Assembly (NCBI GenBank): GCA_002687895.1 | Contig: NZBL01000003.1 | Location: forward strand, 20,821-84,820 | DNA from: a bacterium | GTDB taxonomy: Bacteria; Patescibacteriota; Patescibacteriia; UBA2169 | Direction of reading: 5' to 3' | DNA length: 64,000 nucleotides | Part shown: one piece after another, positions 1 through 64,000 of the stretch | Layout of the letters: every line of letters begins with the position of its first letter | Position numbering within the stretch: the first letter of the stretch is position 1 | Made by a program: the position numbers and the translations under genes | Notes under the pieces: generated by a model | Seen by the model: the letters and a program-made list of their open reading frames with translations, nothing else | The model's database searches: none | What the model was told of the DNA's origin: nothing

Positions 1-37
1 TGTAATGCAAATACAATTTAAGCGTCTAATTAGGTAG

Positions 38-2245
38 ATGAATACAAAAGTTTTAATCACAATTGCGATTGCGCTAATATTGGCAGTGCCGAGTATGGCA
101 CAAGCTAGATTTTATGATCCAAACGATATTTTAACTGATGCAGAATTAAATGATGGAAATGCCTTGTCGCGAACTGCGATTCAAAGATTTTTAGATCAAA
201 AAGGCAGTGTATTAAGAAATACAACAGCACTTGTTAATGGAGTTCCAAAGCTGGTAAGCGAAATGATATATGAATTAGGTCAATCTTATGGGATTAGCCA
301 AAAGTTTTTATTGGCTAAACTTCAGCAAGAACAAGGTCTGATAGAAAAGTCTACAGCATCTGATACTAAATTAGATTGGGCAACAGGATATTCTTGCTTT
401 AGTGGTCGATGCAATGAAAAATATAGGGGAATCTATAAGCAATTAGATGCTGCCGCGGACGTGCAAAGGATTTATAATGAACGCAGCCAGTCAGCAGGAT
501 ATTTTGGTTATCAAAAGGATAAAGAAACTAAAACAAGGGATGGTTTTACAGTAAAGCCCGAAAATCAAGCAACTACAAATCTGTATATTTATACGCCATA
601 CAAAGGATCCTTATCTGGAATAGGAGGCAATTTCTTTTTCTCTAGAGTATGGAACCAATATTTTACAGAACGAATATATCCAGATGGCGCGCTTTTGCGA
701 GATAGCGCAACTGGCGAGTATTGGAAAATTAAGAATAACAAAAGAAGGCAGTATATAACTGACGCAATCTACTTATCTGATCATGCGCCCGAAGACGCTA
801 TCACTGTTCCATCAGAGCGTCTTGTTTATTATCAAATAGGCGAGCCTATTACAATTACAAACAATACTGTGGTCAAAACAAATGATTCTGGAGTTATGTA
901 CCTTTTGTCAGATGGATTAAAGCACCGTTTAGTAGGAAGCAGTGCTTTAGCATCTTTGGGATATCATATTGCAGATACTAGCTCTATTACTCCTACTATT
1001 ATTTCCAAAAACGAACTTAATGATCTAGAAGAAGGCGAACCAATTACAGAACAATCACTATACCCAACTGGAATACTTGTAAAAAGCGATGGACCTAGTA
1101 TTTTTTATGTTAAGCACAGTATTAAGCAATTGCTTTTAGATGAAGCAGTATGGCAGGAAAATTTTAATAAGGAGGAGCCTGTGTATGTATCGCAGTCTGT
1201 TTTAGACGGTTTTACTCTTGGAGATCCACTAAGCCTGAATGAAGGCAGCTTGGTAAAGTCAAAAGACGGCAAATACTATACAATTTCCAATAATAAAATA
1301 AAGAGAATTGCTAGTGCTGATATTGTAAAGCGAGTATATGGAATAGCAAGCTTCAATATAGTTCCAGAAGCAAGCGATGAATTGCTTGAATTAACAGATG
1401 CTGGAGATCCAATTGAATATATTGATGATACAGTAGAAGACCCTATAAATTATATTTCCTATGCTGATCGCCAGCAAAATGTAACAATACAAAAAAATCC
1501 ATATTTTGCATTGTTTGATACTTTGATAGCGCCAAAGAGCATGCTTGCGGGCGCAAATTCAACAGTCACGGTCAAATTCAGGAATAGGGGTGATGTGAAT
1601 TGGCCAGCAGGTCAGGTCTATTTAAAATTAATTGATGAAAATCATCCTACAAGTTCGTTTATAGAAAATAATAGAATTCCTTTGGATACAACAGCTACTT
1701 ATAACCGCTTAGCAATGTTTGATGTAGGAATTACCGCGCCAATTGAACCTCAAAAAATCAAGCAATGGTTTATTTTGGAATATACAGATTCAAGCGGAAC
1801 TATTGTAGAAATGCCAGGTGGGCTTCTAAATCAGGAGATCAACGTGATATCTGATGTATCAGCAGAAGTTGTTGAACATGATCTTCCAGTTGCAATTAAA
1901 GCCAATTCACGGCCAAAGCAAGTTGAAATTCATTTAAAGAACAACAGCCGCAATCAAGTTTGGACATCCCGCCGAGCTGCACTTACACTTAAAGGCGGAG
2001 ATGATACAGAATCTGTATTTTATGATCCAGGAGATTGGATAGATAATGAAACAGTCGGAGTTCCAATTAATCAGACGCTAATTCGCCCGGGTGAAACTGG
2101 AACAATTAAATTCACTCTTGATCCCCGCAATGTACGTCCAGCAATTTATAAACTTGTATTTTCCATGGAATTAAGAGATATAGAAGAAACAGTATATATA
2201 AATGGCGAACAATTTTGGGAGCGCTTAATTAGGGTTGATAAATAA
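38..2245 (+). CDS. Secreted repeat protein with N-terminal signal peptide; N-terminal domain has a GH73/glucosaminidase-like A-x4-E-x-G motif (AKLQQEQGL ... LDWATGY); C-terminal part built of ~45-50 aa tandem repeats centred on G-[DE]-P-[IL]; paralog of 12710..14140
   Basis: ORF track 735 aa; signal-peptide-like N-terminus MNTKVLITIAIALILAVPSMAQA; N-terminal ~180 aa align by eye with ORF 12710..14140 (FYDPNDILTDAELNDGNALSRTAIQRFLDQKGS vs DFNQNNIISDFELEDYNSLSLDSIQRFLEQKGS); repeated motifs YQIGEPITIT / LEEGEPITEQSLYPTGILVKSDGPSIFYV / FTLGDPLSL / TDAGDPIEY. Confidence 0.55.
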   Translation: MNTKVLITIAIALILAVPSMAQARFYDPNDILTDAELNDGNALSRTAIQRFLDQKGSVLRNTTALVNGVPKLVSEMIYELGQSYGISQKFLLAKLQQEQGLIEKSTASDTKLDWATGYSCFSGRCNEKYRGIYKQLDAAADVQRIYNERSQSAGYFGYQKDKETKTRDGFTVKPENQATTNLYIYTPYKGSLSGIGGNFFFSRVWNQYFTERIYPDGALLRDSATGEYWKIKNNKRRQYITDAIYLSDHAPEDAITVPSERLVYYQIGEPITITNNTVVKTNDSGVMYLLSDGLKHRLVGSSALASLGYHIADTSSITPTIISKNELNDLEEGEPITEQSLYPTGILVKSDGPSIFYVKHSIKQLLLDEAVWQENFNKEEPVYVSQSVLDGFTLGDPLSLNEGSLVKSKDGKYYTISNNKIKRIASADIVKRVYGIASFNIVPEASDELLELTDAGDPIEYIDDTVEDPINYISYADRQQNVTIQKNPYFALFDTLIAPKSMLAGANSTVTVKFRNRGDVNWPAGQVYLKLIDENHPTSSFIENNRIPLDTTATYNRLAMFDVGITAPIEPQKIKQWFILEYTDSSGTIVEMPGGLLNQEINVISDVSAEVVEHDLPVAIKANSRPKQVEIHLKNNSRNQVWTSRRAALTLKGGDDTESVFYDPGDWIDNETVGVPINQTLIRPGETGTIKFTLDPRNVRPAIYKLVFSMELRDIEETVYINGEQFWERLIRVDK

Positions 2246-2651
2246 TATGTCAAACTCAATTGTTAAGGCAATTATATTTTCCAAGCCAATGATTATAGTT
2301 GAAATTGGAATTTTAATAGTTATTGGGTTTAGCGCTGGAAAAGAATATTTAGAAAAAAGGGCAATAGAAGAGGAAATAGCTCATTTAGAAACTGAAATAG
2401 GAAAATTAGAAAACCAAAAAGATGATCTTGGAGCTTTGATTAAATATGTTCGAACTGACGCATTTGTGCAGCAGCAAGCAAGAGAAAAGCTTAATCTAAC
2501 AGCCCAAGGAGAATCAGTAGTAGTTATTCCAGAAGTTGACGCAGATTCAAGTGATTTTTATGCTTCAAATGAATCAGAAAAAGGCTTGGTTTTGGGAGAA
2601 TCCAGCTTAAAAATCTGGTGGGAGTATTTTTTTGATCAAGAAAGCTTATAA
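2235..2651 (+). CDS. FtsB/DivIC-like septum formation initiator (single TM + coiled coil)
   Basis: 138 aa; TM segment IIVEIGILIVIGF, coiled coil EEEIAHLETEIGKLENQKDDL, C-terminal motif TDAFVQQQAREKLNLTAQGESVVVIP typical of FtsB/DivIC family. Confidence 0.55.
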   Translation: MINNMSNSIVKAIIFSKPMIIVEIGILIVIGFSAGKEYLEKRAIEEEIAHLETEIGKLENQKDDLGALIKYVRTDAFVQQQAREKLNLTAQGESVVVIPEVDADSSDFYASNESEKGLVLGESSLKIWWEYFFDQESL

Positions 2652-2659
2652 TAACAATC

Positions 2660-3580
2660 ATGAGCATATTTAAGAATAAAAAAATTAAAAATACTATAAT
2701 TGGAGCAGGAATTATAATATTTATTGTCATAATATTTGGAATTGGAATATACCGCGCCCAATGGCAGTCAAATATTGCTTATGTTGCCGCCAGAATTATT
2801 CCTTATCCTGCTATTTTGGTTGATTGGGAATTTATTCCATTGCATATATATATAAATGATCTTCAAACTCTTAATAAGTATTGGAATTTCCAGCGCGACA
2901 ACACAAATATTCTTTTGGGCATACCTAACCAAAATGAGATTAGAGAGCGCTTGATAAATAAGCTGATTACTGAAAAAATCATTCATATTTGGGCGCGCAA
3001 GAACAGAATTCAAGTTTCAGATGAAGAGCTGTATTTGGAATGGGAAAGGCTAAAAACAAAGCCTGGAGGAGAGGAGGAAATCACACAGTTTTTAGATGAC
3101 GCATATGGGTGGAGCGATAAAAAATTTATAGATCGGGTATTGCATCCTTTTCTGCTTCAGCAAAAAGTAAAAGCAGCGCTTTTGCAGGAGCGCGGAGAAA
3201 CTGATGAAACAATAAAGGAAGATGCGTTGGAAATATACGTACTAGCAATAGAACAGGGAGCTGATTTTAGCGAGCTTGCTAAACAGTATTCTTATGACGC
3301 TATATCAGGACCAAAGGGAGGTGATCTTGGATATTTTGGAAGGGGAACCCTTGAGCCTCAGCTAGAATCAGCTATTTTTGATATGGAAATTGGCCAGATT
3401 AGCAAGCCAATAAAATCCTCTTTTGGGTATCACATAGTAAAGTTGGAGGATCTATTATATAGTGATACGGGCGTAGCAACTAAGGCGCGTGCAAGCCATA
3501 TTTTGATAAGAGGGTTTGATTTTAACGAGTGGATAGAAAAGCAAAAACAAGAACTAGCTATTTATAGGCTAGTAATATAG
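2660..3580 (+). CDS. PpiC/parvulin-type peptidyl-prolyl cis-trans isomerase (PrsA/SurA-like), N-terminal TM anchor
   Basis: 306 aa; parvulin motifs ASHILI and SFGYHIVKLED, GPKGGDLGYFGRG; N-terminal hydrophobic anchor. Confidence 0.7.
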   Translation: MSIFKNKKIKNTIIGAGIIIFIVIIFGIGIYRAQWQSNIAYVAARIIPYPAILVDWEFIPLHIYINDLQTLNKYWNFQRDNTNILLGIPNQNEIRERLINKLITEKIIHIWARKNRIQVSDEELYLEWERLKTKPGGEEEITQFLDDAYGWSDKKFIDRVLHPFLLQQKVKAALLQERGETDETIKEDALEIYVLAIEQGADFSELAKQYSYDAISGPKGGDLGYFGRGTLEPQLESAIFDMEIGQISKPIKSSFGYHIVKLEDLLYSDTGVATKARASHILIRGFDFNEWIEKQKQELAIYRLVI

Positions 3581-3775
3581 CTGGAGTGTCTTTATGACTC
3601 TGCTCGAACTTACTTTATCAAAAATTCCTGACTTTTGGAAGCCCGCCACCAGCCGCCGCAAAGCGGCGGCCTGCCTCGCAGAAAAATTGCCTTACCTTTT
3701 TTGATTTTGCGCGCGCCGAGCGGCAAGGATCCATCAGGGCAAAATCAATGGGCGGCTCTGCACTTTCTCTAAAAC

Positions 3776-3850
3776 TGGAGCAGGTGACGGGATTTGAACC
3801 CGCGATCTTCTGCTTGGGAAGCAGACGTTCTACCACTGAACTACACCTGC
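3776..3850 (-). tRNA. tRNA-Gly (anticodon CCC)
   Basis: Reverse complement GCAGGTGTAGTTCAGTGGTAGAACGTCTGCTTCCCAAGCAGAAGATCGCGGGTTCAAATCCCGTCACCTGCTCCA: 7-bp acceptor stem, GTTCAAATCC T-arm, anticodon loop TTCCCAA, encoded CCA. Confidence 0.85.
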
Positions 3851-3852
3851 AT

Positions 3853-3928
3853 GGAGCCACCTCCCGGAGTCGAACCGGGGACCTACGCATTACGAGTGCG
3901 TCGCTCTAACCATCTGAGCTAAGGTGGC
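3853..3928 (-). tRNA. tRNA-Thr (anticodon CGT)
   Basis: Reverse complement GCCACCTTAGCTCAGATGGTTAGAGCGACGCACTCGTAATGCGTAGGTCCCCGGTTCGACTCCGGGAGGTGGCTCCA: cloverleaf with anticodon loop CTCGTAA, GGTTCGACTCC T-arm, encoded CCA. Confidence 0.85.
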
Positions 3929-3940
3929 TCGTTGTAGTCA

Positions 3941-3988
3941 CACGAAAGCTTACAGAAGCCAGCAAGCTGGCTTCTGTAAGCTTTCGTG
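3941..3988. repeat. Perfect 22-bp inverted repeat (hairpin) immediately adjacent to the 5' end of tRNA-Thr, in the divergent region before ftsE
   Basis: cacgaaagcttacagaagccag-caag-ctggcttctgtaagctttcgtg; no flanking T-run on either strand. Confidence 0.6.
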
Positions 3989-4116
3989 CGCCTACCCCTC
4001 TAAATTCACCACTTAACCTCGCAAGCTCAGCCCAAGTGGTGAGTTGTAGAATCTAGGAACCAGTGTGTTTATGTGTTATAATATAGTATGCTACACTGAT
4101 TAGGTCAATTAATATT

Positions 4117-4797
4117 ATGGTAAGTTTCAAGAACGTAAGTAAAATTTATACTGGCCATCAAACAGCGCTTAAGAATGTAAATCTACATATAGAGCCTGGC
4201 GAGTTTGTCTCAATTGTCGGGCAAAGCGGAACAGGAAAAACAACTCTAGTTAAGCTGATTTTAGCGGAAGAGCGCCCCAGCCACGGCAAAATAAGCATAG
4301 GAGGATGGGATATTACAGATATAAAACACAGGGAAATCCCTACTTTGCGCAAGCAAATTGGAGTTGTGTTTCAGGATTTTAAGCTTTTACAAAGAAAAAC
4401 ATTGTTTGAAAATGTTGCTTTTGCCTTAGAAGTCGGCGGAGAGCAGCATAGCAATATTTATGAAATAGTTCCTCAAGTACTAAGGATTGTAGGATTAGAA
4501 GGAAAAATGGACAGGTTTCCGCATCAGATTTCCGGAGGAGAGCAGCAAAGAGTAGTTGTTGCGCGTTCGCTCGCGCACAGGCCCAAGATTCTAGTTGCGG
4601 ATGAGCCAACAGGAAATCTAGATTCAATTAATTCCCGCGACATAATTGAGCTATTAAAAAAAATAAATGATTTCGGCACAACAGTTATTTTAGTTACTCA
4701 CAACAGAGAGGTTGTAAATGAGCTGCATCGCAGGGTTATTACTTTGGAGGATGGAGTTGTTATAAGCGACAAGCAAAGAGGCAAGTATTTATTATAA
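4117..4797 (+). CDS. ftsE: Cell division ABC ATPase FtsE
   Basis: 226 aa; Walker A GQSGTGKTT, ABC signature ISGGEQQRVVVARSL, Walker B ILVADEPTGNLD; followed immediately by FtsX-like permease. Confidence 0.85.
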   Translation: MVSFKNVSKIYTGHQTALKNVNLHIEPGEFVSIVGQSGTGKTTLVKLILAEERPSHGKISIGGWDITDIKHREIPTLRKQIGVVFQDFKLLQRKTLFENVAFALEVGGEQHSNIYEIVPQVLRIVGLEGKMDRFPHQISGGEQQRVVVARSLAHRPKILVADEPTGNLDSINSRDIIELLKKINDFGTTVILVTHNREVVNELHRRVITLEDGVVISDKQRGKYLL

Positions 4798-4798
4798 T

Positions 4799-5719
4799 AT
4801 GATATTTCTTTCAATATCCAGGATTGCGAAATTTTCACTGCAGAATTTTTTTAGAAATATCTGGCTTTCTTTGGTTACTATTACAATCATAGTGCTTACT
4901 TTATTCAGCGTTACATCCTTGGTATTTGTCAACGCGGTCATGAACCAGGCAATTAAGTTGGTTGAATCAAAAGTAGATGTAAGCGTGTATTTTAAGCCTA
5001 CTGTAATAGAAGAGCAGATTGTGGCTGTGCAGTCTAATCTTGTTGAATTGCCATATGTCAAAGAAGTGCGCCATGTAACAAAATCACAGGCCTTGGCAGG
5101 CCTGCGCGAGCAATATAAGGACAGCCCCTTAATTTTAGAATCATTAAAGGAGCTGGGTAATAATCCCTTAGGAGATACTTTAATAGTAAATACTTATGAA
5201 ACGCAGGATTACCAAAAAGTAATTGATATATTAAAAGCAACTCCAGAGTACGCTGTTTTAATTGACAGCCAAAGCTTTGATGACAACAGCTATATCATAG
5301 ACAAGCTGGAGCAGATTTCTAAGCAAGTTACAGGAATTGGATGGGGAGTTACTGTCTTTTTCGCCTTAATATCATTATTAGTTATTGTCAACACAATTAG
5401 AATTGCCATATATACTCACCGCGATGAAATAGGCATTATGAAGCTTGTTGGCGCTTCTAATACTTTTGTGCGTGGCCCATTTATTGGAGAAGCAATTTTG
5501 TACGCGATATTAGGAAGCATTATAACATTTGGATTAACTTATATAGTTGCTGGATTTAGCGATCCATATATAGTAGGGTTGCTTGGCAAGACTGATTTTA
5601 CTTTGCTTAACTATCTAAATGCAAATGTATTATATATATTTGGAGGAGAGCTTATAGGAATTACATTAATATCAGTTATAGCTACTTCGCTTGCATTGCG
5701 CAGGTATATGCGTATATAA
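4799..5719 (+). CDS. ftsX: Cell division permease-like protein FtsX
   Basis: 306 aa; N-terminal TM, large extracellular loop, three C-terminal TMs; adjacent to ftsE. Confidence 0.75.
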   Translation: MIFLSISRIAKFSLQNFFRNIWLSLVTITIIVLTLFSVTSLVFVNAVMNQAIKLVESKVDVSVYFKPTVIEEQIVAVQSNLVELPYVKEVRHVTKSQALAGLREQYKDSPLILESLKELGNNPLGDTLIVNTYETQDYQKVIDILKATPEYAVLIDSQSFDDNSYIIDKLEQISKQVTGIGWGVTVFFALISLLVIVNTIRIAIYTHRDEIGIMKLVGASNTFVRGPFIGEAILYAILGSIITFGLTYIVAGFSDPYIVGLLGKTDFTLLNYLNANVLYIFGGELIGITLISVIATSLALRRYMRI

Positions 5720-5733
5720 TGCATAGCTATTAT

Positions 5734-5807
5734 TCGGGGATCGTCTAATGGTAGGACGCCAGGTTTTGGTCCTGGTAATCGGGGTTCAAATCCCTGTCCC
5801 CGAGCCA
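5734..5807 (+). tRNA. tRNA-Gln (anticodon TTG)
   Basis: TCGGGGATCGTCTAATGGTAGGACGCCAGGTTTTGGTCCTGGTAATCGGGGTTCAAATCCCTGTCCCCGAGCCA: acceptor stem TCGGGGA/TCCCCGA, anticodon loop TTTTGGT, T-arm GGTTCAAATCC, encoded CCA. Confidence 0.8.
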
Positions 5808-5811
5808 GGAA

Positions 5812-5843
5812 TTTAAAGGCCGCCTTTGGGTGGTTTTTTTGCT
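5812..5843 (+). terminator. Rho-independent terminator after tRNA-Gln
   Basis: aaaggccgcctttgggtggttttttt: GC hairpin (one G-U) followed by T7. Confidence 0.5.
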
Positions 5844-5855
5844 TGCAAATTTAGG

Positions 5856-5890
5856 GTTGACTAGATTATAAAAATATGTTATTATATTTT
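5856..5890 (+). promoter_or_regulatory. Sigma70-like promoter (TTGACT - 17 bp - TATTAT)
   Basis: ttgactagattataaaaatatgttattatat read directly from the sequence. Confidence 0.5.
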
Positions 5891-6119
5891 ACTCGTGAGT
5901 ATTGTACATTGAAAACAACCACATAGCCAAAAAATTTGGCTTAAAAGAAAAGCTTTATCATGAGCTTGAAAGAGGATTTTTTCAAAGTCGTAGGAGATCC
6001 AAGTTTCGTTAGTAGGTTATTCAGAGATTTGGATAATGCCAGAGGGTTTTTAGAGGAGCTTCCAAATACCATATGCGAGACACCCATTTTAATTATGCTA
6101 TAATATAAAGATAAGATTT

Positions 6120-6869
6120 ATGAAAAATACAAAACAAGAGATCATAAAAGAATTAAAACAAGTACATAAAAGCGGTGGTGCAATGGAGAAGTATCACAAA
6201 ACAGGCTCTGGAGCCTATTTAAGGGATATGGTATATGGAGCAAATGACGGAATCATCACTACATTCGCGGTTGTTGCTGGAGTTGCTGGAGCTGGATTAG
6301 ACACTAAAATTGTTTTGATTTTAGGAATAGCAAACTTAGTTGCGGATGGATTTGCCATGGCAACTGGAAACTTTCTTGGCACTAGAAGCGAAAATCAGCT
6401 AATTAAGCGCGAAAGAGAAATGGAGGAATGGGAAATTGAGCATATTCCAGAGGAAGAAAAAAAGGAGATTCAGGCAATCTACGCAAAAAAAGGATTTAAA
6501 GGGAATGACCTTAAGCGAGCGACGCAGATTATTACCAGCAACAAAGAGGCATGGATAGATGAGATGATGATTCATGAGCTTGGAACTGTGCCAGGCGAGG
6601 AAGATCATCCTTTTAAAAATGGCGTGGCAACATTTATTGCGTTTGTAATTGCTGGTTTTTTGCCTTTAGTGCCTTATATATTTGCCTTGGGAAATACTTT
6701 TTACACCGCGATTATTATGACCGTGTTCGCATTATTTGTTGTTGGTGCGCTCCGCAATATTTTCACAAAACAAAATATCATCATTGCAGGGTTAGAAATG
6801 CTTGGAGTTGGGGCAATTGCTGCTGTAGTTGCATATGGCCTAGGATATTGGATTGAAACCTTTGTGTAA
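6120..6869 (+). CDS. VIT1/CCC1-family membrane protein (MbfA-like Fe/Mn transporter)
   Basis: 249 aa; [17 protein letters not shown] motif typical of the VIT family, soluble central E/K-rich segment, C-terminal TM helices. Confidence 0.65.
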
Positions 6870-6879
6870 AACTTAGTTT

Positions 6880-6910
6880 TATTTATGAGGAAACAGAATA
6901 TAACTCTGTT
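6880..6910 (+). terminator. Rho-independent terminator of the VIT-family gene
   Basis: aacagaatataactctgtt hairpin followed by T8. Confidence 0.6.
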
Positions 6911-6956
6911 TTTTTTATGCTTGATTATATGAGCCTAAATATGTTATATTATTGAG

Positions 6957-7385
6957 TCATTTGAAAGGCAAATGATTAAACCTTAAAAATTGAAATGCAT
7001 ATATCTTGGGAGGTGTTATCGTGAAATATGCAAACGTGGTATTGGCATTTATGCTGCTGATTTTTAGTATGCTGTCGTGCGGGGACAAAGGTCCTCCAAC
7101 AGGGCCTGTGCCAGGGAAAGAAGACACGCAACCTGACTCCTGTTTCCAATAGATCGTGGATACCACAAACTTGTCTACCTGATCATCCGCAACCACAATT
7201 TCGACCTTAATCTTAGGGTTAAAGTCAATAACATATTCAGCTCCGCAGTACACCTCTGAACGGCCTCTTTGTTGGCCATATCCTTTTACCTCACCTACGG
7301 TCATTCCAAAGATGCCTGGTTTGTTTAGTGCATCTTTTAGCTCATCAAGAGCATTTGGCCGCAAGATGGCTACTACCATTTTCAT
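6957..7385 (-). CDS. P-II (GlnB/GlnK) family protein with canonical N-terminal 75 aa (T-loop and Tyr present) but a non-canonical C-terminal half (no RTGxxGDGKIFV B-loop); possible pseudogene or rearranged gene
   Basis: MKMVVAILRPNALDELKDALNKPGIFGMTVGEVKGYGQQRGRSEVYCGAEYVIDFNPKIKVEIVVADDQVDKFV matches P-II residues 1-75; none of the three frames downstream encodes the conserved B/C-loop region. Confidence 0.5.
   Translation of the reverse strand: MKMVVAILRPNALDELKDALNKPGIFGMTVGEVKGYGQQRGRSEVYCGAEYVIDFNPKIKVEIVVADDQVDKFVVSTIYWKQESGCVSSFPGTGPVGGPLSPHDSILKISSINANTTFAYFTITPPKIYAFQFLRFNHLPFK
7021..7152 (+). CDS. Small ORF (43 codons, GTG start) encoding a signal-peptide-like N-terminus and a Pro/Gly-rich tail with two Cys; antisense to the 3' half of the P-II-like ORF
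   Basis: Strong SD gggagg 7 nt upstream of GTG; peptide VKYANVVLAFMLLIFSMLSCGDKGPPTGPVPGKEDTQPDSCFQ; local GC higher than the surroundings. Confidence 0.35.
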   Translation: MKYANVVLAFMLLIFSMLSCGDKGPPTGPVPGKEDTQPDSCFQ

Positions 7386-7449
7386 GTCATTACTCCTTTA
7401 CATGAGTTTAAATTGACAAGGTGCCTTGCTATAAAGCTACTATTATGGC

Positions 7450-8973
7450 ATGATTTCGTCAATGCCGCGATTATCACACAAACCGCTATATCGCTTTTTA
7501 GAAACAATCCCAGCCACTTTGGTTTGGGGTAGTTTTATTGGAGCAATAATTTTATCTATTTTCGCGCCATTGATTGCTATATATATCATCATATTATTTG
7601 ATTTGTATTGGCTAATTAAAGTAGTATATTGGCTAGTATACTTATTTAATTCATATCGCCATTATAGAACAGACATAAGAATTAACTGGCTCTCTAAACT
7701 AGAACAAGAAGATCCAATTTCTAATGACACAGCGCAATCGCATTGGAATAATTTATATCATTTAATATTTTTACCTACTTACAAAGAGCCTTTTGAAGTA
7801 CTTGATACAACATTTAAGGGTTTAGTTAATAGCAATTATCCTAAAGATAAATTTATAATTGCATTAGGAGTAGAGGAATGGGATAAAGAGCATGGATTGA
7901 AGGTTGCTCAAAAAATCAAGCAAAAATACGGAAATTACTTTTTTAAATTCTGGATTACTGTTCATCCAAAAAATCTTCCAAATGAGCAAAGAGGCAAAGG
8001 ATCAAACAATGTATTTGCCGCGAAAGCCGCGCAAAAGGAAATTGACAAGCTGAATATTGCATATGAAAAAATAATTGTATCAAGTTTTGATATTGACACA
8101 ATCGCGCATAAAGAATACTTTGGACATCTTACATATAAATTCTTGACCCACCCAAAGCCGCACAACACAAGCTATCAGCCAGTTGCTTTGTTTAACAACA
8201 ATATTTGGAAATCAAATCCATTTACAAGAACAGTTTCCAATGGCACAACATTCTGGCTTTTAACTGATCTCTCGCGTCCAGATCGTTTATTCACATTCTC
8301 ATCTCACTCAATGAGCTGGAAAACATTGGTTGCTGTTGGATTTTGGGAGGCTGATATTGTTACAGAAGATTCGCGCATTTTTCTGCAATGTCTGCTTCAC
8401 TATAATGGCGACTATGCTGTGACTCCAATGTATGTGCCAGTTTCCATGGATACTGTTGAGACAGGATCATTTTGGAGCTCCATATATGCTGTGTATAAGC
8501 AGCAAAGAAGATGGGCATGGGGAGTAGAGAATACCCCATACATGATGTGGCATTTTAGATTTAACAAAAAAATTCCTTTTATGAAAAAATTTAAATACTT
8601 TTTTAATCAAACAGAAGGAGCGTTCTCACTAGCAACTGTTCCAATATTAATTACAATGCTTGGGCGCTTGCCTTTGTATTTTGCAGATAAATCTACTCAA
8701 TCCACCGTAATAGCGCAAAACGCACCAATTGTTTTGGACTGGCTTTTGACAACTGCCATGGTTGGATTGTTCGCAACCGCAGTTATTTCAATTGTATTTT
8801 TACCGCCAATTCCAAAAGGCGAATCAAAGCACCGCTATTTGTGGATGTTTTTACAGTGGTTGCTTTTTCCTGTAAATATGATATTATTCGGCTCTGTGCC
8901 TGCAATTGAGGCGCAGACCCGCTTGGCCACAGGAAAGTATTTAGGCTTTCATGTGACTAAGAAAAATCGTTGA
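7450..8973 (+). CDS. Membrane-embedded family 2 glycosyltransferase of the processive cellulose/chitin-synthase-like type (QxxRW motif)
   Basis: 507 aa; N-terminal TMs, QQRRWAWG (QxxRW) motif, C-terminal TMs. Confidence 0.55.
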   Translation: MISSMPRLSHKPLYRFLETIPATLVWGSFIGAIILSIFAPLIAIYIIILFDLYWLIKVVYWLVYLFNSYRHYRTDIRINWLSKLEQEDPISNDTAQSHWNNLYHLIFLPTYKEPFEVLDTTFKGLVNSNYPKDKFIIALGVEEWDKEHGLKVAQKIKQKYGNYFFKFWITVHPKNLPNEQRGKGSNNVFAAKAAQKEIDKLNIAYEKIIVSSFDIDTIAHKEYFGHLTYKFLTHPKPHNTSYQPVALFNNNIWKSNPFTRTVSNGTTFWLLTDLSRPDRLFTFSSHSMSWKTLVAVGFWEADIVTEDSRIFLQCLLHYNGDYAVTPMYVPVSMDTVETGSFWSSIYAVYKQQRRWAWGVENTPYMMWHFRFNKKIPFMKKFKYFFNQTEGAFSLATVPILITMLGRLPLYFADKSTQSTVIAQNAPIVLDWLLTTAMVGLFATAVISIVFLPPIPKGESKHRYLWMFLQWLLFPVNMILFGSVPAIEAQTRLATGKYLGFHVTKKNR

Positions 8974-9799
8974 TATTGAATCCTTTATTGCCTTTCAGAA
9001 ATTCTGAATAAGGCATTCTTTTTTTACCTTCAAGCTGAACCTCCTTTGGAGTTCCATCTTTTGACATTTTCCAGATGATGAGCTTTTTATTTTTATAAGT
9101 TGTCCATGCCCCAGGCCAGGGATTCATTGCGCGAACATGTGCTTCAATTTCAGTTTTTGACTTTTTCCAGTTAATTTTCCCAACTTGTTTTGTCAATTTT
9201 TCTGTGAATGATGCTTTAGCATGATCCTGCTCTTTTGGTTTGATTTTGCCTGCAATATAATCTGGTAATATTTTTATAAACAAATCAGCACCTATTTTAG
9301 CGAGTTTATCATGTAAATCTCCTGCTGTTTCTGTTTTATCTAGTTTAACTTTTTCTTGTGTAATAATTGGTCCATGATCCATTTCATCATCAAGTTGCAT
9401 AATAGTAACTCCTGTTTCATCATCTTGATTTAAGATTGCTACCTGAATAGGGGATGAACCGCGATACTTTGGCAAAAGGGATGGATGAAGATTTAATATT
9501 CCCTTTGGAAATGAATTAATAAGTTTCTTTGGAATAATTTTTCCATAAGCAACAAGAATGCCAAGATCAGCACCTGTGGGGTCAATTTTAGTTATATCAT
9601 CAACAACATCAATCCCTGCCTTTTGTGATTCTTTTTTTATAGGAGAGGGAACTAATTTTGAATGATGCCTGCCAACTGGCTTATCTGGTTGCGTAACGAC
9701 AAATTTAATATCAATAAAACCGGCCTTAATTAAGGCCTTAAGTGTTGGCACTGCAAATTCAGGCGTACCGAAGAATATAATTTGATAATTCTTATACAT
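8957..9799 (-). CDS. fmt: Methionyl-tRNA formyltransferase
   Basis: 280 aa; N-terminus IIFFGTPEFAVPTLKAL, NLHPSLLPKYRG motif; directly downstream of def. Confidence 0.85.
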   Translation of the reverse strand: MYKNYQIIFFGTPEFAVPTLKALIKAGFIDIKFVVTQPDKPVGRHHSKLVPSPIKKESQKAGIDVVDDITKIDPTGADLGILVAYGKIIPKKLINSFPKGILNLHPSLLPKYRGSSPIQVAILNQDDETGVTIMQLDDEMDHGPIITQEKVKLDKTETAGDLHDKLAKIGADLFIKILPDYIAGKIKPKEQDHAKASFTEKLTKQVGKINWKKSKTEIEAHVRAMNPWPGAWTTYKNKKLIIWKMSKDGTPKEVQLEGKKRMPYSEFLKGNKGFNINDFS

Positions 9800-10268
9800 C
9801 TAATTTGCCTTTTGTGATTTCACTTACTCTATCTATGATCAAAACTCCGTCCATGTGATCAATCTCATGCTGGAGAACGCGAGCAAAAAGATTGGTTGCC
9901 TTCAACTTTTGCTCTTGTCCACTACTATCTGTGTAGCGGACTTTTATTTTTTTATGGCGATTCACCATTCCAAATACTTCTGGAATAGATAAGCATCCTT
10001 CTTCCTCTTCAACCATTTCTTTTGAAGCGGAAAATATTTTTGGATTGATAATTATCAAGTGATCTTCCAAAGATTCATCAGCGTCTTTGCTGATTATGGC
10101 GCAACGAACGCTCTTCCCAACCTGAACAGCGGAAATTCCAATGCCTTTTTCATGCTCCATGGTATCAATCATATCTGAACACAATTTTTGAACACCAGAA
10201 ATATCATCAACTTTAACTGATGCTTCACTTAACTTTGGGTTAGGATAAAATACAAGAGGCAGTTTCAT
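9792..10268 (-). CDS. def: Peptide deformylase
   Basis: 158 aa; motifs GIGISAVQVG, EGCLSIP, QHEIDH. Confidence 0.9.
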   Translation of the reverse strand: MKLPLVFYPNPKLSEASVKVDDISGVQKLCSDMIDTMEHEKGIGISAVQVGKSVRCAIISKDADESLEDHLIIINPKIFSASKEMVEEEEGCLSIPEVFGMVNRHKKIKVRYTDSSGQEQKLKATNLFARVLQHEIDHMDGVLIIDRVSEITKGKLDV

Positions 10269-11944
10269 AATACATTTTCTGGATCGCGATCTATGCTCCA
10301 GTCTTTTGAAAGCTCTTTGAGCATTGATAAATCAGTTTTAGAATTGAATTTTAATACAATTGATAATTTCTTTTTTTTGTCTACAAAAGGGCCTAATATC
10401 TTTACAGAGGAATCTAATTCCTGCTTAAGAATTCTGGCTGCTTGTTCATCATCATAAGGATTATTCTTTTTTCTTCTGTAAGAAAGCTTAATTAAATTTA
10501 CAAATGGGGGATATTGAAGTTCTTTCCTATGCTCTAGCTCATTTTTTATAAATGCATCCACTTCATCATACGCAAACGCGCGCATTATAGAACTATTAGG
10601 AGAATATGACTGCAGAATAAGCTCGCTAAATCCAAGTTCTTGAGCAAGCATTTTCCAATGCTGAAGACGATAATATACTCGTTCCGAGCTTCTGTAGTCT
10701 GGTATGGCAAGCAGTGGTTCTATAGAGCTGAATATTAGCAATCCAAGTGAACCGCGCTTAGAACTCAATTTTAAGCCTTCTAGGATATTAGGAGTTGCAA
10801 CAAGTACATCAAAGTCATTTTTATCAGTGCTAATATTACAATTTTTCAGTGATTTAGTCAATATTTCATATAATGCTTCAACAGACACACCTTTATCAGA
10901 TTTTTCACGCAAGGATAATATGACAACTTTCTTTTGAGCATTGATAGTTTCTTGAACGCGACCCATGGTTTTATCCGCCATAATAGAAAAATCTTTTCTT
11001 GTCATTTCCTGCTCCATATCAATGATTTTGATTTTGAGATTATGACTGCGAGCAGGAGGTAAATTTATATATGATAGAGCCTTGTTTGTGACAATAGAGC
11101 TGGATGAAGTAAAGATTAATTGCGACTTGCTGATGCCTGCGAGCCAGTTAGCCGCAATCCTAGCGTCATATTTTGGATGCTGGTCATACTGCTTAAAATC
11201 ATCGCTTGTGCTTTCAAAGAATATAATAATGCTGTTAGCCTGAATAGGAAGAAATACGCCTTGTCGAGTTGAAAAAATAATATTTGACTTGGCATCTCTT
11301 ATGCTTTTATACGCATTCCAGTACTGTGTCTTATTTAAATCGCTATGAATTGCGGTGCATTTGCCTGAACACAAAATTTGCACAGTAGCTTGCATGGCAT
11401 TAATCATTTCAATGTTCGGAACCAATACAAGCAATTGGCTTTGCGTGTGCTTTGACAGGCGGACAATGAGCCATACAAACGAAGACACGTCGCTGATTGT
11501 GATATGGCTTGCTTGATCTGACAGGGTAGAAGCGAACTGCTCAAGTGCTGGAAGCTGGCTTTTCGCGATTCTGAATTCAGCGTCTGAAGCAAGGGCGTAA
11601 TCTTTAGTAGTAATTTTTTTCTCTGGCGCGTCTGGAACTATCATGCGCGCAACTGATCCGCGAGCTACAAAATAATAATCACTGAATTTTTGAATTAAAT
11701 CCAGCTGGCTGCTGGTTAGGATTGGATTCTCATCCGCGATTGACGCGACAGGACGGGCTCTAAACTTTTTTGATTCTTGAGTTTGGGCCAAAGACAAAAC
11801 AACCCCTGTGGCTTTTTCATGCCTCCAGGGGATTTGTACTAATTGTCCTTCTTTTATCCTGCTAGTAAATTCATCTGGAACAAAGTAGTCAAACACATCA
11901 ACTTTAGAAGGCAGGCGAAGAAGAGGAGTAACTTTTGCTATCAT
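10265..11944 (-). CDS. Primosomal protein N' (PriA)-like with a degenerate helicase Walker A
   Basis: 559 aa; N-terminal 3'-DNA-binding region MIAKVTPLLRLPSKVDVFDYFVP...GQLVQIPWRHEKATGVVL; LVLVPNIEMINAM segment matches PriA motif I-a but no GxTGSGKT Walker A is present. Confidence 0.55.
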   Translation of the reverse strand: MIAKVTPLLRLPSKVDVFDYFVPDEFTSRIKEGQLVQIPWRHEKATGVVLSLAQTQESKKFRARPVASIADENPILTSSQLDLIQKFSDYYFVARGSVARMIVPDAPEKKITTKDYALASDAEFRIAKSQLPALEQFASTLSDQASHITISDVSSFVWLIVRLSKHTQSQLLVLVPNIEMINAMQATVQILCSGKCTAIHSDLNKTQYWNAYKSIRDAKSNIIFSTRQGVFLPIQANSIIIFFESTSDDFKQYDQHPKYDARIAANWLAGISKSQLIFTSSSSIVTNKALSYINLPPARSHNLKIKIIDMEQEMTRKDFSIMADKTMGRVQETINAQKKVVILSLREKSDKGVSVEALYEILTKSLKNCNISTDKNDFDVLVATPNILEGLKLSSKRGSLGLLIFSSIEPLLAIPDYRSSERVYYRLQHWKMLAQELGFSELILQSYSPNSSIMRAFAYDEVDAFIKNELEHRKELQYPPFVNLIKLSYRRKKNNPYDDEQAARILKQELDSSVKILGPFVDKKKKLSIVLKFNSKTDLSMLKELSKDWSIDRDPENVL

Positions 11945-12708
11945 ATAAATCTGGCTGCCATCATGCCCACTCCATGCTTTTGCTCATAATTTAAAATATC
12001 AGCCTTATAGTTCATCTTATCAAGCAATCCTAAAACGAGAGCCAAAGTCCTAGCACCACTGATATGAAACGAATTGATTTGAGCAGAACCAAGCTTAAAG
12101 AAAGAAAGTGTATCTTTATCATTTAAATATTTTAATAGTTTTTCGTCTAACTCGCGCGCGTTCTGCAAATTAGCCATATTAGACCGTGAAAGATCTCCTA
12201 AAGAGACTACTGCAACCTTATTGTCGGCTCTCTCAATTACGCTGCGAAGCTTGCTTCCAAATTTATGAAGACTATCTGAACTTTGCTGTGCATATGAAAA
12301 AGGCAGAATATTGTATTTTGCTCCATTGCTTTCTATTTGTATCATAGCTGCGCCAGAAGCAGTGTCAAGATCTGGCTCTGTAATAGATAATATGTCATAT
12401 TCCGTGCATAATGCATGCCTAATTCTGTACGCAAGCTCCAAATCTCCGGAAAACTCCTCTTTTGTCCTAAAATCTCCAAAATTTTCAAATTTTGCGCTGT
12501 GTTTTGGGCTTACATTTAGCAAATAATGGCTGGGCAATCTATTGTTATAAGGGGTAAGAAGAAGTATTGTATTGCATTTTTTCGCATATATATCACTAGC
12601 AATAGATTTTACAGATTCATGCATTTTTTTAAAGTTCTTAAACCTATGCCTGCTTATCTGCGGCAGTAAAAGAGGAGAATGCGGAATATGTGCAACATAT
12701 GACAACAT
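11941..12708 (-). CDS. Hypothetical protein, possibly MEMO1/AmmeMemoRadiSam-system protein B-like (extradiol dioxygenase subunit B-like fold)
   Basis: 255 aa; weak resemblance only (N-terminal HIPHSPLL, C-terminal HGVGMMAA); the family call is tentative. Confidence 0.3.
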   Translation of the reverse strand: MLSYVAHIPHSPLLLPQISRHRFKNFKKMHESVKSIASDIYAKKCNTILLLTPYNNRLPSHYLLNVSPKHSAKFENFGDFRTKEEFSGDLELAYRIRHALCTEYDILSITEPDLDTASGAAMIQIESNGAKYNILPFSYAQQSSDSLHKFGSKLRSVIERADNKVAVVSLGDLSRSNMANLQNARELDEKLLKYLNDKDTLSFFKLGSAQINSFHISGARTLALVLGLLDKMNYKADILNYEQKHGVGMMAARFI

Positions 12709-12709
12709 A

Positions 12710-14140
12710 TTATTCTATATTATCTCCCAAGATCTCTCCTTCTCCATATGTAACAATCAAATCCAATGGATCGCCAATAGGATGCAGGTCAACTACGCTT
12801 TGAGGCACTTCATGTATATTATCCCATGCATAGCCAAGCTTTTCAAATGCTTCGCCTGAAATGACAGCTCTACGTCTTCCATCTGATATCACATATACAG
12901 CAGAAGATTCAGATGAGGTGATGATGGTTCCGTCTTTAAGCTTAAGTCTGCCAGCGTACCCGTATTGGTTGAGCTCGCCTGGATGAATTGCCAAGGGTTT
13001 TGTGTTTCTAAAATTTAAATCAAGTATTGTGCGATCTATAATTCCTTGCCGCTTTCCATCTTGCACGAAAAATACTGCTCCAGTGGAATTGTCTTGAAGA
13101 AGAGCGCCTGTTGGATATGCAGAGGATAATGTGATGTTGTCTCCTATAATGTATAATTCAAGGTCTTCTTCATTTACCTTTATAACTTCCTCCGGATTAA
13201 ATCCTATTGTGCGAAAAACTTCTTGGGACTCTATTCCGCGAATAGTGTCATCTACTAACAGATAGATGGTTCCATAAGGAGCTTGGAGCAGGGAATAATT
13301 AGCAAACTGAATTGAAGGGCCTATTTCATATGTTTCTAATTCATTTTTGCTGACTTGAATTATGCGCGATGAATCATAGCGAGAATATAGTGCTACACGA
13401 GTCTTAAAAGGCCTGCGATTGCCATTCTGAAGCAGCCACACACCTGGCTCGCCTTTTTCCTGCAAAAGGGTTCCATCAGGATAGTTTCTTACAAAGTACC
13501 TGTTCCATATTCTCCAAAAGTTGAAGTTAGCGCCTATTCTTGATCCGCCTCTGTATGGATTATAGGTATATAATACTGCTGTTGCATTATTAACAGGGGT
13601 AACATTATATCCATCTAAGGTTTTTTTGGTTCTTGCAGGACCCCAGCCAGTAAAAGTTCTGCCTAAGGATTTTAGATCTCTTAGGTATGCTACTCGTACT
13701 TTTTCCGCAAAATCTGATACTTGATTATAAAATCCTTTGAAAGGCGCAAGGCTAGGGTCTGATTTTGAGCATGAATCACAAACCGCAAACCCAGTTGCCC
13801 AGTCTAGTTGATTTTGACTAGGGGATTTGTCTGTAATTAATGATTGCTCCTTTTGAAGCATTGCTAAAATTACTTTTGGGCTTATTTGGTAAATCTGTGA
13901 TTCTTCAAATATAATTTGAGAAGCTGGCTTGCGAACTCCGTCAACAACCTCGGTGAATTGTGCTAAAAAGCTTCCTTTTTGTTCTAAAAACCTTTGTATT
14001 GAGTCCAGTGATAGGGAATTGTAGTCTTCTAACTCAAAGTCAGAAATAATATTATTTTGATTAAAATCAGCAGCACTCACAGATAAGAAAGGTGACAAGC
14101 TAAAGATAAATACAATTATAGACGGCACAATTTTTTTCAT
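12710..14140 (-). CDS. Secreted paralog of 38..2245 (GH73-like N-terminal domain plus GDP[IL]-centred repeats)
   Basis: 476 aa; signal peptide MKKIVPSIIVFIFSLSPFLSVSA; AMLQKEQSLITDKS ... LDWATGF aligns with ORF1; repeats IGPSIQ / IIGDNITLSSAYPTGALLQDNSTGAVFFVQDGKRQ / IGDPLDL. Confidence 0.6.
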   Translation of the reverse strand: MKKIVPSIIVFIFSLSPFLSVSAADFNQNNIISDFELEDYNSLSLDSIQRFLEQKGSFLAQFTEVVDGVRKPASQIIFEESQIYQISPKVILAMLQKEQSLITDKSPSQNQLDWATGFAVCDSCSKSDPSLAPFKGFYNQVSDFAEKVRVAYLRDLKSLGRTFTGWGPARTKKTLDGYNVTPVNNATAVLYTYNPYRGGSRIGANFNFWRIWNRYFVRNYPDGTLLQEKGEPGVWLLQNGNRRPFKTRVALYSRYDSSRIIQVSKNELETYEIGPSIQFANYSLLQAPYGTIYLLVDDTIRGIESQEVFRTIGFNPEEVIKVNEEDLELYIIGDNITLSSAYPTGALLQDNSTGAVFFVQDGKRQGIIDRTILDLNFRNTKPLAIHPGELNQYGYAGRLKLKDGTIITSSESSAVYVISDGRRRAVISGEAFEKLGYAWDNIHEVPQSVVDLHPIGDPLDLIVTYGEGEILGDNIE

Positions 14141-14170
14141 GCATTTATTGTACCATAAATTTTTTAGAAT

Positions 14171-14220
14171 AAAAAAAGCGCATATGAGTCTTTTTAACCT
14201 TTCAGGTTGCTCATATGTGC
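14171..14220 (-). terminator. Rho-independent terminator (minus strand) between a small leader ORF and the secreted-protein gene
   Basis: Minus-strand gcacatatgagc-[loop]-gactcatatgcgc hairpin (CATATGAG/CTCATATG stem) followed by T7. Confidence 0.65.
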
Positions 14221-14265
14221 AATAACGGCTTGACCGTTAATAAATTCCGTGGGTTACCGTGAGCG

Positions 14266-14400
14266 TCACCCGAGCTTGGAATCGTTGGCGGTGGCCGGAA
14301 GGGCCCCATTGACTTCGTCCGTCGTCCTTAATTCTACAAACAAGCTGTTGGGGCCAGCGCGAATAGTCTCACACTCGGCCCTGGAGATGAATTTATTCAT
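14266..14400 (-). CDS. Small ORF (44 aa), GC-rich, with strong SD; candidate leader peptide or small protein upstream of the terminator and the secreted-protein gene
   Basis: Minus-strand aaggagaactgtcATG; peptide MNKFISRAECETIRAGPNSLFVELRTTDEVNGALPATANDSKLG; the start codon lies within the perfect palindrome atgaatttattcat. Confidence 0.3.
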   Translation of the reverse strand: MNKFISRAECETIRAGPNSLFVELRTTDEVNGALPATANDSKLG

Positions 14401-14574
14401 GACAGTTCTCCTTTAAAAGGGAGTTCTGCGGACGGTAAAAGTAGGGGGACGTGAATTAAATGTAAAGGAGCCAATATAATTATACCTTAATTACAATCAC
14501 TACGTTAACTAGCTCTTTCCATAGGAAGCTAGAATATTGTGTATTTTTCTGTAAAGGTATATACTAAAATTACC

Positions 14575-14808
14575 ATGCAAACACAAGCACAAGTTACCAT
14601 CAATTTAGATAAAACACTCAAAGAGAAAGTTCAAAAAAAGGCACGAAAAAAGGGGATAACAATTTCCTCTCTTACGAATTCTTTTTTTAAGGATTTCGTG
14701 GAAAATGAGCAAACGCTTGTTGATAGACTTGAGGAGCGCATGTTTGATAGTGTACTACAATCAACAAAAGTAAAAAAAGAACTCAGTAATCTTGGAAAAT
14801 TACTATGA
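14575..14808 (+). CDS. Ribbon-helix-helix antitoxin (RelB/DinJ/ParD-like)
   Basis: MQTQAQVTINLDKTLKEKVQKKARKKGITISSLTNSFF: typical RHH N-terminus; 4-nt ATGA overlap with the downstream toxin-like ORF. Confidence 0.6.
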   Translation: MQTQAQVTINLDKTLKEKVQKKARKKGITISSLTNSFFKDFVENEQTLVDRLEERMFDSVLQSTKVKKELSNLGKLL

Positions 14809-15167
14809 GTAAGATTCTATTAACTAGATCTTTTACTCAGGAATTATCTAAACTACGAATCACAACAAAACAGGAAATTATTACGGTTATTGTTCAATAT
14901 GAAAAAGGTCTGCCAGTGTTGTTGGATTTATACTCACCAGAAAAAAATATAAAAGTACTCAAAGGATATATTCGTCATAGGAGAGGGGTGCGAATAGCTG
15001 TAGTCTTAGAAATTCAGAAGCACGTTTATGTGCCTTTTTTTATAGCAAAAAAGACAAGTAGAGAAGGCTGGAATCTGAGTAAATATTCCGAAATCTATTT
15101 ATCATCAAAGATTAGACGCGTGTATAGGGATATTAAAAATCAGCTATATGAAAAAATAACAATTTAA
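14805..15167 (+). CDS. RelE/ParE-superfamily toxin-like protein
   Basis: 120 aa; KVLKGYIRHRRGVRIAVVLEIQKHVYVPFFIAKK resembles the RelE/ParE core (R-rich beta strands); translationally coupled to the RHH gene. Confidence 0.5.
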   Translation: MSKILLTRSFTQELSKLRITTKQEIITVIVQYEKGLPVLLDLYSPEKNIKVLKGYIRHRRGVRIAVVLEIQKHVYVPFFIAKKTSREGWNLSKYSEIYLSSKIRRVYRDIKNQLYEKITI

Positions 15168-15172
15168 TTAGT

Positions 15173-16393
15173 ATGCAATCTGTAAACATTCTAGGTATAG
15201 AAATATCTGATATAAGTAAATCTGAAGCACTAGCTCGTGTCAGGAATTACCTAAATAGCAAATATCAGCATTACATAGTTACGCCAAATCCAGAAATAGT
15301 TCTAAAAGCTAAAAATGATCAAAATTTGCGCCTAATTCTGAATCATGCTGATCTTGCCTTGCCAGATGGATTTGGATTAAAGATAGCAGCCAGAATTCTA
15401 GGGCAAAAGCTTCATCATAGAATAACAGGAGCTGATTTTATGGAGTCTATTAGCATGCTAGCTGAATCAGAAGACTGGCCTGTTTTTCTATTGGGAGGCA
15501 TGGACGAAAAAATAGCAGAGCAGGCAGCATGGTATTTGCGGTACAAATACAAAAACCTAAAAATCGTTGGTCATGCAAGCGGTGGTGTGGTAGAATTTAA
15601 GCATGCCAAATGGCAGACATCAGACACAAAGCTGATTGATCATATCAATAAATCCCAAGCAAAAATCATATTTGTGGGATTTGGATGCCCAAAGCAGGAA
15701 AAGTGGATTTATCAGAATCTAGATAAGATTCCTTCTGTTAAGGTGGCCATGACAATTGGAGGGGCTTTAGACTTTTTAGCAGGAGAGCGCAAGCGCGCCA
15801 TATATTTATTGCGCAGGTTAGGATTGGAATGGTTTTGGAGAATGATTACTGAATCATCTCACCTAAAGCGTATTTGGAATGCTACAGCAGTTTTTATTTG
15901 GACATCAATTAAGTGGCGAATAAGAATGTTTAAATACCGCGAAAACGCCGCAGCATTCATTGTAAACAGCAAAGATGAAATATTTTTAATAAAGCGGGCA
16001 GACACAAAAGATGATCACTGGCAAATGCCCCAAGGCGGTGTAGATTCCAACGAAACCCCAGAGCAGGCCGCAATACGTGAAGCAAAAGAGGAAACTGGAA
16101 TGCGGAATTTAGAAATAATCGGACTTCATCCAGATCACCATGCTTATGAATTTCCATCTAATTGGCATAAATTCAACAATGGATACAAGGGCCAAAGACA
16201 GAATATTTTTTATTTAAAATATAAGGGTGATAATTCTGATATAAAGCTTGATAATAGGGAAGCAATAGATTATTCATGGGTATATATTGATGATGTGGAA
16301 GACATGGTTTACGAAAGAAGAAAGCAAATGGCCAAGATGGCAGTTGAGGGATATAAACAAATTCAAAATGACAAAGCAGAGCAGCAAAATTAG
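15173..16393 (+). CDS. Fusion protein: WecG/TagA/CpsF-family (GT26) glycosyltransferase N-terminal domain and a C-terminal Nudix hydrolase domain
   Basis: 406 aa single ORF; N-terminus VTPNPEIVLKA...LALPDGFGL...FVGFGCPKQEKW (WecG/TagA hallmarks); C-terminal Nudix box GGVDSNETPEQAAIREAKEETGM. Confidence 0.7.
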   Translation: MQSVNILGIEISDISKSEALARVRNYLNSKYQHYIVTPNPEIVLKAKNDQNLRLILNHADLALPDGFGLKIAARILGQKLHHRITGADFMESISMLAESEDWPVFLLGGMDEKIAEQAAWYLRYKYKNLKIVGHASGGVVEFKHAKWQTSDTKLIDHINKSQAKIIFVGFGCPKQEKWIYQNLDKIPSVKVAMTIGGALDFLAGERKRAIYLLRRLGLEWFWRMITESSHLKRIWNATAVFIWTSIKWRIRMFKYRENAAAFIVNSKDEIFLIKRADTKDDHWQMPQGGVDSNETPEQAAIREAKEETGMRNLEIIGLHPDHHAYEFPSNWHKFNNGYKGQRQNIFYLKYKGDNSDIKLDNREAIDYSWVYIDDVEDMVYERRKQMAKMAVEGYKQIQNDKAEQQN

Positions 16394-17885
16394 AACTAGG
16401 TTCGCGCCAAGCCCCACAGGAGCTCCTCATGTGGGCAATATTCGCACTGCTCTTTTTGTGTGGCTGTTTGCCAGGCATAACAAAGGTAATTTTATTCTGC
16501 GTGTAGAAGACACAGATCAATCCAGAGCAGAACAAGGAAGCATAAAATCAATTCTAGAAGCATTGAATTGGCTTGGCTTGGATATAGACGAAGGCATATT
16601 CAAACAAGGACAAGAAAAAGGCGAACATGGGCCATATACGCAGTCAAATAGATTAAAGACTTATCGCGATCATGCTAAAAAGCTAGTGCAAGCTGGCCAT
16701 GCTTTTTATTGCTTTTGCTCGCAAGAACGCTTAGCTGTAATCAGCGAACTTCAAAAACAGGAAAAAAAGCCGCCAAAATATGATGGACAATGTTTGAATT
16801 TAAAGCCAGAAGACGTAAAAAAATGGCTAGCTGAAAAGCGGAGCGCTGTCATTCGCATGAAAGTTCCACAAGAAGGTGAAACATCTTTCAAAGATACTAT
16901 CAAAGGAAATATTACAGTACAAAACAGCACTATTAATTATCAAGTGCTTTTAAAGTCAGATGGATTTCCAACTTATCACTTGGCTAGCGTGGTTGATGAT
17001 TATTTAATGGAGATCTCGCATGTTTTGCGCGCGGACGAGTGGATTGCTTCAACTCCAAAGCATGTTCTGCTTTACCAATATTTTGGATGGGAGCCACCTG
17101 AATTCATACACCTTCCAATTATTCTCGGCCAAGACAAATCAAAGCTGTCCAAGCGACATGGCGCAATATCAATTTTAGATTATAAAAAGCAAGGATATTT
17201 AGCAGATGCTGTTGTGAACTTTTTAGCATTGCTAGGATGGAATCCAAAAACTAATCAAGAAATTTTATCTCGCGATGAATTGATTGAGCAGTTTGATGTC
17301 TCAAAAATAAATAAAAACAGCCCTGTATTTGAGTTGCAAAAGCTTGATTGGATGAACAAGCAATATATTAAAGAAATGAGTGCTGATAAAATCAGAAAGG
17401 CCTTGCATGATATTGATGGATTAAGCGATGAGGCGCTTGTGTTCTTCAATAAGCAGTATAGATTTGATAAGGCCTTGAATCTTATTAAAGACCGCCTTGA
17501 AAAGTTATCTGATTTTGAGGATAGTGTGCGCTTCCTCTGGGATATGCCTGATTATAAGGCAGATATTTTAGTTGGCAAAGGGTTAGACAAAAAACAAACC
17601 AAGCAAAATCTAGAAAAGGCCTTAGAACTTATAGATAGGAGTGATGATTTGCGCCAAATATTTTTAGACCATTGCGATAAAAGCAATATTAAAAGAGGGG
17701 ACATGCTTTGGCCTTTGCGTGTTGCTATAACAGGCATGGAGCATTCTCCAGAGGTTTTTGCTAGTATTGAGATTATTGGTAAGGATGAGTCAAGGGAAAG
17801 AGTGGAAAAAGCGATTGAGAAGGTATCCTTCAAGATGGCGCAAAGGCCTGGGTTAGAGAAAATCCAGGAGAAAGTATTGTGGTAG
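16368..17885 (+). CDS. gltX: Glutamyl-tRNA synthetase
   Basis: HIGH region RFAPSPTGAPHVGNIRTALF, KMSKS-type KLSKRHG; ATG at 16368 chosen over track start 16287 because the earlier in-frame codons overlap the upstream gene by 107 nt. Confidence 0.85.
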   Translation: MTKQSSKIRTRFAPSPTGAPHVGNIRTALFVWLFARHNKGNFILRVEDTDQSRAEQGSIKSILEALNWLGLDIDEGIFKQGQEKGEHGPYTQSNRLKTYRDHAKKLVQAGHAFYCFCSQERLAVISELQKQEKKPPKYDGQCLNLKPEDVKKWLAEKRSAVIRMKVPQEGETSFKDTIKGNITVQNSTINYQVLLKSDGFPTYHLASVVDDYLMEISHVLRADEWIASTPKHVLLYQYFGWEPPEFIHLPIILGQDKSKLSKRHGAISILDYKKQGYLADAVVNFLALLGWNPKTNQEILSRDELIEQFDVSKINKNSPVFELQKLDWMNKQYIKEMSADKIRKALHDIDGLSDEALVFFNKQYRFDKALNLIKDRLEKLSDFEDSVRFLWDMPDYKADILVGKGLDKKQTKQNLEKALELIDRSDDLRQIFLDHCDKSNIKRGDMLWPLRVAITGMEHSPEVFASIEIIGKDESRERVEKAIEKVSFKMAQRPGLEKIQEKVLW

Positions 17886-18065
17886 TTGCTTATGATAGAG
17901 ATGCATCAATAAGCCCAAAAGAAGGGAAAAATGTAAATGAAATTTGGACATTTGATATAAAATCATCAACATGGACATCAGAACCAGAAGTTCCAAAAAG
18001 AAATTTGGAAGATGTACTAAAAGAAATATCTGAACAATAATAAATTACCAAAATCAAATAAAAAA

Positions 18066-18106
18066 CAAAGCCCGATCTATTCGCTAGACCGGGCTTTGTT
18101 TTTTTG
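18066..18106 (+). terminator. Rho-independent terminator downstream of gltX
   Basis: aaagcccgatctattcgctagaccgggctttgttttttt. Confidence 0.6.
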
Positions 18107-18226
18107 GACACTCCGCTAGAAATCTATCGGATTAGGCAGAGGCGATTACCTCAACCATGGCACCATATACTACAAATAATATATTTCGTCAATATTTTGT
18201 ATTTATGCTATAATATGCGTACAAAT

Positions 18227-19468
18227 ATGCAAAACAAAGCAAAAACAAAAATAATAGGTTTTTGGGTAGTTTTGGGATTGATGATTATATCAAACCCTGG
18301 TTTTGCTATTGCGCAAGAAGATGGGGCAACAGGAAAAGATCCTGAAATACAGGATATTGCGCAGCAGCTTAAAACCCAAAGAGACGCAATAGATGAAGTG
18401 CGGAATAAGATAGACCAATATGAATCCAAGATTCAGGCTAAGCGGAATGAGGCTTTGACCATAAAAAATCAGCTTGGATCATTAAGTGATCAAGTTGATC
18501 AGACAAAATTGAAATTAGAGCTTAAGAGGCAGGAAATAACCGAGATAAATCTTTTAATAACTGAAACTGAAAAAAGAATATCAGGAAAGGAAATTGAAAT
18601 AAGCCAGCAAAAGGAAAAAATAGCAGAATTCATCCGCTTGCTGTATCAGCGCCAGCAAAAAAGCCCAGTTGAAATACTTTTGGCTAATGATGCTTTTTCA
18701 GAATTCTTTGATGCTGCGCAATATTTAGAAGCAATTGAGGAAGATCTGGAAGTAATACTTAAAAAAATGAAAGCTGTGCAGGAAAAACTGCAGGAAGAGC
18801 ATACTGGATTAGAATCGCAGCGCGAGGAATTAAAAGAGCTTAAGGCCCAGCTGACAGGCACGCAGGTAGTTTTAGAAGAAAAAGTAACAGCTAAGAATGT
18901 CATTTTAGAGGCAACACAAGCTGATGAATCAAAATTCCAAGCATTATTAAAACAAGTTCGCGCGGAACAAGCGCAGATTAATAATGATATTATCGGCTTA
19001 GAGCGCCAGCTTAGAGCTCGCCTAGAAGCACAAGGCGATAAGACATTAGCAGAGCTTTCTGGGCAAGGATTTATCTGGCCAGTTCCAAACAGGACCGTGA
19101 CCGCGACATTCCATGATCCTGATTATCCTTTTAGAAGATATTTTGAGCATCCAGCAATAGATATACGCTCAAAGCAGGGAACACCAATTAAAGCTGTTGG
19201 TTCTGGATATGTTGCGCGAACCCGAGATGGAGGATTGGGGTATAGCTATATTTCCGTGATTCACGCGGACGGATTAAGCAGTGTTTATGGGCATGTATCC
19301 TGCATTCTTGTGCAAGAAGATGAATATGTTGTGCAAGGGCAGGTAATAGGGTGCAGTGGCGCAACTCCAGGTACTCCAGGGGCTGGTCGGCTGACTACGG
19401 GGCCGCATCTGCATTTAGAGATTAGGCTTAATGGTATTCCAGTTAACCCAATAGGATATTTGCAATAG
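18227..19468 (+). CDS. M23 (LytM) family peptidase with N-terminal signal/TM and long coiled coil (EnvC-like), catalytic HxxxD and HxH motifs intact
   Basis: Coiled-coil-rich N-terminal half; HPAIDIRSKQGTPIKAVGSGYV ... GPHLHLEIRLNG; start is at ATG 18227 or 18215 (tataat at 18209-18214). Confidence 0.7.
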   Translation: MQNKAKTKIIGFWVVLGLMIISNPGFAIAQEDGATGKDPEIQDIAQQLKTQRDAIDEVRNKIDQYESKIQAKRNEALTIKNQLGSLSDQVDQTKLKLELKRQEITEINLLITETEKRISGKEIEISQQKEKIAEFIRLLYQRQQKSPVEILLANDAFSEFFDAAQYLEAIEEDLEVILKKMKAVQEKLQEEHTGLESQREELKELKAQLTGTQVVLEEKVTAKNVILEATQADESKFQALLKQVRAEQAQINNDIIGLERQLRARLEAQGDKTLAELSGQGFIWPVPNRTVTATFHDPDYPFRRYFEHPAIDIRSKQGTPIKAVGSGYVARTRDGGLGYSYISVIHADGLSSVYGHVSCILVQEDEYVVQGQVIGCSGATPGTPGAGRLTTGPHLHLEIRLNGIPVNPIGYLQ

Positions 19469-19620
19469 TAATGAGTTTAATAGAGTAGAGTAAAACCCAA
19501 TATTATAAACACCAGTATGTTTAAATAATACTGGTATTTATAATATATATGTGTCGCTCAATATATCTTATGCGACGCATCATTTTGGTTTTATAACATA
19601 TATGCTATTTAGGATATATG

Positions 19621-20607
19621 TTATTTAAAATATACCCGATCCTTAATGCGCAAATCCACATACTGCAAAGTACTGCGCTGGGACTTTATCTTATCCTGCA
19701 AAGCCAGTTCAAGCTTTTTTATTTGCGTTTCAATGGATATCTGCATACTCACAAATGCCTGCCAGCCTTCTGTGGTTATGAATTTAAGCTCATCTAGGAT
19801 GTCTGGATCATATAAAACGTGCGCAAGCTTTATCTGCTCCTGCGACCTCGCAGTCTCCTCAAATAAGGCGAAAATGAACTCAATTATTTCTCTATTTAAA
19901 ATTATATCTCCAGGATTTATTTTGGTTTGACTAGTGGTTATAATCTCTATGGTGGGTAAAGATGAGAGATCATCATCAGAAACTTTGCCAACAACAACAA
20001 TACCATTCACATCTAAGTAGTAGTGTTCTCGAGTGTATTGCATTTCTCTCTCTTCTTCAGGTTCCTCTTCTGTAACATTATTGTGCGACACTTGCTCTCC
20101 AGCGATTATTCCCCCCTCTTCCCCATCTTCTTCTTGATCATCATCTAATTCTATAGTTTGAATCGGGGTTTTAGTTCGTAGAACCACTCTGGCCAGCTTC
20201 TCCTCTAGGGCAATGCTCAAAGTAAATGGCAATTTTCTTGTAATCTTTATATCATCCACAATATACTGCTCCCTTATAGCCTGAACAACGCCAGACATGC
20301 TTGTTATGATTATATTATTATTAGAAAGGAATATAAATTTTTTTTGGTTAAGATGATTATCAACAATCTCCCTAAGCTCATGCATTGGAATATTTTCATT
20401 TCCAGAAATTTCAACTGTCTTTATTTTAAAATTATCAGAACCTAAAAAAAAGTACGCAAACCAGGCTAAGGCCGCTGTAAAAAAAATTGATCCCACAATC
20501 ATGGAAACAACAGATGTGTTAACTGGCTTTTTAGGCTGCTGCTTGCTTGGGCTTTGCGGGTGTATTATTTTTCTTTTTGGCTTGTAGTATCTATGTCTTC
20601 TTAGCAT
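19621..20607 (-). CDS. ftsQ: Cell division protein FtsQ/DivIB-like (TM + POTRA) with an acidic insertion
   Basis: 328 aa; TM VVSMIVGSIFFTAALAWFAYFFLG, POTRA-like IKTVEISGNENIPMHELREIVDNHLN; DDDQEEDGEEGG insert; directly downstream of ddl. Confidence 0.6.
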   Translation of the reverse strand: MLRRHRYYKPKRKIIHPQSPSKQQPKKPVNTSVVSMIVGSIFFTAALAWFAYFFLGSDNFKIKTVEISGNENIPMHELREIVDNHLNQKKFIFLSNNNIIITSMSGVVQAIREQYIVDDIKITRKLPFTLSIALEEKLARVVLRTKTPIQTIELDDDQEEDGEEGGIIAGEQVSHNNVTEEEPEEEREMQYTREHYYLDVNGIVVVGKVSDDDLSSLPTIEIITTSQTKINPGDIILNREIIEFIFALFEETARSQEQIKLAHVLYDPDILDELKFITTEGWQAFVSMQISIETQIKKLELALQDKIKSQRSTLQYVDLRIKDRVYFK

Positions 20608-20612
20608 TTTGA

Positions 20613-21719
20613 TTAATCAGAATACCATTCTTTTTTCGGCTGATATGAAACTTTAAGCTGGGCTTTTTCTTTAGCCCTTTCAATAGCTAGTTTGATAAGC
20701 TCATCTAATATTTCTTTATATGATAATCCGCTTGCCTGCCATAATTTTGGATACATGCTAATAGATGTGAATCCTGGAATAGTATTCATTTCATTAAGAT
20801 AAATTTCTCCATCCTCTGAAAGCAAAAAATCCACTCGCGCCATTCCTTCTCCATCTAGGGCTTTATAGGTTTTAATGGCCATGTCCTGAATCTGTTTTGA
20901 AACCTTATCTGATATTTCAGCTGGAATTTTTTCATCTGTTTTTCCATCAACGTATTTTGCATCATAATCATAAAATTCATTGCTAGGAATAATTTCTCCT
21001 ACAACACTTGCTTTTGGATTTCTATTGCCAAGTACAGAGACCTCAAGCTCGCGAGCTCCTTTAACACCTTGCTCTATGATTACTTTGCGATCATATTGTA
21101 TGGCCTCTTCTACTGCGCCTATTAATTCATCTTTATTATCTGCTTTAGAGATTCCAACTGATGAACCCATGTTTGGTGGTTTTACAAAAACTGGATAACT
21201 CAATGACAATTCATTAATGATTTCATCTTTGCGATCATTCCATTCTTTTGACCAAAACCAAATATATGGTGTCTGTTTAATTCCTTCTGATTCAATCACT
21301 TTCTTTTGCATTACCTTGTCCATGCTAACTGCTGATCCTAATACTCCGCAACCAGCATAAGGCAATCCAGTTAATTCTAAAAAGCCCTGTATTGTGCCAT
21401 CTTCTCCATATGGACCATGTAATACTGGAAATACCACATCAATATGTCCTAGTTGACTAGAAGCGTCATTTGACGAAGTAGAAAGGTCAGCTGGTTCTGG
21501 CGGAATTAAGGCATTACTCTCTTTCGGAGCATTGCCTGCCTTCAGCAATCCCAAAGATTCTTGGCCGCTAATCCATTTCCCCTCTTTTGTAATTCCAATA
21601 GGAAGAATTTCGTATTTATCTTTATCTAGATTTTCTATTACAGAGGTAGCAGAAACCAAGGAAACTTCATGTTCCCCGCTTCTGCCTCCAAATAATACTG
21701 CTACTCTTAATTTTTTCAT
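20613..21719 (-). CDS. ddl: D-alanine--D-alanine ligase
   Basis: 368 aa; MKKLRVAVLFGGRSGEHEVSLVSA and ATP-grasp motifs. Confidence 0.9.
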   Translation of the reverse strand: MKKLRVAVLFGGRSGEHEVSLVSATSVIENLDKDKYEILPIGITKEGKWISGQESLGLLKAGNAPKESNALIPPEPADLSTSSNDASSQLGHIDVVFPVLHGPYGEDGTIQGFLELTGLPYAGCGVLGSAVSMDKVMQKKVIESEGIKQTPYIWFWSKEWNDRKDEIINELSLSYPVFVKPPNMGSSVGISKADNKDELIGAVEEAIQYDRKVIIEQGVKGARELEVSVLGNRNPKASVVGEIIPSNEFYDYDAKYVDGKTDEKIPAEISDKVSKQIQDMAIKTYKALDGEGMARVDFLLSEDGEIYLNEMNTIPGFTSISMYPKLWQASGLSYKEILDELIKLAIERAKEKAQLKVSYQPKKEWYSD

Positions 21720-21721
21720 AA

Positions 21722-22858
21722 TTATTTTGTAATTATTCTCTCAATATTAGAATTAATCCCTGTTACAACTTCATAATTTATAGCTCCTTGAATTTCTGCA
21801 AGTTCGTCTGCAGTAATTTCATTCTCCCCTTGTTTGCCTATCAAAACAACTTCTACGCCTCTTTTTACATCATATACATCAGTAACATCAACCATGCTCA
21901 TGTTCATGCATACTCGGCCGATTATAGGACATCTTTTTCCATTTATCAAGACCTCTGCTTTGTTTGAAAGTCCCCTGCTATATCCTTCGTAATAACCTAC
22001 TGGGATGATTGCTATCTTAGTTTTACGCTTGGTTTTATGGGTACAACCATAACCTATATATTCGCCCTCTGGGTAATCCTTTACCTGAAGCACTTTTGTC
22101 TTCCATGTCAGAACTGGCTTGAGTTCAAATTCTGGATGTGTTGATTTGACTCTATCAATCAATTTTTGATCTGGCCACAAGCCATAGAGTCCAATTCCTA
22201 AACGTACTGCATCTAAATGTGATTCACTAAAATCTAGAATTGCCTCTGTTTTTGCCATGTGAAACATCTGTGGCTCAATCTTTTCTTTGTATAATTGAAA
22301 GCGAATATCCTCAAATGTCTGTAATTGCTTTTTGGCGTAATCGCGATGATTTACAACGTCACTAAAATGTGATTCCACTCCTTTAATCAATAAATGAGGA
22401 AGTTCATTTATCTTTTTAATATAGTCAACCGCGTTCTGCGGCATTATGCCCATACGCCCCATGCCAGTATCAATTTTTATATGAATCCTTAAATCGCCTC
22501 CTGCGCCGGATTCAGAAATTATTTTTGATAAACGCTGTGCATGGCTTAAACTATTTACAACCACTTCCGCCCTCTCTTGCATTAGCCATTGCAACTCGTC
22601 GGCACTTTCGTTTATGTATCCTAAAATAATAATTGGGGTATTAACCCCTTTTTCTCTTATTTGCTTTGCTTCATCCAGATTTATTACAGCCAAATAATCA
22701 ACCTCACTTTGAATCACTTCGCTTACTTGCGTTAATCCATGTCCATATGCGTTTGCTTTGACAACTGCTATAAGTTTGGTATCTAGATTAAGAAGTGACT
22801 TAATTTGTGAGATGTTATTTTTGAGAGCATGTTTTGATAATTCTATCCATGTATTCAT
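21722..22858 (-). CDS. alr: Alanine racemase
   Basis: 378 aa; PLP-lysine motif AVVKANAYGHG. Confidence 0.85.
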   Translation of the reverse strand: MNTWIELSKHALKNNISQIKSLLNLDTKLIAVVKANAYGHGLTQVSEVIQSEVDYLAVINLDEAKQIREKGVNTPIIILGYINESADELQWLMQERAEVVVNSLSHAQRLSKIISESGAGGDLRIHIKIDTGMGRMGIMPQNAVDYIKKINELPHLLIKGVESHFSDVVNHRDYAKKQLQTFEDIRFQLYKEKIEPQMFHMAKTEAILDFSESHLDAVRLGIGLYGLWPDQKLIDRVKSTHPEFELKPVLTWKTKVLQVKDYPEGEYIGYGCTHKTKRKTKIAIIPVGYYEGYSRGLSNKAEVLINGKRCPIIGRVCMNMSMVDVTDVYDVKRGVEVVLIGKQGENEITADELAEIQGAINYEVVTGINSNIERIITK

Positions 22859-24363
22859 GATTTATCTTTTGGCCGCAAAGTTGGGAACAAAATAACTTCT
22901 TTTATATTTTTTTTGTTTGTGAGCAAGCTGGTTAACCGATCAATACCCATGCCAAAGCCAGCAGTCGGAGGCATGCCATGCTCTAGGGCCTCTATAAAAT
23001 CATCATCAATTGGATGAGCTTCTTCGTCTCCTGCAATTGCTGCTTCTTGCTGTTCGTTGAATCGTTCTCGCTGGTCTATTGGGTCATTTAACTCGCTGAA
23101 CGCGTTGACTAGTTCAATGCCTCCGCCAACAACTAGCTGAAATCGCTCAACATATCTTGGATCATCTTCTTTTTTCTTTGCAAGCGGTGAAAGTTCAACA
23201 GGATGATCTATCATAAAAGTCGGCTGAACCAAATTTGGACGCACAAATTCTTTATAAAGCTCATCACAAATCTTGCCTCTAGAATCCTTCGGCTTAATAT
23301 CTTTTAATCCTAGCTTTTGGGCTTTTTTGTAAATTGATTTTTGGTCTGGATATGCCTCAATATCAATATCAGCTGCGTCTATTAATGCCTGCCTAAACTG
23401 AACTCTTTTAAACTTCTTTTTAAATTTAATTTTGTTGCCCTCATATTCAATTTCATTTGAATCATTTACATTTTTTACAATTTCCAAAATAAGATCCTCT
23501 GTAAGATCCATTAACTGCTCATAATCCATGTATGCGGCATAAAACTCTACTTGCGTGAACTCTGGATTATGTGACCAGTCCATGCCCTCGTTCCTAAAGC
23601 ACCGCGCAACTTCGTATACGCGTTCATATCCTCCTACTATTAGGCGTTTAAGATAAAGTTCTGGGGCAATGCGCAAATACAAATCAGTATCAAGTGAATT
23701 ATGATGAGTAACAAACGGCTTTGCCAAAGCTCCTCCAGGCATTGGCTGTAACTCCGGAGTATCAACTTCTAAAAATCCATGCTCATTTAAAAACATTCTA
23801 ATAGTGCTTACAATAGCGGCGCGGGCGTAAAATATTTCCCTAACTTCTTCATTCGTGATCAAGTCCAAATATCGCTTGCGGAAACGCGCTTCAATATCCT
23901 GTAAACCATGCCATTTTTCAGGCATTGGGCTTAAGGTCTTGGAAAGCAAAGTCCAATCATTAACCATTATTGTGTGCTCGCCTTTTTTTGTTTTGAATAA
24001 TGATCCTGTAACTTGGATAAAATCTCCAACATCAATAAGCTCTATAAAATTTTTATAAAGATCTTTTTTTAATTCATCTTTTTTAAAATATACTTGGAAC
24101 CTTCCAGTGCCATCCTCAATATGCGCGAAACTTGAGCCTCCATGTGCGCGGATTGATCGGACGCGTCCTACAAGAATTATCTTCTTGCTTTTCTTAAGCT
24201 TATTAAGATTATCCTCTAAATCAATAATAGTATGAGTGCGATCACTCTGAGATGGATATGGATTAATACCCTTTTTAATAAGAGCTTCCAAGCGCTGTGC
24301 GCGGGTTAAAGACTCATCCTGATATGTTTCTTTTTTAGCCATAATGAATATATTATAAGCCAA
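22855..24363 (-). CDS. lysS: Lysyl-tRNA synthetase (class II)
   Basis: 502 aa; OB-fold N-terminus, class II motifs FRNEG and GMGIDRL. Confidence 0.9.
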   Translation of the reverse strand: MAYNIFIMAKKETYQDESLTRAQRLEALIKKGINPYPSQSDRTHTIIDLEDNLNKLKKSKKIILVGRVRSIRAHGGSSFAHIEDGTGRFQVYFKKDELKKDLYKNFIELIDVGDFIQVTGSLFKTKKGEHTIMVNDWTLLSKTLSPMPEKWHGLQDIEARFRKRYLDLITNEEVREIFYARAAIVSTIRMFLNEHGFLEVDTPELQPMPGGALAKPFVTHHNSLDTDLYLRIAPELYLKRLIVGGYERVYEVARCFRNEGMDWSHNPEFTQVEFYAAYMDYEQLMDLTEDLILEIVKNVNDSNEIEYEGNKIKFKKKFKRVQFRQALIDAADIDIEAYPDQKSIYKKAQKLGLKDIKPKDSRGKICDELYKEFVRPNLVQPTFMIDHPVELSPLAKKKEDDPRYVERFQLVVGGGIELVNAFSELNDPIDQRERFNEQQEAAIAGDEEAHPIDDDFIEALEHGMPPTAGFGMGIDRLTSLLTNKKNIKEVILFPTLRPKDKS

Positions 24364-24394
24364 AATTAATAATTAAGCAATAAAAATACACGGC

Positions 24395-24500
24395 TATTTC
24401 CGTGCACTTACTAATTGGTCTCAGGGGTACAAATTTCGAAGCGAGAATGTATGGAACCCTTCGGAGCGAAGAAATTTCGTACACCTGATACCAATACTTA
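24395..24500 (-). promoter_or_regulatory. Candidate structured 5' leader of lysS (nested imperfect inverted repeats)
   Basis: Minus strand ggtatcaggtgtac...gtacccctgagacc enclose gaaatttcttcgctccgaagg / cttcgaaattt repeats. Confidence 0.25.
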
Positions 24501-24510
24501 TAAATACTTT

Positions 24511-24984
24511 TTATGATGCTTTGATATCCACAATCTTCCAAACTGACTCGCCTTTTGGCGTTTGTACTGTTGCTTCTTCTCCCTTCTTTTTTCCAACTAA
24601 AGATTTGCCAATTGGAGATTCATTGGAAATTTTTCCTGCTGTTGGATTAGCTTCATTTGAACCTACAATAGTATATTCTGATTTACCGCCATCTTTTTCC
24701 ACAGTAATAGTATCCCCTATTTGAACCATATCTGGATCAGAATTTCCATTTGATACAACAGTTACGTTTTTTAGAACAGTTTCCAATTCCAAAATACGGC
24801 CTTCTGTAAAAGATTGCTCTTCGCGCGCGTCAGCATATTCCGCGTTCTCGCTTAAATCTCCATAATCTTTTGCTTGTTTGATGCGTTCTGCTATTTCTGG
24901 ACGCTTTTTTTTCTTTAGCTGATCCAACTCATCTTTGAGCTTGTAATAGCCTTCTTGGGTTAAATAGTTTTGTTTATCTGACAT
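24511..24984 (-). CDS. greA: Transcription elongation factor GreA
   Basis: 157 aa; YGDLSENAEYADAREEQ motif. Confidence 0.9.
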   Translation of the reverse strand: MSDKQNYLTQEGYYKLKDELDQLKKKKRPEIAERIKQAKDYGDLSENAEYADAREEQSFTEGRILELETVLKNVTVVSNGNSDPDMVQIGDTITVEKDGGKSEYTIVGSNEANPTAGKISNESPIGKSLVGKKKGEEATVQTPKGESVWKIVDIKAS

Positions 24985-25044
24985 AAAAAAAATGTGGATA
25001 ATTAGTATATCTAATTACCTATAATACTAGAAATAAAAGATCTG

Positions 25045-26964
25045 TCAAATTTTACTAAAATACCATTCAAAAATCTTTTTAGCGATTGGAGTGGCGCTGA
25101 TATCCCCTCCTTCGCCTTCTTCAACCAAAACAGTGACAACGATTTCAGGATTATTATATGGAGCATAGGCTGTAAACCAGGCATGGGGCTCTTTTGTGCT
25201 GGAAAACTGTGCAGTGCCTGTTTTTCCCGCAATATCCACTGGAAGAACGGAAAGCGAGCGCGCAGTGCCATATGTAACCACAGACCGCAATCCTTGTTGA
25301 ATAGTTCTTATAGTATTAGGATCAACAACTTGCTTGCTAAGAACTATTGGCTTGATAATTTCAGCATCATCATAATTCCTTCCTATTTTATCAACTATTC
25401 TTGGAGAATATAATGTGCCTCCATTCGCAATTACAGATGTGAAGTTTGCAACTTGAATTGGAGTAACAGATATATCCCCCTGCCCAATTGCCAAATGATA
25501 TGTGTCCCCTAAATACCAGCGCTCTCCTTTTTTCTGCAGCTTCCAATCCTTGCTTGGTAAAAATCCCATAGACTCAGAAGGAAGATCAATTCCTGTTTTT
25601 GTGTTAAGCCCGAACTTAACTCCATAATCAGAAATTCTAGATACTCCCAAGCCTTCTATGCTCTCATATCCCCCTCCAATGGCATAGAAGAACGTGTTAA
25701 CTGATTCCGCGAGCGCGTGCTCTATATCTGTTCTGCCATGGCCTCCGTATTTCCAGTCTGGATACCAATATTGATTCACGCTTATTCCTCCTGTGCTAGA
25801 TATTGTGGTATATGGAGTGATAATTCCTTCTTCCAATGCGGCAGATCCAACCACAAGCTTTATTGTGGATCCAGAAGGATATTCGCCCGCGATTGACCTG
25901 TTAAAAAGAGGCTTTCGCTCATCCTTAAGCAGGCTTTGATATGCTTTGCTGTCTATTCCCCTGCTAAACTTGCCATTGTCAAACCCAGGATAGCTTACTA
26001 GCGCTTTTATGGCTCCAGTTTCTGGGTCCATAACAATAACGCTTCCTCCAGGAGATTCGCGCTCAATAATCATCTTTTCCAGCTCCTGCCAAATAAACAT
26101 CTGAAGCTCGCTGTTTAAATGCAAATACATGTTGTCCCCCATTACAGGCTCGGTTTGTGTCAGCTTTCTGCTGAATATACCATTTGAATCAACTTCAATT
26201 CTTAATTCTCCCAATACTCCCCTTAGCTGATCTTGATAAACTTTTTCTAATCCTATTTTTCCAACATGCTCAAAAAGCTCGTAGTCATCTTTATCTAAAA
26301 TCTCGTAATCATCAGTGGAAATTTTTCCTGTATATCCTAAAATATGGCTTAATGGATCTGTTATCTGGTATGTCCTTTTTTCAACTGGAACCAATGATAT
26401 GCCCTGCCATTCCTGAATAGAGCTTGCAATAACAACAGCCTGCTCCTGCGTAATTCCGCGGGCTATTTCTATGGCGTTTTCTGAAGTTCTCTCAATATTG
26501 GAAAAGCTTTCAATAAGGTCAAAATGGCTTATTCCAATTAACTCGGCAATGCTCGAGAATATTGCGTCTTCTGCTTCCTGATCATGCGGAAGATCAGCTG
26601 GAATTACAACCAAAGCAAAATCCGGAACATTATATGCAAGCTTTTTTCCGTTTGAATCTATTATTACTCCTCTTGGAGGAATAATAGATAAGCTGCGGAT
26701 TCTGTTTCCCTCTGCTGTTCCATAATACTCTGCTCCGCGCACAACCTGAAGATAATACAGCTTCGCAAATAAGGACCCAAATAAAAGCATACCCAAAACA
26801 GCAAGCAGCTGAAGGCTTTTTTTGTTTTTCCAGCCAATATTTACCTGCTTGCGATATGAATCTGCAATAACAATATCTCCATCAATTTCTGATGAAAATG
26901 AATCAATACTAGGGTCGCTGATGTCAGTTGCCTCCTGCTTAATTAAAAATGGATCTTTTTCCAT
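25045..26964 (-). CDS. mrdA: Penicillin-binding protein 2 (elongation transpeptidase; adjacent to mreBCD)
   Basis: 639 aa; SxxK YPSGSTIK, KTG motif AGKTGTA; N-terminal TM. Confidence 0.8.
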   Translation of the reverse strand: MEKDPFLIKQEATDISDPSIDSFSSEIDGDIVIADSYRKQVNIGWKNKKSLQLLAVLGMLLFGSLFAKLYYLQVVRGAEYYGTAEGNRIRSLSIIPPRGVIIDSNGKKLAYNVPDFALVVIPADLPHDQEAEDAIFSSIAELIGISHFDLIESFSNIERTSENAIEIARGITQEQAVVIASSIQEWQGISLVPVEKRTYQITDPLSHILGYTGKISTDDYEILDKDDYELFEHVGKIGLEKVYQDQLRGVLGELRIEVDSNGIFSRKLTQTEPVMGDNMYLHLNSELQMFIWQELEKMIIERESPGGSVIVMDPETGAIKALVSYPGFDNGKFSRGIDSKAYQSLLKDERKPLFNRSIAGEYPSGSTIKLVVGSAALEEGIITPYTTISSTGGISVNQYWYPDWKYGGHGRTDIEHALAESVNTFFYAIGGGYESIEGLGVSRISDYGVKFGLNTKTGIDLPSESMGFLPSKDWKLQKKGERWYLGDTYHLAIGQGDISVTPIQVANFTSVIANGGTLYSPRIVDKIGRNYDDAEIIKPIVLSKQVVDPNTIRTIQQGLRSVVTYGTARSLSVLPVDIAGKTGTAQFSSTKEPHAWFTAYAPYNNPEIVVTVLVEEGEGGDISATPIAKKIFEWYFSKI

Positions 26965-26965
26965 A

Positions 26966-27481
26966 TTATCTTACAAAAAACCATTTTCTTAAATTTGATT
27001 TAAAAATTGACGCCATAATTCCCATACCAACAACAAAAAGAGTGCTTATTAAAGATGATATAATAATTGACTCAAAAAAAGCATATGAATCAAATATAAA
27101 ATTAGACGCGCTTAAAAAATTGCTTGAATAAAATATAATAAGCTCTATGGCGGCCGAATACGCAAGCAAGCTGAAAAATATTACAGCAATATATAAATTC
27201 CTGGAAACGCTTAAGGCGATATTAGCCTGGCTGTTTATAATCATAAATACTAATATATGAGCAATGGTTAAAACGCCAAAAGGAACTTCAATAATAATTA
27301 AATCAAGCATTAGTCCATATAAAACAGCAGCTAATATTGCTTGGCTGTGCCTTTTGTGTATTGTTAAAAGCGCAATAAGCAAAAATCCTGTATAAAGATG
27401 GAGCTGCTGCGCAATTGAGCCTATAAAAAAATAATCCAATTGAATGGCCGCGAACACTCCTATTAGCAGTAATAATTTCAT
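26966..27481 (-). CDS. mreD: Rod shape-determining protein MreD-like polytopic membrane protein
   Basis: 171 aa, 5 TMs, position downstream of mreC. Confidence 0.5.
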   Translation of the reverse strand: MKLLLLIGVFAAIQLDYFFIGSIAQQLHLYTGFLLIALLTIHKRHSQAILAAVLYGLMLDLIIIEVPFGVLTIAHILVFMIINSQANIALSVSRNLYIAVIFFSLLAYSAAIELIIFYSSNFLSASNFIFDSYAFFESIIISSLISTLFVVGMGIMASIFKSNLRKWFFVR

Positions 27482-27483
27482 TT

Positions 27484-28260
27484 TTATTTAATTAAAAATA
27501 TTTCAATATCTTGAATATTTTGAAGCGAAAGAAAAGGAGTTAATACAGCTGTTTGAAAAAGCTGGCCTTGTGTATAGTTTACAGATGATATTGTTCCTAT
27601 TAAAAGCCCTCGCGGAGTATTTTCCTCTAATATGGAAGTTGTAACAATATCTCCAGCTGTTAATTCAGCATCCTGTGGTATAAGCTCCATTATTAAACCA
27701 AGGCCTCCATTTCCCTTTACTACTGCCTGGAATTCCAAATCACCAGATATTGTCGCGGCAATCGCGCTTGATGGGCTTGTGGTGGGAAGAATACTAGCTA
27801 TTGATGCGTCCGCTGAAATAATTTTTCCAATAAAAACTCCCTGGCTTGTTGCGGCTGCTGATCCAGGATATATGCCGTGCTTTGTTCCCTTGTTTATTAT
27901 TAGCACCTTGTTTCCTGCGACATTGGACTGCGCAAGCACTTGTGCTTGGATTTTTTCTAAAGGAATAAAATCGCCTAAAGAGCTTTCTTCAACTGAATTC
28001 TGTGAAAACAAAGTTTGGCTAAGATAAAACTGAAGCTGTGCTATTCTTTTTTCCTGGTCTTTAGATTTTTCTACTAATTCACTTCCATGAGATATGCCAA
28101 ACCACCAAGTCTGCACAAGAGAGCCCATATTGCTTGAAACAGCCCCGACTAATACAATAGGAGATCTTATAATATTTATTAGTCCTTTTGTTGGAGCTAT
28201 ATAATATAAGATTATTATGCCAGCCAAAATCAGCATTAATATTTTTTTGTTTTTTATCAT
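27484..28260 (-). CDS. mreC: Rod shape-determining protein MreC
   Basis: 258 aa; N-terminal TM, coiled coil, beta-rich C-terminus; between mreB and mreD. Confidence 0.6.
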   Translation of the reverse strand: MIKNKKILMLILAGIIILYYIAPTKGLINIIRSPIVLVGAVSSNMGSLVQTWWFGISHGSELVEKSKDQEKRIAQLQFYLSQTLFSQNSVEESSLGDFIPLEKIQAQVLAQSNVAGNKVLIINKGTKHGIYPGSAAATSQGVFIGKIISADASIASILPTTSPSSAIAATISGDLEFQAVVKGNGGLGLIMELIPQDAELTAGDIVTTSILEENTPRGLLIGTISSVNYTQGQLFQTAVLTPFLSLQNIQDIEIFLIK

Positions 28261-28269
28261 GATATATTT

Positions 28270-29319
28270 TTAAGAAGAAAGCACCATGCTTCCAATTGAT
28301 TCAACTTCGCGCAATAAATTAGAATCATCCAATAAAATTCCTGTTCCCCGAACAACTGTTGTTAAAGGATCATCTACCACATGAACAGGCATTTGCAGCT
28401 CTTTTGATATTAAGGAATCAAATCCTTTCAAAAGCGCTCCTCCTCCGGAAAGCAGAATTCCGCTTTCATACAGATCTCCTATAAGCTCGGCAGGCGCGTT
28501 TTCTACTGTTGTGCGGACCGCGTCTACAATTACTCCAACAGGCCTTTTTATTGCTTCTCTTATTTGCTCATCTGTAATTTCAAACTCCTTAGGCAGGCCA
28601 GTTAGCATGTTTCTGCCTTTTACTTTCATCTCGTGCGCTTCATCGCTAGCTACAACAGATCCAATCTTAATTTTGATTTCCTCTGCTGACTTTGAGCCTA
28701 TTGTAATGTTAAAATTCTCTCTTATATAATCCTGTATCGCGCTGTCAAATTCATGTCCTGCTGTTTTAAGGGAATTATAAGAAACAATTCCAGACAAGGA
28801 AATAACCGCGATTGAGGTATTGCCTCCTCCTATTTCCACCACCATTCTGCCGTATGAATCCTGCAGATTCAGCCTGGCTCCTATGGCTGTTGCAACTGGC
28901 TCGTCTATAAGGTGAACTTCGCGCGCGCCTGCGTTGGTAATTGCGTCCTGAACTGCTTTGCGCTCTACCTCTGTAATATCCAAAGGAATGCTTACAATTG
29001 TGCGCGGGCGAGGAGCTATGGTAAACGATCCTCTGTGTATTTTTTCTATGCAGTGCTTTATCAGTTTTTCTGATACTTCAAAATCTGAAATCACTCCATT
29101 AACAATAGGGCCGACCACAGATATATGCGGAGGTGTTTTGCCCATCATTTTTTTCGCGTCCACTCCAACAGCAACCAGTTGATCGCTCCTTGTATTGATT
29201 GCTACAATGCTTGGCTCATTAATAACAATACCCTTATCTTTTACGTAAAATATTGAATTTGAGGTGCCAAGATCAATTCCAATATCTTTTGAAAGGCTTC
29301 CAAATATATTTTTTAACAT
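28270..29319 (-). CDS. mreB: Actin-like rod shape protein MreB
   Basis: 349 aa; IGIDLGTSNS, DIGGGNTSIAV actin-fold motifs. Confidence 0.9.
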   Translation of the reverse strand: MLKNIFGSLSKDIGIDLGTSNSIFYVKDKGIVINEPSIVAINTRSDQLVAVGVDAKKMMGKTPPHISVVGPIVNGVISDFEVSEKLIKHCIEKIHRGSFTIAPRPRTIVSIPLDITEVERKAVQDAITNAGAREVHLIDEPVATAIGARLNLQDSYGRMVVEIGGGNTSIAVISLSGIVSYNSLKTAGHEFDSAIQDYIRENFNITIGSKSAEEIKIKIGSVVASDEAHEMKVKGRNMLTGLPKEFEITDEQIREAIKRPVGVIVDAVRTTVENAPAELIGDLYESGILLSGGGALLKGFDSLISKELQMPVHVVDDPLTTVVRGTGILLDDSNLLREVESIGSMVLSS

Positions 29320-29325
29320 AGTCCT

Positions 29326-30432
29326 CTATCCTATCACTGCTTTCCAAATTCGTCCACCAAAACGCACAATATCCCTATATGTTATTACAATTGCCAAAAG
29401 CATAAGAAGTACAAATCCGATTCTATGAAACCATGCCTCAATTTCGCGTCTTCCCTTTTTCCCCCTTATCTTTTCCGCGAATAAGAATATAAGCCTTCCT
29501 CCGTCTAACGCTGGAAAAGGAAGTATATTTATTATTGCCAGATTAAAAGATAATACTGCAGTAAAAATAATTACATGAGAAAATCCTAAATCAAGAACAT
29601 CATTAGTTGTTACAGCAATAGCAACAGGCCCTCCAACGCTTCCCGCGCCCTGGCCCTTGAACAGGCCGCTGATGATATTTGCGAACGCAACAGCTATTCT
29701 TTGTATATAGCCTATTGTGGATGTTGTTCCTGCAACAATTGCCTTGTGCACAGGAAATCTAACTGTTCCTGATTCGCTTAAGCCTACGCCTATTATGTGC
29801 CTGTTTTCATCTATATCCTGCATAATTTCTGGCGTAATATTTGCTGTGTACTGCTCTTTTGCGCGTTCATATACAATTATAGATTCTTGCCCTTGTTTTG
29901 AATCAGTAAATTCCTGAAAAGGATCAATATCTGTGAACTGATTACTGTCTGCTGATATAATCCTGTCTCCTATTTCTAGGCCCGCGGCCTGTGCTGGTGA
30001 ATTTTCCAAAACTTCTGTAATAAGCAAATGCGGATCATATATATATTTAGCATCAATATCGCTTGTGCGCTCAATTGGCGCGCCTGCCATAAATAATATT
30101 ACAAGCAACAGCCAGCCTGCCACAACATTCATGGTAACACCAGCGCATACAACAGCAACCCTTTGGTAAACAGGCTTTGAACCAAAGCTATCCTCATCTT
30201 CCTCCTCATTCTCACTGTCTTCGCCTTTTATTTTTACATATCCGCCAAGAGGTATGCTGTTTATGGCGTACTTGGTCTGCCCAACCTTTTTGGCGAATAT
30301 TTTTGGGGGAAATCCTATTCCAAACTCCTCAACCGCTATTTTGCTCCATCGTGCAACTAAAAAATGACCCAGTTCATGAACCAGAACCAGGAAGCCTAAA
30401 ATTACTATAAAAGCGATTATGGTTAAAGCCAT
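29326..30432 (-). CDS. rseP: Site-2 protease RseP/RasP family (M50 zinc metalloprotease with PDZ)
   Basis: 368 aa; HELGHF zinc motif in TM1, PDZ-like middle, C-terminal LDGG motif. Confidence 0.8.
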   Translation of the reverse strand: MALTIIAFIVILGFLVLVHELGHFLVARWSKIAVEEFGIGFPPKIFAKKVGQTKYAINSIPLGGYVKIKGEDSENEEEDEDSFGSKPVYQRVAVVCAGVTMNVVAGWLLLVILFMAGAPIERTSDIDAKYIYDPHLLITEVLENSPAQAAGLEIGDRIISADSNQFTDIDPFQEFTDSKQGQESIIVYERAKEQYTANITPEIMQDIDENRHIIGVGLSESGTVRFPVHKAIVAGTTSTIGYIQRIAVAFANIISGLFKGQGAGSVGGPVAIAVTTNDVLDLGFSHVIIFTAVLSFNLAIINILPFPALDGGRLIFLFAEKIRGKKGRREIEAWFHRIGFVLLMLLAIVITYRDIVRFGGRIWKAVIG

Positions 30433-30974
30433 TATAATGTCATTATTTCTTTTTCTTTTTCTTTTGCGAGATTATCCATATCATCTGCTGCCTTTTTTGT
30501 GTCTTCATCAAGACTTTTGATTTCATCTCTTTTGTCATCTTCTGTTAAATTTCCTTGCTTTTCTTGGGACTCTATGCTCTTTTTTTCTTCTTCGCGCGCT
30601 TTTCTTATTCCTACTTTTGCCTGTTCTAATTCTTGGTTCATTGATTTAACAATTTCTTTTCTGCTTTCTTCTGTCATCTCTGGAATATTTATTCTAATTC
30701 CCGAGCCATCCACAGATGGGGCTAAATTCTTTTCACTAGCAATAATGCCCTTTTCTATGTCTTTTACTATGCTCTTATCCCATGGCTCTATTAGTAGAGT
30801 TTTCGCGTCCTGCACTCCTATGCTCGCAAGCTGGCTTAAAGGAGTTTTTGAACCATAAGCTTCTATCTCAATATCAGAAACTAGGGCCGGGCTTGCTCTT
30901 CCTGTTCTAATATTTTTTAAGTACTCGGAAAAACTGCTTTGAATGGCTTTTGTCTTATCATTAAAATTTCCCAT
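30432..30974 (-). CDS. frr: Ribosome recycling factor
   Basis: 180 aa; characteristic Frr sequence (IRTGRASPALV..., coiled-coil C-terminus). Confidence 0.85.
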   Translation of the reverse strand: MGNFNDKTKAIQSSFSEYLKNIRTGRASPALVSDIEIEAYGSKTPLSQLASIGVQDAKTLLIEPWDKSIVKDIEKGIIASEKNLAPSVDGSGIRINIPEMTEESRKEIVKSMNQELEQAKVGIRKAREEEKKSIESQEKQGNLTEDDKRDEIKSLDEDTKKAADDMDNLAKEKEKEIMTL

Positions 30975-30977
30975 AAT

Positions 30978-32051
30978 TTATCTGGCTAAGCTTACTCCCA
31001 AATACAGCAGATCAGGATTTTCCGGATGGATCTTAAGCTCTGTTGCTGTTCTTGTTGTTGGAAGCATCCGGGGTATCCAATTAAATCCTCCGTCAATTGA
31101 GTGGTAAAGCGTTGATCTTGTTCCATATGTTACTTCTAAAGGATTCACCGGGTCAACTACCAAGGAATATATATTAGCATTGTGCGACCCAGAAATCAAC
31201 GGCAATTCTACCCAGTCTTTGCCATGGTTCAAACTTCGCAATAATCCAAACGCGGACGCATACACAACTCCAGAAGGCACAAGAACAAAATCGCGCCCAT
31301 CATCTGTTCCCGCAAATTCGGTAAAAGCCTCATCAAAAAATTCCCAATTTTTTCCTTCATCTAAGGATCTAACTAACCCTTTTCCTTTTACTAATGCATA
31401 TATTGTTTTTTGAATAGTTGGATGAAATTCCATATCAGTTAGCACAACACTGCCCAAGGACGAATATATCCTCCAAAAAGTGCCACTATCTTCTGATATT
31501 AATATATCTCCTGAATCTGTCGCAGCCAAAAGAATGTTAGGATTATTAGGATTAAGCACTATGCTTGTAATTAATATTGATGAATCATCGCTTGTGTAAA
31601 TAGAGCGCCAATGTATTCCCTGATCCCCTGAAACCACGATCGTGCTTCCAATTGCAGCGTATATAACTTTTGGATTGTCTGGATGTATGGCAATATCCGT
31701 TATATGCATGTTTGATAGTATCAAATCCCAAAAATGCCCTTTGTTCCAGCTTACCCACAAGCCTGCACGATCGCTTATGGCAAATACTTTATCAGGATCA
31801 TCTGAAGAAAATATAATCTCTTTTATATCAATTGATCCAATTGTTTTTTTAGATGTTCTGTCAGCAAAAATTGTTGATCTATGCTCCCAGGTCTCGCCTT
31901 TATTTTGGGTTACCCAAACTCCTCCATCTGCTTCTGTCTGAACTGCTCCTGGAGTGCATGCCGCGCCTAAAAACACTAATAATGCGGCAATTGATAATAA
32001 TTTTGTTTTTGTCATATAGATATAATAGATTGCTCTGCAACCAATTGCCAA
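30978..32051 (-). CDS. Secreted/lipoprotein-like beta-propeller protein with BNR/Ycf48-like W-containing repeats
   Basis: 357 aa; signal peptide plus GAAC; repeated GxxW motifs (GETWEHRS, GHFWDL, GIHWRS, GTFWRI, GKNWEF, GKDWVE, GGFNWIP). Confidence 0.45.
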   Translation of the reverse strand: MAIGCRAIYYIYMTKTKLLSIAALLVFLGAACTPGAVQTEADGGVWVTQNKGETWEHRSTIFADRTSKKTIGSIDIKEIIFSSDDPDKVFAISDRAGLWVSWNKGHFWDLILSNMHITDIAIHPDNPKVIYAAIGSTIVVSGDQGIHWRSIYTSDDSSILITSIVLNPNNPNILLAATDSGDILISEDSGTFWRIYSSLGSVVLTDMEFHPTIQKTIYALVKGKGLVRSLDEGKNWEFFDEAFTEFAGTDDGRDFVLVPSGVVYASAFGLLRSLNHGKDWVELPLISGSHNANIYSLVVDPVNPLEVTYGTRSTLYHSIDGGFNWIPRMLPTTRTATELKIHPENPDLLYLGVSLAR

Positions 32052-32755
32052 TTTTGGCTGATTGGCCTGCTTAGGGAATCTAAAAGTATTCTAATGGCTT
32101 TTGAAAGCTTTTTTGAATGATGCTTAAGAAGCTCTGCGCGCAATACAGGGATTAATGATTCTATCCAATCTTGAATATGCTCCTTTTCTACTCCAGCCTC
32201 TAGCCATACTCTCATTCTTTGGTTGCTTGAATCTTCTTTAAGAATATTTTGAATTAGTGAATTATCCTGATTTTCTGATTCTATAACAGGCTTTCCACTG
32301 AAATAGAATGGCACTGTTCTTGAATATATTGTGGGCAGAACTTGATCTTTGTGATTTATAAGCAGAAATATGTATGTATTTTTTGCTGGCTCTTCTAAAA
32401 TTTTCAAAAACGCATTCTGCGCTTCTGTGTTCATTGCATTTGCGCTGTTTATGATAAGCACTTTTTTGTCTGAACTAATAGGCGTCTGTGCTAGCCATGA
32501 TCGTGATTCACGGATTTTATTTATGCTTATAATGCTCTTTTCTGGAGAAATTGACCTTATGTCTGGATGATTTAAATCTTGCGACGGTACAAAATCAATT
32601 AAAAATGATTTTAACAACTCTGTTCTTCCTATGTTTCTAGCTCCAATAAAGCTATACGCATGGCTTAATGTTTTATTATTAGCGCAATTTTGTAAATATA
32701 ATAAAATCTGTTTCTGCATAACTTCATTATACATAAAATTGATTGATTGCGTCAA
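32012..32755 (-). CDS. holB: DNA polymerase III delta' subunit-like (HolB; degenerate AAA+)
   Basis: 247 aa; N-terminal LSHAYSFIGARNIGRTELLKSF resembles the delta' degenerate P-loop region. Confidence 0.55.
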   Translation of the reverse strand: MTQSINFMYNEVMQKQILLYLQNCANNKTLSHAYSFIGARNIGRTELLKSFLIDFVPSQDLNHPDIRSISPEKSIISINKIRESRSWLAQTPISSDKKVLIINSANAMNTEAQNAFLKILEEPAKNTYIFLLINHKDQVLPTIYSRTVPFYFSGKPVIESENQDNSLIQNILKEDSSNQRMRVWLEAGVEKEHIQDWIESLIPVLRAELLKHHSKKLSKAIRILLDSLSRPISQNWQLVAEQSIISI

Positions 32756-32761
32756 ATTTTG

Positions 32762-32795
32762 TAAAAAAATGGCCGAACACTTTGTTCAGCCATTT
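32762..32795 (-). terminator. Rho-independent terminator (minus strand) ending the small-ORF transcript upstream of holB
   Basis: aatggccgaaca-ctt-tgttcagccatt hairpin (11/12 bp) preceded on plus by A7 (T-run on minus). Confidence 0.55.
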
Positions 32796-32816
32796 TATAA
32801 ACTGCTATAGTCGCTT

Positions 32817-33041
32817 TTAGTAGTATTTTTCTTGGGGTCTTCGTTCTGGCCAAATTCTCCTGTTTCCGCTTCCTCCTCCGCGTTTTCTGCATTCATGTTT
32901 AGCATCAAATTCATCAACACCTTGTACCAAAAGAAAGCCAGTCTCACCTCCCCACAGAGTTGATATCACTTTTCCACTACTCCCAACTACTTCTCTTTCC
33001 TTTGAAGATAATTCCTTATCAACAAATTCTTCTGATACCAA
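32817..33041 (-). CDS. Small hypothetical ORF (74 codons, TTG start only), Gly/Arg/Glu-rich
   Basis: ORF track; in-frame TAG 34 nt upstream so only a TTG start is available; poly-G immediately upstream; composition atypical for the window. Confidence 0.25.
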   Translation of the reverse strand: MVSEEFVDKELSSKEREVVGSSGKVISTLWGGETGFLLVQGVDEFDAKHECRKRGGGSGNRRIWPERRPQEKYY

Positions 33042-33060
33042 AACCCCCCAGTTGTATTCA

Positions 33061-33267
33061 TTAGTCTTCGTGGCCTACCTCCTTTTCGCCAACTTGCTCT
33101 ATACCTGTCGCATTATATTTCTTAGTACTAAGAAGTTCGTTAGGTTTCTCGACAGCTTCCTCATATGTCAGATTCGGTTCTGAAAGTCGTTTTGGATCTG
33201 CGTCTGGTGCTGCACCTTTTTCTACGACAACCACAACAAAGGTGCAACCAGGAAATAATGAATACAT
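33061..33267 (-). CDS. Small acidic hypothetical protein (68 aa) with good SD
   Basis: Minus strand aaaggagtattgctATG; MYSLFPGCTFVVVVVEKGAAPDADPKRLSEPNLTYEEAVEKPNELLSTKKYNATGIEQVGEKEVGHED. Confidence 0.4.
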   Translation of the reverse strand: MYSLFPGCTFVVVVVEKGAAPDADPKRLSEPNLTYEEAVEKPNELLSTKKYNATGIEQVGEKEVGHED

Positions 33268-33294
33268 AGCAATACTCCTTTCTTAAATGAACAA

Positions 33295-33322
33295 TTAAAA
33301 AACCCTAGCTCGTGCTAGGGAT
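33295..33322 (-). terminator. Hairpin with U-run on minus strand (CCCTAGC-TCGT-GCTAGGG) just upstream of the small-ORF SD; first of two similar palindromes
   Basis: aaaaaaccctagctcgtgctaggg on plus; second copy ccctagcctgagctagagg at 33353-33371. Confidence 0.4.
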
Positions 33323-33637
33323 ATGTTGAAAAAATTATTCAAATCAAACTTCCCTAGCCTGAGCTAGAGGAGGATGAAACTGCCAGTACTTTTGACAATT
33401 GATATGTTTGAATATTTTTCATATCTAGTATTATTATAGAGCCATGAACTTTATATGTCTATATCATCTTGTTAATAACTAAATTGACTTAAATTAAAAC
33501 TATTATATTATTAATATAATATAATAAAGCAATTAGCCAAGAACTACTCCTTTTTCTTCATTTTCACCTGATTAGGATCAGTTTTTGATTAGCGTTGGAG
33601 CAAATTGCTCCTTTATAACCAACCCAAGGGGGAGGAG

Positions 33638-34315
33638 ATGTCAGATAATAACGGATTTGTAATACATGAGCCTAATAAGTTTTCCAAATTCATTAAAGAT
33701 GAGCTGAATATCCCATTTAAAATCGCAATACATGGCTTGGAGAATTCTTTCTCAAGCCTGGTGACTAGAAAAGCCTTGGAAAGCATTGGGCTTTCTTTGG
33801 GATATGATGCTATTCCTGTTTATTCAAAATCCGCGCGCAATACAGTAAACGAGGTAATGAACAGGAAAATTTCACTTGGCGTTGTTGCTTCAATAAACAA
33901 TAACGTGGGATTTGTTGATGAAACAAGGCAGGCTTTTTTAGATAATGGCGGCACAATGCTCTGTATAACCTGCTGCACGCTTGAGATAGAGCAATGCTTG
34001 ATCGCGCATCAAAGCATTGTAGATATCAATCAGGTATTAGCTATAAAAGCCCACCCAATGGCGCTTAGGCAGTGTTTAGAAAAGTTATCGCACAAATATC
34101 CTCATATTAAACTGCTTGACAGTTCTAATGAGGACGACACTGCAAAATGCGCATTGGACATAGCAAGCGGCATTGTGCCATCAACAACCGCAACCCTGGC
34201 CTCTGAAGAAGTAATACAAGGAGATGCCAGGATTAAATGCATAAAAAAAAGAATGGAGACAAGGCATCCGAACATTACCACCTTTCCCATATTTATGAGT
34301 TCCCCCCTACCATGA
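33638..34315 (+). CDS. Prephenate dehydratase (PDT) domain protein lacking an ACT domain
   Basis: SD gggggaggag before ATG 33638; alignable by eye to the PheA PDT domain (KIAIHGLENSFSSLV ~ RIAFLGPKGSYSHLA; VLAIKAHPMALRQCLEKL ~ VYSHPQPFQQCSKFL; TAKCA ~ TSAAM; NITTFPIF ~ NFTRFVVL). Confidence 0.55.
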   Translation: MSDNNGFVIHEPNKFSKFIKDELNIPFKIAIHGLENSFSSLVTRKALESIGLSLGYDAIPVYSKSARNTVNEVMNRKISLGVVASINNNVGFVDETRQAFLDNGGTMLCITCCTLEIEQCLIAHQSIVDINQVLAIKAHPMALRQCLEKLSHKYPHIKLLDSSNEDDTAKCALDIASGIVPSTTATLASEEVIQGDARIKCIKKRMETRHPNITTFPIFMSSPLP

Positions 34316-34326
34316 GGAGTCAACAA

Positions 34327-34368
34327 GAGCCCGGCTTGGTCTAAACCTTGCTGGGCTTGCTTTTTTTT
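34327..34368 (+). terminator. Rho-independent terminator of the PDT-like gene
   Basis: agcccggcttggtctaaaccttgctgggcttgc followed by T8. Confidence 0.55.
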
Positions 34369-34395
34369 AACGTTCCATACGGTGTGGAACGTTAA
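34367..34395 (-). terminator. Perfect palindrome hairpin at the 3' end of the second mreB
   Basis: ttaacgttcca-tacggtg-tggaacgttaa overlapping the stop codon; A-run on plus gives U-run on minus. Confidence 0.5.
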
Positions 34396-35405
34396 CTCGC
34401 GACTAAAATACTGCGCTTATATGATTCAAGATTCTCCAAGGCAACTCCAGTGCCTTTTGCAACGCATAACAATGCCTCATCAGCAGTATAGGCTGGAACA
34501 CCAGTTGCCTGCGCAATTAAGCGATCCATATTTCTGAGCAAAGATGATCCGCCTGATAAAACTATGCCTTTATCAATCACGTCTGCAGATAATTCCGGAG
34601 GCGTGCTTTGCAGTACTGTTTTAACAGATGAAATAATTCCTTCTAGTTCAGCTTGAATAGCTTCTGTTACGTCGTCTGATGAGACAGTAACTGTGCGCGG
34701 TAATCCAGATACCATGTCTCGGCCCCGTACTTCTGTTGACATCTTTTTCTGGAGATATAAGGCAGAGCCAATGTTGATTTTAATTTCTTCCGCGCTTCGC
34801 TCGCCTATTGCTAAATTATATTTTTTACGTATATGCTCGCTAATCGCGTTGTCAAACCTATTGCCTCCAATCCTGACTGAATTATTTGCAACAATTCCGC
34901 CTAAAGAAATAACTGCCATTTCACTTGTGCCGCCGCCCATGTCTATTATCATATGCCCGCTTGCTGATCCAATTGGAATGTTAGCGCCGATTGCTGCGGC
35001 TATTGGCTCTTTTATAATATAAGCTGCTTTTGCGCCACCAGCGATTGTAGCATCAATGACTGCGCGCCTTTCTGTTGAAGTAATTCCAGCTGGAACAGCT
35101 ACCATGACTTCTGGCCTGAATAACCTAACTGATCCAACTGCCTTGTTGATGAAATACTTTAGCATTGCTTCTGTTGTTTTGTAATCAGCAATCACACCCT
35201 CGCGCAAAGGGCGTGACGCCACAATAGTATCAGGTGTTCTTCCAAGCATTTCTTTGGCATCATCTCCAACTGCAAGCACTTGCTTGTCATTCAAAGAAAC
35301 CGCAACAACAGACGGTTCATTCAAAACAATGCCTTTTCCAGGCAAATGAACCAATGTGTTTGCTGTTCCAAGATCTATACCAATTTTATTTACAAATATA
35401 CTCAT
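34392..35405 (-). CDS. Second actin-like MreB/Mbl paralog
   Basis: 337 aa; IGIDLGTANT, DMGGGTSEMAV; about 45 percent identical by eye to the mreB at 28270..29319. Confidence 0.85.
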   Translation of the reverse strand: MSIFVNKIGIDLGTANTLVHLPGKGIVLNEPSVVAVSLNDKQVLAVGDDAKEMLGRTPDTIVASRPLREGVIADYKTTEAMLKYFINKAVGSVRLFRPEVMVAVPAGITSTERRAVIDATIAGGAKAAYIIKEPIAAAIGANIPIGSASGHMIIDMGGGTSEMAVISLGGIVANNSVRIGGNRFDNAISEHIRKKYNLAIGERSAEEIKINIGSALYLQKKMSTEVRGRDMVSGLPRTVTVSSDDVTEAIQAELEGIISSVKTVLQSTPPELSADVIDKGIVLSGGSSLLRNMDRLIAQATGVPAYTADEALLCVAKGTGVALENLESYKRSILVAS

Positions 35406-35489
35406 AGTTTGTTCATCTTACCAGAAGTTGCTTGTTAGTCAACCAAAAAATACCTTACAAGTTAATAGTAAGGCCACTTAATAGCTTAA

Positions 35490-37421
35490 TTACTTGGATT
35501 GTATAAGAACCTCGCGATCCTCCCCTAAATCCCAGGTTCCAGTAATTTGATTTCCTCCTTTTTTGTCAAAAATATCGCTTGGAATTATGCTGTCAATTTT
35601 AAATGGCAACTCAATATCAATTACTAAATCATGCGCACGAGTTCCTGCCTGTTTTTGAATATATAATCTATATCCCTCTTCTAAAATCTGCTGTGTTAAT
35701 TCTTGCGGTAAAATATATGTAAATGACAAAGTCTCCGTATCCAAAGGCTCAATAGAGATGAACGTGCCAAAAACTGTTTTATTATGCTCATCCGTGATAG
35801 CTAGCTCTTCCTCATTCCCCTCTGCGCTTACAAATATTGAGCCTTGGGGAACATAAATCCTAGTATAAGTTCTATACCGAGTTGTTTTCCAGTCAAAATC
35901 AGCTGTATGTTCATATGTAATTGAGGCCGTAGCTTGGAGCTGTATATCTTCTAATGATTCAGATTCTTCACCTACTGTCTCTATGGAATATGAAATTGAA
36001 CGGTTGATTGCTGGATCAGATTTCAAAGACCCTAAGTTAGCATCAACTATATGAAGATAATCGCCTTTTGCGCCTAAAATTCTTCCATCCCACTTAAAGC
36101 CCGCAACAATGTCACCTACTTTTTCATCGCTAAAGTAGAACATTATTTGGCGCTCGCTTAAAGCATCAAAAACCAAAGGAGCAAAATCGCGCATTTGATC
36201 TAATGATAATGAGAATAATTTTTCTTTTAACTGCTGTGCCACATCATCAATAATCTGCTTTCTGTTGTAAATGTTAACGCCCTCTTCTTTAAAGCCAAGC
36301 TCAACATGGTATGCTAAAGTATCAATAAGATTATCTGCTGTAAATTCTTTTTCATCAACATATACTGGACCTACCACTTGCAGAAGATCCTCTATTAACT
36401 CTGGAGTAAAAGCGATCACCCCGTCAAAATTGCGCACTGGGCCTCTTTCATCTTTATAAAATTGAATCGCGTTTTGGGCAGTTGTAGGAAAATCCGGATC
36501 CCAGTTCACGTCGCGGAAAAACCATTGCGACTGCTTTATATATTTTTGCAAAGGCAAAGGCGGAACTTTTGTATTAAATGCTTTTGCTGGCTCATCAAGA
36601 TTATATACATTGTCAGTAATAAATGATGAGATTTCACCGTTCCTGACCTTTAGCACTCCATATGTGCCAATGAATCCGCCTGTTGGCCGAAGTTCTGTAT
36701 TGTTCTGTAAAAGCAAAAGATAGGTCTTTTCGCGAGGATGGCCAAGCACTTGCGGCGCAACTGCAATCCAGGGCTGTATTTGGCTGAACAATGACTGTGC
36801 TTGATATAATTTTGATGTAAGATTATTAACTTGTGAATTTATGATTGGAATCTTTGTCTGTGCTTGCGCGTCTTTTAAAAATGATAAAGATAATATTGTT
36901 TGATTATTCACGCGCTCCCAAAGTTCGCTTGAATCAGCTAAAGAAGCAAGCAAGGTTGATTTGTCTTGTACTGTGAGCTCATCAAATGCACCAAACTCTG
37001 TTTCAGATAAAATTGGAATTGTTTTTGCCCAGTCAATTACCAGTGCGCCAGACGCGATTGAAACCTTTGCGGCCGCGAGCAATGATCTGCTAGCTTTTAC
37101 TTCTCCAGATATTCCAGGAATTAAAGTAATTGGATACAAGCGGTTAATAGTGCTTTCCAGCTCCTTGATATTTGTATTTACGCTATTTAAAATTTCTTTG
37201 GATTGATCCCAATCCCTGTTTACTAATGATTCTTGCAAAGGCTGAACTAATTTGGATATTTGGCGCGCGTTTCTATACGCGTCTATTGCTTGATATCCGT
37301 AAAAAATAATTATTAAAGCAGCAACTATAATTGTAGACCACATTATATGGTCCTTTTGGGGCAATGCTTTTATAAAAGCATCTTTCCATGTGCTTTGAAA
37401 TGGATTTTTTAACTCACTCAT
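35490..37421 (-). CDS. Large N-terminally membrane-anchored extracytoplasmic protein of unknown function (possibly DUF4012-like)
   Basis: 643 aa; single TM IMWSTIIVAALIIIFYGY then a long soluble region; heads the glycosyltransferase cluster; the family call is tentative. Confidence 0.4.
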   Translation of the reverse strand: MSELKNPFQSTWKDAFIKALPQKDHIMWSTIIVAALIIIFYGYQAIDAYRNARQISKLVQPLQESLVNRDWDQSKEILNSVNTNIKELESTINRLYPITLIPGISGEVKASRSLLAAAKVSIASGALVIDWAKTIPILSETEFGAFDELTVQDKSTLLASLADSSELWERVNNQTILSLSFLKDAQAQTKIPIINSQVNNLTSKLYQAQSLFSQIQPWIAVAPQVLGHPREKTYLLLLQNNTELRPTGGFIGTYGVLKVRNGEISSFITDNVYNLDEPAKAFNTKVPPLPLQKYIKQSQWFFRDVNWDPDFPTTAQNAIQFYKDERGPVRNFDGVIAFTPELIEDLLQVVGPVYVDEKEFTADNLIDTLAYHVELGFKEEGVNIYNRKQIIDDVAQQLKEKLFSLSLDQMRDFAPLVFDALSERQIMFYFSDEKVGDIVAGFKWDGRILGAKGDYLHIVDANLGSLKSDPAINRSISYSIETVGEESESLEDIQLQATASITYEHTADFDWKTTRYRTYTRIYVPQGSIFVSAEGNEEELAITDEHNKTVFGTFISIEPLDTETLSFTYILPQELTQQILEEGYRLYIQKQAGTRAHDLVIDIELPFKIDSIIPSDIFDKKGGNQITGTWDLGEDREVLIQSK

Positions 37422-38265
37422 ATTTTTCGGGGTCCCCAGAAACTGCCACAGGCATTTCTGGGGTAAAATTTAGTCCCCACTTTTTAAAATATTTTACAGC
37501 GCTGATTAAATGTATCCAGCTCATTTTATTGAACAAAGCCATGTAAAATTTTCCAACGTTTGATGCACGACCATGATAATGAATGATTTCTGTGTCAGCT
37601 AAATACCAAACTTCATATCCTGCTTGCAAGACTCTCCTGCACCAGTCAGTGTCCTCCAAAAACATAAAATACCTTTCATCCATTAGCCCGATCTTTTGCA
37701 CAGCGCTTTTGCGCACAATCATGCAAGAACCCTGCACCCAGTCTACTTTGCGATTTTCCTTATGATCCCAATTTGTCATTAAATATTTGTGGATGGCGCG
37801 GCGCGCGAATTGGAATCTTGATAAAGGAGTTCTGCGGTAAACTAGTACTTGGGGCGTTGGAAACTCATATACAAAATATTGCAATGATCCATCTGGTGAA
37901 AGTAAGCGCGGTCCCGCGATTCCAGCTTTTGGATTATTATCCATGAATTGAACCATTCGTTTAAAAGCATTATCCCATACAGCGATATCTGAATTCATTA
38001 CAAGATAATATCTTCCACGCGCTTTTTTAATGCCCACATTGTTTCCTGCTGCAAATCCAACATTTGCTGTTGATCTAATCAATTGCACATTATCAAAGCG
38101 AGGACATAACTTTTGCTCTACATATTCCGCGCTTCCATCTATTGAAGCATTATCAACCACAATAATCTCATAATCTAAATCCAAAGTATGTTCAACAATT
38201 CCTTTGATGCATGGAAGCAGAAAATCCTTAGTGTTGTAATTGAGAATTATTATTGAGAGATCCAT
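37414..38265 (-). CDS. Family 2 glycosyltransferase
   Basis: LSIIILNYNTKDFL...VVDNASIDGS, DxD-like region. Confidence 0.75.
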   Translation of the reverse strand: MDLSIIILNYNTKDFLLPCIKGIVEHTLDLDYEIIVVDNASIDGSAEYVEQKLCPRFDNVQLIRSTANVGFAAGNNVGIKKARGRYYLVMNSDIAVWDNAFKRMVQFMDNNPKAGIAGPRLLSPDGSLQYFVYEFPTPQVLVYRRTPLSRFQFARRAIHKYLMTNWDHKENRKVDWVQGSCMIVRKSAVQKIGLMDERYFMFLEDTDWCRRVLQAGYEVWYLADTEIIHYHGRASNVGKFYMALFNKMSWIHLISAVKYFKKWGLNFTPEMPVAVSGDPEKYE

Positions 38266-39121
38266 ATGCTTTCAAATTCTGTGTTTCAAATATTAGAATA
38301 TATATAAACTTTAAAAATTCGTATATGACAATCAGCGGTATTCGCCACCAGTCACGCATAGATAAGTTCTTACGTAGCATCATTAAATGATTACGAATAC
38401 TTTCTTGCTTTACTTTATCTGCGCGCATAGAACGATCTCCATGCTGCACTGTTCTATCATGTATTGCAACTGCACTTGGCTCCAACACTGTTTTCCAGCC
38501 AGCACGATTCAATCGCCATGAGAGATCAGCATCTTCTTTATACATCCAAAATCTCTCATCATATATGCCATATTCATCTTTGACGCTTTGCAAGGCTTTT
38601 AATCTATATAGTACGCAAGCCCCAGATCCTCCCCAAACTTGCTTTATATGGCTATTTTGAGGCTTATCTGGCTTGTTTTCATCTATATTTACAACCCTGC
38701 CCCATGCACGCATTGATAGGCCTAACCCATCAATTATGCCAGAATTTGTATCATCTGGCAATGATCTATAAAGCTTTGGAATAACTGCGGCAATGCGCTC
38801 GTTTGACTCTATTGTTTGCATTATCTTTGCAAGACAATTTTTTTGCAGTTCAACATCATGGTTTAAGACAAGAATATATGGGGATGTGCATATCTCAAAT
38901 CCCTGGTTATGCGCTTTGGCAAATCCTTTGTTCTCCTTATTCTCTATAATATCCGCATTTGAATAGTTTTGTCTAATAAAATCAATGGTTTTGTCGCTTG
39001 ACGCATTGTCTATTACAAGTACAGAATACTCAATTTCTGTCTGATTTTGAATACCTAAAAACAGCCTTGGAAGGTGCTGTTTGCTATTCCATGTGGTAAT
39101 TTGGATTTGTACTTTTTTCAT
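38228..39121 (-). CDS. Family 2 glycosyltransferase
   Basis: ITTWNSKQHLPRLFLGIQNQT...LVIDNASSDKT. Confidence 0.75.
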   Translation of the reverse strand: MKKVQIQITTWNSKQHLPRLFLGIQNQTEIEYSVLVIDNASSDKTIDFIRQNYSNADIIENKENKGFAKAHNQGFEICTSPYILVLNHDVELQKNCLAKIMQTIESNERIAAVIPKLYRSLPDDTNSGIIDGLGLSMRAWGRVVNIDENKPDKPQNSHIKQVWGGSGACVLYRLKALQSVKDEYGIYDERFWMYKEDADLSWRLNRAGWKTVLEPSAVAIHDRTVQHGDRSMRADKVKQESIRNHLMMLRKNLSMRDWWRIPLIVIYEFLKFIYILIFETQNLKAYGSLNNNSQLQH

Positions 39122-39178
39122 AAATGTTGTATTATATACATATTAGTATTTATAAAAATAAAAAGAAAGGAGACTAAT

Positions 39179-39364
39179 ATGTTAAACAAAAAGTTACTTA
39201 CAGACATTGTAACAACTTTTGTTATAACAGCAATTGTAAGTGTTGTTGTAACCTATGTCTGGACCCTGATTGATGATGGCGCAGATGCTATCTCATTAAG
39301 TAGCTCTCTGCAGTTTGCAGCTGTTCTGGGTATTACTTTGCCTATTGTTAAGGCTAAGACATAG
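39179..39364 (+). CDS. Small membrane protein (61 aa)
   Basis: SD aaaggag before ATG 39179; MLNKKLLTDIVTTFVITAIVSVVVTYVWTLIDD... Confidence 0.4.
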   Translation: MLNKKLLTDIVTTFVITAIVSVVVTYVWTLIDDGADAISLSSSLQFAAVLGITLPIVKAKT

Positions 39365-39424
39365 CATATTTCTAAACTCATTAAAAACAGTCTGCTGTAT
39401 GCAGTCTGTTTTTAATTAGCAACT

Positions 39425-39811
39425 ATGGAAAATCTAAAAAAAGTTGAATGGATTTTGCGCATTGCAGTGTCTGGTGAATTCTTGGGACATGGCATATTTG
39501 CCATACAAGGCAAGGCCGCATGGATTAATTGGATTGAGCAATTACTAAATGTGGATGCGTCTGTTGCCACTCAACTACTGCTCTTAATTGGAATTATTGA
39601 TATAGGAATAGCCATATTCGCGCTTGTTCAGCCAATACGAGCAATATTGCTTTGGGCCGCGATTTGGGGATTTTGGACTGCTCTTTTAAGGCCTATTATG
39701 GGCGATCCAATTTGGGATTTTGTAGAGCGGTTTGCCAACATCGGCGCGCCATTAGCGCTCTTATATGTACGCGGTGTGCCAAGAAGTTTAAAGCAATGGC
39801 TAAAGGTATGA
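39425..39811 (+). CDS. Small polytopic membrane protein (DoxX-like, tentative)
   Basis: 128 aa, 3-4 predicted TMs. Confidence 0.45.
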   Translation: MENLKKVEWILRIAVSGEFLGHGIFAIQGKAAWINWIEQLLNVDASVATQLLLLIGIIDIGIAIFALVQPIRAILLWAAIWGFWTALLRPIMGDPIWDFVERFANIGAPLALLYVRGVPRSLKQWLKV

Positions 39812-39854
39812 TAAATATCACTGCTTTTCGATGAGCATATTATTTATATTCTTA

Positions 39855-41303
39855 TCAATTTCTCTTGTCAACCAGTCCAGACATTAACATAACCACACCA
39901 ATACCAAGTGGATGATTTAAGTATGGACTTACTCCGTGCGTTAATACTACAGCAACAAGGCCAATTATTCCTCCAAGTATTAAATAATTTTCACGATTTG
40001 ACCTCCACCCAAACTTTGCAATCATCCATAAAAGATATAAATAAAATCCAACTCCTAAAAGACCAATCTTAAGCCAAATTTCAAGCCAGCCAAGTTCAAA
40101 CGCTGTTGTTGTGTATAATCCATCTGGATTATTTTTTAGTACTCTTGGATCTTGGGACGCGTATGTAACCGAAGTTCCAAATCCAGATCCATATATTGGA
40201 TGATTTTTGATTGATGACAAGAGCGGCCTAATCTGTGAATAGCGGGATGACACAGCTGCTTCACCGCTGAATTTTGCTGCCCTGTCTTTTAGCAAATCAG
40301 CGCTCATTGTGCCTTTTGGAATTGGAAACATTGCTACTCCAACTGTCAATCCAATGCTTATCACAATAAGCCCAACAAATATTGATCCAAAACTTGAAAC
40401 CTGTTTAATCTTTTCTTTATTAAAAACTAGGATTACAAGCATTACTACCAAGGACGCTATTCCTGCCAGCCAAAAGCTCCTAGAAAATGACATGCTGATT
40501 GCTGATATCACAACAATAATCAATACCACAATCCATGAAACATATTTCTTTTGCTTTAATTTAATAAAGCCATACAGCATTCCAAGCAACGCGAATAATC
40601 CAAATAACAGCCAAATCTGGGACTGCATAAAAATACGGGAAGTCAAAATATTTGGATCAATATTTGTAATTTCTCCTAACCTAGAATACCTAGACCAATC
40701 ATATAATCTATCCTGCAATCCAAACAGCTCATGGCTGAAAATATAAAATAAAGCAATTGTTTTTACAGACAGCCACGCGATCGCGCTGATTACCACAATG
40801 CTGACTTCGCGCGCAATATGCTTTGATCTTGATAAAACATCATATATAGGAAATATCAATGCAAAGTACATGTAATTGTTCACATCACTGAATATTGATC
40901 CTAATCCATTGCCCCTTAATATTCCCCAAATAGTGCCCCAGATAATTATGATCGCAAGCCCGAGATATGGCTTAAATAATTTTGAATGTAAAAATGCGAT
41001 CTTGCGATCTTTTAAAGCATGAGCAAGCCACACTAATATGACAATAAGCCACAAAGTCATGCGGATTGTGACGTCAAACCCAGCAATATCCAATATAAAC
41101 ATCTTGCCTAAAGAGCCAATAATCAGCTCCCCAAAAATCAGCATTACTCCATATTCCAAGCGATAAACAGTTAAAAAAATCGCAGACGTGGCAATAAACC
41201 CAAAAATCCACGGACTTGCATCCACGTTAACATATGAAAGATATGAGAGTAACTCCGCAATCAAGACAATAATCAATGTATTTAAAATCAGGCCTTTTTT
41301 CAT
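39855..41303 (-). CDS. Polytopic membrane protein, O-antigen polymerase/ligase (Wzy/WaaL)-like
   Basis: 482 aa, at least 10 TMs with a large loop; located inside the glycosyltransferase cluster. Confidence 0.45.
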   Translation of the reverse strand: MKKGLILNTLIIVLIAELLSYLSYVNVDASPWIFGFIATSAIFLTVYRLEYGVMLIFGELIIGSLGKMFILDIAGFDVTIRMTLWLIVILVWLAHALKDRKIAFLHSKLFKPYLGLAIIIIWGTIWGILRGNGLGSIFSDVNNYMYFALIFPIYDVLSRSKHIAREVSIVVISAIAWLSVKTIALFYIFSHELFGLQDRLYDWSRYSRLGEITNIDPNILTSRIFMQSQIWLLFGLFALLGMLYGFIKLKQKKYVSWIVVLIIVVISAISMSFSRSFWLAGIASLVVMLVILVFNKEKIKQVSSFGSIFVGLIVISIGLTVGVAMFPIPKGTMSADLLKDRAAKFSGEAAVSSRYSQIRPLLSSIKNHPIYGSGFGTSVTYASQDPRVLKNNPDGLYTTTAFELGWLEIWLKIGLLGVGFYLYLLWMIAKFGWRSNRENYLILGGIIGLVAVVLTHGVSPYLNHPLGIGVVMLMSGLVDKRN

Positions 41304-41368
41304 AGCCCTAATATACTAGCTAGAAACAAAGCAAAAGTAAATGCAGGGCCCCTAGTTTCGAGACCCTA

Positions 41369-41545
41369 CTACCTCACTAACCTGCTGGTAGTTGATTTGG
41401 TGACATATGCGCCACCCTTTCCTTGACACTTGCTGCAATCAACTTTTCCACCTTGCAGCGTAGGCGCCTTCTTTATGCACCTCCTGCAATCACACTTTCC
41501 AGTACCATTGCAATGGACGCAATTCTGCCAGGTAATTCTTGGCAT
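41369..41545 (-). CDS. Small Cys-rich protein (58 aa) with two CxxCxGxG DnaJ-type zinc-finger repeats plus CxC-xx-C
   Basis: Minus strand ggaggtaaacaATG; MPRITWQNCVHCNGTGKCDCRRCIKKAPTLQGGKVDCSKCQGKGGAYVTKSTTSRLVR (below the ORF-track size cut-off). Confidence 0.45.
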   Translation of the reverse strand: MPRITWQNCVHCNGTGKCDCRRCIKKAPTLQGGKVDCSKCQGKGGAYVTKSTTSRLVR

Positions 41546-41568
41546 TGTTTACCTCCCCATGGTTTACG

Positions 41569-41778
41569 TCAATTTATCTGCAGTTCACATGCTATTCTAG
41601 CTTCCTCTCTTCTTACAACCAAGAAGCCATCATGCCCACTTGTGCAGGCCTTATTGGCGCATCCATAGTGAACCTCCTTTTCAAACACACGCCTCTTAAG
41701 TTCTGCATTACAATATGGGCAATTGCCCCAATCTTTTTCCTCCCCTTTCCTGATTTGAGTGTTTTCAGCCATGATCAC
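41569..41778 (-). CDS. Small zinc-ribbon protein (69 aa; CPYC...CANKAC)
   Basis: ORF track; four Cys in CxxC-(17)-CxxxxC arrangement; overlaps the stop of the upstream GT2 gene by 14 nt. Confidence 0.45.
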   Translation of the reverse strand: MIMAENTQIRKGEEKDWGNCPYCNAELKRRVFEKEVHYGCANKACTSGHDGFLVVRREEARIACELQIN

Positions 41779-42550
41779 GCTCCTTTTTTTTCAAAAAGTA
41801 GTGGGCCATGCTTCGAAAGAACCATGCCTGTTTTGTAAGCGTCATCTGCTGTTTAAATGATTCACCTCCTTTATGTACAACAGATATATGTGGATAATAA
41901 ATAACATTATAGCCAGCTTTCCAGACCCTGCGGCAAAAGTCAACTTCCTCGAACCAAATATAGAATTTTTCATCAAGTAGGCCGATTTGATTAAACACAG
42001 ATCTCCGAACCAAGAAAAAAGCTCCCATTACTTGATCAATTTTTTGTTCTCGCGAATAATCAAAATCTTTTGCAAGATAATTATCTAAAAGCAATGGAAA
42101 TGGCTTATGTAGTTTTAGTAATATGACAATTTGCGACCATATAGTTGGAAATCTGCGAACAGAGGGCTGAAGTGTCCTATCTTGATTCAGTAAGCGACAT
42201 CCAAGAACTCCTATTTTCTTGTCTGACTCCACTTTCGCAATCACTTTTGAAAGTGTGTCTTCAATAAATTCTGTATCAGGATTTAACAGCAAAACATAAT
42301 CCCCTTTTGACTGTCTAATTCCTTGATTATTTGCTTTTGCAAAACCAAAATTCTCTTTGTTAGTAATTAGCTTTACTTGCGGAAAATTCTGCTTGATCAT
42401 GTCAGATGTTCCATCATTTGAAGCATTATCAACAACTATAATTTCATATCCAACATTTTGCGAATACTTCAAAACAGACTCAATACATTTCTTGAGCAAG
42501 TCTTTCACGTTCCACGAAACAATAATTATAGATATATCCATACTCAACAT
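41765..42550 (-). CDS. Family 2 glycosyltransferase
   Basis: ISIIIVSWNVKDLLKKCIESV...VVDNASNDGT. Confidence 0.75.
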   Translation of the reverse strand: MLSMDISIIIVSWNVKDLLKKCIESVLKYSQNVGYEIIVVDNASNDGTSDMIKQNFPQVKLITNKENFGFAKANNQGIRQSKGDYVLLLNPDTEFIEDTLSKVIAKVESDKKIGVLGCRLLNQDRTLQPSVRRFPTIWSQIVILLKLHKPFPLLLDNYLAKDFDYSREQKIDQVMGAFFLVRRSVFNQIGLLDEKFYIWFEEVDFCRRVWKAGYNVIYYPHISVVHKGGESFKQQMTLTKQAWFFRSMAHYFLKKKERDHG

Positions 42551-42718
42551 ACTACCTCATTTAACCAAAAAGAAAAGCGCCGCACGAACATGTGAAGCGC
42601 TAACCGTTGCTTGGATTTAAGATTTAAAAGTAGACTAATTTGACGGAACTCTAAGGGATATATAGACAGCAACCCTTCTGATTGTGCAATCTCAGTTAGC
42701 AGATCAGACATCTGCATT

Positions 42719-43396
42719 TTAGAGTATATGTTTTTTCTTAATTGTTAAAATTGCTTTTTGATAAGATTTACTTTTATCACTAAATCGAAACTTTATCAAG
42801 AATGACGGAACCCACGAACTCATTGTTCCTCCTGTTTTTACAGTAAACAGCATTTCATTAATCCACTTTCCTACATTTCCCTTTTCCAGCATACTAAGCC
42901 ATAAATCCCAATCCTGCAATCGCTTGAGTGATTCATCAAATCCTGTAAAGTGCTCCCTGCGAATCAATGAAGTAGTATGGATATATGGCATTTCCTTGAG
43001 TTTGTCTGCATCAAATTCCCAAAGTTTAAATTTTTTCCAGCCAAACTTAAATGATGAATATACATATGATACATCTGGATTCTCATCAAGTGTTTTTGAC
43101 ATTTTAGCAAGCATGTCTGGCTTCATTACAACATCTGCATCACAAAAGATGACATACCTTCCAATTGATTCTTTGAACCCTCGGTTCCGAGCTGATGGAG
43201 CACCTTTATTTTCTTGCCTAATGAGCAGATCAACTCTTTCAAGCTTTTGTATTAGTTCATCTGACCCATCATCAACAACTATTACTTCATAATCTTTGGA
43301 TGTCTGATTTTTAATGGATTCCAAACATTTCACAAGTTCTTTTGTGTGATTATACACTGGGATTATTATTGATATTTTAGGAATTGACATATACAA
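42719..43396 (-). CDS. Family 2 glycosyltransferase
   Basis: ISIIIPVYNHTKELVKCLESIKNQTSKDYEVIVVDDGSDE. Confidence 0.75.
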   Translation of the reverse strand: MYMSIPKISIIIPVYNHTKELVKCLESIKNQTSKDYEVIVVDDGSDELIQKLERVDLLIRQENKGAPSARNRGFKESIGRYVIFCDADVVMKPDMLAKMSKTLDENPDVSYVYSSFKFGWKKFKLWEFDADKLKEMPYIHTTSLIRREHFTGFDESLKRLQDWDLWLSMLEKGNVGKWINEMLFTVKTGGTMSSWVPSFLIKFRFSDKSKSYQKAILTIKKKHIL

Positions 43397-43596
43397 TTAT
43401 ATATTGTATTCTATATATAGTTCTTACAAATATAACTTTGTTAAACCTATTATTGCGTAAACAAGATAAGTCAGATCTGTGGCAACCACTGACACTTGTG
43501 CTTCTGTCTATCATAGGTGCTGCTACTGCCTTTCTATTTGGGCAAACACTTGAAGCGTTTTTTTCATCACTGTGGATGCAATAGCGGTTCCGGGGA

Positions 43597-44559
43597 TCAA
43601 GGATGATCCCCTTTTATTTTTGTTAAAATTGCCTTGCTAAGTGCATCAACATTACTTGGGCCAATCAACATTCCTTTGTCACCAACTGCCTCCGGAACTC
43701 CGCCGACTTTTGAACCTATCACTGGCTTACCGAATATTTGTGCCTCTTTGTATACAATACCATATCCCTCAAAATCATCTTCATCATCTCGTGGAGTTAG
43801 TATAAACACATCGCAGGCCGAAAGCCAAGAATATTTTTCATCTTCACTTACTGAGCCCGTGAAAATAACATTGTTTTGATCTTTGGACAGCAAACGCAAA
43901 TTATCAATTTCTTCTCCATCACCAACAACAACATATACCAAATCAGGAATCTGTTTCCAAACCATTGGCAATGCACGAATAACCAAATCAATGCCTTTTC
44001 TTTTCACTAATCTACTAATAGTTAAAAGAATTGGCTTATCATCAATTCCGTGCTTTTGACGTAATTCTTTTCCCAAGCTTCTATACTTCTCTATTTCTAT
44101 ACTTTTTATCCTAGGATATTGTACACGAGCAATAGATGAATCTAATTCATAGTGACACAGTAACTCTGCAGTTGCTTTGCTATTTACAATAACTTCATCT
44201 GCATTTTGTAAAATCTTTTTTACCCAAAACCTTTTCCATAACGACTTTCTTGGCCGCACCAAATCTAACCCATGCAGATATACTCGATACGGGGTTTTAA
44301 AAGTCCACTTCCACATTAAAGCAATATATCCTATTGGCAAAATATGCGAAACCCATAACCCATCACATTGGCTCTTATCAAACATACTTTTGGCTTTCCA
44401 AATTAAAGGCAACCATTGTGGCCATAATGGCATTAAATAATTTTGTGCTTTAACTACCGCAACATCGCCATTAAAATGCTTGACTTCTGATTCAAGATAT
44501 TTAGCAATACCTCCATGTTGAGGCAAATATTCTAAGGTAAGTAGTAAAGGCTTTTGCAT
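43597..44559 (-). CDS. Group 1 (GT4) glycosyltransferase
   Basis: C-terminal EGYGIVYKEAQIFGKPVIGSKVGGVPE (E-x7-E GT4 motif). Confidence 0.7.
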   Translation of the reverse strand: MQKPLLLTLEYLPQHGGIAKYLESEVKHFNGDVAVVKAQNYLMPLWPQWLPLIWKAKSMFDKSQCDGLWVSHILPIGYIALMWKWTFKTPYRVYLHGLDLVRPRKSLWKRFWVKKILQNADEVIVNSKATAELLCHYELDSSIARVQYPRIKSIEIEKYRSLGKELRQKHGIDDKPILLTISRLVKRKGIDLVIRALPMVWKQIPDLVYVVVGDGEEIDNLRLLSKDQNNVIFTGSVSEDEKYSWLSACDVFILTPRDDEDDFEGYGIVYKEAQIFGKPVIGSKVGGVPEAVGDKGMLIGPSNVDALSKAILTKIKGDHP

Positions 44560-44645
44560 ATTTACAAAAATACCCCATATACTATACTAACACAATAAGG
44601 GGAGTTCTTTTCATTTAGCATATAAATTGCCAAAAGGAGAGAAAA

Positions 44646-44954
44646 ATGAATGCTCTAACAGATATTGAGATTGTTGTAGAATTAAAAGGGAACATGCCAT
44701 TTGGGGAAAGCATAGAACTTCTCTATGCAGAAATTCATCATATAGGCAATCCAACCATAAAGGTCTTTTATGAGATATATGGAACAGAACAATCCAAACC
44801 CCTCATACTTCATATCGGGTTGGAGCCCTATATCGAAAATCTAGATGTAATGGATTTCACTCCTACCCAAAGGAGTCTGATAACAAGGGCTGTACCACAT
44901 ATTACAGCGTTTATAGCCTTTGAACTATCAAGGAGGAAACCATCGAGTAGTTAG
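44646..44954 (+). CDS. Hypothetical protein (102 aa)
   Basis: SD aaaaggagag before ATG; no recognisable motif. Confidence 0.4.
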   Translation: MNALTDIEIVVELKGNMPFGESIELLYAEIHHIGNPTIKVFYEIYGTEQSKPLILHIGLEPYIENLDVMDFTPTQRSLITRAVPHITAFIAFELSRRKPSSS

Positions 44955-45018
44955 CTAATAAAAACAAATTCTAAACATTTAGAGAAAGCGTAACGCAATT
45001 AAGACGCGGAGCGCTTTT

Positions 45019-46494
45019 TTATTTTGTCTTTAAAATAACAGACTTTGTCCATCTCCAATCCTCTGCAGTATATGCGCGCAAAAGCAACAAAAGCATTCCG
45101 TAGATGACAACAGCAATTGGAATCACAATCATGAATGAAAATTCCATCTTCATGTAATACACAGCAGTTCCCATTACTCCAGCCGCTATAATAAGCTTAA
45201 TAATGCCAAGAACAACATCGCGGTTAAATACTTTAATGATTTTTCGCGCGCGAATATAGCCTAGGATCACAATCAATACACTGCTGAATAATGCGCTATA
45301 TACTGCTCCCATAAATCCATAAATTGGAATAAGAATAAGATTTAAAGCGATAAATGTTACTAACTGAATTCCACGATTTATTGTAACCCCGCGCTCATTT
45401 CCTGTTGCATTAAGCAATGATCCAAATGGAAACTCAATATACAAGAACACAACCGCCCAAATCAATAACTGCAATGCCGCGATTGACCGAGTAAAGTCTG
45501 GCCAAACTTTTACTATTATCTGATCAGCCAATAAAAATATTCCAACTGCAATTGGAAGGGAAATCGTTAAAAGCAACTGAAATGTTCTGCTGAAAATGGA
45601 TTGCAAGCGCTCTTTTGACGCAACAGCATAATTGCTCATAGCTGGATACACTGCAGCTGTAATTGCTAAAGCAATAAATGGGAAAGTAAACACAACCTTT
45701 GCCGCAATGGCGTATAAACCTACTGCTTCATCTCCTATTATATTTTTGATTAGGATTGAATCAATTGTGTTATATGCTTTTATAAATCCAGCAGCTAAAA
45801 AGAAAGGAAAAGCTATTTTCATCCAATGCTTTATTAATTGCCAGTCAATATACGGCTTAAATGATATGTCTGTTTTCCTTCGCAATAAAGCATTTGAAAA
45901 AATAAGATGAAACAAGCTTCCAGTAAATATAACTAATAGCAAAGCGCGAAGATCTTGGGTTTTTGATATAACAAATAATCCAGTTGAAAATACTATAATC
46001 TGGAAAAGTGCTGTGCCTAATGATTCATAAAACAAATTTTGTTTTGATCGGAATATAGTATAAAAGTAAGCAGTAAACGCGTCCATGATCATGATCACGC
46101 TTGTTATTCCAAGCAAAGTCCAAAGCTTGGCATCATAACCAAGTATAAATGCTGTTGAATGAAGGACAATAAGCGCTACAACTGCCAATCCCATGCGGAT
46201 TGTGAAAAAAGTTCTAAAATTCTTTTTTTGATTTTCCGCGTCCTGGCTAAAATTGCGAATTGCCATTGGAACAAATCCAAAATCAACCACTAAACTAAAG
46301 AACGCGGCAAATGATAAAACAAATACATAAGTTCCAAGCTGTTCTGGGCCTAAAGCGCGCGCAACAATAGTAAAATACGTAAAAGACAAAATCTTCTGAA
46401 ATATCAATGCGCTGGTATATACTGCTCCTGATCTTGCTACTTTTTTTGGATTATGTGCTTTATTCATGCATATAGTATGCCATATTTTAATCAA
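45019..46494 (-). CDS. Wzx-like oligosaccharide flippase / polysaccharide biosynthesis protein (MOP superfamily)
   Basis: 491 aa, about 14 TMs; N-terminus VARSGAVYTSALIFQKILSFTYFTIVARALGPEQLGTYVFVLSF typical of Wzx-type flippases. Confidence 0.6.
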   Translation of the reverse strand: MIKIWHTICMNKAHNPKKVARSGAVYTSALIFQKILSFTYFTIVARALGPEQLGTYVFVLSFAAFFSLVVDFGFVPMAIRNFSQDAENQKKNFRTFFTIRMGLAVVALIVLHSTAFILGYDAKLWTLLGITSVIMIMDAFTAYFYTIFRSKQNLFYESLGTALFQIIVFSTGLFVISKTQDLRALLLVIFTGSLFHLIFSNALLRRKTDISFKPYIDWQLIKHWMKIAFPFFLAAGFIKAYNTIDSILIKNIIGDEAVGLYAIAAKVVFTFPFIALAITAAVYPAMSNYAVASKERLQSIFSRTFQLLLTISLPIAVGIFLLADQIIVKVWPDFTRSIAALQLLIWAVVFLYIEFPFGSLLNATGNERGVTINRGIQLVTFIALNLILIPIYGFMGAVYSALFSSVLIVILGYIRARKIIKVFNRDVVLGIIKLIIAAGVMGTAVYYMKMEFSFMIVIPIAVVIYGMLLLLLRAYTAEDWRWTKSVILKTK

Positions 46495-46496
46495 AA

Positions 46497-46524
46497 GAGC
46501 ATCCTTGCGGATGCCCTTTAAAAA
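46497..46524 (-). terminator. Terminator hairpin after rpsI
   Basis: gagcatcc-ttgc-ggatgccc with a flanking A/T run. Confidence 0.5.
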
Positions 46525-46953
46525 TTATCGCTTGCTCCATTGCGGAGCTCGTCTTGCGCGCTTTAAGCCTGGCTTTTTGCGCTCCTTAACTCTGCGATCT
46601 ACTGTAATAAGCCCCGCTCCCCTTAATACTGGCCTTAAATCAGCATCATGCTTAAGTAATGCCCGCGCTACTGCCAAGCTTACTGCTTGTGCTTGGCCTT
46701 TTTCTCCGCCGCCTGATACGCGCACATTAATATCATAATTCTTGTCTTCTATTTTCTGCATTGCCAAGCGCGCCATATCAATTAAATCAGCCCTAGAAAA
46801 ATAATCAGAAACATCTTTTTTGTTCACTACAAACTGGCCTTTGCCCCTTACATAAAGCTGGGCAACAGCGCTGGAGGATTTTCTGCGTCCTAGTCCGCGA
46901 ATATATTTGCGCCCTTCAAAAGGATTTTTTTCTTTTTTCTCAACTTTTTCCAT
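46525..46953 (-). CDS. rpsI: 30S ribosomal protein S9
   Basis: 142 aa; C-terminus ...RRAPQWSKR. Confidence 0.9.
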   Translation of the reverse strand: MEKVEKKEKNPFEGRKYIRGLGRRKSSSAVAQLYVRGKGQFVVNKKDVSDYFSRADLIDMARLAMQKIEDKNYDINVRVSGGGEKGQAQAVSLAVARALLKHDADLRPVLRGAGLITVDRRVKERKKPGLKRARRAPQWSKR

Positions 46954-46954
46954 A

Positions 46955-47308
46955 TTAGGTTTCAGCCTTAATAGTTAATCTCTTAATCATTTCGCGGCGC
47001 AAAGAATTTTTAGGAAGCATTCCCATAACAGCTTTTCGCAATACTTCATTTGGCCTGCGAGACATTAATGATCCCAAAGTTTCGCTTTTTAACGCCCCAA
47101 CCCTGGTAGTTGGAGAATAATATCTTTTTTGCTCAAGCTTGTTTCCGGTAATTTTTACCTTTTTAAAATTAGTTACCACAACAGATCCGCCTTGGTCTTT
47201 ATATGGCACATAATTGGCCTTATCCTTGCCCATTAGAATATGAGCAGCCTGCGCCGCCACTCTGCCGAGCGAGATTCCTTCTGCATCAATTGTGGTTGCC
47301 TTATTCAT
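46955..47308 (-). CDS. rplM: 50S ribosomal protein L13
   Basis: 117 aa; GRVAAQAAHILMGKDK ... AVMGMLPKNSL. Confidence 0.9.
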   Translation of the reverse strand: MNKATTIDAEGISLGRVAAQAAHILMGKDKANYVPYKDQGGSVVVTNFKKVKITGNKLEQKRYYSPTTRVGALKSETLGSLMSRRPNEVLRKAVMGMLPKNSLRREMIKRLTIKAET

Positions 47309-47309
47309 A

Positions 47310-47660
47310 TTAAATTAATGATATTACAGCTTTCTGTCCACTGTCGCCTGCGCGCGTTCCAGTTCTTCGGATAGAAGTATATCCGCCTTTTCGCTCTTTA
47401 TACTTTGGCCCAATCACTTCAAAAAGCTTTTTAATAGCGTTCTTGTGGCTGAGCTTTGTATCTGCTTTTCTGCGCGCTGAAACCGAGTCCTCGCTAGCAA
47501 GAGTAATTAATCGCTCCGCATATGGGCGAAGAGCCTTTGCTTTTGCTAATGTTGTTTCTATTTTTTCATGCAAAAACAAGCTAGTCGCAAGCTGGCTTAC
47601 AAGCTCTTTTCTATGGGTTGGCTTTCTTCCTAAATGAATTTTAGAGCTTCTGTGCCTCAT
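47310..47660 (-). CDS. rplQ: 50S ribosomal protein L17
   Basis: MRHRSSKIHLGRKPTHRKELV...; start taken at the internal ATG 47660, which abuts the rpoA stop. Confidence 0.85.
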   Translation of the reverse strand: MRHRSSKIHLGRKPTHRKELVSQLATSLFLHEKIETTLAKAKALRPYAERLITLASEDSVSARRKADTKLSHKNAIKKLFEVIGPKYKERKGGYTSIRRTGTRAGDSGQKAVISLI

Positions 47661-47661
47661 A

Positions 47662-48459
47662 TTATTCTTTGTCCTTATCTTCTTCTTTTGCTTCAGATTC
47701 ACCAGACTCATCTTCATCTTTTGCGGGCTCATCAGTATTTTCTGAAATGTCTTCTTCTTCGCCTATATTTTCAAAATCGCTTATTAAGTTAAAATGATCA
47801 GCTAAAATTTTAGCAGACTGCTTAATCGCTTCCTCTATGGTTATTGTTCCATTAGATTCAATCTCCATGGTTACTTTGTCATAATCAGTTCGCGCGCCTT
47901 TTCTAACATTATCCACCTCATATCCAACCTGCACTATAGGAGTAAAAATAGTATCAATAGCGATCGCGTTCACGTCCAGCTCCTCCTTTTCCCTGGATTC
48001 AATTGTTACATAACCCCTTCCTGTTCTTACCCAAAGCGTCATTTCAATAGACGCTGCTTTATCTGTTAATGTCATAATAACCTGATCTGGATTAGCTATT
48101 TCTATGTCTGCGTTTTTTTCAATATTACCGGCTGTTAAAACTTTTTCACCTTCTGCTTTAAGGGTCAGCTGAACTGGCTCGTCTGTGTGGCTTGTTAAGT
48201 TAACGCGCTTTAAATTCAAGGAAATATCAACCACATCTTCTTTTACATGGTCAATAGAAGTAAACTCATGAGTGGTGCCTTTTATCTTGAAAGCGAATAT
48301 AGCGGCCCCAGGCAAAGAAGAAAGCAAAACTCTTCGTAAAGAATTTCCAACTGTTGGGCCATATCCTGGATACAATGGCTCAATAATTAAAGTTGCCTTG
48401 TTTTCGTTTTCAGCATCTTTATCAATGGATACTTTTTTTGGAAGCGGGATAGATTCCAT
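47662..48459 (-). CDS. rpoA: DNA-directed RNA polymerase alpha subunit, N-terminal domain only, with an acidic C-terminal tail (no recognisable alpha-CTD)
   Basis: 265 aa; LIIEPLYPGYGPTVGNSLRRVLLSSLPGAAI; C-terminus EEEDISENTDEPAKDEDESGESEAKEEDKDKE; stop abuts the rplQ start. Confidence 0.85.
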   Translation of the reverse strand: MESIPLPKKVSIDKDAENENKATLIIEPLYPGYGPTVGNSLRRVLLSSLPGAAIFAFKIKGTTHEFTSIDHVKEDVVDISLNLKRVNLTSHTDEPVQLTLKAEGEKVLTAGNIEKNADIEIANPDQVIMTLTDKAASIEMTLWVRTGRGYVTIESREKEELDVNAIAIDTIFTPIVQVGYEVDNVRKGARTDYDKVTMEIESNGTITIEEAIKQSAKILADHFNLISDFENIGEEEDISENTDEPAKDEDESGESEAKEEDKDKE

Positions 48460-48478
48460 ATGTTTATAAAAATTATTA

Positions 48479-49102
48479 TTATCTTGAATAAAATTCTACA
48501 ATGCGCCTAACATCTATAAGCGCTTTTGGCTCGTCTACATCTGGCTCTGCCACGACTTTTGCCTGCGTGTCTTTCTTGGAAAGCCAACTTGCGGTAGATC
48601 TATCAAGCTCTTTTAGCTTCTCAATTAATGTTGGACTTTTTGCTATGCTTTCTTTTATTGAAACAGTGGCCCCTACAGGAACCTGCGTAGAAGGAGTGGT
48701 AGATTTTTTGCCATTAACCAATATATGCCCATGGCTCACCATTTGCCTGGCAGCGGGCCTGGTTTTGGCAAATCCTAATCTATACACTATATTATCCAAT
48801 CTTCGCTCTAGCATTGTAAGCATTGCCTCTCCAGTGTCTCCTTCTGAATTAATTGCTTTTTTGTAGTAGTTTCTAAATTGCTTTTCCAATACGCCATACA
48901 TGCGCTTTGCTTTCTGCTTTTCGCGCAGCTGAACACCATAGTTGGTAACCTTGATTCGCATGGCGCGCGGACCATGAACTCCAGGCTGATAGCCTTTTCT
49001 TGTTAAAGGGGATTTCGCTGTTCCAGCCTTGTCTAAGTCTGGATGCAAATCAACTCCTTCTCTGCGCGAACGCTTGTATTTTGGGGTTAAATCTCTAGCC
49101 AT
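48479..49102 (-). CDS. rpsD: 30S ribosomal protein S4
   Basis: 207 aa; MARDLTPKYKRSRREGVDL..., S4 domain. Confidence 0.9.
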   Translation of the reverse strand: MARDLTPKYKRSRREGVDLHPDLDKAGTAKSPLTRKGYQPGVHGPRAMRIKVTNYGVQLREKQKAKRMYGVLEKQFRNYYKKAINSEGDTGEAMLTMLERRLDNIVYRLGFAKTRPAARQMVSHGHILVNGKKSTTPSTQVPVGATVSIKESIAKSPTLIEKLKELDRSTASWLSKKDTQAKVVAEPDVDEPKALIDVRRIVEFYSR

Positions 49103-49105
49103 AAT

Positions 49106-49555
49106 TTATACTCTCCTTGGTTTGCGCGCTCTTGGGCCGTTATGCGGAACTGGTGTTCTATCTTTTATGGATTGGATCTGAATCCCTAATCCGCTTAGCC
49201 CGCGGACTGCGGCGTCTCTTCCCATTCCCACTCCTTTTATAATTACGTCAACTTCGCTTAGTCCTGACTGCTTTACAAAATCAGCTAATCCTCTAACAAC
49301 AATTCCGGCCGCATATGGAGTGGATTTTTTAGGGCCTTTGAATCCTGCTTTGCCAGAGCTGGCCCATGCCATAATATTTCCAGATTGGTCTGCAATAGAA
49401 ACCATTGTGTTGTTATATGTTGAATTAATATAAGCAACTCCTTTTTTAAGGGATATCTTAGATTTCTTCTTTTTCTTTTTAACAGAAAGCTTGTTCTCGC
49501 TTTCAGGAACAGATTGGGGCGATTCAGATTGGGCTTTTGTATCTTGATCTGGCAT
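49106..49555 (-). CDS. rpsK: 30S ribosomal protein S11
   Basis: 149 aa; C-terminal ...DRTPVPHNGPRARKPRRV; K-rich N-terminal extension. Confidence 0.9.
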   Translation of the reverse strand: MPDQDTKAQSESPQSVPESENKLSVKKKKKKSKISLKKGVAYINSTYNNTMVSIADQSGNIMAWASSGKAGFKGPKKSTPYAAGIVVRGLADFVKQSGLSEVDVIIKGVGMGRDAAVRGLSGLGIQIQSIKDRTPVPHNGPRARKPRRV

Positions 49556-49564
49556 ATAAAATTA

Positions 49565-49960
49565 TTAGGTCTTTTGAGCAGCAGGCTTTTTGCCGCTTGT
49601 GGTTGTTTTTCTAATATTTCCGCGGACAGTTCTAGAATTAGTTTTGGTTCTTTGCCCGCGAACAGGCATATGCTTTGCGTGCCGCATGCCTCTCCATGTT
49701 CCAATCTCGCGCAAGCGCTTAATATTAGCGTGAACAGACCGCGCTAGCTCTCCTTCTAAAAGCGATCCTTGCTTGTCTATAATCTGCCTGATTCTGTTTA
49801 CTTCTTCTTCTGTTAAATCTTTTCCTCTTTTTTGCACGTCAATATCAGCTTCTTTAAGCAATTTTTCACTTAAGCTTTTTCCTATTCCATTTATAGTGGT
49901 TAAGCCTATTACTATTCTTTTGTTGTCTGGAAGATTAACTCCAGCTATTCTTGCTGACAT
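49565..49960 (-). CDS. rpsM: 30S ribosomal protein S13
   Basis: 131 aa; MSARIAGVNLPDNKRIVIGLTTINGIG. Confidence 0.9.
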   Translation of the reverse strand: MSARIAGVNLPDNKRIVIGLTTINGIGKSLSEKLLKEADIDVQKRGKDLTEEEVNRIRQIIDKQGSLLEGELARSVHANIKRLREIGTWRGMRHAKHMPVRGQRTKTNSRTVRGNIRKTTTSGKKPAAQKT

Positions 49961-49969
49961 AATGTATTA

Positions 49970-50083
49970 TTATCCCTGCCTTTGCTTATGCTTTGGATTT
50001 CTGCAAATCACAACCAAGCGCCCTTTTCGGCGAACAACCTTGCAGTCTCTGCATATTGGTTTTACAGAAGATCTAACTTTCAT
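49970..50083 (-). CDS. rpmJ: 50S ribosomal protein L36
   Basis: Manual translation of the minus strand: [37 protein letters not shown] (C-x2-C-x12-C-x4-H zinc ribbon); below the ORF-track size cut-off. Confidence 0.85.
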
Positions 50084-50089
50084 AATAAT

Positions 50090-50440
50090 TTAATAACGAT
50101 ATGTAATTCTACCCTTTGTGGTGTCATATGGGCTCATTTCTATTTTAACCTTGTCAAAAGGCAATAGCCTTATCTTGTGCATTCTCATTCTTCCGGAAAG
50201 ATGAGCCAAAATCTCATGCCCGTTTTCCAGCTCTACCTTGAATGTGGCATTTGGAAGAAGCTCTAAAACCTGGCCTTCCAGCTCTATAAACCCTTTTTTA
50301 TTAACGCTAAATCCCTCTGGCTGATCCGAAGCTGTTGGTTCAGTCTGAGGAGTTTTAGAAATGTTTGATTCTGGAGCTTTGTTGCTCTTCTTCTTGTTGC
50401 TCTTGTATGGTTTTGATTTGGGCTTGTAGGCCATGATCAA
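50090..50440 (-). CDS. infA: Translation initiation factor IF-1 with an unusual ~45-aa Lys-rich N-terminal extension (true start uncertain)
   Basis: C-terminal 70 aa [62 protein letters not shown] match IF-1; no internal Met near the usual start. Confidence 0.8.
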
Positions 50441-50538
50441 GACAAAATATAAACAATTTAAGAGTTTTTTCTCTTAAATAATACTTTTATTTATATTATA
50501 TTTTACTGTTATATTCGCAATATATAAGTATGATTATA

Positions 50539-51972
50539 CTAATATAGTTCTGATTTTGTGTCAATAGTTGCAATATTCCTTGCAACTTGATCTACATTCC
50601 CTGCTCCCATGATTATGGCCACATCTTCTGGCTTAATTTTTTCTTTAAGCATTGATTCAGCAGACGCGAGATCGGGAGTATATTCAACTAGTTTTGATGG
50701 TGAGCTTTTTTTGATCGCATTAACCAGATCTTTTGAAGATGCTTTTTGATCAGATTTTGTTGTCCTTCCTGCTACATCATAAATCTCGCTAACGATGACT
50801 TCATCTGCTTCATTAAATGATTCAACAAAATCATCAAACAAATTCTTTGTGCGGTTATGCTGGTGCGGTTCAAACAAAACTATGATTCTGTTAAATGGAT
50901 ACCACTGGCGAGCTGCTTTTAAAGTTGCCTTAATTCCATCTGGATGATGAGCATAATCAGAAACAATCAATGCCTTGTTATATTCCCCAACCAGCTCAAA
51001 TCTTCTCCAAGTGCCTTTGAACTTTCCAAGCAGTTTTATTATTTTATCCTTTTTAATGTCTGCTAAATCTGCGGCAATTGCGGCAGTGATCGCGTTTGCC
51101 ATGTTATGCTCTCCGGGCAGATGATATTCTACATGGCCCCAGTCTTCTTTATCGCTGACAATATTAAATCCAATATTGCCCAGCCATGTGTTAGTTCCTG
51201 AAGTTACTATTACTCCTGCGCTGCGAACTCCTGTACTGCCTCCAATTCCAAATTTAATAAGATTGTTATGCTTAATAGAAATCTTGTTCAAGTTCTTGTC
51301 ATCGCGATTAATTATTATCGCCCCTTCACCAGGAACTGAATCTACCCATTTCTGGAAATGAGAAATAATATCATTTATATCTTTATAATAATCAAGGTGA
51401 TCTGCTGCAATATTGGTTATTACTGCTATAAAAGGCTTATACTCAAGCATTTTAGCGGCATATTCATCTGCTTCTATAACCAGCCAATCTGTGTTTCCGA
51501 TTCTAATATTGGAATTCCACTGCAAAACGCGGGTGCCCACTACCACAGTTGGATCAAGCCCAGCTTGTTCCATAATAAATCCAAGTATTGCTGTTGTTGT
51601 GCTTTTTCCGTTTGTTCCGCTTACTGCGATAACTTTTTTATCTTTTGCGAATTTACCCCAAAACTGCGAGCCATTTAACTGCTTTATATTTTTCTCTTTT
51701 GCTTGAGTTCTAATAACGTCGTCCTCTTTAACTGCTTCTGAATATATTACTAAATCAACATCATCTGGCAATGATGTTTTATCATGAATGATAATATCCG
51801 CGCCCATTGATTCCAGCTCTGTTGTGATATCTGATTCAACCAAATCAAAACCGCTCACTTTAACTTTGTGATGTAAAAATAATTTAGCAATAGCAGAAAT
51901 GCTTATTCCGCCGATTCCAATGAGATAAATGTGTTTGTATTTACTTAAATCCATAAGCTTGAATAATTTCAA
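50539..51972 (-). CDS. murC: UDP-N-acetylmuramate--L-alanine ligase
   Basis: 477 aa; IYLIGIGGISISAIAKLF, VSGTNGKSTTTAIL. Confidence 0.85.
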   Translation of the reverse strand: MKLFKLMDLSKYKHIYLIGIGGISISAIAKLFLHHKVKVSGFDLVESDITTELESMGADIIIHDKTSLPDDVDLVIYSEAVKEDDVIRTQAKEKNIKQLNGSQFWGKFAKDKKVIAVSGTNGKSTTTAILGFIMEQAGLDPTVVVGTRVLQWNSNIRIGNTDWLVIEADEYAAKMLEYKPFIAVITNIAADHLDYYKDINDIISHFQKWVDSVPGEGAIIINRDDKNLNKISIKHNNLIKFGIGGSTGVRSAGVIVTSGTNTWLGNIGFNIVSDKEDWGHVEYHLPGEHNMANAITAAIAADLADIKKDKIIKLLGKFKGTWRRFELVGEYNKALIVSDYAHHPDGIKATLKAARQWYPFNRIIVLFEPHQHNRTKNLFDDFVESFNEADEVIVSEIYDVAGRTTKSDQKASSKDLVNAIKKSSPSKLVEYTPDLASAESMLKEKIKPEDVAIIMGAGNVDQVARNIATIDTKSELY

Positions 51973-53002
51973 TCATGCGCTCTCTAGCGCCTTGTTTCAT
52001 AAGTTCGCGAATATTTTTAGAAAGTTTTTCACGCTCATCTTTGTTTTGAAGAAGCTCTTGAACTTTTTGGATAAGATGAACATCCAGCTGGTCTTGGCGA
52101 TATACTAATGCGGCATGCTCATCTAAAATATAAAAAGCATTGTCCTCTTGATGCGTACCAGGCATTGGAATAATAATGCTTGGCTTTGCTAAATAAGCAA
52201 GCTCAGTTAAGGTAGAGATCCCAGCGCGGCTGATTACTAAATCGCTTGCAACCAAAACATGAAACATATCACCCCCTAAAAATTCAATTTGATGGTAATT
52301 TTCCAGCTTAATTTCTGGTTTAGATTTATTATTGCCAGTTAAATGAATAATATTTGCCTTTGGGCTTATTTGATTTATATTATCCCATACCCATTTGTTT
52401 AATGAATCTGCTCCACTGCTTCCTCCTGTAATCAAAAGCGTTGGCAGATCAGAATTTAAATGAAATTTGCCTTTGGCAGCTTCCGCGTTTCCTTTTGTTA
52501 ATGAATTTCGCACAGGATTTCCAATATATTCTGTTTTTTCTTTTGGATAATCTTGCAAAGATTTTTTAAAGCTAATAGTTATCCTGCTGGCGCACCAGCT
52601 AGTCAGCTTGTTGGATAATGTAGGCCTAATATCCTGCTGGTGAATAATAATTTTCTTGCGGAAAATCCAACTAGCCCAAATTACAGGCACGCTCACGAAC
52701 GATCCCGCGCTTACAACAATATCCGGCTTTATTGCTGATATAATTAAAATGCTCCGCAAAAATGCAGCTATCAAAAGAATCGGGTCAATCAAAATATGCA
52801 GGCTTAGATATCTGCGCAATTTAGCAATAGGAAGCCACTCATAGCTTATTCCCAAGGACTGCACAACTTTTTTTTCTATTCCGCTTTTTGTGCCAACCCA
52901 AAACCATTCCCAATTTTTGCCTTGTTTTTGGGCTTCTTCAAAAATCGCAATTAGCGGATTAACTGATCCAAGAGTTCCGCCGCCTGTTAAAAGTATCTTC
53001 AT
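51941..53002 (-). CDS. murG: UDP-GlcNAc:lipid I GlcNAc transferase MurG
   Basis: 353 aa; KILLTGGGTLGSVNPLIAI, GGSSGADSLN. Confidence 0.85.
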   Translation of the reverse strand: MKILLTGGGTLGSVNPLIAIFEEAQKQGKNWEWFWVGTKSGIEKKVVQSLGISYEWLPIAKLRRYLSLHILIDPILLIAAFLRSILIISAIKPDIVVSAGSFVSVPVIWASWIFRKKIIIHQQDIRPTLSNKLTSWCASRITISFKKSLQDYPKEKTEYIGNPVRNSLTKGNAEAAKGKFHLNSDLPTLLITGGSSGADSLNKWVWDNINQISPKANIIHLTGNNKSKPEIKLENYHQIEFLGGDMFHVLVASDLVISRAGISTLTELAYLAKPSIIIPMPGTHQEDNAFYILDEHAALVYRQDQLDVHLIQKVQELLQNKDEREKLSKNIRELMKQGARERMIEIIQAYGFK

Positions 53003-53006
53003 AAGC

Positions 53007-54131
53007 TTACACCTTACTCCTTTTTGAGATATTCAACAAGATGCCTATTGAGACAAGGGTTACTATAAGAGAGCTGCTTCCATAGCTCATTAAAGGCAAA
53101 GTTAGCCCAGTTAAAGGCAATACTCCAAGCATTGCGCCTATATTTACAAACGCCTGCAATACAATCCAAGTGCCTATTCCAATTGCTGCGAGCTTTCCAA
53201 ACATATCTGTAGAGCGTTTGGCAACTTGAAAGCTCTTCCAAAAAAACATCACAAAAAGAACAATAACTAAAACGCTAAAAACAAACCCAAGCTCTTCCGC
53301 GATTATGGCGAAAAGCGAATCTCCTGTTACTTCTGGAAGGTAAAAAAATTTCTGCCGAGAATGGCCAAGCCCCAAGCCTAATATTCCTCCGCTTCCAACT
53401 GCCAGCAATGCCTGGTTGATATGATACCCAGCGCCTTGAGGATCTGCCGCAGGATTTAAAAAAGCTATTAAGCGCGACAAGCGATATGGAGCAGATGCAA
53501 TAGCAGTAACAACTGCGACTGCTCCTGCCACAACCAGCACCAGCATATGCTTAATGCTTGCTCCTCCCACAAAATACATAACAAAAGCTATCATTGCTAT
53601 AATTATTAAAGTGCCCAAATCCGGCTGCCTAAGAATTAAAAACCCAATTACTCCTAAAACAGCTACAAATGGAATTAATCCAGTATATGTATCTTGTATT
53701 TCCCTGCGTCCACGCTCGCTTAGCCATGCTGCCATATATAGTATTAAAGTTAGCTTAACTAATTCGCTTGGCTGAAATCCAAATACTCCAAGATCAATCC
53801 ATCTTTGAGCTCCTTGTCCGCTAGCGCCGACCCCAGGCATAAGAACCACTATCAACAGAGCTATGCTTGCTAATAAAAGAAAAAAGGACCACCTTTGCCA
53901 AAAATGATAATCAATTTTGTAGATAACATAAGCCCCAATTAATCCTATTACAAGCCCTATAAGCTGGCGCTTAATAAAAAAATTAGCATCTCCAAATCTT
54001 TCCAATCCAACTGCCACAGAAGCGGAAAACAGCATAACCAAGCCAAATAAAATAATAAGTCCGCTAATTAATAAAACAGATTTATCAGCAAGAAATTTTT
54101 TTTGTTTTAATCTATTTCTTAGTGGAGTCAT
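53007..54131 (-). CDS. ftsW: SEDS-family peptidoglycan glycosyltransferase (FtsW by dcw context; RodA not excluded)
   Basis: 374 aa, 10 TMs, SEDS motifs; sits between murD and murG. Confidence 0.75.
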   Translation of the reverse strand: MTPLRNRLKQKKFLADKSVLLISGLIILFGLVMLFSASVAVGLERFGDANFFIKRQLIGLVIGLIGAYVIYKIDYHFWQRWSFFLLLASIALLIVVLMPGVGASGQGAQRWIDLGVFGFQPSELVKLTLILYMAAWLSERGRREIQDTYTGLIPFVAVLGVIGFLILRQPDLGTLIIIAMIAFVMYFVGGASIKHMLVLVVAGAVAVVTAIASAPYRLSRLIAFLNPAADPQGAGYHINQALLAVGSGGILGLGLGHSRQKFFYLPEVTGDSLFAIIAEELGFVFSVLVIVLFVMFFWKSFQVAKRSTDMFGKLAAIGIGTWIVLQAFVNIGAMLGVLPLTGLTLPLMSYGSSSLIVTLVSIGILLNISKRSKV

Positions 54132-55518
54132 TATTTTGATTAAGATTTACTGCTTTTACAAAATCGTCTCCGCGTTCAAACTCATGCTGCCAAAGATTAA
54201 AGCTTGCAGCTGCTGGAGAGAGTAAGATGATGTTGCCTTTTTTTGCTTGTTCAAGCGCTTTTTCCGCTATAACGCTCATGCTGGTATGGTTTGTATCTAA
54301 ATTGCGAAATTTTTTAAGCGCTTTTTCCTGCTTTATGCTTGCGTCTCCTTTAAGCAGAAAAACTTGTTTGCAATATTTTTTTACTTCTTTTGACCAATCA
54401 TAATAATCAAGTTTTTTATCTGCTCCTCCTGCAATAAGGATTATATTTTTTTTCTTATTGCCAAATCTCTGCAAAGCTGCAATGCCAGCAACTGGAGTGG
54501 TTGCTGTTGTGTCGTTGACAAACGTGATACCGCGCTTGACGCTTATAACCTCTTGCCTACCTTCTAAAATTAATTCTGTGTTTAAAGCTTTCTTGATTTG
54601 GCTATTAGCTACTCCATAAATCTTTGCGGCAGTTATGGCTGCTAAAACATTTTCTAGATTATGCATTCCCTCAAGTTTAATATCTTTGACTGATGCAATG
54701 ACTTCGCGCTTGTTTTCTAAAGCAAACTTGATCTTGTTGTTCTGAACATATGCGCCATGCCCCTTATGATTCTTTTTGGAGAATAAGAAAGTTCTTGAAC
54801 ATGCTTCTTTTTGCCAGTCTCGGACAATATTGTCTTCATCATTTAATATTATGAAGCGGTCTTCGTCTTGATGCTTGAATATTTCCTTTTTAGAGCAATA
54901 ATAATTTGTGAGATTGCGATACCTATTCAAATGATCTGGATAAAGATTTGTAACTACAGCGACATGGGGCGTTCCGCGGACTATATTCAAACCCTCTAAT
55001 TGCCAAGATGACAATTCTAATACCACAAGATCATTCTTTGTGGCGCGATCCACAACATCAAGCATAAATGATGTTTTAATATTTCCCGCGAGGATGGTGC
55101 GCTTATTTTTCTTTTCGCACATGCTTGCGATCAAAGCAGATGTTGTTGATTTACCGCGTGTTCCTGTAACAGCGATGATTTGGGCTTTGCATCTATCAAA
55201 AAATAAACTTGCCTCATTATATACTGGTTTATTTAGGCGGCGAGCAAGCTGAAGATACTTAGATTCTTTCGGCACACCAGGGTTATAGACGATGTAGTCA
55301 GCCCATTTTACATCTCGCTCTTTATGTTTTCCCAATACGTACTTTATACTTTTATGCTTTGCTAGTTTTTCAATGGAGTGAGACAATACTGATTTCTTTT
55401 TTAAATCAGAAATAACAAGTTTAGCGCCATTTTTATGCAGCCATCTAGCAGTTGCCACTCCTCCTCCATGCAGTCCCAAGCCCAATAGGAGTATCTTTTT
55501 ATTCTTGATCTCTATCAT
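54112..55518 (-). CDS. murD: UDP-N-acetylmuramoylalanine--D-glutamate ligase
   Basis: 468 aa; IAVTGTRGKSTT, Mur ligase domains. Confidence 0.85.
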   Translation of the reverse strand: MIEIKNKKILLLGLGLHGGGVATARWLHKNGAKLVISDLKKKSVLSHSIEKLAKHKSIKYVLGKHKERDVKWADYIVYNPGVPKESKYLQLARRLNKPVYNEASLFFDRCKAQIIAVTGTRGKSTTSALIASMCEKKNKRTILAGNIKTSFMLDVVDRATKNDLVVLELSSWQLEGLNIVRGTPHVAVVTNLYPDHLNRYRNLTNYYCSKKEIFKHQDEDRFIILNDEDNIVRDWQKEACSRTFLFSKKNHKGHGAYVQNNKIKFALENKREVIASVKDIKLEGMHNLENVLAAITAAKIYGVANSQIKKALNTELILEGRQEVISVKRGITFVNDTTATTPVAGIAALQRFGNKKKNIILIAGGADKKLDYYDWSKEVKKYCKQVFLLKGDASIKQEKALKKFRNLDTNHTSMSVIAEKALEQAKKGNIILLSPAAASFNLWQHEFERGDDFVKAVNLNQNNDSTKK

Positions 55519-56570
55519 AAGCTACTGTCAATCAAAAACAGGATAAACCCTAAAACAGCAGTTACGCCGGAAATTACCCAAAACCTCATTACAATTTTAG
55601 GCTCGCTCCAGCCTATTGCCTCAAAGTGATGATGAATCGGCGTTGATAAAAATACTTTCTTTTTGCAAATCTTTTTAGACAGTTGCTGCACAATTACAGA
55701 TCCAGATTCAAGCACAAACAAGAAGCAAATCACAGGCAAAAACAAAGCAGTATTAGTTAACATAGCCACAATGCCCAATGTGACGCCTAAGCCCATTGAT
55801 CCTGTATCCCCCATAAAAAATCTAGCCGGCGCAATATTAAACCATAAAAAAGCTAATAAAGCTCCCACAATCACTCCGCAAAAAGTTGCTAATTCAAATC
55901 TGCCAACTACAAAAGCCATAGCTCCAAAAGAAGCAAAAGCCGCAATTAATAATCCTCCAGCTAATCCATCTAAACCATCTGTATTATTAACAGAAAAAGA
56001 AGTTGCGACAATTATGAATATAAATATTGGGATATACCATAAGCCAATCTCAAAATTTCCAACAAAAGGCACATGTATCAAATCCCAGTCTAGCTTATAA
56101 AAAAACCATAAAGAACCTACTATTGCTATTACAGTATACACAATTAATCTGTGCCAAACGCTGAACCCTCCTTTAAAAATACCCTTGCCCCTAATATTAA
56201 GCCAATCATCAGCTAAACCTATTAAAGAAGACGCAACTAAAGCGCCCAAAGGAAGCAATGTCTCTCCCCTATCCAAAAAATTAAATCCAGCCAAGCGCGA
56301 CTCTGGGTATATCTTTTCCACATAAAAAAATACTAATATGATAACAAGCACGCTCATCCATATTAATATTCCTCCCATTGTCGGAGTTCCTGCTTTTTTA
56401 CTGTGCAATCTCGCGAATATAGGCGCTCGCGCCTTATCGCGTATAGACTTGCCAAGCTTATACTTATATAGAAAGTGAGATAAAACAGGAGTCAGCCCAA
56501 TAGCAGCTGCAAAAGCGAGTGATGTTAAAATAAAAATCTTAATTACTGGAAACAAAGATATGTAATCCAT
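55515..56570 (-). CDS. mraY: Phospho-N-acetylmuramoyl-pentapeptide transferase
   Basis: 351 aa; DDWLNIRGKG, NNTDGLDGLAGG, 10 TMs. Confidence 0.9.
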   Translation of the reverse strand: MDYISLFPVIKIFILTSLAFAAAIGLTPVLSHFLYKYKLGKSIRDKARAPIFARLHSKKAGTPTMGGILIWMSVLVIILVFFYVEKIYPESRLAGFNFLDRGETLLPLGALVASSLIGLADDWLNIRGKGIFKGGFSVWHRLIVYTVIAIVGSLWFFYKLDWDLIHVPFVGNFEIGLWYIPIFIFIIVATSFSVNNTDGLDGLAGGLLIAAFASFGAMAFVVGRFELATFCGVIVGALLAFLWFNIAPARFFMGDTGSMGLGVTLGIVAMLTNTALFLPVICFLFVLESGSVIVQQLSKKICKKKVFLSTPIHHHFEAIGWSEPKIVMRFWVISGVTAVLGFILFLIDSSL

Positions 56571-56573
56571 AAT

Positions 56574-56942
56574 TTATGATAAACTTTTTAATAGTGCCAG
56601 CATTAACGACACAAGCAAAATAAGCTCCATAAGCAATGTCAGTCCAAGCAAAACTCCTTGCCACAATTTATTATCCTTTAAAACCAGCTTGCTTATTGCT
56701 GAATTAACAATCATTATAATGCTTCCAAGCGTTGGAAACAAAAACAAATCAAACTTCGGCCCAAACCTGTCAAAGCCGAAATATATAGTGTAATGTAGTG
56801 GTATAAAACTTTCTGAAGCTTGAAATCGCCAAACCACAATAAACCAAATCACAAATAGCACAAACAATGAAGCTCCAAAGAGAATATATAAATAAATTAA
56901 AGAATTTCTTTTTCCTAAATTCATAAATCTATAATACAACAT
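56574..56942 (-). CDS. Small 3-TM membrane protein of unknown function at the head of the dcw-like block
   Basis: 122 aa ORF, hydrophobic; abuts mraY. Confidence 0.4.
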   Translation of the reverse strand: MLYYRFMNLGKRNSLIYLYILFGASLFVLFVIWFIVVWRFQASESFIPLHYTIYFGFDRFGPKFDLFLFPTLGSIIMIVNSAISKLVLKDNKLWQGVLLGLTLLMELILLVSLMLALLKSLS

Positions 56943-57049
56943 TTTTATGATTTAGTCTACTTAACTTATAATAACGCGTATTTTAAAGCTCTTGTGTTAA
57001 ATCATTAGTTTCTGTTATAATAAACTAGTTACTATAGAGCAAAAATAAA

Positions 57050-58834
57050 ATGCTTTCTGATAAAAAAACAAAAGAAATTCTTGAAAAAAATAATCTTCTT
57101 GAGCCAGAGCAAATCAAGGAATTTTCACAAAAGGCAGAAAAGAAAAATCAACAGCTAGATGTCTTCTTAATCGCGGGCAATGTGATTACAGAAGATATTT
57201 TGTACAACGCTGTCGCAACAAGCCATGACCTGCCTTTTGTAAACCTTAAAGACAAGGCCATCAACCAAGATGTGCTTTTTTTAATTCCAGAACCAATAGC
57301 AAGCACATACCATATAATTGCTTTTGAAAAAACAGATAAAGAACTAAGCGTGGCAATGATAGATCCAGATGATGTGCAGACAATTGAATTTATAAAAAGA
57401 AAAGTAAACCTTCCAGTAAAAATATACATTTCTACTCCAGGAGCCATAAAAGACGCGGCCAAAGCATATCATAAAAGCTTGGAAACAGAGCTTAAGTCAA
57501 TTAATAAAAAAACAAATGTAAGGGTTTCAGCAGTGGTAAAAGGAGGTGAAAAAGGTAAAAAGCAGTCCCAGCTTCAAGATCTAGCCCAAGATGTTCCAGT
57601 AATCAGAGTTGTGGACACTTTGCTTGAATACGCGATTTTTGAAGGAGCAAGCGACATACACATAGAGCCAGCGGAAAAATCCGTAATAGTCAGATTTAGA
57701 ATAGACGGAATATTAAGAGAAGTAATGAATCTGCCTAAAAAGCTGCAAGACGGCATATTAGCACGCATAAAAATACTTTCCAATTTAAAGCTGGATGAAC
57801 ACAGGCTTCCCCAAGACGGCAGATTTAAAATTGAGACTAAAGAATATAAAATTTCATTCCGCGTGTCTATTTTGCCGGTATTTGACGGCGAAAAAGCTGT
57901 AATGCGCCTGCTTGATGAAGGCAAAAAAATCCTTGATTTAGAAGAGCTTGGACTAAACAGCCAATCCTTGAAAATTGTTAAGCAGAATCTTGCTAAGCCT
58001 CATGGAATGATTTTAGTAACAGGCCCAACAGGCTCTGGTAAAACCACAACATTATACACAATGGTAAACCTGCTAAATACCACTAAAGTGAACATCGCGA
58101 CTGTGGAAGACCCTATTGAATATCGAATGTCCAAAATCAACCAATCCCAGGTTAACCCAAAAATTGAATTCACTTTCGCCAAAGGCTTAAGAGCGCTTTT
58201 GCGCCAAGATCCAGACATAATAATGGTAGGAGAAATCAGAGACAAGGAAACAGCGTCAATCGCAATAAATGCGGCAATGACAGGACATCTTGTGCTTTCT
58301 ACTCTGCATACAAACGACGCTCCAACTACTCTTCCAAGGCTTTTAGATATGGGCATTGAGCCTTTCCTTGTAAGCTCAACAGTTAACATGATTTTAGCGC
58401 AAAGGCTTGTGCGCAAGCTGTGCCAGCAGTGCATTTCAAGCTACAACCTTACTGCCCAAGAAGTAGAACAGATGAATAAAGACCATGGAATAAATATAGA
58501 AAATCTTACAAAAATGCTTTCTAAAGCAGAAACTTCCAAAGAAAAAACTCCTAAAGCTTCCGCGCAAAACAGGGATCTTTCATCTATATTATTTTTTAAG
58601 GGAAAAGGATGCAATAAATGCGGAAACTTAGGATATAAAGGAAGAATTGGAATATATGAAGTGCTTGATATGACAGAAGAAATCAAGCACTTGGTAGCCT
58701 CGCGAGCTACAGCAGATGATATACTCGCAAAAGCGCGCGAAAATGGAATGCTAAGCATGCTGGAAGATGGATTCTTAAAAGCTAAATCAGGAATTACAAG
58801 CATAGAAGAATTATTAAGAGTAATAAAGGAGTAA
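57050..58834 (+). CDS. pilB: Type IV pilus assembly ATPase PilB (GspE family)
   Basis: 594 aa; Walker A LVTGPTGSGKTTTLY, GEIRD, tetracysteine CQQC...CNKC. Confidence 0.85.
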   Translation: MLSDKKTKEILEKNNLLEPEQIKEFSQKAEKKNQQLDVFLIAGNVITEDILYNAVATSHDLPFVNLKDKAINQDVLFLIPEPIASTYHIIAFEKTDKELSVAMIDPDDVQTIEFIKRKVNLPVKIYISTPGAIKDAAKAYHKSLETELKSINKKTNVRVSAVVKGGEKGKKQSQLQDLAQDVPVIRVVDTLLEYAIFEGASDIHIEPAEKSVIVRFRIDGILREVMNLPKKLQDGILARIKILSNLKLDEHRLPQDGRFKIETKEYKISFRVSILPVFDGEKAVMRLLDEGKKILDLEELGLNSQSLKIVKQNLAKPHGMILVTGPTGSGKTTTLYTMVNLLNTTKVNIATVEDPIEYRMSKINQSQVNPKIEFTFAKGLRALLRQDPDIIMVGEIRDKETASIAINAAMTGHLVLSTLHTNDAPTTLPRLLDMGIEPFLVSSTVNMILAQRLVRKLCQQCISSYNLTAQEVEQMNKDHGINIENLTKMLSKAETSKEKTPKASAQNRDLSSILFFKGKGCNKCGNLGYKGRIGIYEVLDMTEEIKHLVASRATADDILAKARENGMLSMLEDGFLKAKSGITSIEELLRVIKE

Positions 58835-58847
58835 GCATAATTCATAC

Positions 58848-60032
58848 ATGCCAATATCAACAACTAATGCCAAACCAAAAACTCTGAATAATGAGCATGG
58901 TTCTAATAGTTCTGATAATTTTAATGCTCTTGAAAAAAAACTGCTAAATCCAGATGGAATAAACCAAAAATTTGATCTTTTATTTGATGTAATAAGATCT
59001 GTTCCAGCAGATGAAAAAATTTTTTTCACGCAGAACTTCGGAGTAATGCTCAAGAGCGGGCTTGCTGCTGCGCGATCTTTAAGAACGCTTACTTTGCAGG
59101 CTAACAACCCCAAATTCGCCAGAACCCTGGCAAAAATTACAAGAGATGTGGAAAAAGGCCTGCCAATCGCGGATTCCATGGGAAAATACCCAAAAGTATT
59201 TTCTCCGATATTCGTGAACATGGTGCGGGCCGGAGAAAAATCAGGACAGCTTGAGCCTGTTCTGCAGGAGCTGACTCGCCAGCTTAAGCGCAGCCACCAG
59301 CTTAAACAAAAAGTAAAAGGCGCTTTAATGTATCCAATTGTTATTCTTGTGGCAATGGTAGCTATTGGAACTGGCATGGTGCTGTTTATCATTCCAAAGC
59401 TTCTTACAATTTTCACGGAAATGAGCGTGGATCTGCCCATAGCAACTAGAATATTGATTTATATTTCTACCTTGATAAATAATAATATATTTATTGTAGC
59501 GCCTATAGTTATATTAGGCTCTGGATTTCTTGTGTATATAACAAGAAAAGGCCCAGGCCAGCGCATTTGGCATAAAATAATCCTTAAAATGCCTATTGTA
59601 AAAAAAATAGCAATTAAAATAAATCTAGCTAAAATATCAAGAACCTTAAGCTCACTTCTCGCAACTGACATGCCTATTGTAGACAGCTTAAAGCTTTCTT
59701 CTAATGTCATAAAAAACATGGAATACAGAGCATCTTTATTGGAAATAGCGTCTAAAGTGGAAAAAGGAGAAACCATTTCCAGCCATTTAGCAAGATACGA
59801 AAAACTCTACCCTCCTGTTGTTCAGCAAATGATGCAGGTTGGAGAAGAAACAGGAGAAATATCCAACATACTTAACCAGCTTGCGGAATTTTACGAGGAA
59901 GATGTTCGCCAAACAATGGAATCTTTACCAACTATTATTGAGCCTGTGCTGATCATTCTTTTAGGAGGCGCTGTTGGCGGCATGGCAATAGCGGTTATTA
60001 CGCCTATGTTCTCTTTGGCTAATGCTGTTTAA
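58848..60032 (+). CDS. pilC: Type IV pilus platform protein PilC (GspF family)
   Basis: 394 aa; two GspF repeats, three TMs. Confidence 0.85.
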   Translation: MPISTTNAKPKTLNNEHGSNSSDNFNALEKKLLNPDGINQKFDLLFDVIRSVPADEKIFFTQNFGVMLKSGLAAARSLRTLTLQANNPKFARTLAKITRDVEKGLPIADSMGKYPKVFSPIFVNMVRAGEKSGQLEPVLQELTRQLKRSHQLKQKVKGALMYPIVILVAMVAIGTGMVLFIIPKLLTIFTEMSVDLPIATRILIYISTLINNNIFIVAPIVILGSGFLVYITRKGPGQRIWHKIILKMPIVKKIAIKINLAKISRTLSSLLATDMPIVDSLKLSSNVIKNMEYRASLLEIASKVEKGETISSHLARYEKLYPPVVQQMMQVGEETGEISNILNQLAEFYEEDVRQTMESLPTIIEPVLIILLGGAVGGMAIAVITPMFSLANAV

Positions 60033-60480
60033 TAAAATGAAAAAATATATTAATAAGTTAAATGCGCTCACATTAATAGAGCTCATAACCGTGATTGCAA
60101 TCATAGGCATTTTAGCAACAATTAGTGCTGGGTTTATAAAAATCTATCAGCCAAATATCCAACTCATAGGTGCAAATAGAACCTTAAAAGCAAACATCGA
60201 GCATGCGCGCAGCCAAACAGTGGCCCAGCAGCAAACATTTGGCATACACTTTTCGATTTCGCAAGATACTTATGAACTAAGAAAACTAGGAGCAACAATA
60301 GAAACATACTCTTTGCCGCAATCAATCACCTTTTCAAGTATTGGGCCGTTTACTGATGATTTTGTAAGCTTTAACAAAGCAGGGGCAGCAAGCGAATCAG
60401 GAAGTATTGTACTCCAAAATATAAGAGGAGACACCAAAACAGTAACCATCAACCCATCTGGATATGTTCAGTCAAATTAA
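60022..60480 (+). CDS. Prepilin-type N-terminal cleavage/methylation domain protein (pilin/pseudopilin)
   Basis: LTLIELITVIAIIGILATISAGF class III signal/N-methylation motif. Confidence 0.7.
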   Translation: MLFNKMKKYINKLNALTLIELITVIAIIGILATISAGFIKIYQPNIQLIGANRTLKANIEHARSQTVAQQQTFGIHFSISQDTYELRKLGATIETYSLPQSITFSSIGPFTDDFVSFNKAGAASESGSIVLQNIRGDTKTVTINPSGYVQSN

Positions 60481-60895
60481 AAACAACAAACAAGGAATAA
60501 GCTTAATTGAAATTATTATTAGTATTTCTGTTCTTGCTATTGGCATTTTAGGATTGCTTCAGGCTTTTCCGCGCGGAGTTGCAACCCAAAGGACCATTGA
60601 GCTTGAAACAATTGGCAACCATTTAGCCCAAGAAAAATTTGAAGAATTTGCAGCTCTGACTTATGAAGATATTGCAACTGGAACACTTGAAAACCAAGTT
60701 CGCATGTCTAGTGACCAAGGCGACCCATTTTATCATTTTAAGCGAACAACAGTCGTAGAGCTTGTTGACCAAGATATGATAGTCACAGGAGGAGACATTG
60801 GACTCAAAAAAATTACCGTGACCTTGAGCTGGCCACGCCCACTTAATGGAGCAACTGATTCGCTTACCATGGTCACACTAGTAAGCAAACGATGA
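60464..60895 (+). CDS. Pilin-like protein
   Basis: GISLIEIIISISVLAIGILGLLQAF prepilin-type N-terminus. Confidence 0.6.
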   Translation: MFSQIKNNKQGISLIEIIISISVLAIGILGLLQAFPRGVATQRTIELETIGNHLAQEKFEEFAALTYEDIATGTLENQVRMSSDQGDPFYHFKRTTVVELVDQDMIVTGGDIGLKKITVTLSWPRPLNGATDSLTMVTLVSKR

Positions 60896-60896
60896 T

Positions 60897-61454
60897 ATGA
60901 ATAAAAGAGGTTTTACATTATTTGAAGCATTAATTGCCATTACAGCTGGAGTCACGCTGCTCGGGCTTGTGATGTCTATTTACCTGCTTTCAATTAAGTC
61001 TCTTAGTTTAGGGCAAAATAGAGCTGAGCTAACTCAAGACTCGCGCATTATTATTGAGCGCATAACCCGCGATTTTAGGGAAGCGCGTGATATTGCGACA
61101 ATACTTCCAGAGGACAGCGATGACGTAGAAAATCCTCCGACAAATGATGTGGAATTACAGGATGGACACACTCAAATTCTGCAGTACATTAGATACTATT
61201 TATCTGGAACTGACTTAAAAAGGCAAATTAGGCAATATTCATTTGCATCTGACCCTACTGTGCTAGTGCCTTTTGATGCTGAAGATGATTTTAGCAATCC
61301 TCCTGATCTTGTAATTTTATCAGATAATATAGTGGGTGAATTTGTAAACGATATAGATTATTATGGCGATAATCCGATTTTTATTGAGCTAACCCTTATA
61401 GAAGGAGATATAACACATAAGACCAGAACAACTATTTATGGACGAAACCTGTAA
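60897..61454 (+). CDS. Pilin-like protein (minor pilin, PilW-like)
   Basis: KRGFTLFEALIAITAGVTLLGLVMSIYLL prepilin-type N-terminus. Confidence 0.6.
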   Translation: MNKRGFTLFEALIAITAGVTLLGLVMSIYLLSIKSLSLGQNRAELTQDSRIIIERITRDFREARDIATILPEDSDDVENPPTNDVELQDGHTQILQYIRYYLSGTDLKRQIRQYSFASDPTVLVPFDAEDDFSNPPDLVILSDNIVGEFVNDIDYYGDNPIFIELTLIEGDITHKTRTTIYGRNL

Positions 61455-62658
61455 TCATAATCAATCTGGGTTTCTTTTAATATCATCGTTATTTATTTTA
61501 ACGACCATGATTATTATTGTGAGCTTTTATCTTTCTGCTGTGCTCCTTGAGGTAAAGGTGGCGCAAATAATTGATACTACTCCCCAGGCATATTATCTTG
61601 CAGAATCAGGAATCCAAGAAGCTTTTTGGAAGCTGCAAAATGACGCAGCTTATAAAACAAACTTTGAAACTGATCCAAATTGGTCAACAAGCTTTACTAG
61701 GAATGATTCATTGGTTAGCGGAGGCTCATATAATGTAAGCATACAAAACCAAGATATAGCACGCGCGATTATCACAGCTACAAGCACTATTTCCGTGCGC
61801 GACACTCAAGCGCAAAGAGTGGTTGAGGTAGGAGTTTTTAAAGCAATTAACGATGATCCTATTACAGCCACGACTTTGATAGCTAATAATGATATTAAAG
61901 GAATCGGAAGCAATGTAAGCGTTACTGGAGGCGAAATATTTGCAAATGATGATATTGATCTTGCTTTTTTCAGCACTTGGTCCACAGACCAAACCGCAAA
62001 AGCAGTTCATGAAGTTGATGTTAGCGTATCATCTAACTTAACTGCCACTTTAGGCATTTTTGATGAAGACAATCCTCCTATTCCAAGCACCATTTTAATA
62101 CCAGAAATTGATTTTGACTCAACTGCGACAAGCTCGTATAAATCCTTAGCTAACCAAGTATATACTAGAAGCGAGTTTAGAAATCTGCTTAAAAATTTTC
62201 CAATAACAACGCTTAACGGCATCACATATGTTACTGGCAGCATATATATCAAAAAAGGCCAATTACTTACAATTAACGGCGCGCTTGTAGCTGACGGCTC
62301 TATTGGAGTTGGGAGCGGATTTAGCTTTAGCGGTACGCCAGCTACATTAATAGTTAATAAAGTTGGAGATGACCCATCAGGACTAATCAGTAAAAAAAAT
62401 ATTACTATTGGAGGATTTTCTTCTGATGTGGATATTAATGGATTAGTATATGCAGGAGGAAACTTTATAATAACAGATGGAATTTGGGAAAATGTTGACA
62501 CAGATATTGAAGGAGCAGTTATTGCGCAAGATATAAAAATACTTATGTCATGGGATCCAACCACAATGCTGTTAAACGAAGCATATATACTTGATGCCTT
62601 AGGAGAACCTTTATTTTCTCAAATACTCTTTATTAATCATTGGGAAGAGGAATTCTAA
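61438..62658 (+). CDS. Minor pilin-like protein (PilX-like N-terminus)
   Basis: SGFLLISSLFILTTMIIIVSFYLSAVLLE; 406 aa Ser/Thr/Asn-rich. Confidence 0.5.
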   Translation: MDETCNHNQSGFLLISSLFILTTMIIIVSFYLSAVLLEVKVAQIIDTTPQAYYLAESGIQEAFWKLQNDAAYKTNFETDPNWSTSFTRNDSLVSGGSYNVSIQNQDIARAIITATSTISVRDTQAQRVVEVGVFKAINDDPITATTLIANNDIKGIGSNVSVTGGEIFANDDIDLAFFSTWSTDQTAKAVHEVDVSVSSNLTATLGIFDEDNPPIPSTILIPEIDFDSTATSSYKSLANQVYTRSEFRNLLKNFPITTLNGITYVTGSIYIKKGQLLTINGALVADGSIGVGSGFSFSGTPATLIVNKVGDDPSGLISKKNITIGGFSSDVDINGLVYAGGNFIITDGIWENVDTDIEGAVIAQDIKILMSWDPTTMLLNEAYILDALGEPLFSQILFINHWEEEF

Positions 62659-62661
62659 TAT

Positions 62662-63717
62662 ATGAAGATATTGACGAATAAATTTGATTTATTTGGACTG
62701 GATATAGGAGACAGATCCCTAAAGCTGGCATATCTTGAGCCAATCGGAAAAAAAGCCATATTAAAAAGCGCAAGCTCTATAGATGTTCCAAAAGGAGTTT
62801 TTGATAAAGGCGCCTTAATTAAGCCGGAAGTTTTTTGCGAAAACTTGACTAAGCTTATTGCAAAATCCGCTCCTAAAAAAATAAGCACAAAATACGTGCA
62901 TGCCTGCCTTCCTGAAACCCATACATTTATCAAGCTTCTTTCCATAGAAACAGGCACGCGAGAGGAGATTTCAGCCCTAATCCGCGAAGAGCTGCCGCGC
63001 CATGTTCCTTTGGATATAAATGAAAGCTATATTGACTGGAATATTGCGCCCAGCGCAAAGCCAAATCCAGGCCAAGTTCAGGTTTTGGTTGGAGCAATAC
63101 CCAAAAAAACATCAGACGCGTACACTAATTCCTTAAAGCATTGCGGACTTGTGCCTGTTTCTCTGCAGATTGAGGCGCAGGCGATTTTGCGCTGCCTTTT
63201 GCCGTTTGAGCCTAAGGCGGAAAACCCTTTTGTTATTATTGATATTGGAGCAACGCGATCCAGCTTTATTTATTATGACTATGGAACAATACAATTCACA
63301 GTAAGCGCGCCTTTTTCCAGCGAAGACATAACAGATATAATATCAAGCCAATTAAGCCTTTCCAAAGAAGACGCGGAAAAAGCAAAAATCAGCATTGGAC
63401 TAGACCCTAAAAAAGGCCAAGCATCTCTTATAAAAATTCTAGATCCAATGATAAAGGAACTTGCGCAATCCATTCAAAAAAACAATTCTTTTTATTTGGA
63501 GCATTTTCCTGGAGCGCGCCCAATTACATCCTTAATGCTGTGCGGAGGCGGATCCCTGCTTTCCGGCCTGCCAGAGCTCTTAGAAAAGGAAATTCCAAAT
63601 ATTAAAATTAGTCTTGGAAACCAAATGCAGCATATACAGGAAAACAAAGATATCAGCCTTAATCTGGCATATACAACCGCGATTGGCTTAGGATTAACCA
63701 ATGTATTTGATTCATGA
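62662..63717 (+). CDS. pilM: Type IV pilus assembly protein PilM (actin-like)
   Basis: 351 aa; LFGLDIGDRSLKLAYLE, IIDIGATRSSF. Confidence 0.75.
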   Translation: MKILTNKFDLFGLDIGDRSLKLAYLEPIGKKAILKSASSIDVPKGVFDKGALIKPEVFCENLTKLIAKSAPKKISTKYVHACLPETHTFIKLLSIETGTREEISALIREELPRHVPLDINESYIDWNIAPSAKPNPGQVQVLVGAIPKKTSDAYTNSLKHCGLVPVSLQIEAQAILRCLLPFEPKAENPFVIIDIGATRSSFIYYDYGTIQFTVSAPFSSEDITDIISSQLSLSKEDAEKAKISIGLDPKKGQASLIKILDPMIKELAQSIQKNNSFYLEHFPGARPITSLMLCGGGSLLSGLPELLEKEIPNIKISLGNQMQHIQENKDISLNLAYTTAIGLGLTNVFDS

Positions 63718-64000
63718 AATATACTTATCTAAATCTTATTCCTAAAGACCATAAGCTCCGCTTAAAAAGGGAAAAAATGTTTTATTTGATCCACAGCATT
63801 GTAGGGCTGTTAGTTGTTGTAATAGCAGTCAACGCTGTTCTATTGAGCATTGCCAGATTCATACTTATAAACCACTTTAACCAGCTAAAAGATGAAACTT
63901 CTTTGGTAAATGTAGAGCACAGCATGCTGCAGGATAATATAAAGCAGGTAAACAACAGGATTGAGGACATAGCAGCCATGCAAATGTCACACACTAAGTG
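63714..64000 (+). CDS. pilN: PilN-like inner-membrane pilus assembly protein, partial (runs off the window end)
   Basis: ATG overlaps the pilM stop (ATGA); MKYTYLNLIPKDHKLRLKREKMFYLIHSIVGLLVVVIAVNAVLLSIARF... short cytoplasmic N-terminus, one TM, then coiled coil. Confidence 0.55.
   Translation, partial: MKYTYLNLIPKDHKLRLKREKMFYLIHSIVGLLVVVIAVNAVLLSIARFILINHFNQLKDETSLVNVEHSMLQDNIKQVNNRIEDIAAMQMSHTK

Follow-up and report, generated by a model that had tools for sequence, protein, structure and literature searches.

The locus described here lies in a 64-kb stretch of DNA from an uncultured patescibacterium (the window), between a holB-type gene for the delta' subunit of DNA polymerase III and a divergent gene with a PDT domain, and both flanking genes were confirmed as originally predicted. 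Read on the minus strand from 33461 to 33297, it is composed of a promoter, a 22-codon ORF without a Shine-Dalgarno (SD) sequence and segments that can pair as hairpins 1:2, 2:3 and 3:4, the last followed by T6; an SD with ORF68, then ORF74 and a second strong terminator come next. The sigma-70-like leader promoter (33433..33461, minus strand) consists of TAGACA, a 17-nt spacer and TATAAT and matches the consensus at 11/12 positions. Directly after it starts the leader peptide ORF (MKNIQTYQLSKVLAVSSSSSSG and a stop codon; 33354..33422, minus strand), whose ATG is only 10 nt from the end of the -10 box, so that hardly any 5' UTR would be left on the leader mRNA, and no SD; the transcription start site probably lies near this ATG. 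The leader carries six Ser codons in a row (TCA TCC TCC TCT AGC TCA).

The first gene behind the hairpins is ORF68, which encodes 68 aa (33061-33267, minus strand; 33061..33281 with its SD). Its good SD, pointed out in the original prediction, is indeed present as AAAGGAG (33275-33281), 7 nt ahead of the ATG. ORF74 (74 codons; 32817..33041, minus strand) is the second gene of the unit; it does have the TTG start behind a G6 tract that had been described, here G6T4, and its start codon is uncertain. ORF68 can fairly be called Glu/Lys-rich, its 68 residues including 10 Glu, 6 Lys and 3 Asp. ORF74 is rich in Glu, Gly, Arg and Lys and not plainly acidic. The small operon is closed by a strong intrinsic terminator (32762..32796, minus strand; hairpin 32766-32796 + T7, -18.6 kcal/mol, z -5.6), and the holB promoter (TTGACG, 18 nt, TATAAT; 32726-32755, minus strand) follows directly.

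Both small ORFs look coding, as their codon usage is native and gene-like. ORF68 scored 0.43 bits per codon, which is at the 85th percentile of real-gene windows and exceeds all 55 spurious ORFs, and ORF74 scored 0.37; their GC3 values are 0.31 and 0.26, respectively. The records of NCBI, JGI and Tara list ORF68 as a hypothetical protein, and ORF74 is called by some annotations only. A structured non-coding RNA (RNase P, tmRNA, 6S etc.) on the G-rich minus strand of 32817-33270 was considered and rejected: the region matched nothing in Rfam at E <= 10, contains neither a tmRNA nor a tRNA, and its codon usage looks coding. The view of the region as a compositionally atypical island found little in its favor, the GC content being 0.42 as compared to 0.379 for the window as a whole and 0.38 +/- 0.022 for the average gene, with other genes at 0.44-0.47. 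Since the codons of ORF68 and ORF74 are native, a recent horizontal transfer is not supported either; the leader is orthologous to those of related bacteria, though the ORFs downstream are species-specific and, like the PDT-like gene, were missing from every relative examined, and no mobility genes flank the region, which lacks the characteristics of a recently acquired island.

The palindromes and the leader ORF

The two 7-4-7 palindromes noticed earlier are real, the one at 33303-33320 being exact and that at 33352-33369 having 1 mismatch. The number expected in the window at <=1 mismatch is 0.01, and two were found in 0/100 shuffles (the chance test at 3 mismatches was uninformative). On the minus strand, the second palindrome forms the anti-antiterminator, hairpin 1:2 (33352..33369; CUCUAGC-UCAG-GCUAGGG, -10.9 kcal/mol). 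Arm 1 is made up of three codons of the serine run, Ser codons 18-20, and arm 2 holds the TAG stop codon of the leader. The first palindrome forms the intrinsic terminator 3:4 (33297..33320, minus strand; CCCUAGC-ACGA-GCUAGGG + U6, -12.1 kcal/mol, z -3.8), which stands between the leader ORF and ORF68. Both of the terminators claimed for this region exist. The 3' arm of the second palindrome is complementary to the 5' arm of the first: arm 2 (GCUAGGGA, 33351-33358) pairs with arm 3 (UCCCUAGC, 33314-33321) to give the antiterminator 2:3 (33314..33358, minus strand; -15.6 kcal/mol), which is mutually exclusive with the terminator. When the upstream leader was masked, the minimum-energy fold switched to this antiterminator. 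A nested fold, 1:4 plus 2:3, is thermodynamically better (-31.6 kcal/mol), and the attenuator model therefore depends on co-transcriptional kinetics. A generic attenuator detector gave exactly one match in the window. The pair of palindromes most likely represents, at the RNA level, the alternative hairpins of a classic minus-strand attenuator of the leader-peptide type, in agreement with the suggestion of alternative hairpins, one of two made originally, and with the label of a small regulatory module.

The other suggestion was a pair of operator sites for a dimeric regulator of the divergent promoters, with a plus-strand ORF of 21 codons (33374-33439) as a real small gene. The palindromes are perfect or nearly so and are placed between divergent genes, as operators might be, but they lie downstream of the minus-strand promoter, within the transcribed region and at a distance of over 110 bp to the PDT promoter. 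Only when read on the minus strand is the second of the two palindromes followed by a T-tract, there is no adjacent regulator gene, and the palindrome, which was searched for as had been proposed, did not recur elsewhere in the 64-kb window. In homologous leaders the loop varies from 4 to 7 nt and the spacing of the palindromes from 31 to 48 nt, while the 1-2, 2-3 and 3-4 complementarity of the RNA is kept. As for the plus-strand ORF, the closest relative (L007, from MAG CAZXOU01) has a comparable antisense ORF preceded by GGAGG. The SD once called perfect, however, abuts the ATG without any spacer and is the reverse complement of the Ser codons TCC TCC TC. Antisense ATG ORFs with a preceding GGAGG-like motif were found in the window, L007 and L012 only, other members having inconsistent ones or none, and the ORF that is conserved in the family is the minus-strand leader, with its stop in or next to arm 2. 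The plus-strand ORF, which is antisense to the leader peptide, was judged to be probably a by-product of the Ser codons, and the operator reading as a whole appears most improbable.

The segment from 33297 to 33461 on the minus strand is probably a ribosome-mediated (leader-peptide) transcription attenuator that controls the operon of the two orphan genes, ORF68 and ORF74. As deduced from the sequence, it would work as follows. Transcription would begin a few nt 5' of the leader ATG, and a ribosome would translate the 22-codon leader. An unhindered ribosome would reach the TAG inside arm 2 and cover arms 1 and 2, so that the 3:4 terminator would form and transcription would stop at U6 (33297-33302). 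If charged tRNA-Ser were scarce, or translation were otherwise slow, the ribosome would stall early in the six-Ser run, on codons that lead up to arm 1 and constitute it; arm 2 would then be free to pair with arm 3, no terminator would form, and RNA polymerase would continue into ORF68-ORF74. Without any translation, 1:2 and 3:4 (or the nested 1:4 plus 2:3) would form, with termination as the result. We infer that the leader is translated and that transcription terminates at the 3:4 hairpin.

Related leaders and their cargo

A comparison of the orthologous holB regions, proposed together with the original prediction, revealed the same leader layout at the MreB-holB position in nine further leaders, i.e., L007, L096 (two units, L096a and L096b), L094, L098/L099, L010, L011, L012 and L107. 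These loci were found with MreB and holB as queries; the PDT-like protein, used as a query for the same purpose, had no relative in genome contigs and found itself alone in the protein database. An ORF of 20-24 codons is present at the matching place in all nine (L007 ends at the contig end), and in 8/9 the -10 box is 9-11 nt from its ATG. Ser runs are found in the leaders of L007 (MKNILNYEISKVLASSSSS, continuing to the contig end) and L096a (MKNIQNYLISIICSGSSSSNRWLR, then a stop), and those of L094, L099, L096b, L010, L011, L012 and L107 are of the Leu/ILV type. In 9/9 completely sequenced leaders, the stop codon is situated within arm 2 (GGCUAGG) or adjacent to it. Besides the sequence anatomy and the energetics of the window element, the data show that the design as a whole is conserved at the orthologous locus, with Leu-rich versions ahead of leuA: the leaders of L011 (MNYHSQNLLLDLLLLQLRAR and a stop) and L012 (MMSHKHNAVVILSLLLLKRG and a stop) precede genes with HMGL-like and LeuA_dimer domains. 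The element in the window very probably belongs to a conserved attenuator family of related uncultured Patescibacteria.

Pairing across 6 species was kept in 91.5% of cells for the terminator and 93.6% for the antiterminator, as compared to 11-68% in slid controls. L096a has changes on both sides of a terminator pair (U-A to C-G) plus a matching change in arm 2. Covariation was statistically weak, with 109/500 and 329/500 shuffles reaching the observed score for the terminator and the antiterminator, respectively, because the CCUAGCC/GGCUAGG core hardly varies, and the structural support is best described as conserved pairing potential with few compensatory changes. MAFFT misaligned the arms when applied to whole leaders, and the pair counts rest on a six-sequence alignment (A3). 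Covariance model R1 scored the window leader at 58 bits, and a model built from 6 leaders recovered the untrained members L107 (30 bits, E 5e-6) and L096b (21.7 bits, E 0.026). In about 1.3 Mb of loci plus the window, on both strands, the generic detector gave 14 matches, 7 of which are leaders described here, and it overlooked several leaders that were recovered by other means. A metagenome scan with a degenerate leader pattern yielded the same species and 6 chance matches only, and the continuation of the L007 leader was not recovered.

Alternative helices alone are silent on what selects between them, and the switch could be real but set by a factor other than the ribosome, such as a small molecule (riboswitch), a tRNA (T-box-like) or an RNA-binding protein, whose binding site might in principle be accommodated in the 31-48-nt spacer that separates arms 2 and 3. 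This spacer, however, is AU-rich and poorly conserved. No Rfam family matched the window region even at E <= 10 or the six homologous loci at E <= 0.1, both permissive thresholds, and none of the curated leader families (Leu_leader, His_leader, Thr_leader, Trp_leader, leu/phe leader and others) scored on the window region or on these six loci. What is conserved is the short ORF itself, starting right after the -10 box, with an amino-acid-biased codon run and a stop in arm 2, and the sister leaders match their cargo, Leu-rich ones standing before leuA and Phe/Tyr-rich ones before DAHP synthase. We consider a switch of this kind very unlikely, and translation of the leader remains the preferred selector.

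The gene on the other side of the intergenic region offers a parallel. In the relatives the divergent gene encodes DAHP synthase and has its own Phe/Tyr-rich leader. In the window, the leader of the PDT-like gene (33484..33611, plus strand) has a promoter (TTGACT, 16 nt, TATTAT), two small hairpins and a Phe-rich frame (KQLAKNYSFFFIFT and a stop; 33527-33571) with AAG in place of the relatives' ATG, and it has lost the antiterminator as well as the ATG. It has the appearance of a decayed version of the relatives' aromatic attenuator, the leader-peptide element ahead of DAHP synthase. Decay is therefore possible at this locus, and the minus-strand element could also be an evolutionary relic, descended from a leuA attenuator, which senses nothing now and is at most a constitutive partial terminator, with ORF68 and ORF74 as young or decaying frames where a biosynthetic gene was lost. 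The cargo at this position would suit such a history. The relatives carry leuA or other, unrelated small ORFs here, and some have wholly lost the cassette (L008 with a 25-bp gap, L095 and L100 with about 200 bp).

The two proteins themselves point the same way. The homology search of the 68-aa protein, which had been recommended, found only ORF68 itself among 1.84 billion protein representatives, ORF74 had no homologues, neither of the two had a family match, and the ORF68+ORF74 concatenate had no relative in a word-based search, with nothing at E <= 1. Searches of NCBIfam, PHROGs and PADLOC with all cargo micro-proteins gave nothing meaningful, and the AlphaFold2 mean pLDDT values of ORF68 (55.6) and ORF74 (47.4) were too low for a fold search; neither protein has a recognisable function or a known link to serine. 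The idea that the two ORFs are one frameshifted pseudogene of a known protein was rejected on the empty concatenate search, on a tblastn search of the region with LeuA and the small proteins of the relatives, which gave only noise, and on hhalign probabilities of <= 0.4%. Likewise, the by-eye impression that the relatives' 152/161-aa proteins are stand-alone LeuA_dimer domains was not borne out (nothing in Pfam, the last helix only in hhalign with a probability of 20-47%, and noise in a PDB profile search).

On the other side, all pieces of the minus-strand attenuator are intact, i.e., the promoter, the ATG, the stop in arm 2, the four arms and U6, and ORF68 and ORF74 have the codon usage of genes, with a proper SD for ORF68. 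The Ser-type leader is retained, with differing Ser codons, in three species whose synonymous sites have heavily diverged (that of L007 ends at the contig end); between the window and L007 the leader is 78% identical in nucleotides and the MreB DNA 81%, despite 97% identity of the MreB protein. The region is also 100% identical in every assembly retrieved, seven contigs of this species from different samples (the organism is present in many Tara and ENA assemblies), and there were no within-species variants for a dN/dS or covariation test, the 90% clusters holding none. A relic is in our opinion unlikely, and a leader-peptide attenuator accounts better for these features.

Serine is the putative signal, and the element may still be regulating. 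Like the Leu codons in the sister leaders, the Ser codons are rich in C and U, and a constraint on the nucleotides or the structure of arm 1 could thus account for part of the run. We put the chance that the element is a functioning sensor specific for serine at somewhat below even. A more far-reaching reading is that the conserved attenuator outlived its original cargo, leuA, and became a persistent regulatory "socket" for fast-turnover, possibly newborn micro-protein genes, its sensing codons having switched from Leu to Ser in the lineage of the window, so that a working sensor of serine starvation or of general translation stress would drive the orphan proteins; we propose it only tentatively and regard it as somewhat unlikely.

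Comparison with known attenuators

Patescibacteria (CPR) are commonly portrayed as episymbionts that are reduced, auxotrophic and poor in gene regulation, and a literature search found no paper on leader-peptide attenuation in them. The clade has a divergent attenuator pair, in which the Phe/Tyr leader stands ahead of DAHP synthase and the Leu/ILV one ahead of leuA or small ORFs, and this pair implies that these cells may monitor tRNA charging. The copy in the window is unusual for its serine run, for the lack of an SD and for its place ahead of two proteins for which no relatives could be detected. Provided that it functions, it would represent a rare attenuator of the serine type and a clean case of a conserved regulatory leader with replaced cargo, bearing on the origin and regulation of orphan genes. 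If cargo replacement under a serine or stress sensor were true, there would be a working sensor in an organism thought to be minimally regulated, and without amino-acid biosynthesis. The two leader families could also enter RNA-family libraries and help to annotate many metagenome-assembled genomes.

The classical attenuators of Enterobacteria (trp, his, leu, ilvGMEDA, thr and pheA) have a short ORF in the leader, in which codons for a single amino acid follow one another, the pairings 1:2, 2:3 and 3:4, a stop near segment 2 and a terminator before the first gene. The window element shares the leader ORF with its codon run, the four-segment pairings, the stop near segment 2 and the terminator, and the relatives resemble the leu and pheA leaders in that the cargo fits the codon run, Leu runs standing before leuA and Phe/Tyr runs before DAHP synthase. 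On the other hand, it has no sequence or Rfam relationship to the enterobacterial elements, its SD-less ORF starts about 10 nt after the -10 box, its run is of serine, its cargo is two orphan micro-proteins instead of a biosynthetic operon, and its host belongs to the Patescibacteria. We know of no classical attenuator with a serine run.

The leader-peptide attenuation mechanism of amino-acid operons is summarised in PMC1183508. In Corynebacterium diphtheriae, leuA is preceded by a leu leader (MNRANLLLLRRGGSQA and a stop), and translation of the ilvB leader (MNIIRLVVITTRRLP) takes place on a leaderless transcript (PMC5784534). The leaders MHYQSHSTVLLLGLLLTERG and MMSHKHNAVVILSLLLLKRG of the relatives, each closed by a stop codon, closely resemble these leuA and ilvB leaders, and the SD-less start of the window leader is similar too. 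Corynebacterium is of another phylum, however, the window has Ser instead of Leu codons and no leuA, and elements of this size are too short to show common descent. The uORF attenuators of antibiotic-resistance genes (ermC/cat-type), including terminator-based variants found by Term-seq, are switched on when a stalled ribosome remodels a downstream hairpin, and their cargo need not be biosynthetic. The window element is similar in its small upstream ORF, its putative hairpin switch and the possibility of non-biosynthetic cargo. The ermC/cat-type elements sense drug-stalled ribosomes on specific peptide motifs, whereas here a codon run for a single amino acid is the conserved feature and the sister elements match biosynthesis genes.

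The minus-strand leader between MreB and holB

The window has a low GC content (0.379) and belongs to a genome of the Patescibacteria (CPR), whose closest named relatives by MreB comparison are Komeilibacteria and Kerfeldbacteria MAGs; the same sequence is found in many marine assemblies. The neighbouring genes encode ribosome recycling factor (RRF), a BNR-repeat protein, a holB-type DNA polymerase III delta', a PDT-domain protein, MreB and a DUF4012 protein. The original prediction placed a compositionally atypical island with paired palindromes and small ORFs between holB and the PDT-like gene. The palindromes are present (33303-33320 and 33352-33369; allowing up to one mismatch, chance would yield 0.01 matches, and no pair arose in 100 shuffles), both island ends bear a terminator hairpin with a T-tract, and ORF68 (33061-33267, minus strand), ORF74 (32817-33041, minus strand) and a plus-strand 21-codon ORF were all found. 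The atypical composition was only weakly borne out, as the GC content of 0.42 exceeds that of the window genes (0.38 +/- 0.022) but GC3 and codon usage are native. The supposed plus-strand SD and ORF are the reverse complement of leader Ser codons, with a GGAGG that abuts the ATG directly, and the reading of the palindromes as DNA operators beside a real plus-strand ORF is very unlikely.

On the minus strand, the elements of a predicted attenuator lie in order from 33461 down to 33297. A promoter-like site (TAGACA-17-TATAAT, from 33461) is followed after 10 nt by the ATG of a 22-codon leader ORF, MKNIQTYQLSKVLAVSSSSSSG, which contains six Ser codons in a row (TCA TCC TCC TCT AGC TCA). The anti-antiterminator hairpin 1:2 (CUCUAGC-UCAG-GCUAGGG) has Ser codons 18-20 as its 5' arm and the stop codon within its 3' arm, and a 31-nt AU-rich spacer separates it from the terminator hairpin 3:4 (CCCUAGC-ACGA-GCUAGGG), which is followed by U6 and ends at 33297. 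Arms 2 and 3 are complementary, and the folding energies are -10.9 (1:2), -12.1 (3:4) and -15.6 kcal/mol (antiterminator 2:3). Anatomy and energetics together match what textbooks show for leader-peptide attenuators. The leader is followed by AAAGGAG, 7 nt, ORF68, ORF74 and a strong terminator (-18.6 kcal/mol, z -5.6), beyond which lies a near-consensus holB promoter, so the unit forms a small operon complete in itself.

The evidence favours a ribosome-mediated attenuator over other readings. On the assumption that transcription starts as predicted, that the leader is translated and that serine is the signal, stalling early in the Ser run, where arm 1 begins, would leave arm 2 free, favour 2:3 pairing and thereby permit read-through; once a ribosome got as far as the arm 2 stop codon, 3:4 could form and would end transcription. 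When the part of the leader predicted to be ribosome-covered was masked, the minimum-energy fold went from terminator to antiterminator. All four arms (33300-33372, minus strand) are mutually complementary, which makes a nested fold, with 1:4 enclosing 2:3 (-31.6 kcal/mol, z -6.5), more stable than 1:2 plus 3:4. The nested fold would still put a hairpin before the U-tract, so the attenuator model hinges on co-transcriptional folding order. A ribosome-independent RNA switch is very unlikely. Membership of the window element in an attenuator family is highly probable, and its role as a working serine-specific sensor is tentative, at somewhat under even chances.

Leader homologues in related Patescibacteria

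The order DUF4012-MreB-gap-holB-BNR-RRF is kept across Patescibacteria loci, with a gap of 25 bp to 5 kb. Counterparts of ORF68, ORF74 and the PDT-like protein are absent from the relatives at these loci. Unlike ORF68 and ORF74, the minus-strand leader recurs at the gap. In L007, the locus with a 97% identical MreB, it reads MKNILNYEISKVLASSSSS... and the contig ends before the stop codon. L096 carries two units, MKNIQNYLISIICSGSSSSNRWLR followed by an 83-aa ORF (L096a) and MNFTQTHNIIVVLLLSHWAR followed by a 133-aa ORF (L096b), whereas two small proteins, homologous between the loci, follow MKNAQKNITSLVLILDVISYG in L094 and MNTTTNQNTILVLNIMVLSHG in L098/L099. An 83-aa ORF follows MHYQSHSTVLLLGLLLTERG in L010, a 103-aa ORF follows MNQHPHSHSAGLLLGLLLLEQG in L107, and MNYHSQNLLLDLLLLQLRAR in L011 and MMSHKHNAVVILSLLLLKRG in L012 are each followed by a small ORF and then leuA (HMGL-like and LeuA_dimer domains). 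All nine completely sequenced leaders (L007 being cut off) have the stop codon in or just past arm 2 (GGCUAGG), an arm 2 able to pair with arm 3 (9/9) and a terminator with U-tract downstream (9/9). The ATG lies 9-11 nt past the -10 box in eight of nine leaders checked, and none of those checked has an SD. The window leader is best read as a descendant or paralogue of the clade's Leu/ILV leader, with a regulatory run that is now serine.

In a six-species alignment, 91.5% of terminator cells and 93.6% of antiterminator cells were paired, against 11-68% in slid controls. Formal covariation was not above shuffles because the pairing core hardly varies. Compensatory events were an A-U to G-C change in L010, an inserted pair in L011 with an extra G in arm 2 to match, and a U-A to C-G change in L096a with arm 2 altered to match. 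The alignment points to conserved pairing potential plus a few compensatory events, short of statistical proof. A covariance model of six leaders recovered the untrained L107 (30 bits, E 5e-6), L096b (21.7 bits) and L096a (17.1 bits) and had no convincing match among some 70 Patescibacteria loci further removed, so the family looks specific to the window's clade, at least near the MreB-holB locus. No Rfam family matches the leader, the curated leader families included. Its conservation is comparable to that of coding DNA: nucleotide identity is 78% to L007 (MreB DNA 81%) and 67% to L096a (holB DNA 62%). The main rival, a relic without present regulation, is unlikely, and a present-day function of the leader is putative.

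The 'binchicken' MAG records (L007-L011, L030 and others) are titled 'uncultured Gammaproteobacteria bacterium', a label that looks wrong, as their gene order (DUF4012-MreB-holB-BNR-RRF) is of the Patescibacteria type and their MreB is 89-97% identical to that of the window. In L098/L099, a CMAS-type methyltransferase gene lies in the MreB-holB gap upstream of the leader (3000-3834), and a few kb beyond holB, on its downstream side, are genes for a tyrosine integrase and DNA methylases (8584-10807), so this chromosome part is plastic in the clade.

Cargo genes and opposite-strand leaders

Under a codon model fitted to the long genes of the window, ORF68 reaches 0.43 and ORF74 0.37 bits per codon; the mean for real 70-codon windows is 0.316, and all 55 spurious ORFs stay below both values. 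Public records list both as hypothetical proteins, their AlphaFold2 models are of low confidence, and neither matches a protein family. Among 1.84 billion cluster representatives, ORF68 had no match but itself, and the ORF68-ORF74 concatenate had no match in a word-based search. A small fast-evolving ORF right after the leader recurs in the family, even ahead of leuA; no link was found between these ORFs and ORF68 or ORF74. At 33041-33064 on the minus strand, the ORF68 stop overlaps the ATG (TAATG) of a 24-codon ORF, MNTTGGFWYQKNLLIRNYLQRKEK, and the ORF74 start is a TTG in the G6T4 tract of this ORF, in the -1 frame. A -1 slip there would link the ORF68-coupled ATG start to the ORF74 frame; the stretch is identical in all assemblies, which argues against an assembly error. 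In a rough count over the whole window (longest-ORF starts, uncurated), 33 of 43 long ORFs lacked GGAG, GAGG or AGGA within 25 nt upstream; SD sequences may be little used in this organism, and if so, the clear SD of ORF68 would stand out. In L094 (246-1033) and L099 (4033-4857), two conserved small-protein families follow the ILV-type leader, one of about 105-110 aa with 50% identity and one of about 152-161 aa with 44% identity. The 74-aa ORF of L012 (11030-11254) is weakly similar to the 83-aa ORF of L010 (37% over 32 aa), and none of these proteins matched any family library.

A generic detector (a terminator, its 3' arm repeated upstream and a small ORF ending at that repeat), with more members added by reading sequences, revealed a second, aromatic-rich leader family with its own 1:2 and 3:4 hairpins on the opposite strand of relatives: MQHATTYFFSFYFTD (L030), ..NAYFFSFYFLTD (L011), MQYINTYFFSFYFKLT (L096), MQYTSTYFSSYFTN (L099), MYSQLRNSFSFYFFFS (L009), MHRQPQNSFSFYFFFS (L106) and MHRQLQNSFSFYFFFS (L107). 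The family also occurs in L010 and L012, on the strand opposite holB. DAHP synthase lies downstream of most of these leaders and other genes after the rest; the PDT-like gene sits where relatives have DAHP synthase. Upstream of it, at 33484-33637 on the plus strand, is a decayed aromatic leader, whose Phe-type frame KQLAKNYSFFFIFT (33527-33571) has AAG at the ATG position of relatives and is followed by a short hairpin fused straight to a T5 tract, the antiterminator part being missing. Between ORF68 and the PDT-like gene, the 370-bp spacer thus comprises two back-to-back leaders, an intact Ser-type and a decayed Phe-type. The PDT-like protein (33638-34315, plus strand; 225 aa) has a PDT domain but no ACT domain and scores 41 bits, far below the prephenate dehydratase cut-off of 219 bits. 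A word-based search across 5.8 billion proteins gave no match but the protein itself, which makes it almost an orphan too.

Comparison with known attenuators

The proposed function of the window element is like that of the enterobacterial trp, leu and pheA attenuators, and the actinobacterial leaderless leader peptides offer a closer likeness: in C. diphtheriae, leuA is preceded by the leu leader MNRANLLLLRRGGSQA, and the leader peptide of ilvB comes from a leaderless transcript (PMC5784534). Our search found no literature on leader-peptide attenuation in the host phylum. The host phylum, the serine run and the orphan cargo look new.

Follow-up and report, generated by a model that had tools for sequence, protein, structure and literature searches.

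The window analysed here is a 64,000-nt stretch of a contig from a marine Patescibacteriota population, and its minus strand carries a compact gene group in the order GT2, p67, p58, a terminator-like hairpin and the gene for a 482-aa membrane protein. The first gene of the unit (41765..42550) encodes a 261-aa glycosyltransferase. Its score with Pfam Glycos_transf_2 (PF00535) was 108.9 bits against a cut-off of 23.3 (E = 3.3e-31), which agrees with the initial annotation of the upstream gene as GT2. Two small genes follow on the same strand. p67 (41569..41772), recognized as an ORF with a Shine-Dalgarno (SD) sequence, encodes a 67-aa C4 zinc-ribbon-like orphan with the pattern CPYC-x16-CANKAC; p58 (41369..41545), recognized as an ORF and by a family HMM, encodes a 58-aa member of an unnamed zinc-finger family. 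The polytopic membrane protein, which orthology links to the Wzy_C/O-antigen-ligase class, is encoded at 39855..41303 (minus strand), and its gene begins 65 nt beyond p58. The wider neighbourhood contains genes for RpoA, L17, L13, S9, a Wzx/MOP flippase, a GT4, several GT2s and a DUF4012 protein. A search of Rfam for an RNA element in place of the small genes gave nothing at E ≤ 1, and neither p58 nor p67 contained a hydrophobic segment.

The junctions between these genes are tight. The 3' end of GT2 reads ...CAT GGC TGA, and the p67 ATG at 41772 overlaps the GT2 stop by 8 nt (ATGGCTGA). A GTG at 41778 is an alternative start, which would give 69 aa; of the two, the ATG is the more likely start, given its overlap with the GT2 stop and the GGAG located 7 nt before it. 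The 69-aa minus-strand ORF initially described at 41569..41778, with its CPYC...CANKAC pattern and its overlap with the GT2 stop, was thus recovered, with 67 aa as the likelier length. After the p67 stop at 41569 there is a 23-nt spacer, in which direct reading located the SD sequence of p58 (GGAGG, 41553..41557, minus strand) 6 nt before the ATG (GGAGG-taaaca-ATG). The 58-aa ORF with an SD sequence that had been reported as missing from the ORF track is present at its position on the minus strand, exactly with the sequence quoted for it. A motif scan and folding identified the terminator-like hairpin, together with AUUUACUUUU, at 41333..41369 (minus strand). It begins at the p58 stop codon, has 10 bp, of which 6 are G-C, and a weak U-tract, and folds with -25.3 kcal/mol (z = -2.3). 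This operon layout is directly observed, and GT2, p67 and p58 are most likely transcribed and translated as a single, densely packed unit, with the hairpin at its end, just before the Wzy_C-like gene.

Public gene calls treat the two small genes differently. Seven further ocean-metagenome contigs matched the window with an identity of 99.96% or more, and with 100% over the mini-gene region; because the region is invariant, these same-population contigs are uninformative on variation. No gene was called at the p58 position on any of the seven, and the exact p58 sequence was not present in a 15-billion-protein collection. p67 was called as a gene in public assemblies, where it forms a single-member cluster (P0001, 100% identical to the query) described as a hypothetical protein from a marine MAG; its automatic JGI name is 'ssDNA-binding Zn-finger/Zn-ribbon topoisomerase 1'. 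The codon usage of p58 is atypical (LLR -7.4), so gene callers probably skip it for this reason.

We also compared the base composition of the small genes with that of the window genes. The GC content was 0.48 for p58 and 0.44 for p67, against 0.38 ± 0.02 for the window genes, and GC3 was 0.50 and 0.40, respectively, against 0.31 ± 0.03. Expected GC3 values were obtained by resampling codons for the same amino-acid sequence under the codon usage of the genome. They were 0.39 ± 0.06 for p58 (P = 0.04) and 0.37 ± 0.05 for p67 (P = 0.29). The GC shift noted initially is thus genuine, but as a sign of foreign origin it is weak. Most of it follows from the Cys, Gly and Arg content of the proteins, in a genome that uses TGC for 74% of its Cys codons.

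p58 contains the CxxCxGxG motif twice, as CVHCNGTG and CSKCQGKG, on either side of a CDCRRC element, as had been read from the sequence before. The count of ten Cys given at that time has to be corrected to seven Cys and one His; these residues are the putative ligands C9, H11, C12, C18, C20, C23, C37 and C40. Among the 1337 stop-to-stop segments of the window, p58 was the only one that carried CxxCxGxG twice. An exhaustive phmmer search of 1.84 billion representatives, run with the p58 query only, gave a few true relatives (P0007, P0008, P0012 and P0010). P0007 is a 45-aa protein 58% identical to p58, and P0008 and P0012 contain two repeats each. Other phmmer matches at E ≤ 0.001, including the top match P0002, were not accepted as relatives; on inspection, P0002, P0003 and P0009 were repetitive proteins that lacked the family signature. 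A profile search of a word-indexed 5.8-billion collection added P0013-P0028, none of which had a functional name or a Pfam domain.

The family was defined from P0007, P0008, P0012-P0028 and the proteins of three related loci (L008, L017 and L023), and its signature is C-x-H-C-x-G-x-G-x-C-x-C-x-x-C…C-x-x-C-x-G-x-G. In an alignment of 15 sequences (A3), C9, H11, C12, G14, C18, C20, C23, C37, C40 and G42 were invariant, all of them present in p58, and G16 and G44 were nearly invariant. When p58 was left out of the family HMM, it still ranked first of the 1337 window segments (E = 8.4e-13, 44.6 bits), and nothing else in the window was significant with this HMM (p67, E = 0.8). A second family-HMM match, at 59082..59240 on the minus strand, was rejected as a shadow ORF opposite a T2SS-F/PilC gene.

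Only one close strain pair, L017 and L037 (about 90% nucleotide identity), was available for a test of selection. The first mini-gene of this pair (miniA) showed 10 synonymous and 15 non-synonymous changes, corresponding to a dN/dS of 0.32, and every Cys and His was kept; the GT2 neighbour had a dN/dS of 0.22, and the second mini-gene differed at just two positions. A member of the p58 family is thus under purifying selection. The family HMM match, the synteny described below and the selection on this relative indicate that p58 is a genuine protein-coding gene.

The p58 family is rare, unnamed and without a Pfam model, and it is new here. No Pfam, NCBIfam, PHROG or PADLOC model gave a significant match to the family; with no PADLOC match for any member, a known defence component was rejected as an explanation. 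The literature search returned nothing specific on the family motif or on small Cys-rich proteins in CPR bacteria. With regard to a viral or mobile origin, no member was found in IMG/VR with the family alignment, or in phage and plasmid collections by tblastn of p58. One phage match, LR745206.1, was rejected as a generic CxxCxGxG array that ends a 469-aa protein and lacks the family signature.

Scans with the 482-aa membrane protein yielded 22 related loci, and the order of GT2 followed by the membrane protein gene was kept in all loci whose upstream part was readable. The contents of the junction were tallied over 15 lineages. Six were empty (L016/L019, L021, L024, L026, L028 and L029), and three carried a QueH gene on the opposite strand (L012/L013/L020, L014 and L015; Pfam QueH, E = 3.5e-64). 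Four, including the window, contained p58-type mini-genes on the same strand, encoding 67 aa in L008 (= L025), 61 and 66 aa in tandem in L017, and 63 aa in L023. The remaining two had a longer Cys-rich ORF (L011, 134 aa; L018, 160 aa); these two ORFs were 53% identical to each other (E = 6e-28) and were borderline or undetected with the family HMM, and in L011 the ORF sits within a 1.3-kb GC-rich insert that also contains a 227-aa ORF. Conservation of p58 in relatives that share the flanking genes, which the initial annotation had asked for, was thus found; for p67 it was not, as a p67-like ORF occurred in 0 of 14 related junctions and a homologue in none of the collections searched with it. 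As only 4 of 15 junctions carried a p58 family member, the GT2/Wzy_C pair can do without this protein.

A neighbour-joining tree of the membrane proteins showed the mini-bearing lineages scattered. L023 was basal, and the window, L008 and L017 fell in one clade together with QueH-bearing and empty junctions. This distribution fits either an old presence with repeated loss or repeated gain.

The membrane protein itself, with about 10-12 hydrophobic segments, had no Pfam (E ≤ 1), NCBIfam or PDB family match. Among its orthologues (51-56% identity), six of seven scored 42.6-52.7 bits on Pfam Wzy_C (PF04932), above the cut-off of 31.7; the protein of L008, like that of the window, was below the gathering score. 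The 'Wzy-like' identity first given to this neighbour is thus supported by way of orthology and not by a family match of the window's own protein.

Terminators were also compared among the junctions. They were found after the Cys-rich ORF in 5 of 6 lineages (the window, L017, L023, L018 and L011), and L008 had none. Those elsewhere were clearer than that of the window, with 12-bp stems and a U-rich tail in L017 and L023 and stems followed by U8 in L018 and L011. When the mini-less junctions L016, L024 and L026 were folded, no terminator was seen. A terminator directly after it makes the mini-gene the last gene of the GT2 transcription unit; put differently, mini-gene and terminator form a cassette.

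Outside the Patescibacteria lineage, the family showed no link to glycosyltransferases in the loci that we inspected. P0014 lies 47 nt upstream of a co-directional CAP12-PCTIR TIR protein, and P0012 lies 31 nt upstream of a co-directional trypsin-WD40 protein, whose protease resembles defence RT-proteases. P0023 adjoins MazE, Ppl-like ATPase, GIY-YIG and PLD-SNF2 genes. P0019 and P0008 occur with a 393-aa multi-repeat protein in an array that has small membrane proteins encoded in between, and a paralogue stands in tandem with P0022. Across the family, tandem or multi-copy arrays are present in L017, L033 and L030. Tandem copies and a large co-directional neighbour recur in this small sample.

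Because eight ligands (seven Cys and one His) are conserved, we infer that they most likely hold two Zn(II) ions. Site one would be formed by C9, C12, C37 and C40 of the two CxxCxGxG knuckles, like the outer site of the DnaJ CR domain and the site of anti-TRAP, and site two by H11, C18, C20 and C23. An AF2 model of p58, built from the 15-sequence alignment, had a pLDDT of 56 and was unusable for testing this zinc topology. In a comparison of the family profile with the PDB, the best matches were the DnaJ CR domain (1EXK, E = 8e-4), EMB2737 (2e-3), anti-TRAP (0.01) and BSD2 (0.04). Alignment with hhalign covered one knuckle and the following strand alone, 16 columns with DnaJ and 26 with anti-TRAP. 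Given this short overlap and the lack of a significant model, the p58 family shares the CxxCxGxG knuckle with the DnaJ-CR/anti-TRAP class but stands outside those families.

The closest likeness is to the DnaJ CR domain (PF00684, DnaJ_CXXCXGXG; E. coli DnaJ, 1EXK). In both proteins a short strand comes after each CxxCxGxG knuckle, and one would expect two zinc sites; the hhalign probability was 84% over one knuckle. DnaJ CR has four repeats, whereas p58 has two canonical ones. In p58, the inner pair is replaced by CxCxxC (CDCRRC) and a His inside the first knuckle, and the protein is a stand-alone 58-aa chain that lacks a J-domain. The 'DnaJ-type fingers' named initially hold at the level of the motif and not as family membership, since p58 scored 10.9 bits on Pfam DnaJ_CXXCXGXG (E = 0.6), below the cut-off of 32.7.

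Anti-TRAP (RtpA; PF15777/NF058604; 2BX9, 3LCZ) resembles p58 in being a stand-alone protein of about 53-58 aa with two CxxCxGxG-type motifs. It was the best Pfam and NCBIfam match of p58, a weak one that failed both cut-offs (Pfam, 13 against 32 bits; NCBIfam, 13.2 against 65 bits). It binds a single zinc per monomer, where two are predicted for p58, and the H/CxCxxC element is absent from it; p58 comes from a Patescibacterium, and its context is a glycan locus. Anti-TRAP works via zinc-dependent binding to another protein (PMC2896485). BSD2/ZnJ2 (plastid, without a J-domain; Pfam BSD2_CRD, zf-AtTam37) are likewise based on CxxCxGxG, and such zinc domains act there as chaperones devoted to holding or assembling one particular client (PMC5818400); they differ from p58 in having four repeats, in being eukaryotic or organellar, and in being larger. 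Weak matches of the BSD2_CRD/zf-AtTam37 type were obtained for P0007, P0008 and P0012 (E 0.01-0.09), all under the cut-offs. Haloarchaeal C(P)XCG proteins and Brz share with p58 a very small size (<70 aa), a prokaryotic origin and paired Cys knuckles. They differ in being archaeal and in their motif, C(P)XCG pairs that usually hold one zinc, and no sequence relationship to p58 was detected. Two reports describe the haloarchaeal C(P)XCG zinc-finger micro-proteins as often unannotated and mostly of unknown role (PMC11241148, PMC10716476).

We propose, with a rough probability of 0.4, that p58 serves the glycan-assembly operon as an accessory protein, structured by zinc, that binds another protein. 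The proposed role is drawn by analogy with every characterized stand-alone CxxCxGxG protein, namely anti-TRAP, BSD2/ZnJ2 and the DnaJ CR domain. p58, which is strongly basic and presumably cytoplasmic, would be made together with GT2 and would act as a holding factor, assembly factor or inhibitor for the product of a neighbouring gene; the candidate partners are GT2, translated along with it, and the Wzy_C-like membrane protein. The distant members encoded 31-47 nt upstream of a large co-directional protein are in line with this role. To our knowledge, pairs of small Zn-binding proteins are not standard components of Wzx/Wzy pathways. Several observations speak against this role. The hairpin stands between p58 and the Wzy_C-like gene; the similarity to DnaJ CR and anti-TRAP spans a single knuckle, with Pfam and NCBIfam scores far below the cut-offs; family members occupy a minority of the junctions and have no glycosyltransferase link outside the lineage; and p67 lacks relatives and has a Cys pattern that is not rare alone.

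A possible but less probable explanation is that the variable junction carries the mini-genes as accessory cargo. Their function would then be unrelated to glycan synthesis, for example that of a conflict- or defence-associated adaptor, the GT2/Wzy_C position would merely be a tolerated insertion site, and the cassette would consist of the Cys-rich gene or genes and the terminator. The junction contents, which differ by lineage, and the scatter of the mini-bearing lineages on the tree are consistent with cargo, as is the presence of terminators after the Cys-rich ORFs and not in the three mini-less junctions folded. The same can be said of the TIR, trypsin-WD40, MazE and other neighbours of the distant members, of the tandem arrays, and of GC3, which in p58 is marginally above expectation and in the Cys-rich genes of L008, L023 and L011 is higher than in the flanks. 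On the other hand, the mini-genes never depart from the strand of the flanking genes, and in the window as well as in L008 their translation is coupled to that of GT2. The junction showed neither mobility genes nor repeats or attachment sites, and the PADLOC, IMG/VR, phage and plasmid searches gave no match or confirmed member. The basal position of L023 and the clade of the window, L008 and L017 fit old vertical inheritance with losses equally well. As to the other roles offered initially, a redox factor received no specific support; a chaperone-like accessory factor or the remnant of an inserted element may each apply, and the junction is indeed variable.

A broader, rather doubtful idea is that the family module is an undescribed two-zinc fold. 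Such a module might serve as a dedicated small partner (a regulator, inhibitor or assembly factor) of an adjacent large protein and might have been recruited repeatedly, to TIR and trypsin-WD40 conflict effectors and to the GT2/Wzy_C operon of Patescibacteria, where it would gate glycan assembly. If this is true, the family should be much larger than the approximately 25 clusters seen, with gene callers often missing its members.

It is unlikely that p58 instead regulates the neighbouring glycan genes as a small zinc-finger protein that binds nucleic acids. The example for such a role is Brz, a small zinc-finger regulator whose gene immediately precedes its target bop and points the same way (PMC2253796), a precedent for such regulators beside their targets. 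p58 has a net charge of +10 and a pI of about 11.5, and its syntenic relatives in L017 (L017a and L017b) and L023 are also basic (+7 to +8); in addition, the gene that comes right after p58 is the Wzy_C-like one, and the spacer between the two is structured. This charge is not conserved in the family (L008, -1; P0023, 0; P0026, -2), and p58 shows no helix-turn-helix and no known DNA- or RNA-binding signature. Furthermore, the characterized CxxCxGxG proteins bind proteins, not nucleic acids (PMC2896485, PMC5818400).

What is new here is an unnamed small zinc-finger family and, at a junction of variable content in a Patescibacteria glycan locus, a gene that had been missed; the result is a modest one of annotation and classification. 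Small zinc-finger proteins make up a large, poorly annotated part of prokaryotic genomes, and the compact signature of this family could become an HMM for re-annotation. Surface glycans of Patescibacteria are thought to matter for their episymbiotic lifestyle, and the mini-protein and the GT2/Wzy_C glycan locus form a concrete, testable pairing. If protein binding is confirmed, p58 would be a bacterial counterpart to the regulators of the anti-TRAP and BSD2 type.

Finally, p67, and less plausibly p58, could be no functional gene but an ORF that arose by chance, or a remnant decaying between genes, which we consider improbable. For p58, whose atypical codon usage would agree with it, this explanation is excluded by the family HMM, the synteny and the purifying selection on a relative. 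p67 had no homologue in the word-indexed 5.8-billion collection, the PDB sequences, the related loci, IMG/VR, phages or plasmids. Of its five Cys, C18, C21, C38 and C43 would form the C4 knuckles, and this loose C4 pattern also occurs in five other, mostly non-coding, segments of the window. Its codon LLR of 1.7 is under the 5th percentile of true in-frame chunks (2.4), but it is far above the 95th percentile of out-of-frame chunks (-12.9). The ORF also fills the whole gap, its GC content is above that of the window genes, and AF2 returned from the single sequence, with moderate confidence, a sheet of three strands that spans the Cys knuckles (strands 12-17, 24-29 and 33-38, followed by a C-terminal helix; pLDDT 75-82 over residues 11-40). 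On the basis of the overlap with the GT2 stop, the well-spaced SD, the filled gap and the codon score, p67 is probably a real gene.

The identity of p67 was approached through its likeness to known ribbons. Two Pfam models matched below threshold, DNA_ligase_ZBD (PF03119; E = 0.006, 16.9 against 25.8 bits) and Zn_ribbon_Top1 (PF01396; E = 0.04, 14.1 against 32 bits). The C4 zinc ribbons of topoisomerase I and NAD-ligase share CPxC...(aromatic)GCxxxxC with p67, which differs from them in being stand-alone and in lacking an enzyme domain. Foldseek of the p67 model gave no match in the PDB at E ≤ 0.001, with the E. coli TopoI ribbons among the matches at E of about 3. A W-x-N-C-x-x-C-N motif and a GFLVV-like tail in p67, and the tandem pairs in L017 and L033, prompted the idea that p67 is a diverged p58 paralogue; the family HMM and tblastn (E about 0.4-1.5) gave it no support. 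Judging from its sequence, p67 is a plausible lineage-specific C4 zinc-ribbon orphan, which would be translationally coupled to GT2 and may be a second small partner.

The junction between the GT2 gene and the gene for the Wzy_C-like membrane protein is a hotspot of gene turnover. In three related lineages (L012/L013/L020, L014 and L015), an opposite-strand QueH gene was found there in place of the mini-genes, the small members of the zinc-finger family of the 58-aa Cys-rich protein p58. The L012 gene, at 1551..2108 (-), matched QueH (epoxyqueuosine reductase) in Pfam with an E value of 3.5e-64.

Two sister lineages, L011 and L018, carried a longer Cys-rich ORF at the same junction (134 aa, within L011 4700..6000; 160 aa, L018 285..767). 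The two ORFs were 53% identical to one another, had the motif WMxKYGxxFGRxPGxCKxCMG in common, and each had, on its 3' side, a terminator-like hairpin with a U8 tract. The L011 ORF lay inside a 1.3-kb insert with a GC3 of 0.72–0.77, compared with 0.54–0.57 in the flanks; a 227-aa ORF in the same insert gave no family match.

We compared the tandem mini-genes of L017 (3500..3885) with those of its close strain L037 (768..1152). The dS was about 0.33 in the GT2 gene and the first mini-gene and fell to 0.03 in the second mini-gene, suggesting that a recombination breakpoint separates one mini-gene from the other. The first mini-gene of L037 also had a 1-nt deletion within an A-run. Because the original frame still encodes a conserved protein beyond this point, the deletion reflects either a misassembly or a frameshift of very recent origin.

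Among the distant family members, L030 contained an array of paralogues (5001..7571) encoding proteins of 95, 221 and 393 aa. The 221-aa protein had two repeats, and the 393-aa protein had at least two repeats plus a Cys-rich tail. The paralogues alternated with two small, mutually homologous membrane proteins of 141 and 170 aa, and a 797-aa beta-propeller protein was encoded upstream; no protein of the array carried any annotation. In the neighbourhoods of L032 (4685..6560), L031 (5001..6968) and L034 (59..3611), one family member was located directly 5' of a CAP12-PCTIR TIR protein, a second directly 5' of a trypsin-WD40 protein, and another adjoined MazE and a Ppl-like ATPase. These neighbours hint at a link of the p58 family to conflict or defence islands; PADLOC gave no matches among the family members.

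The Wzy_C-like protein of the window, at 39855..41303 (-), and its L008 counterpart fell below all Pfam, NCBIfam and PDB thresholds; orthologues of the window protein with 51–56% identity scored above the Wzy_C threshold. The window protein exemplifies a family member that standard annotation cannot see.

A weak family-HMM match (E=0.03) at 59082..59240 (-), with a single CxxCxGxG motif (CNFCQGSG), was rejected as spurious, since it falls within a shadow ORF: the other strand encodes a T2SS-F/PilC-type protein (58848..60032; Pfam E=1e-55). The operon of p58 and the neighbouring zinc-ribbon-like p67 contained a further small ORF of 57 aa between two GT2 genes (42544..42717, (-)). It was not Cys-rich, had no Pfam match, overlapped the start of the downstream GT2 gene, and corresponded to a 55-aa gene call in public assemblies.
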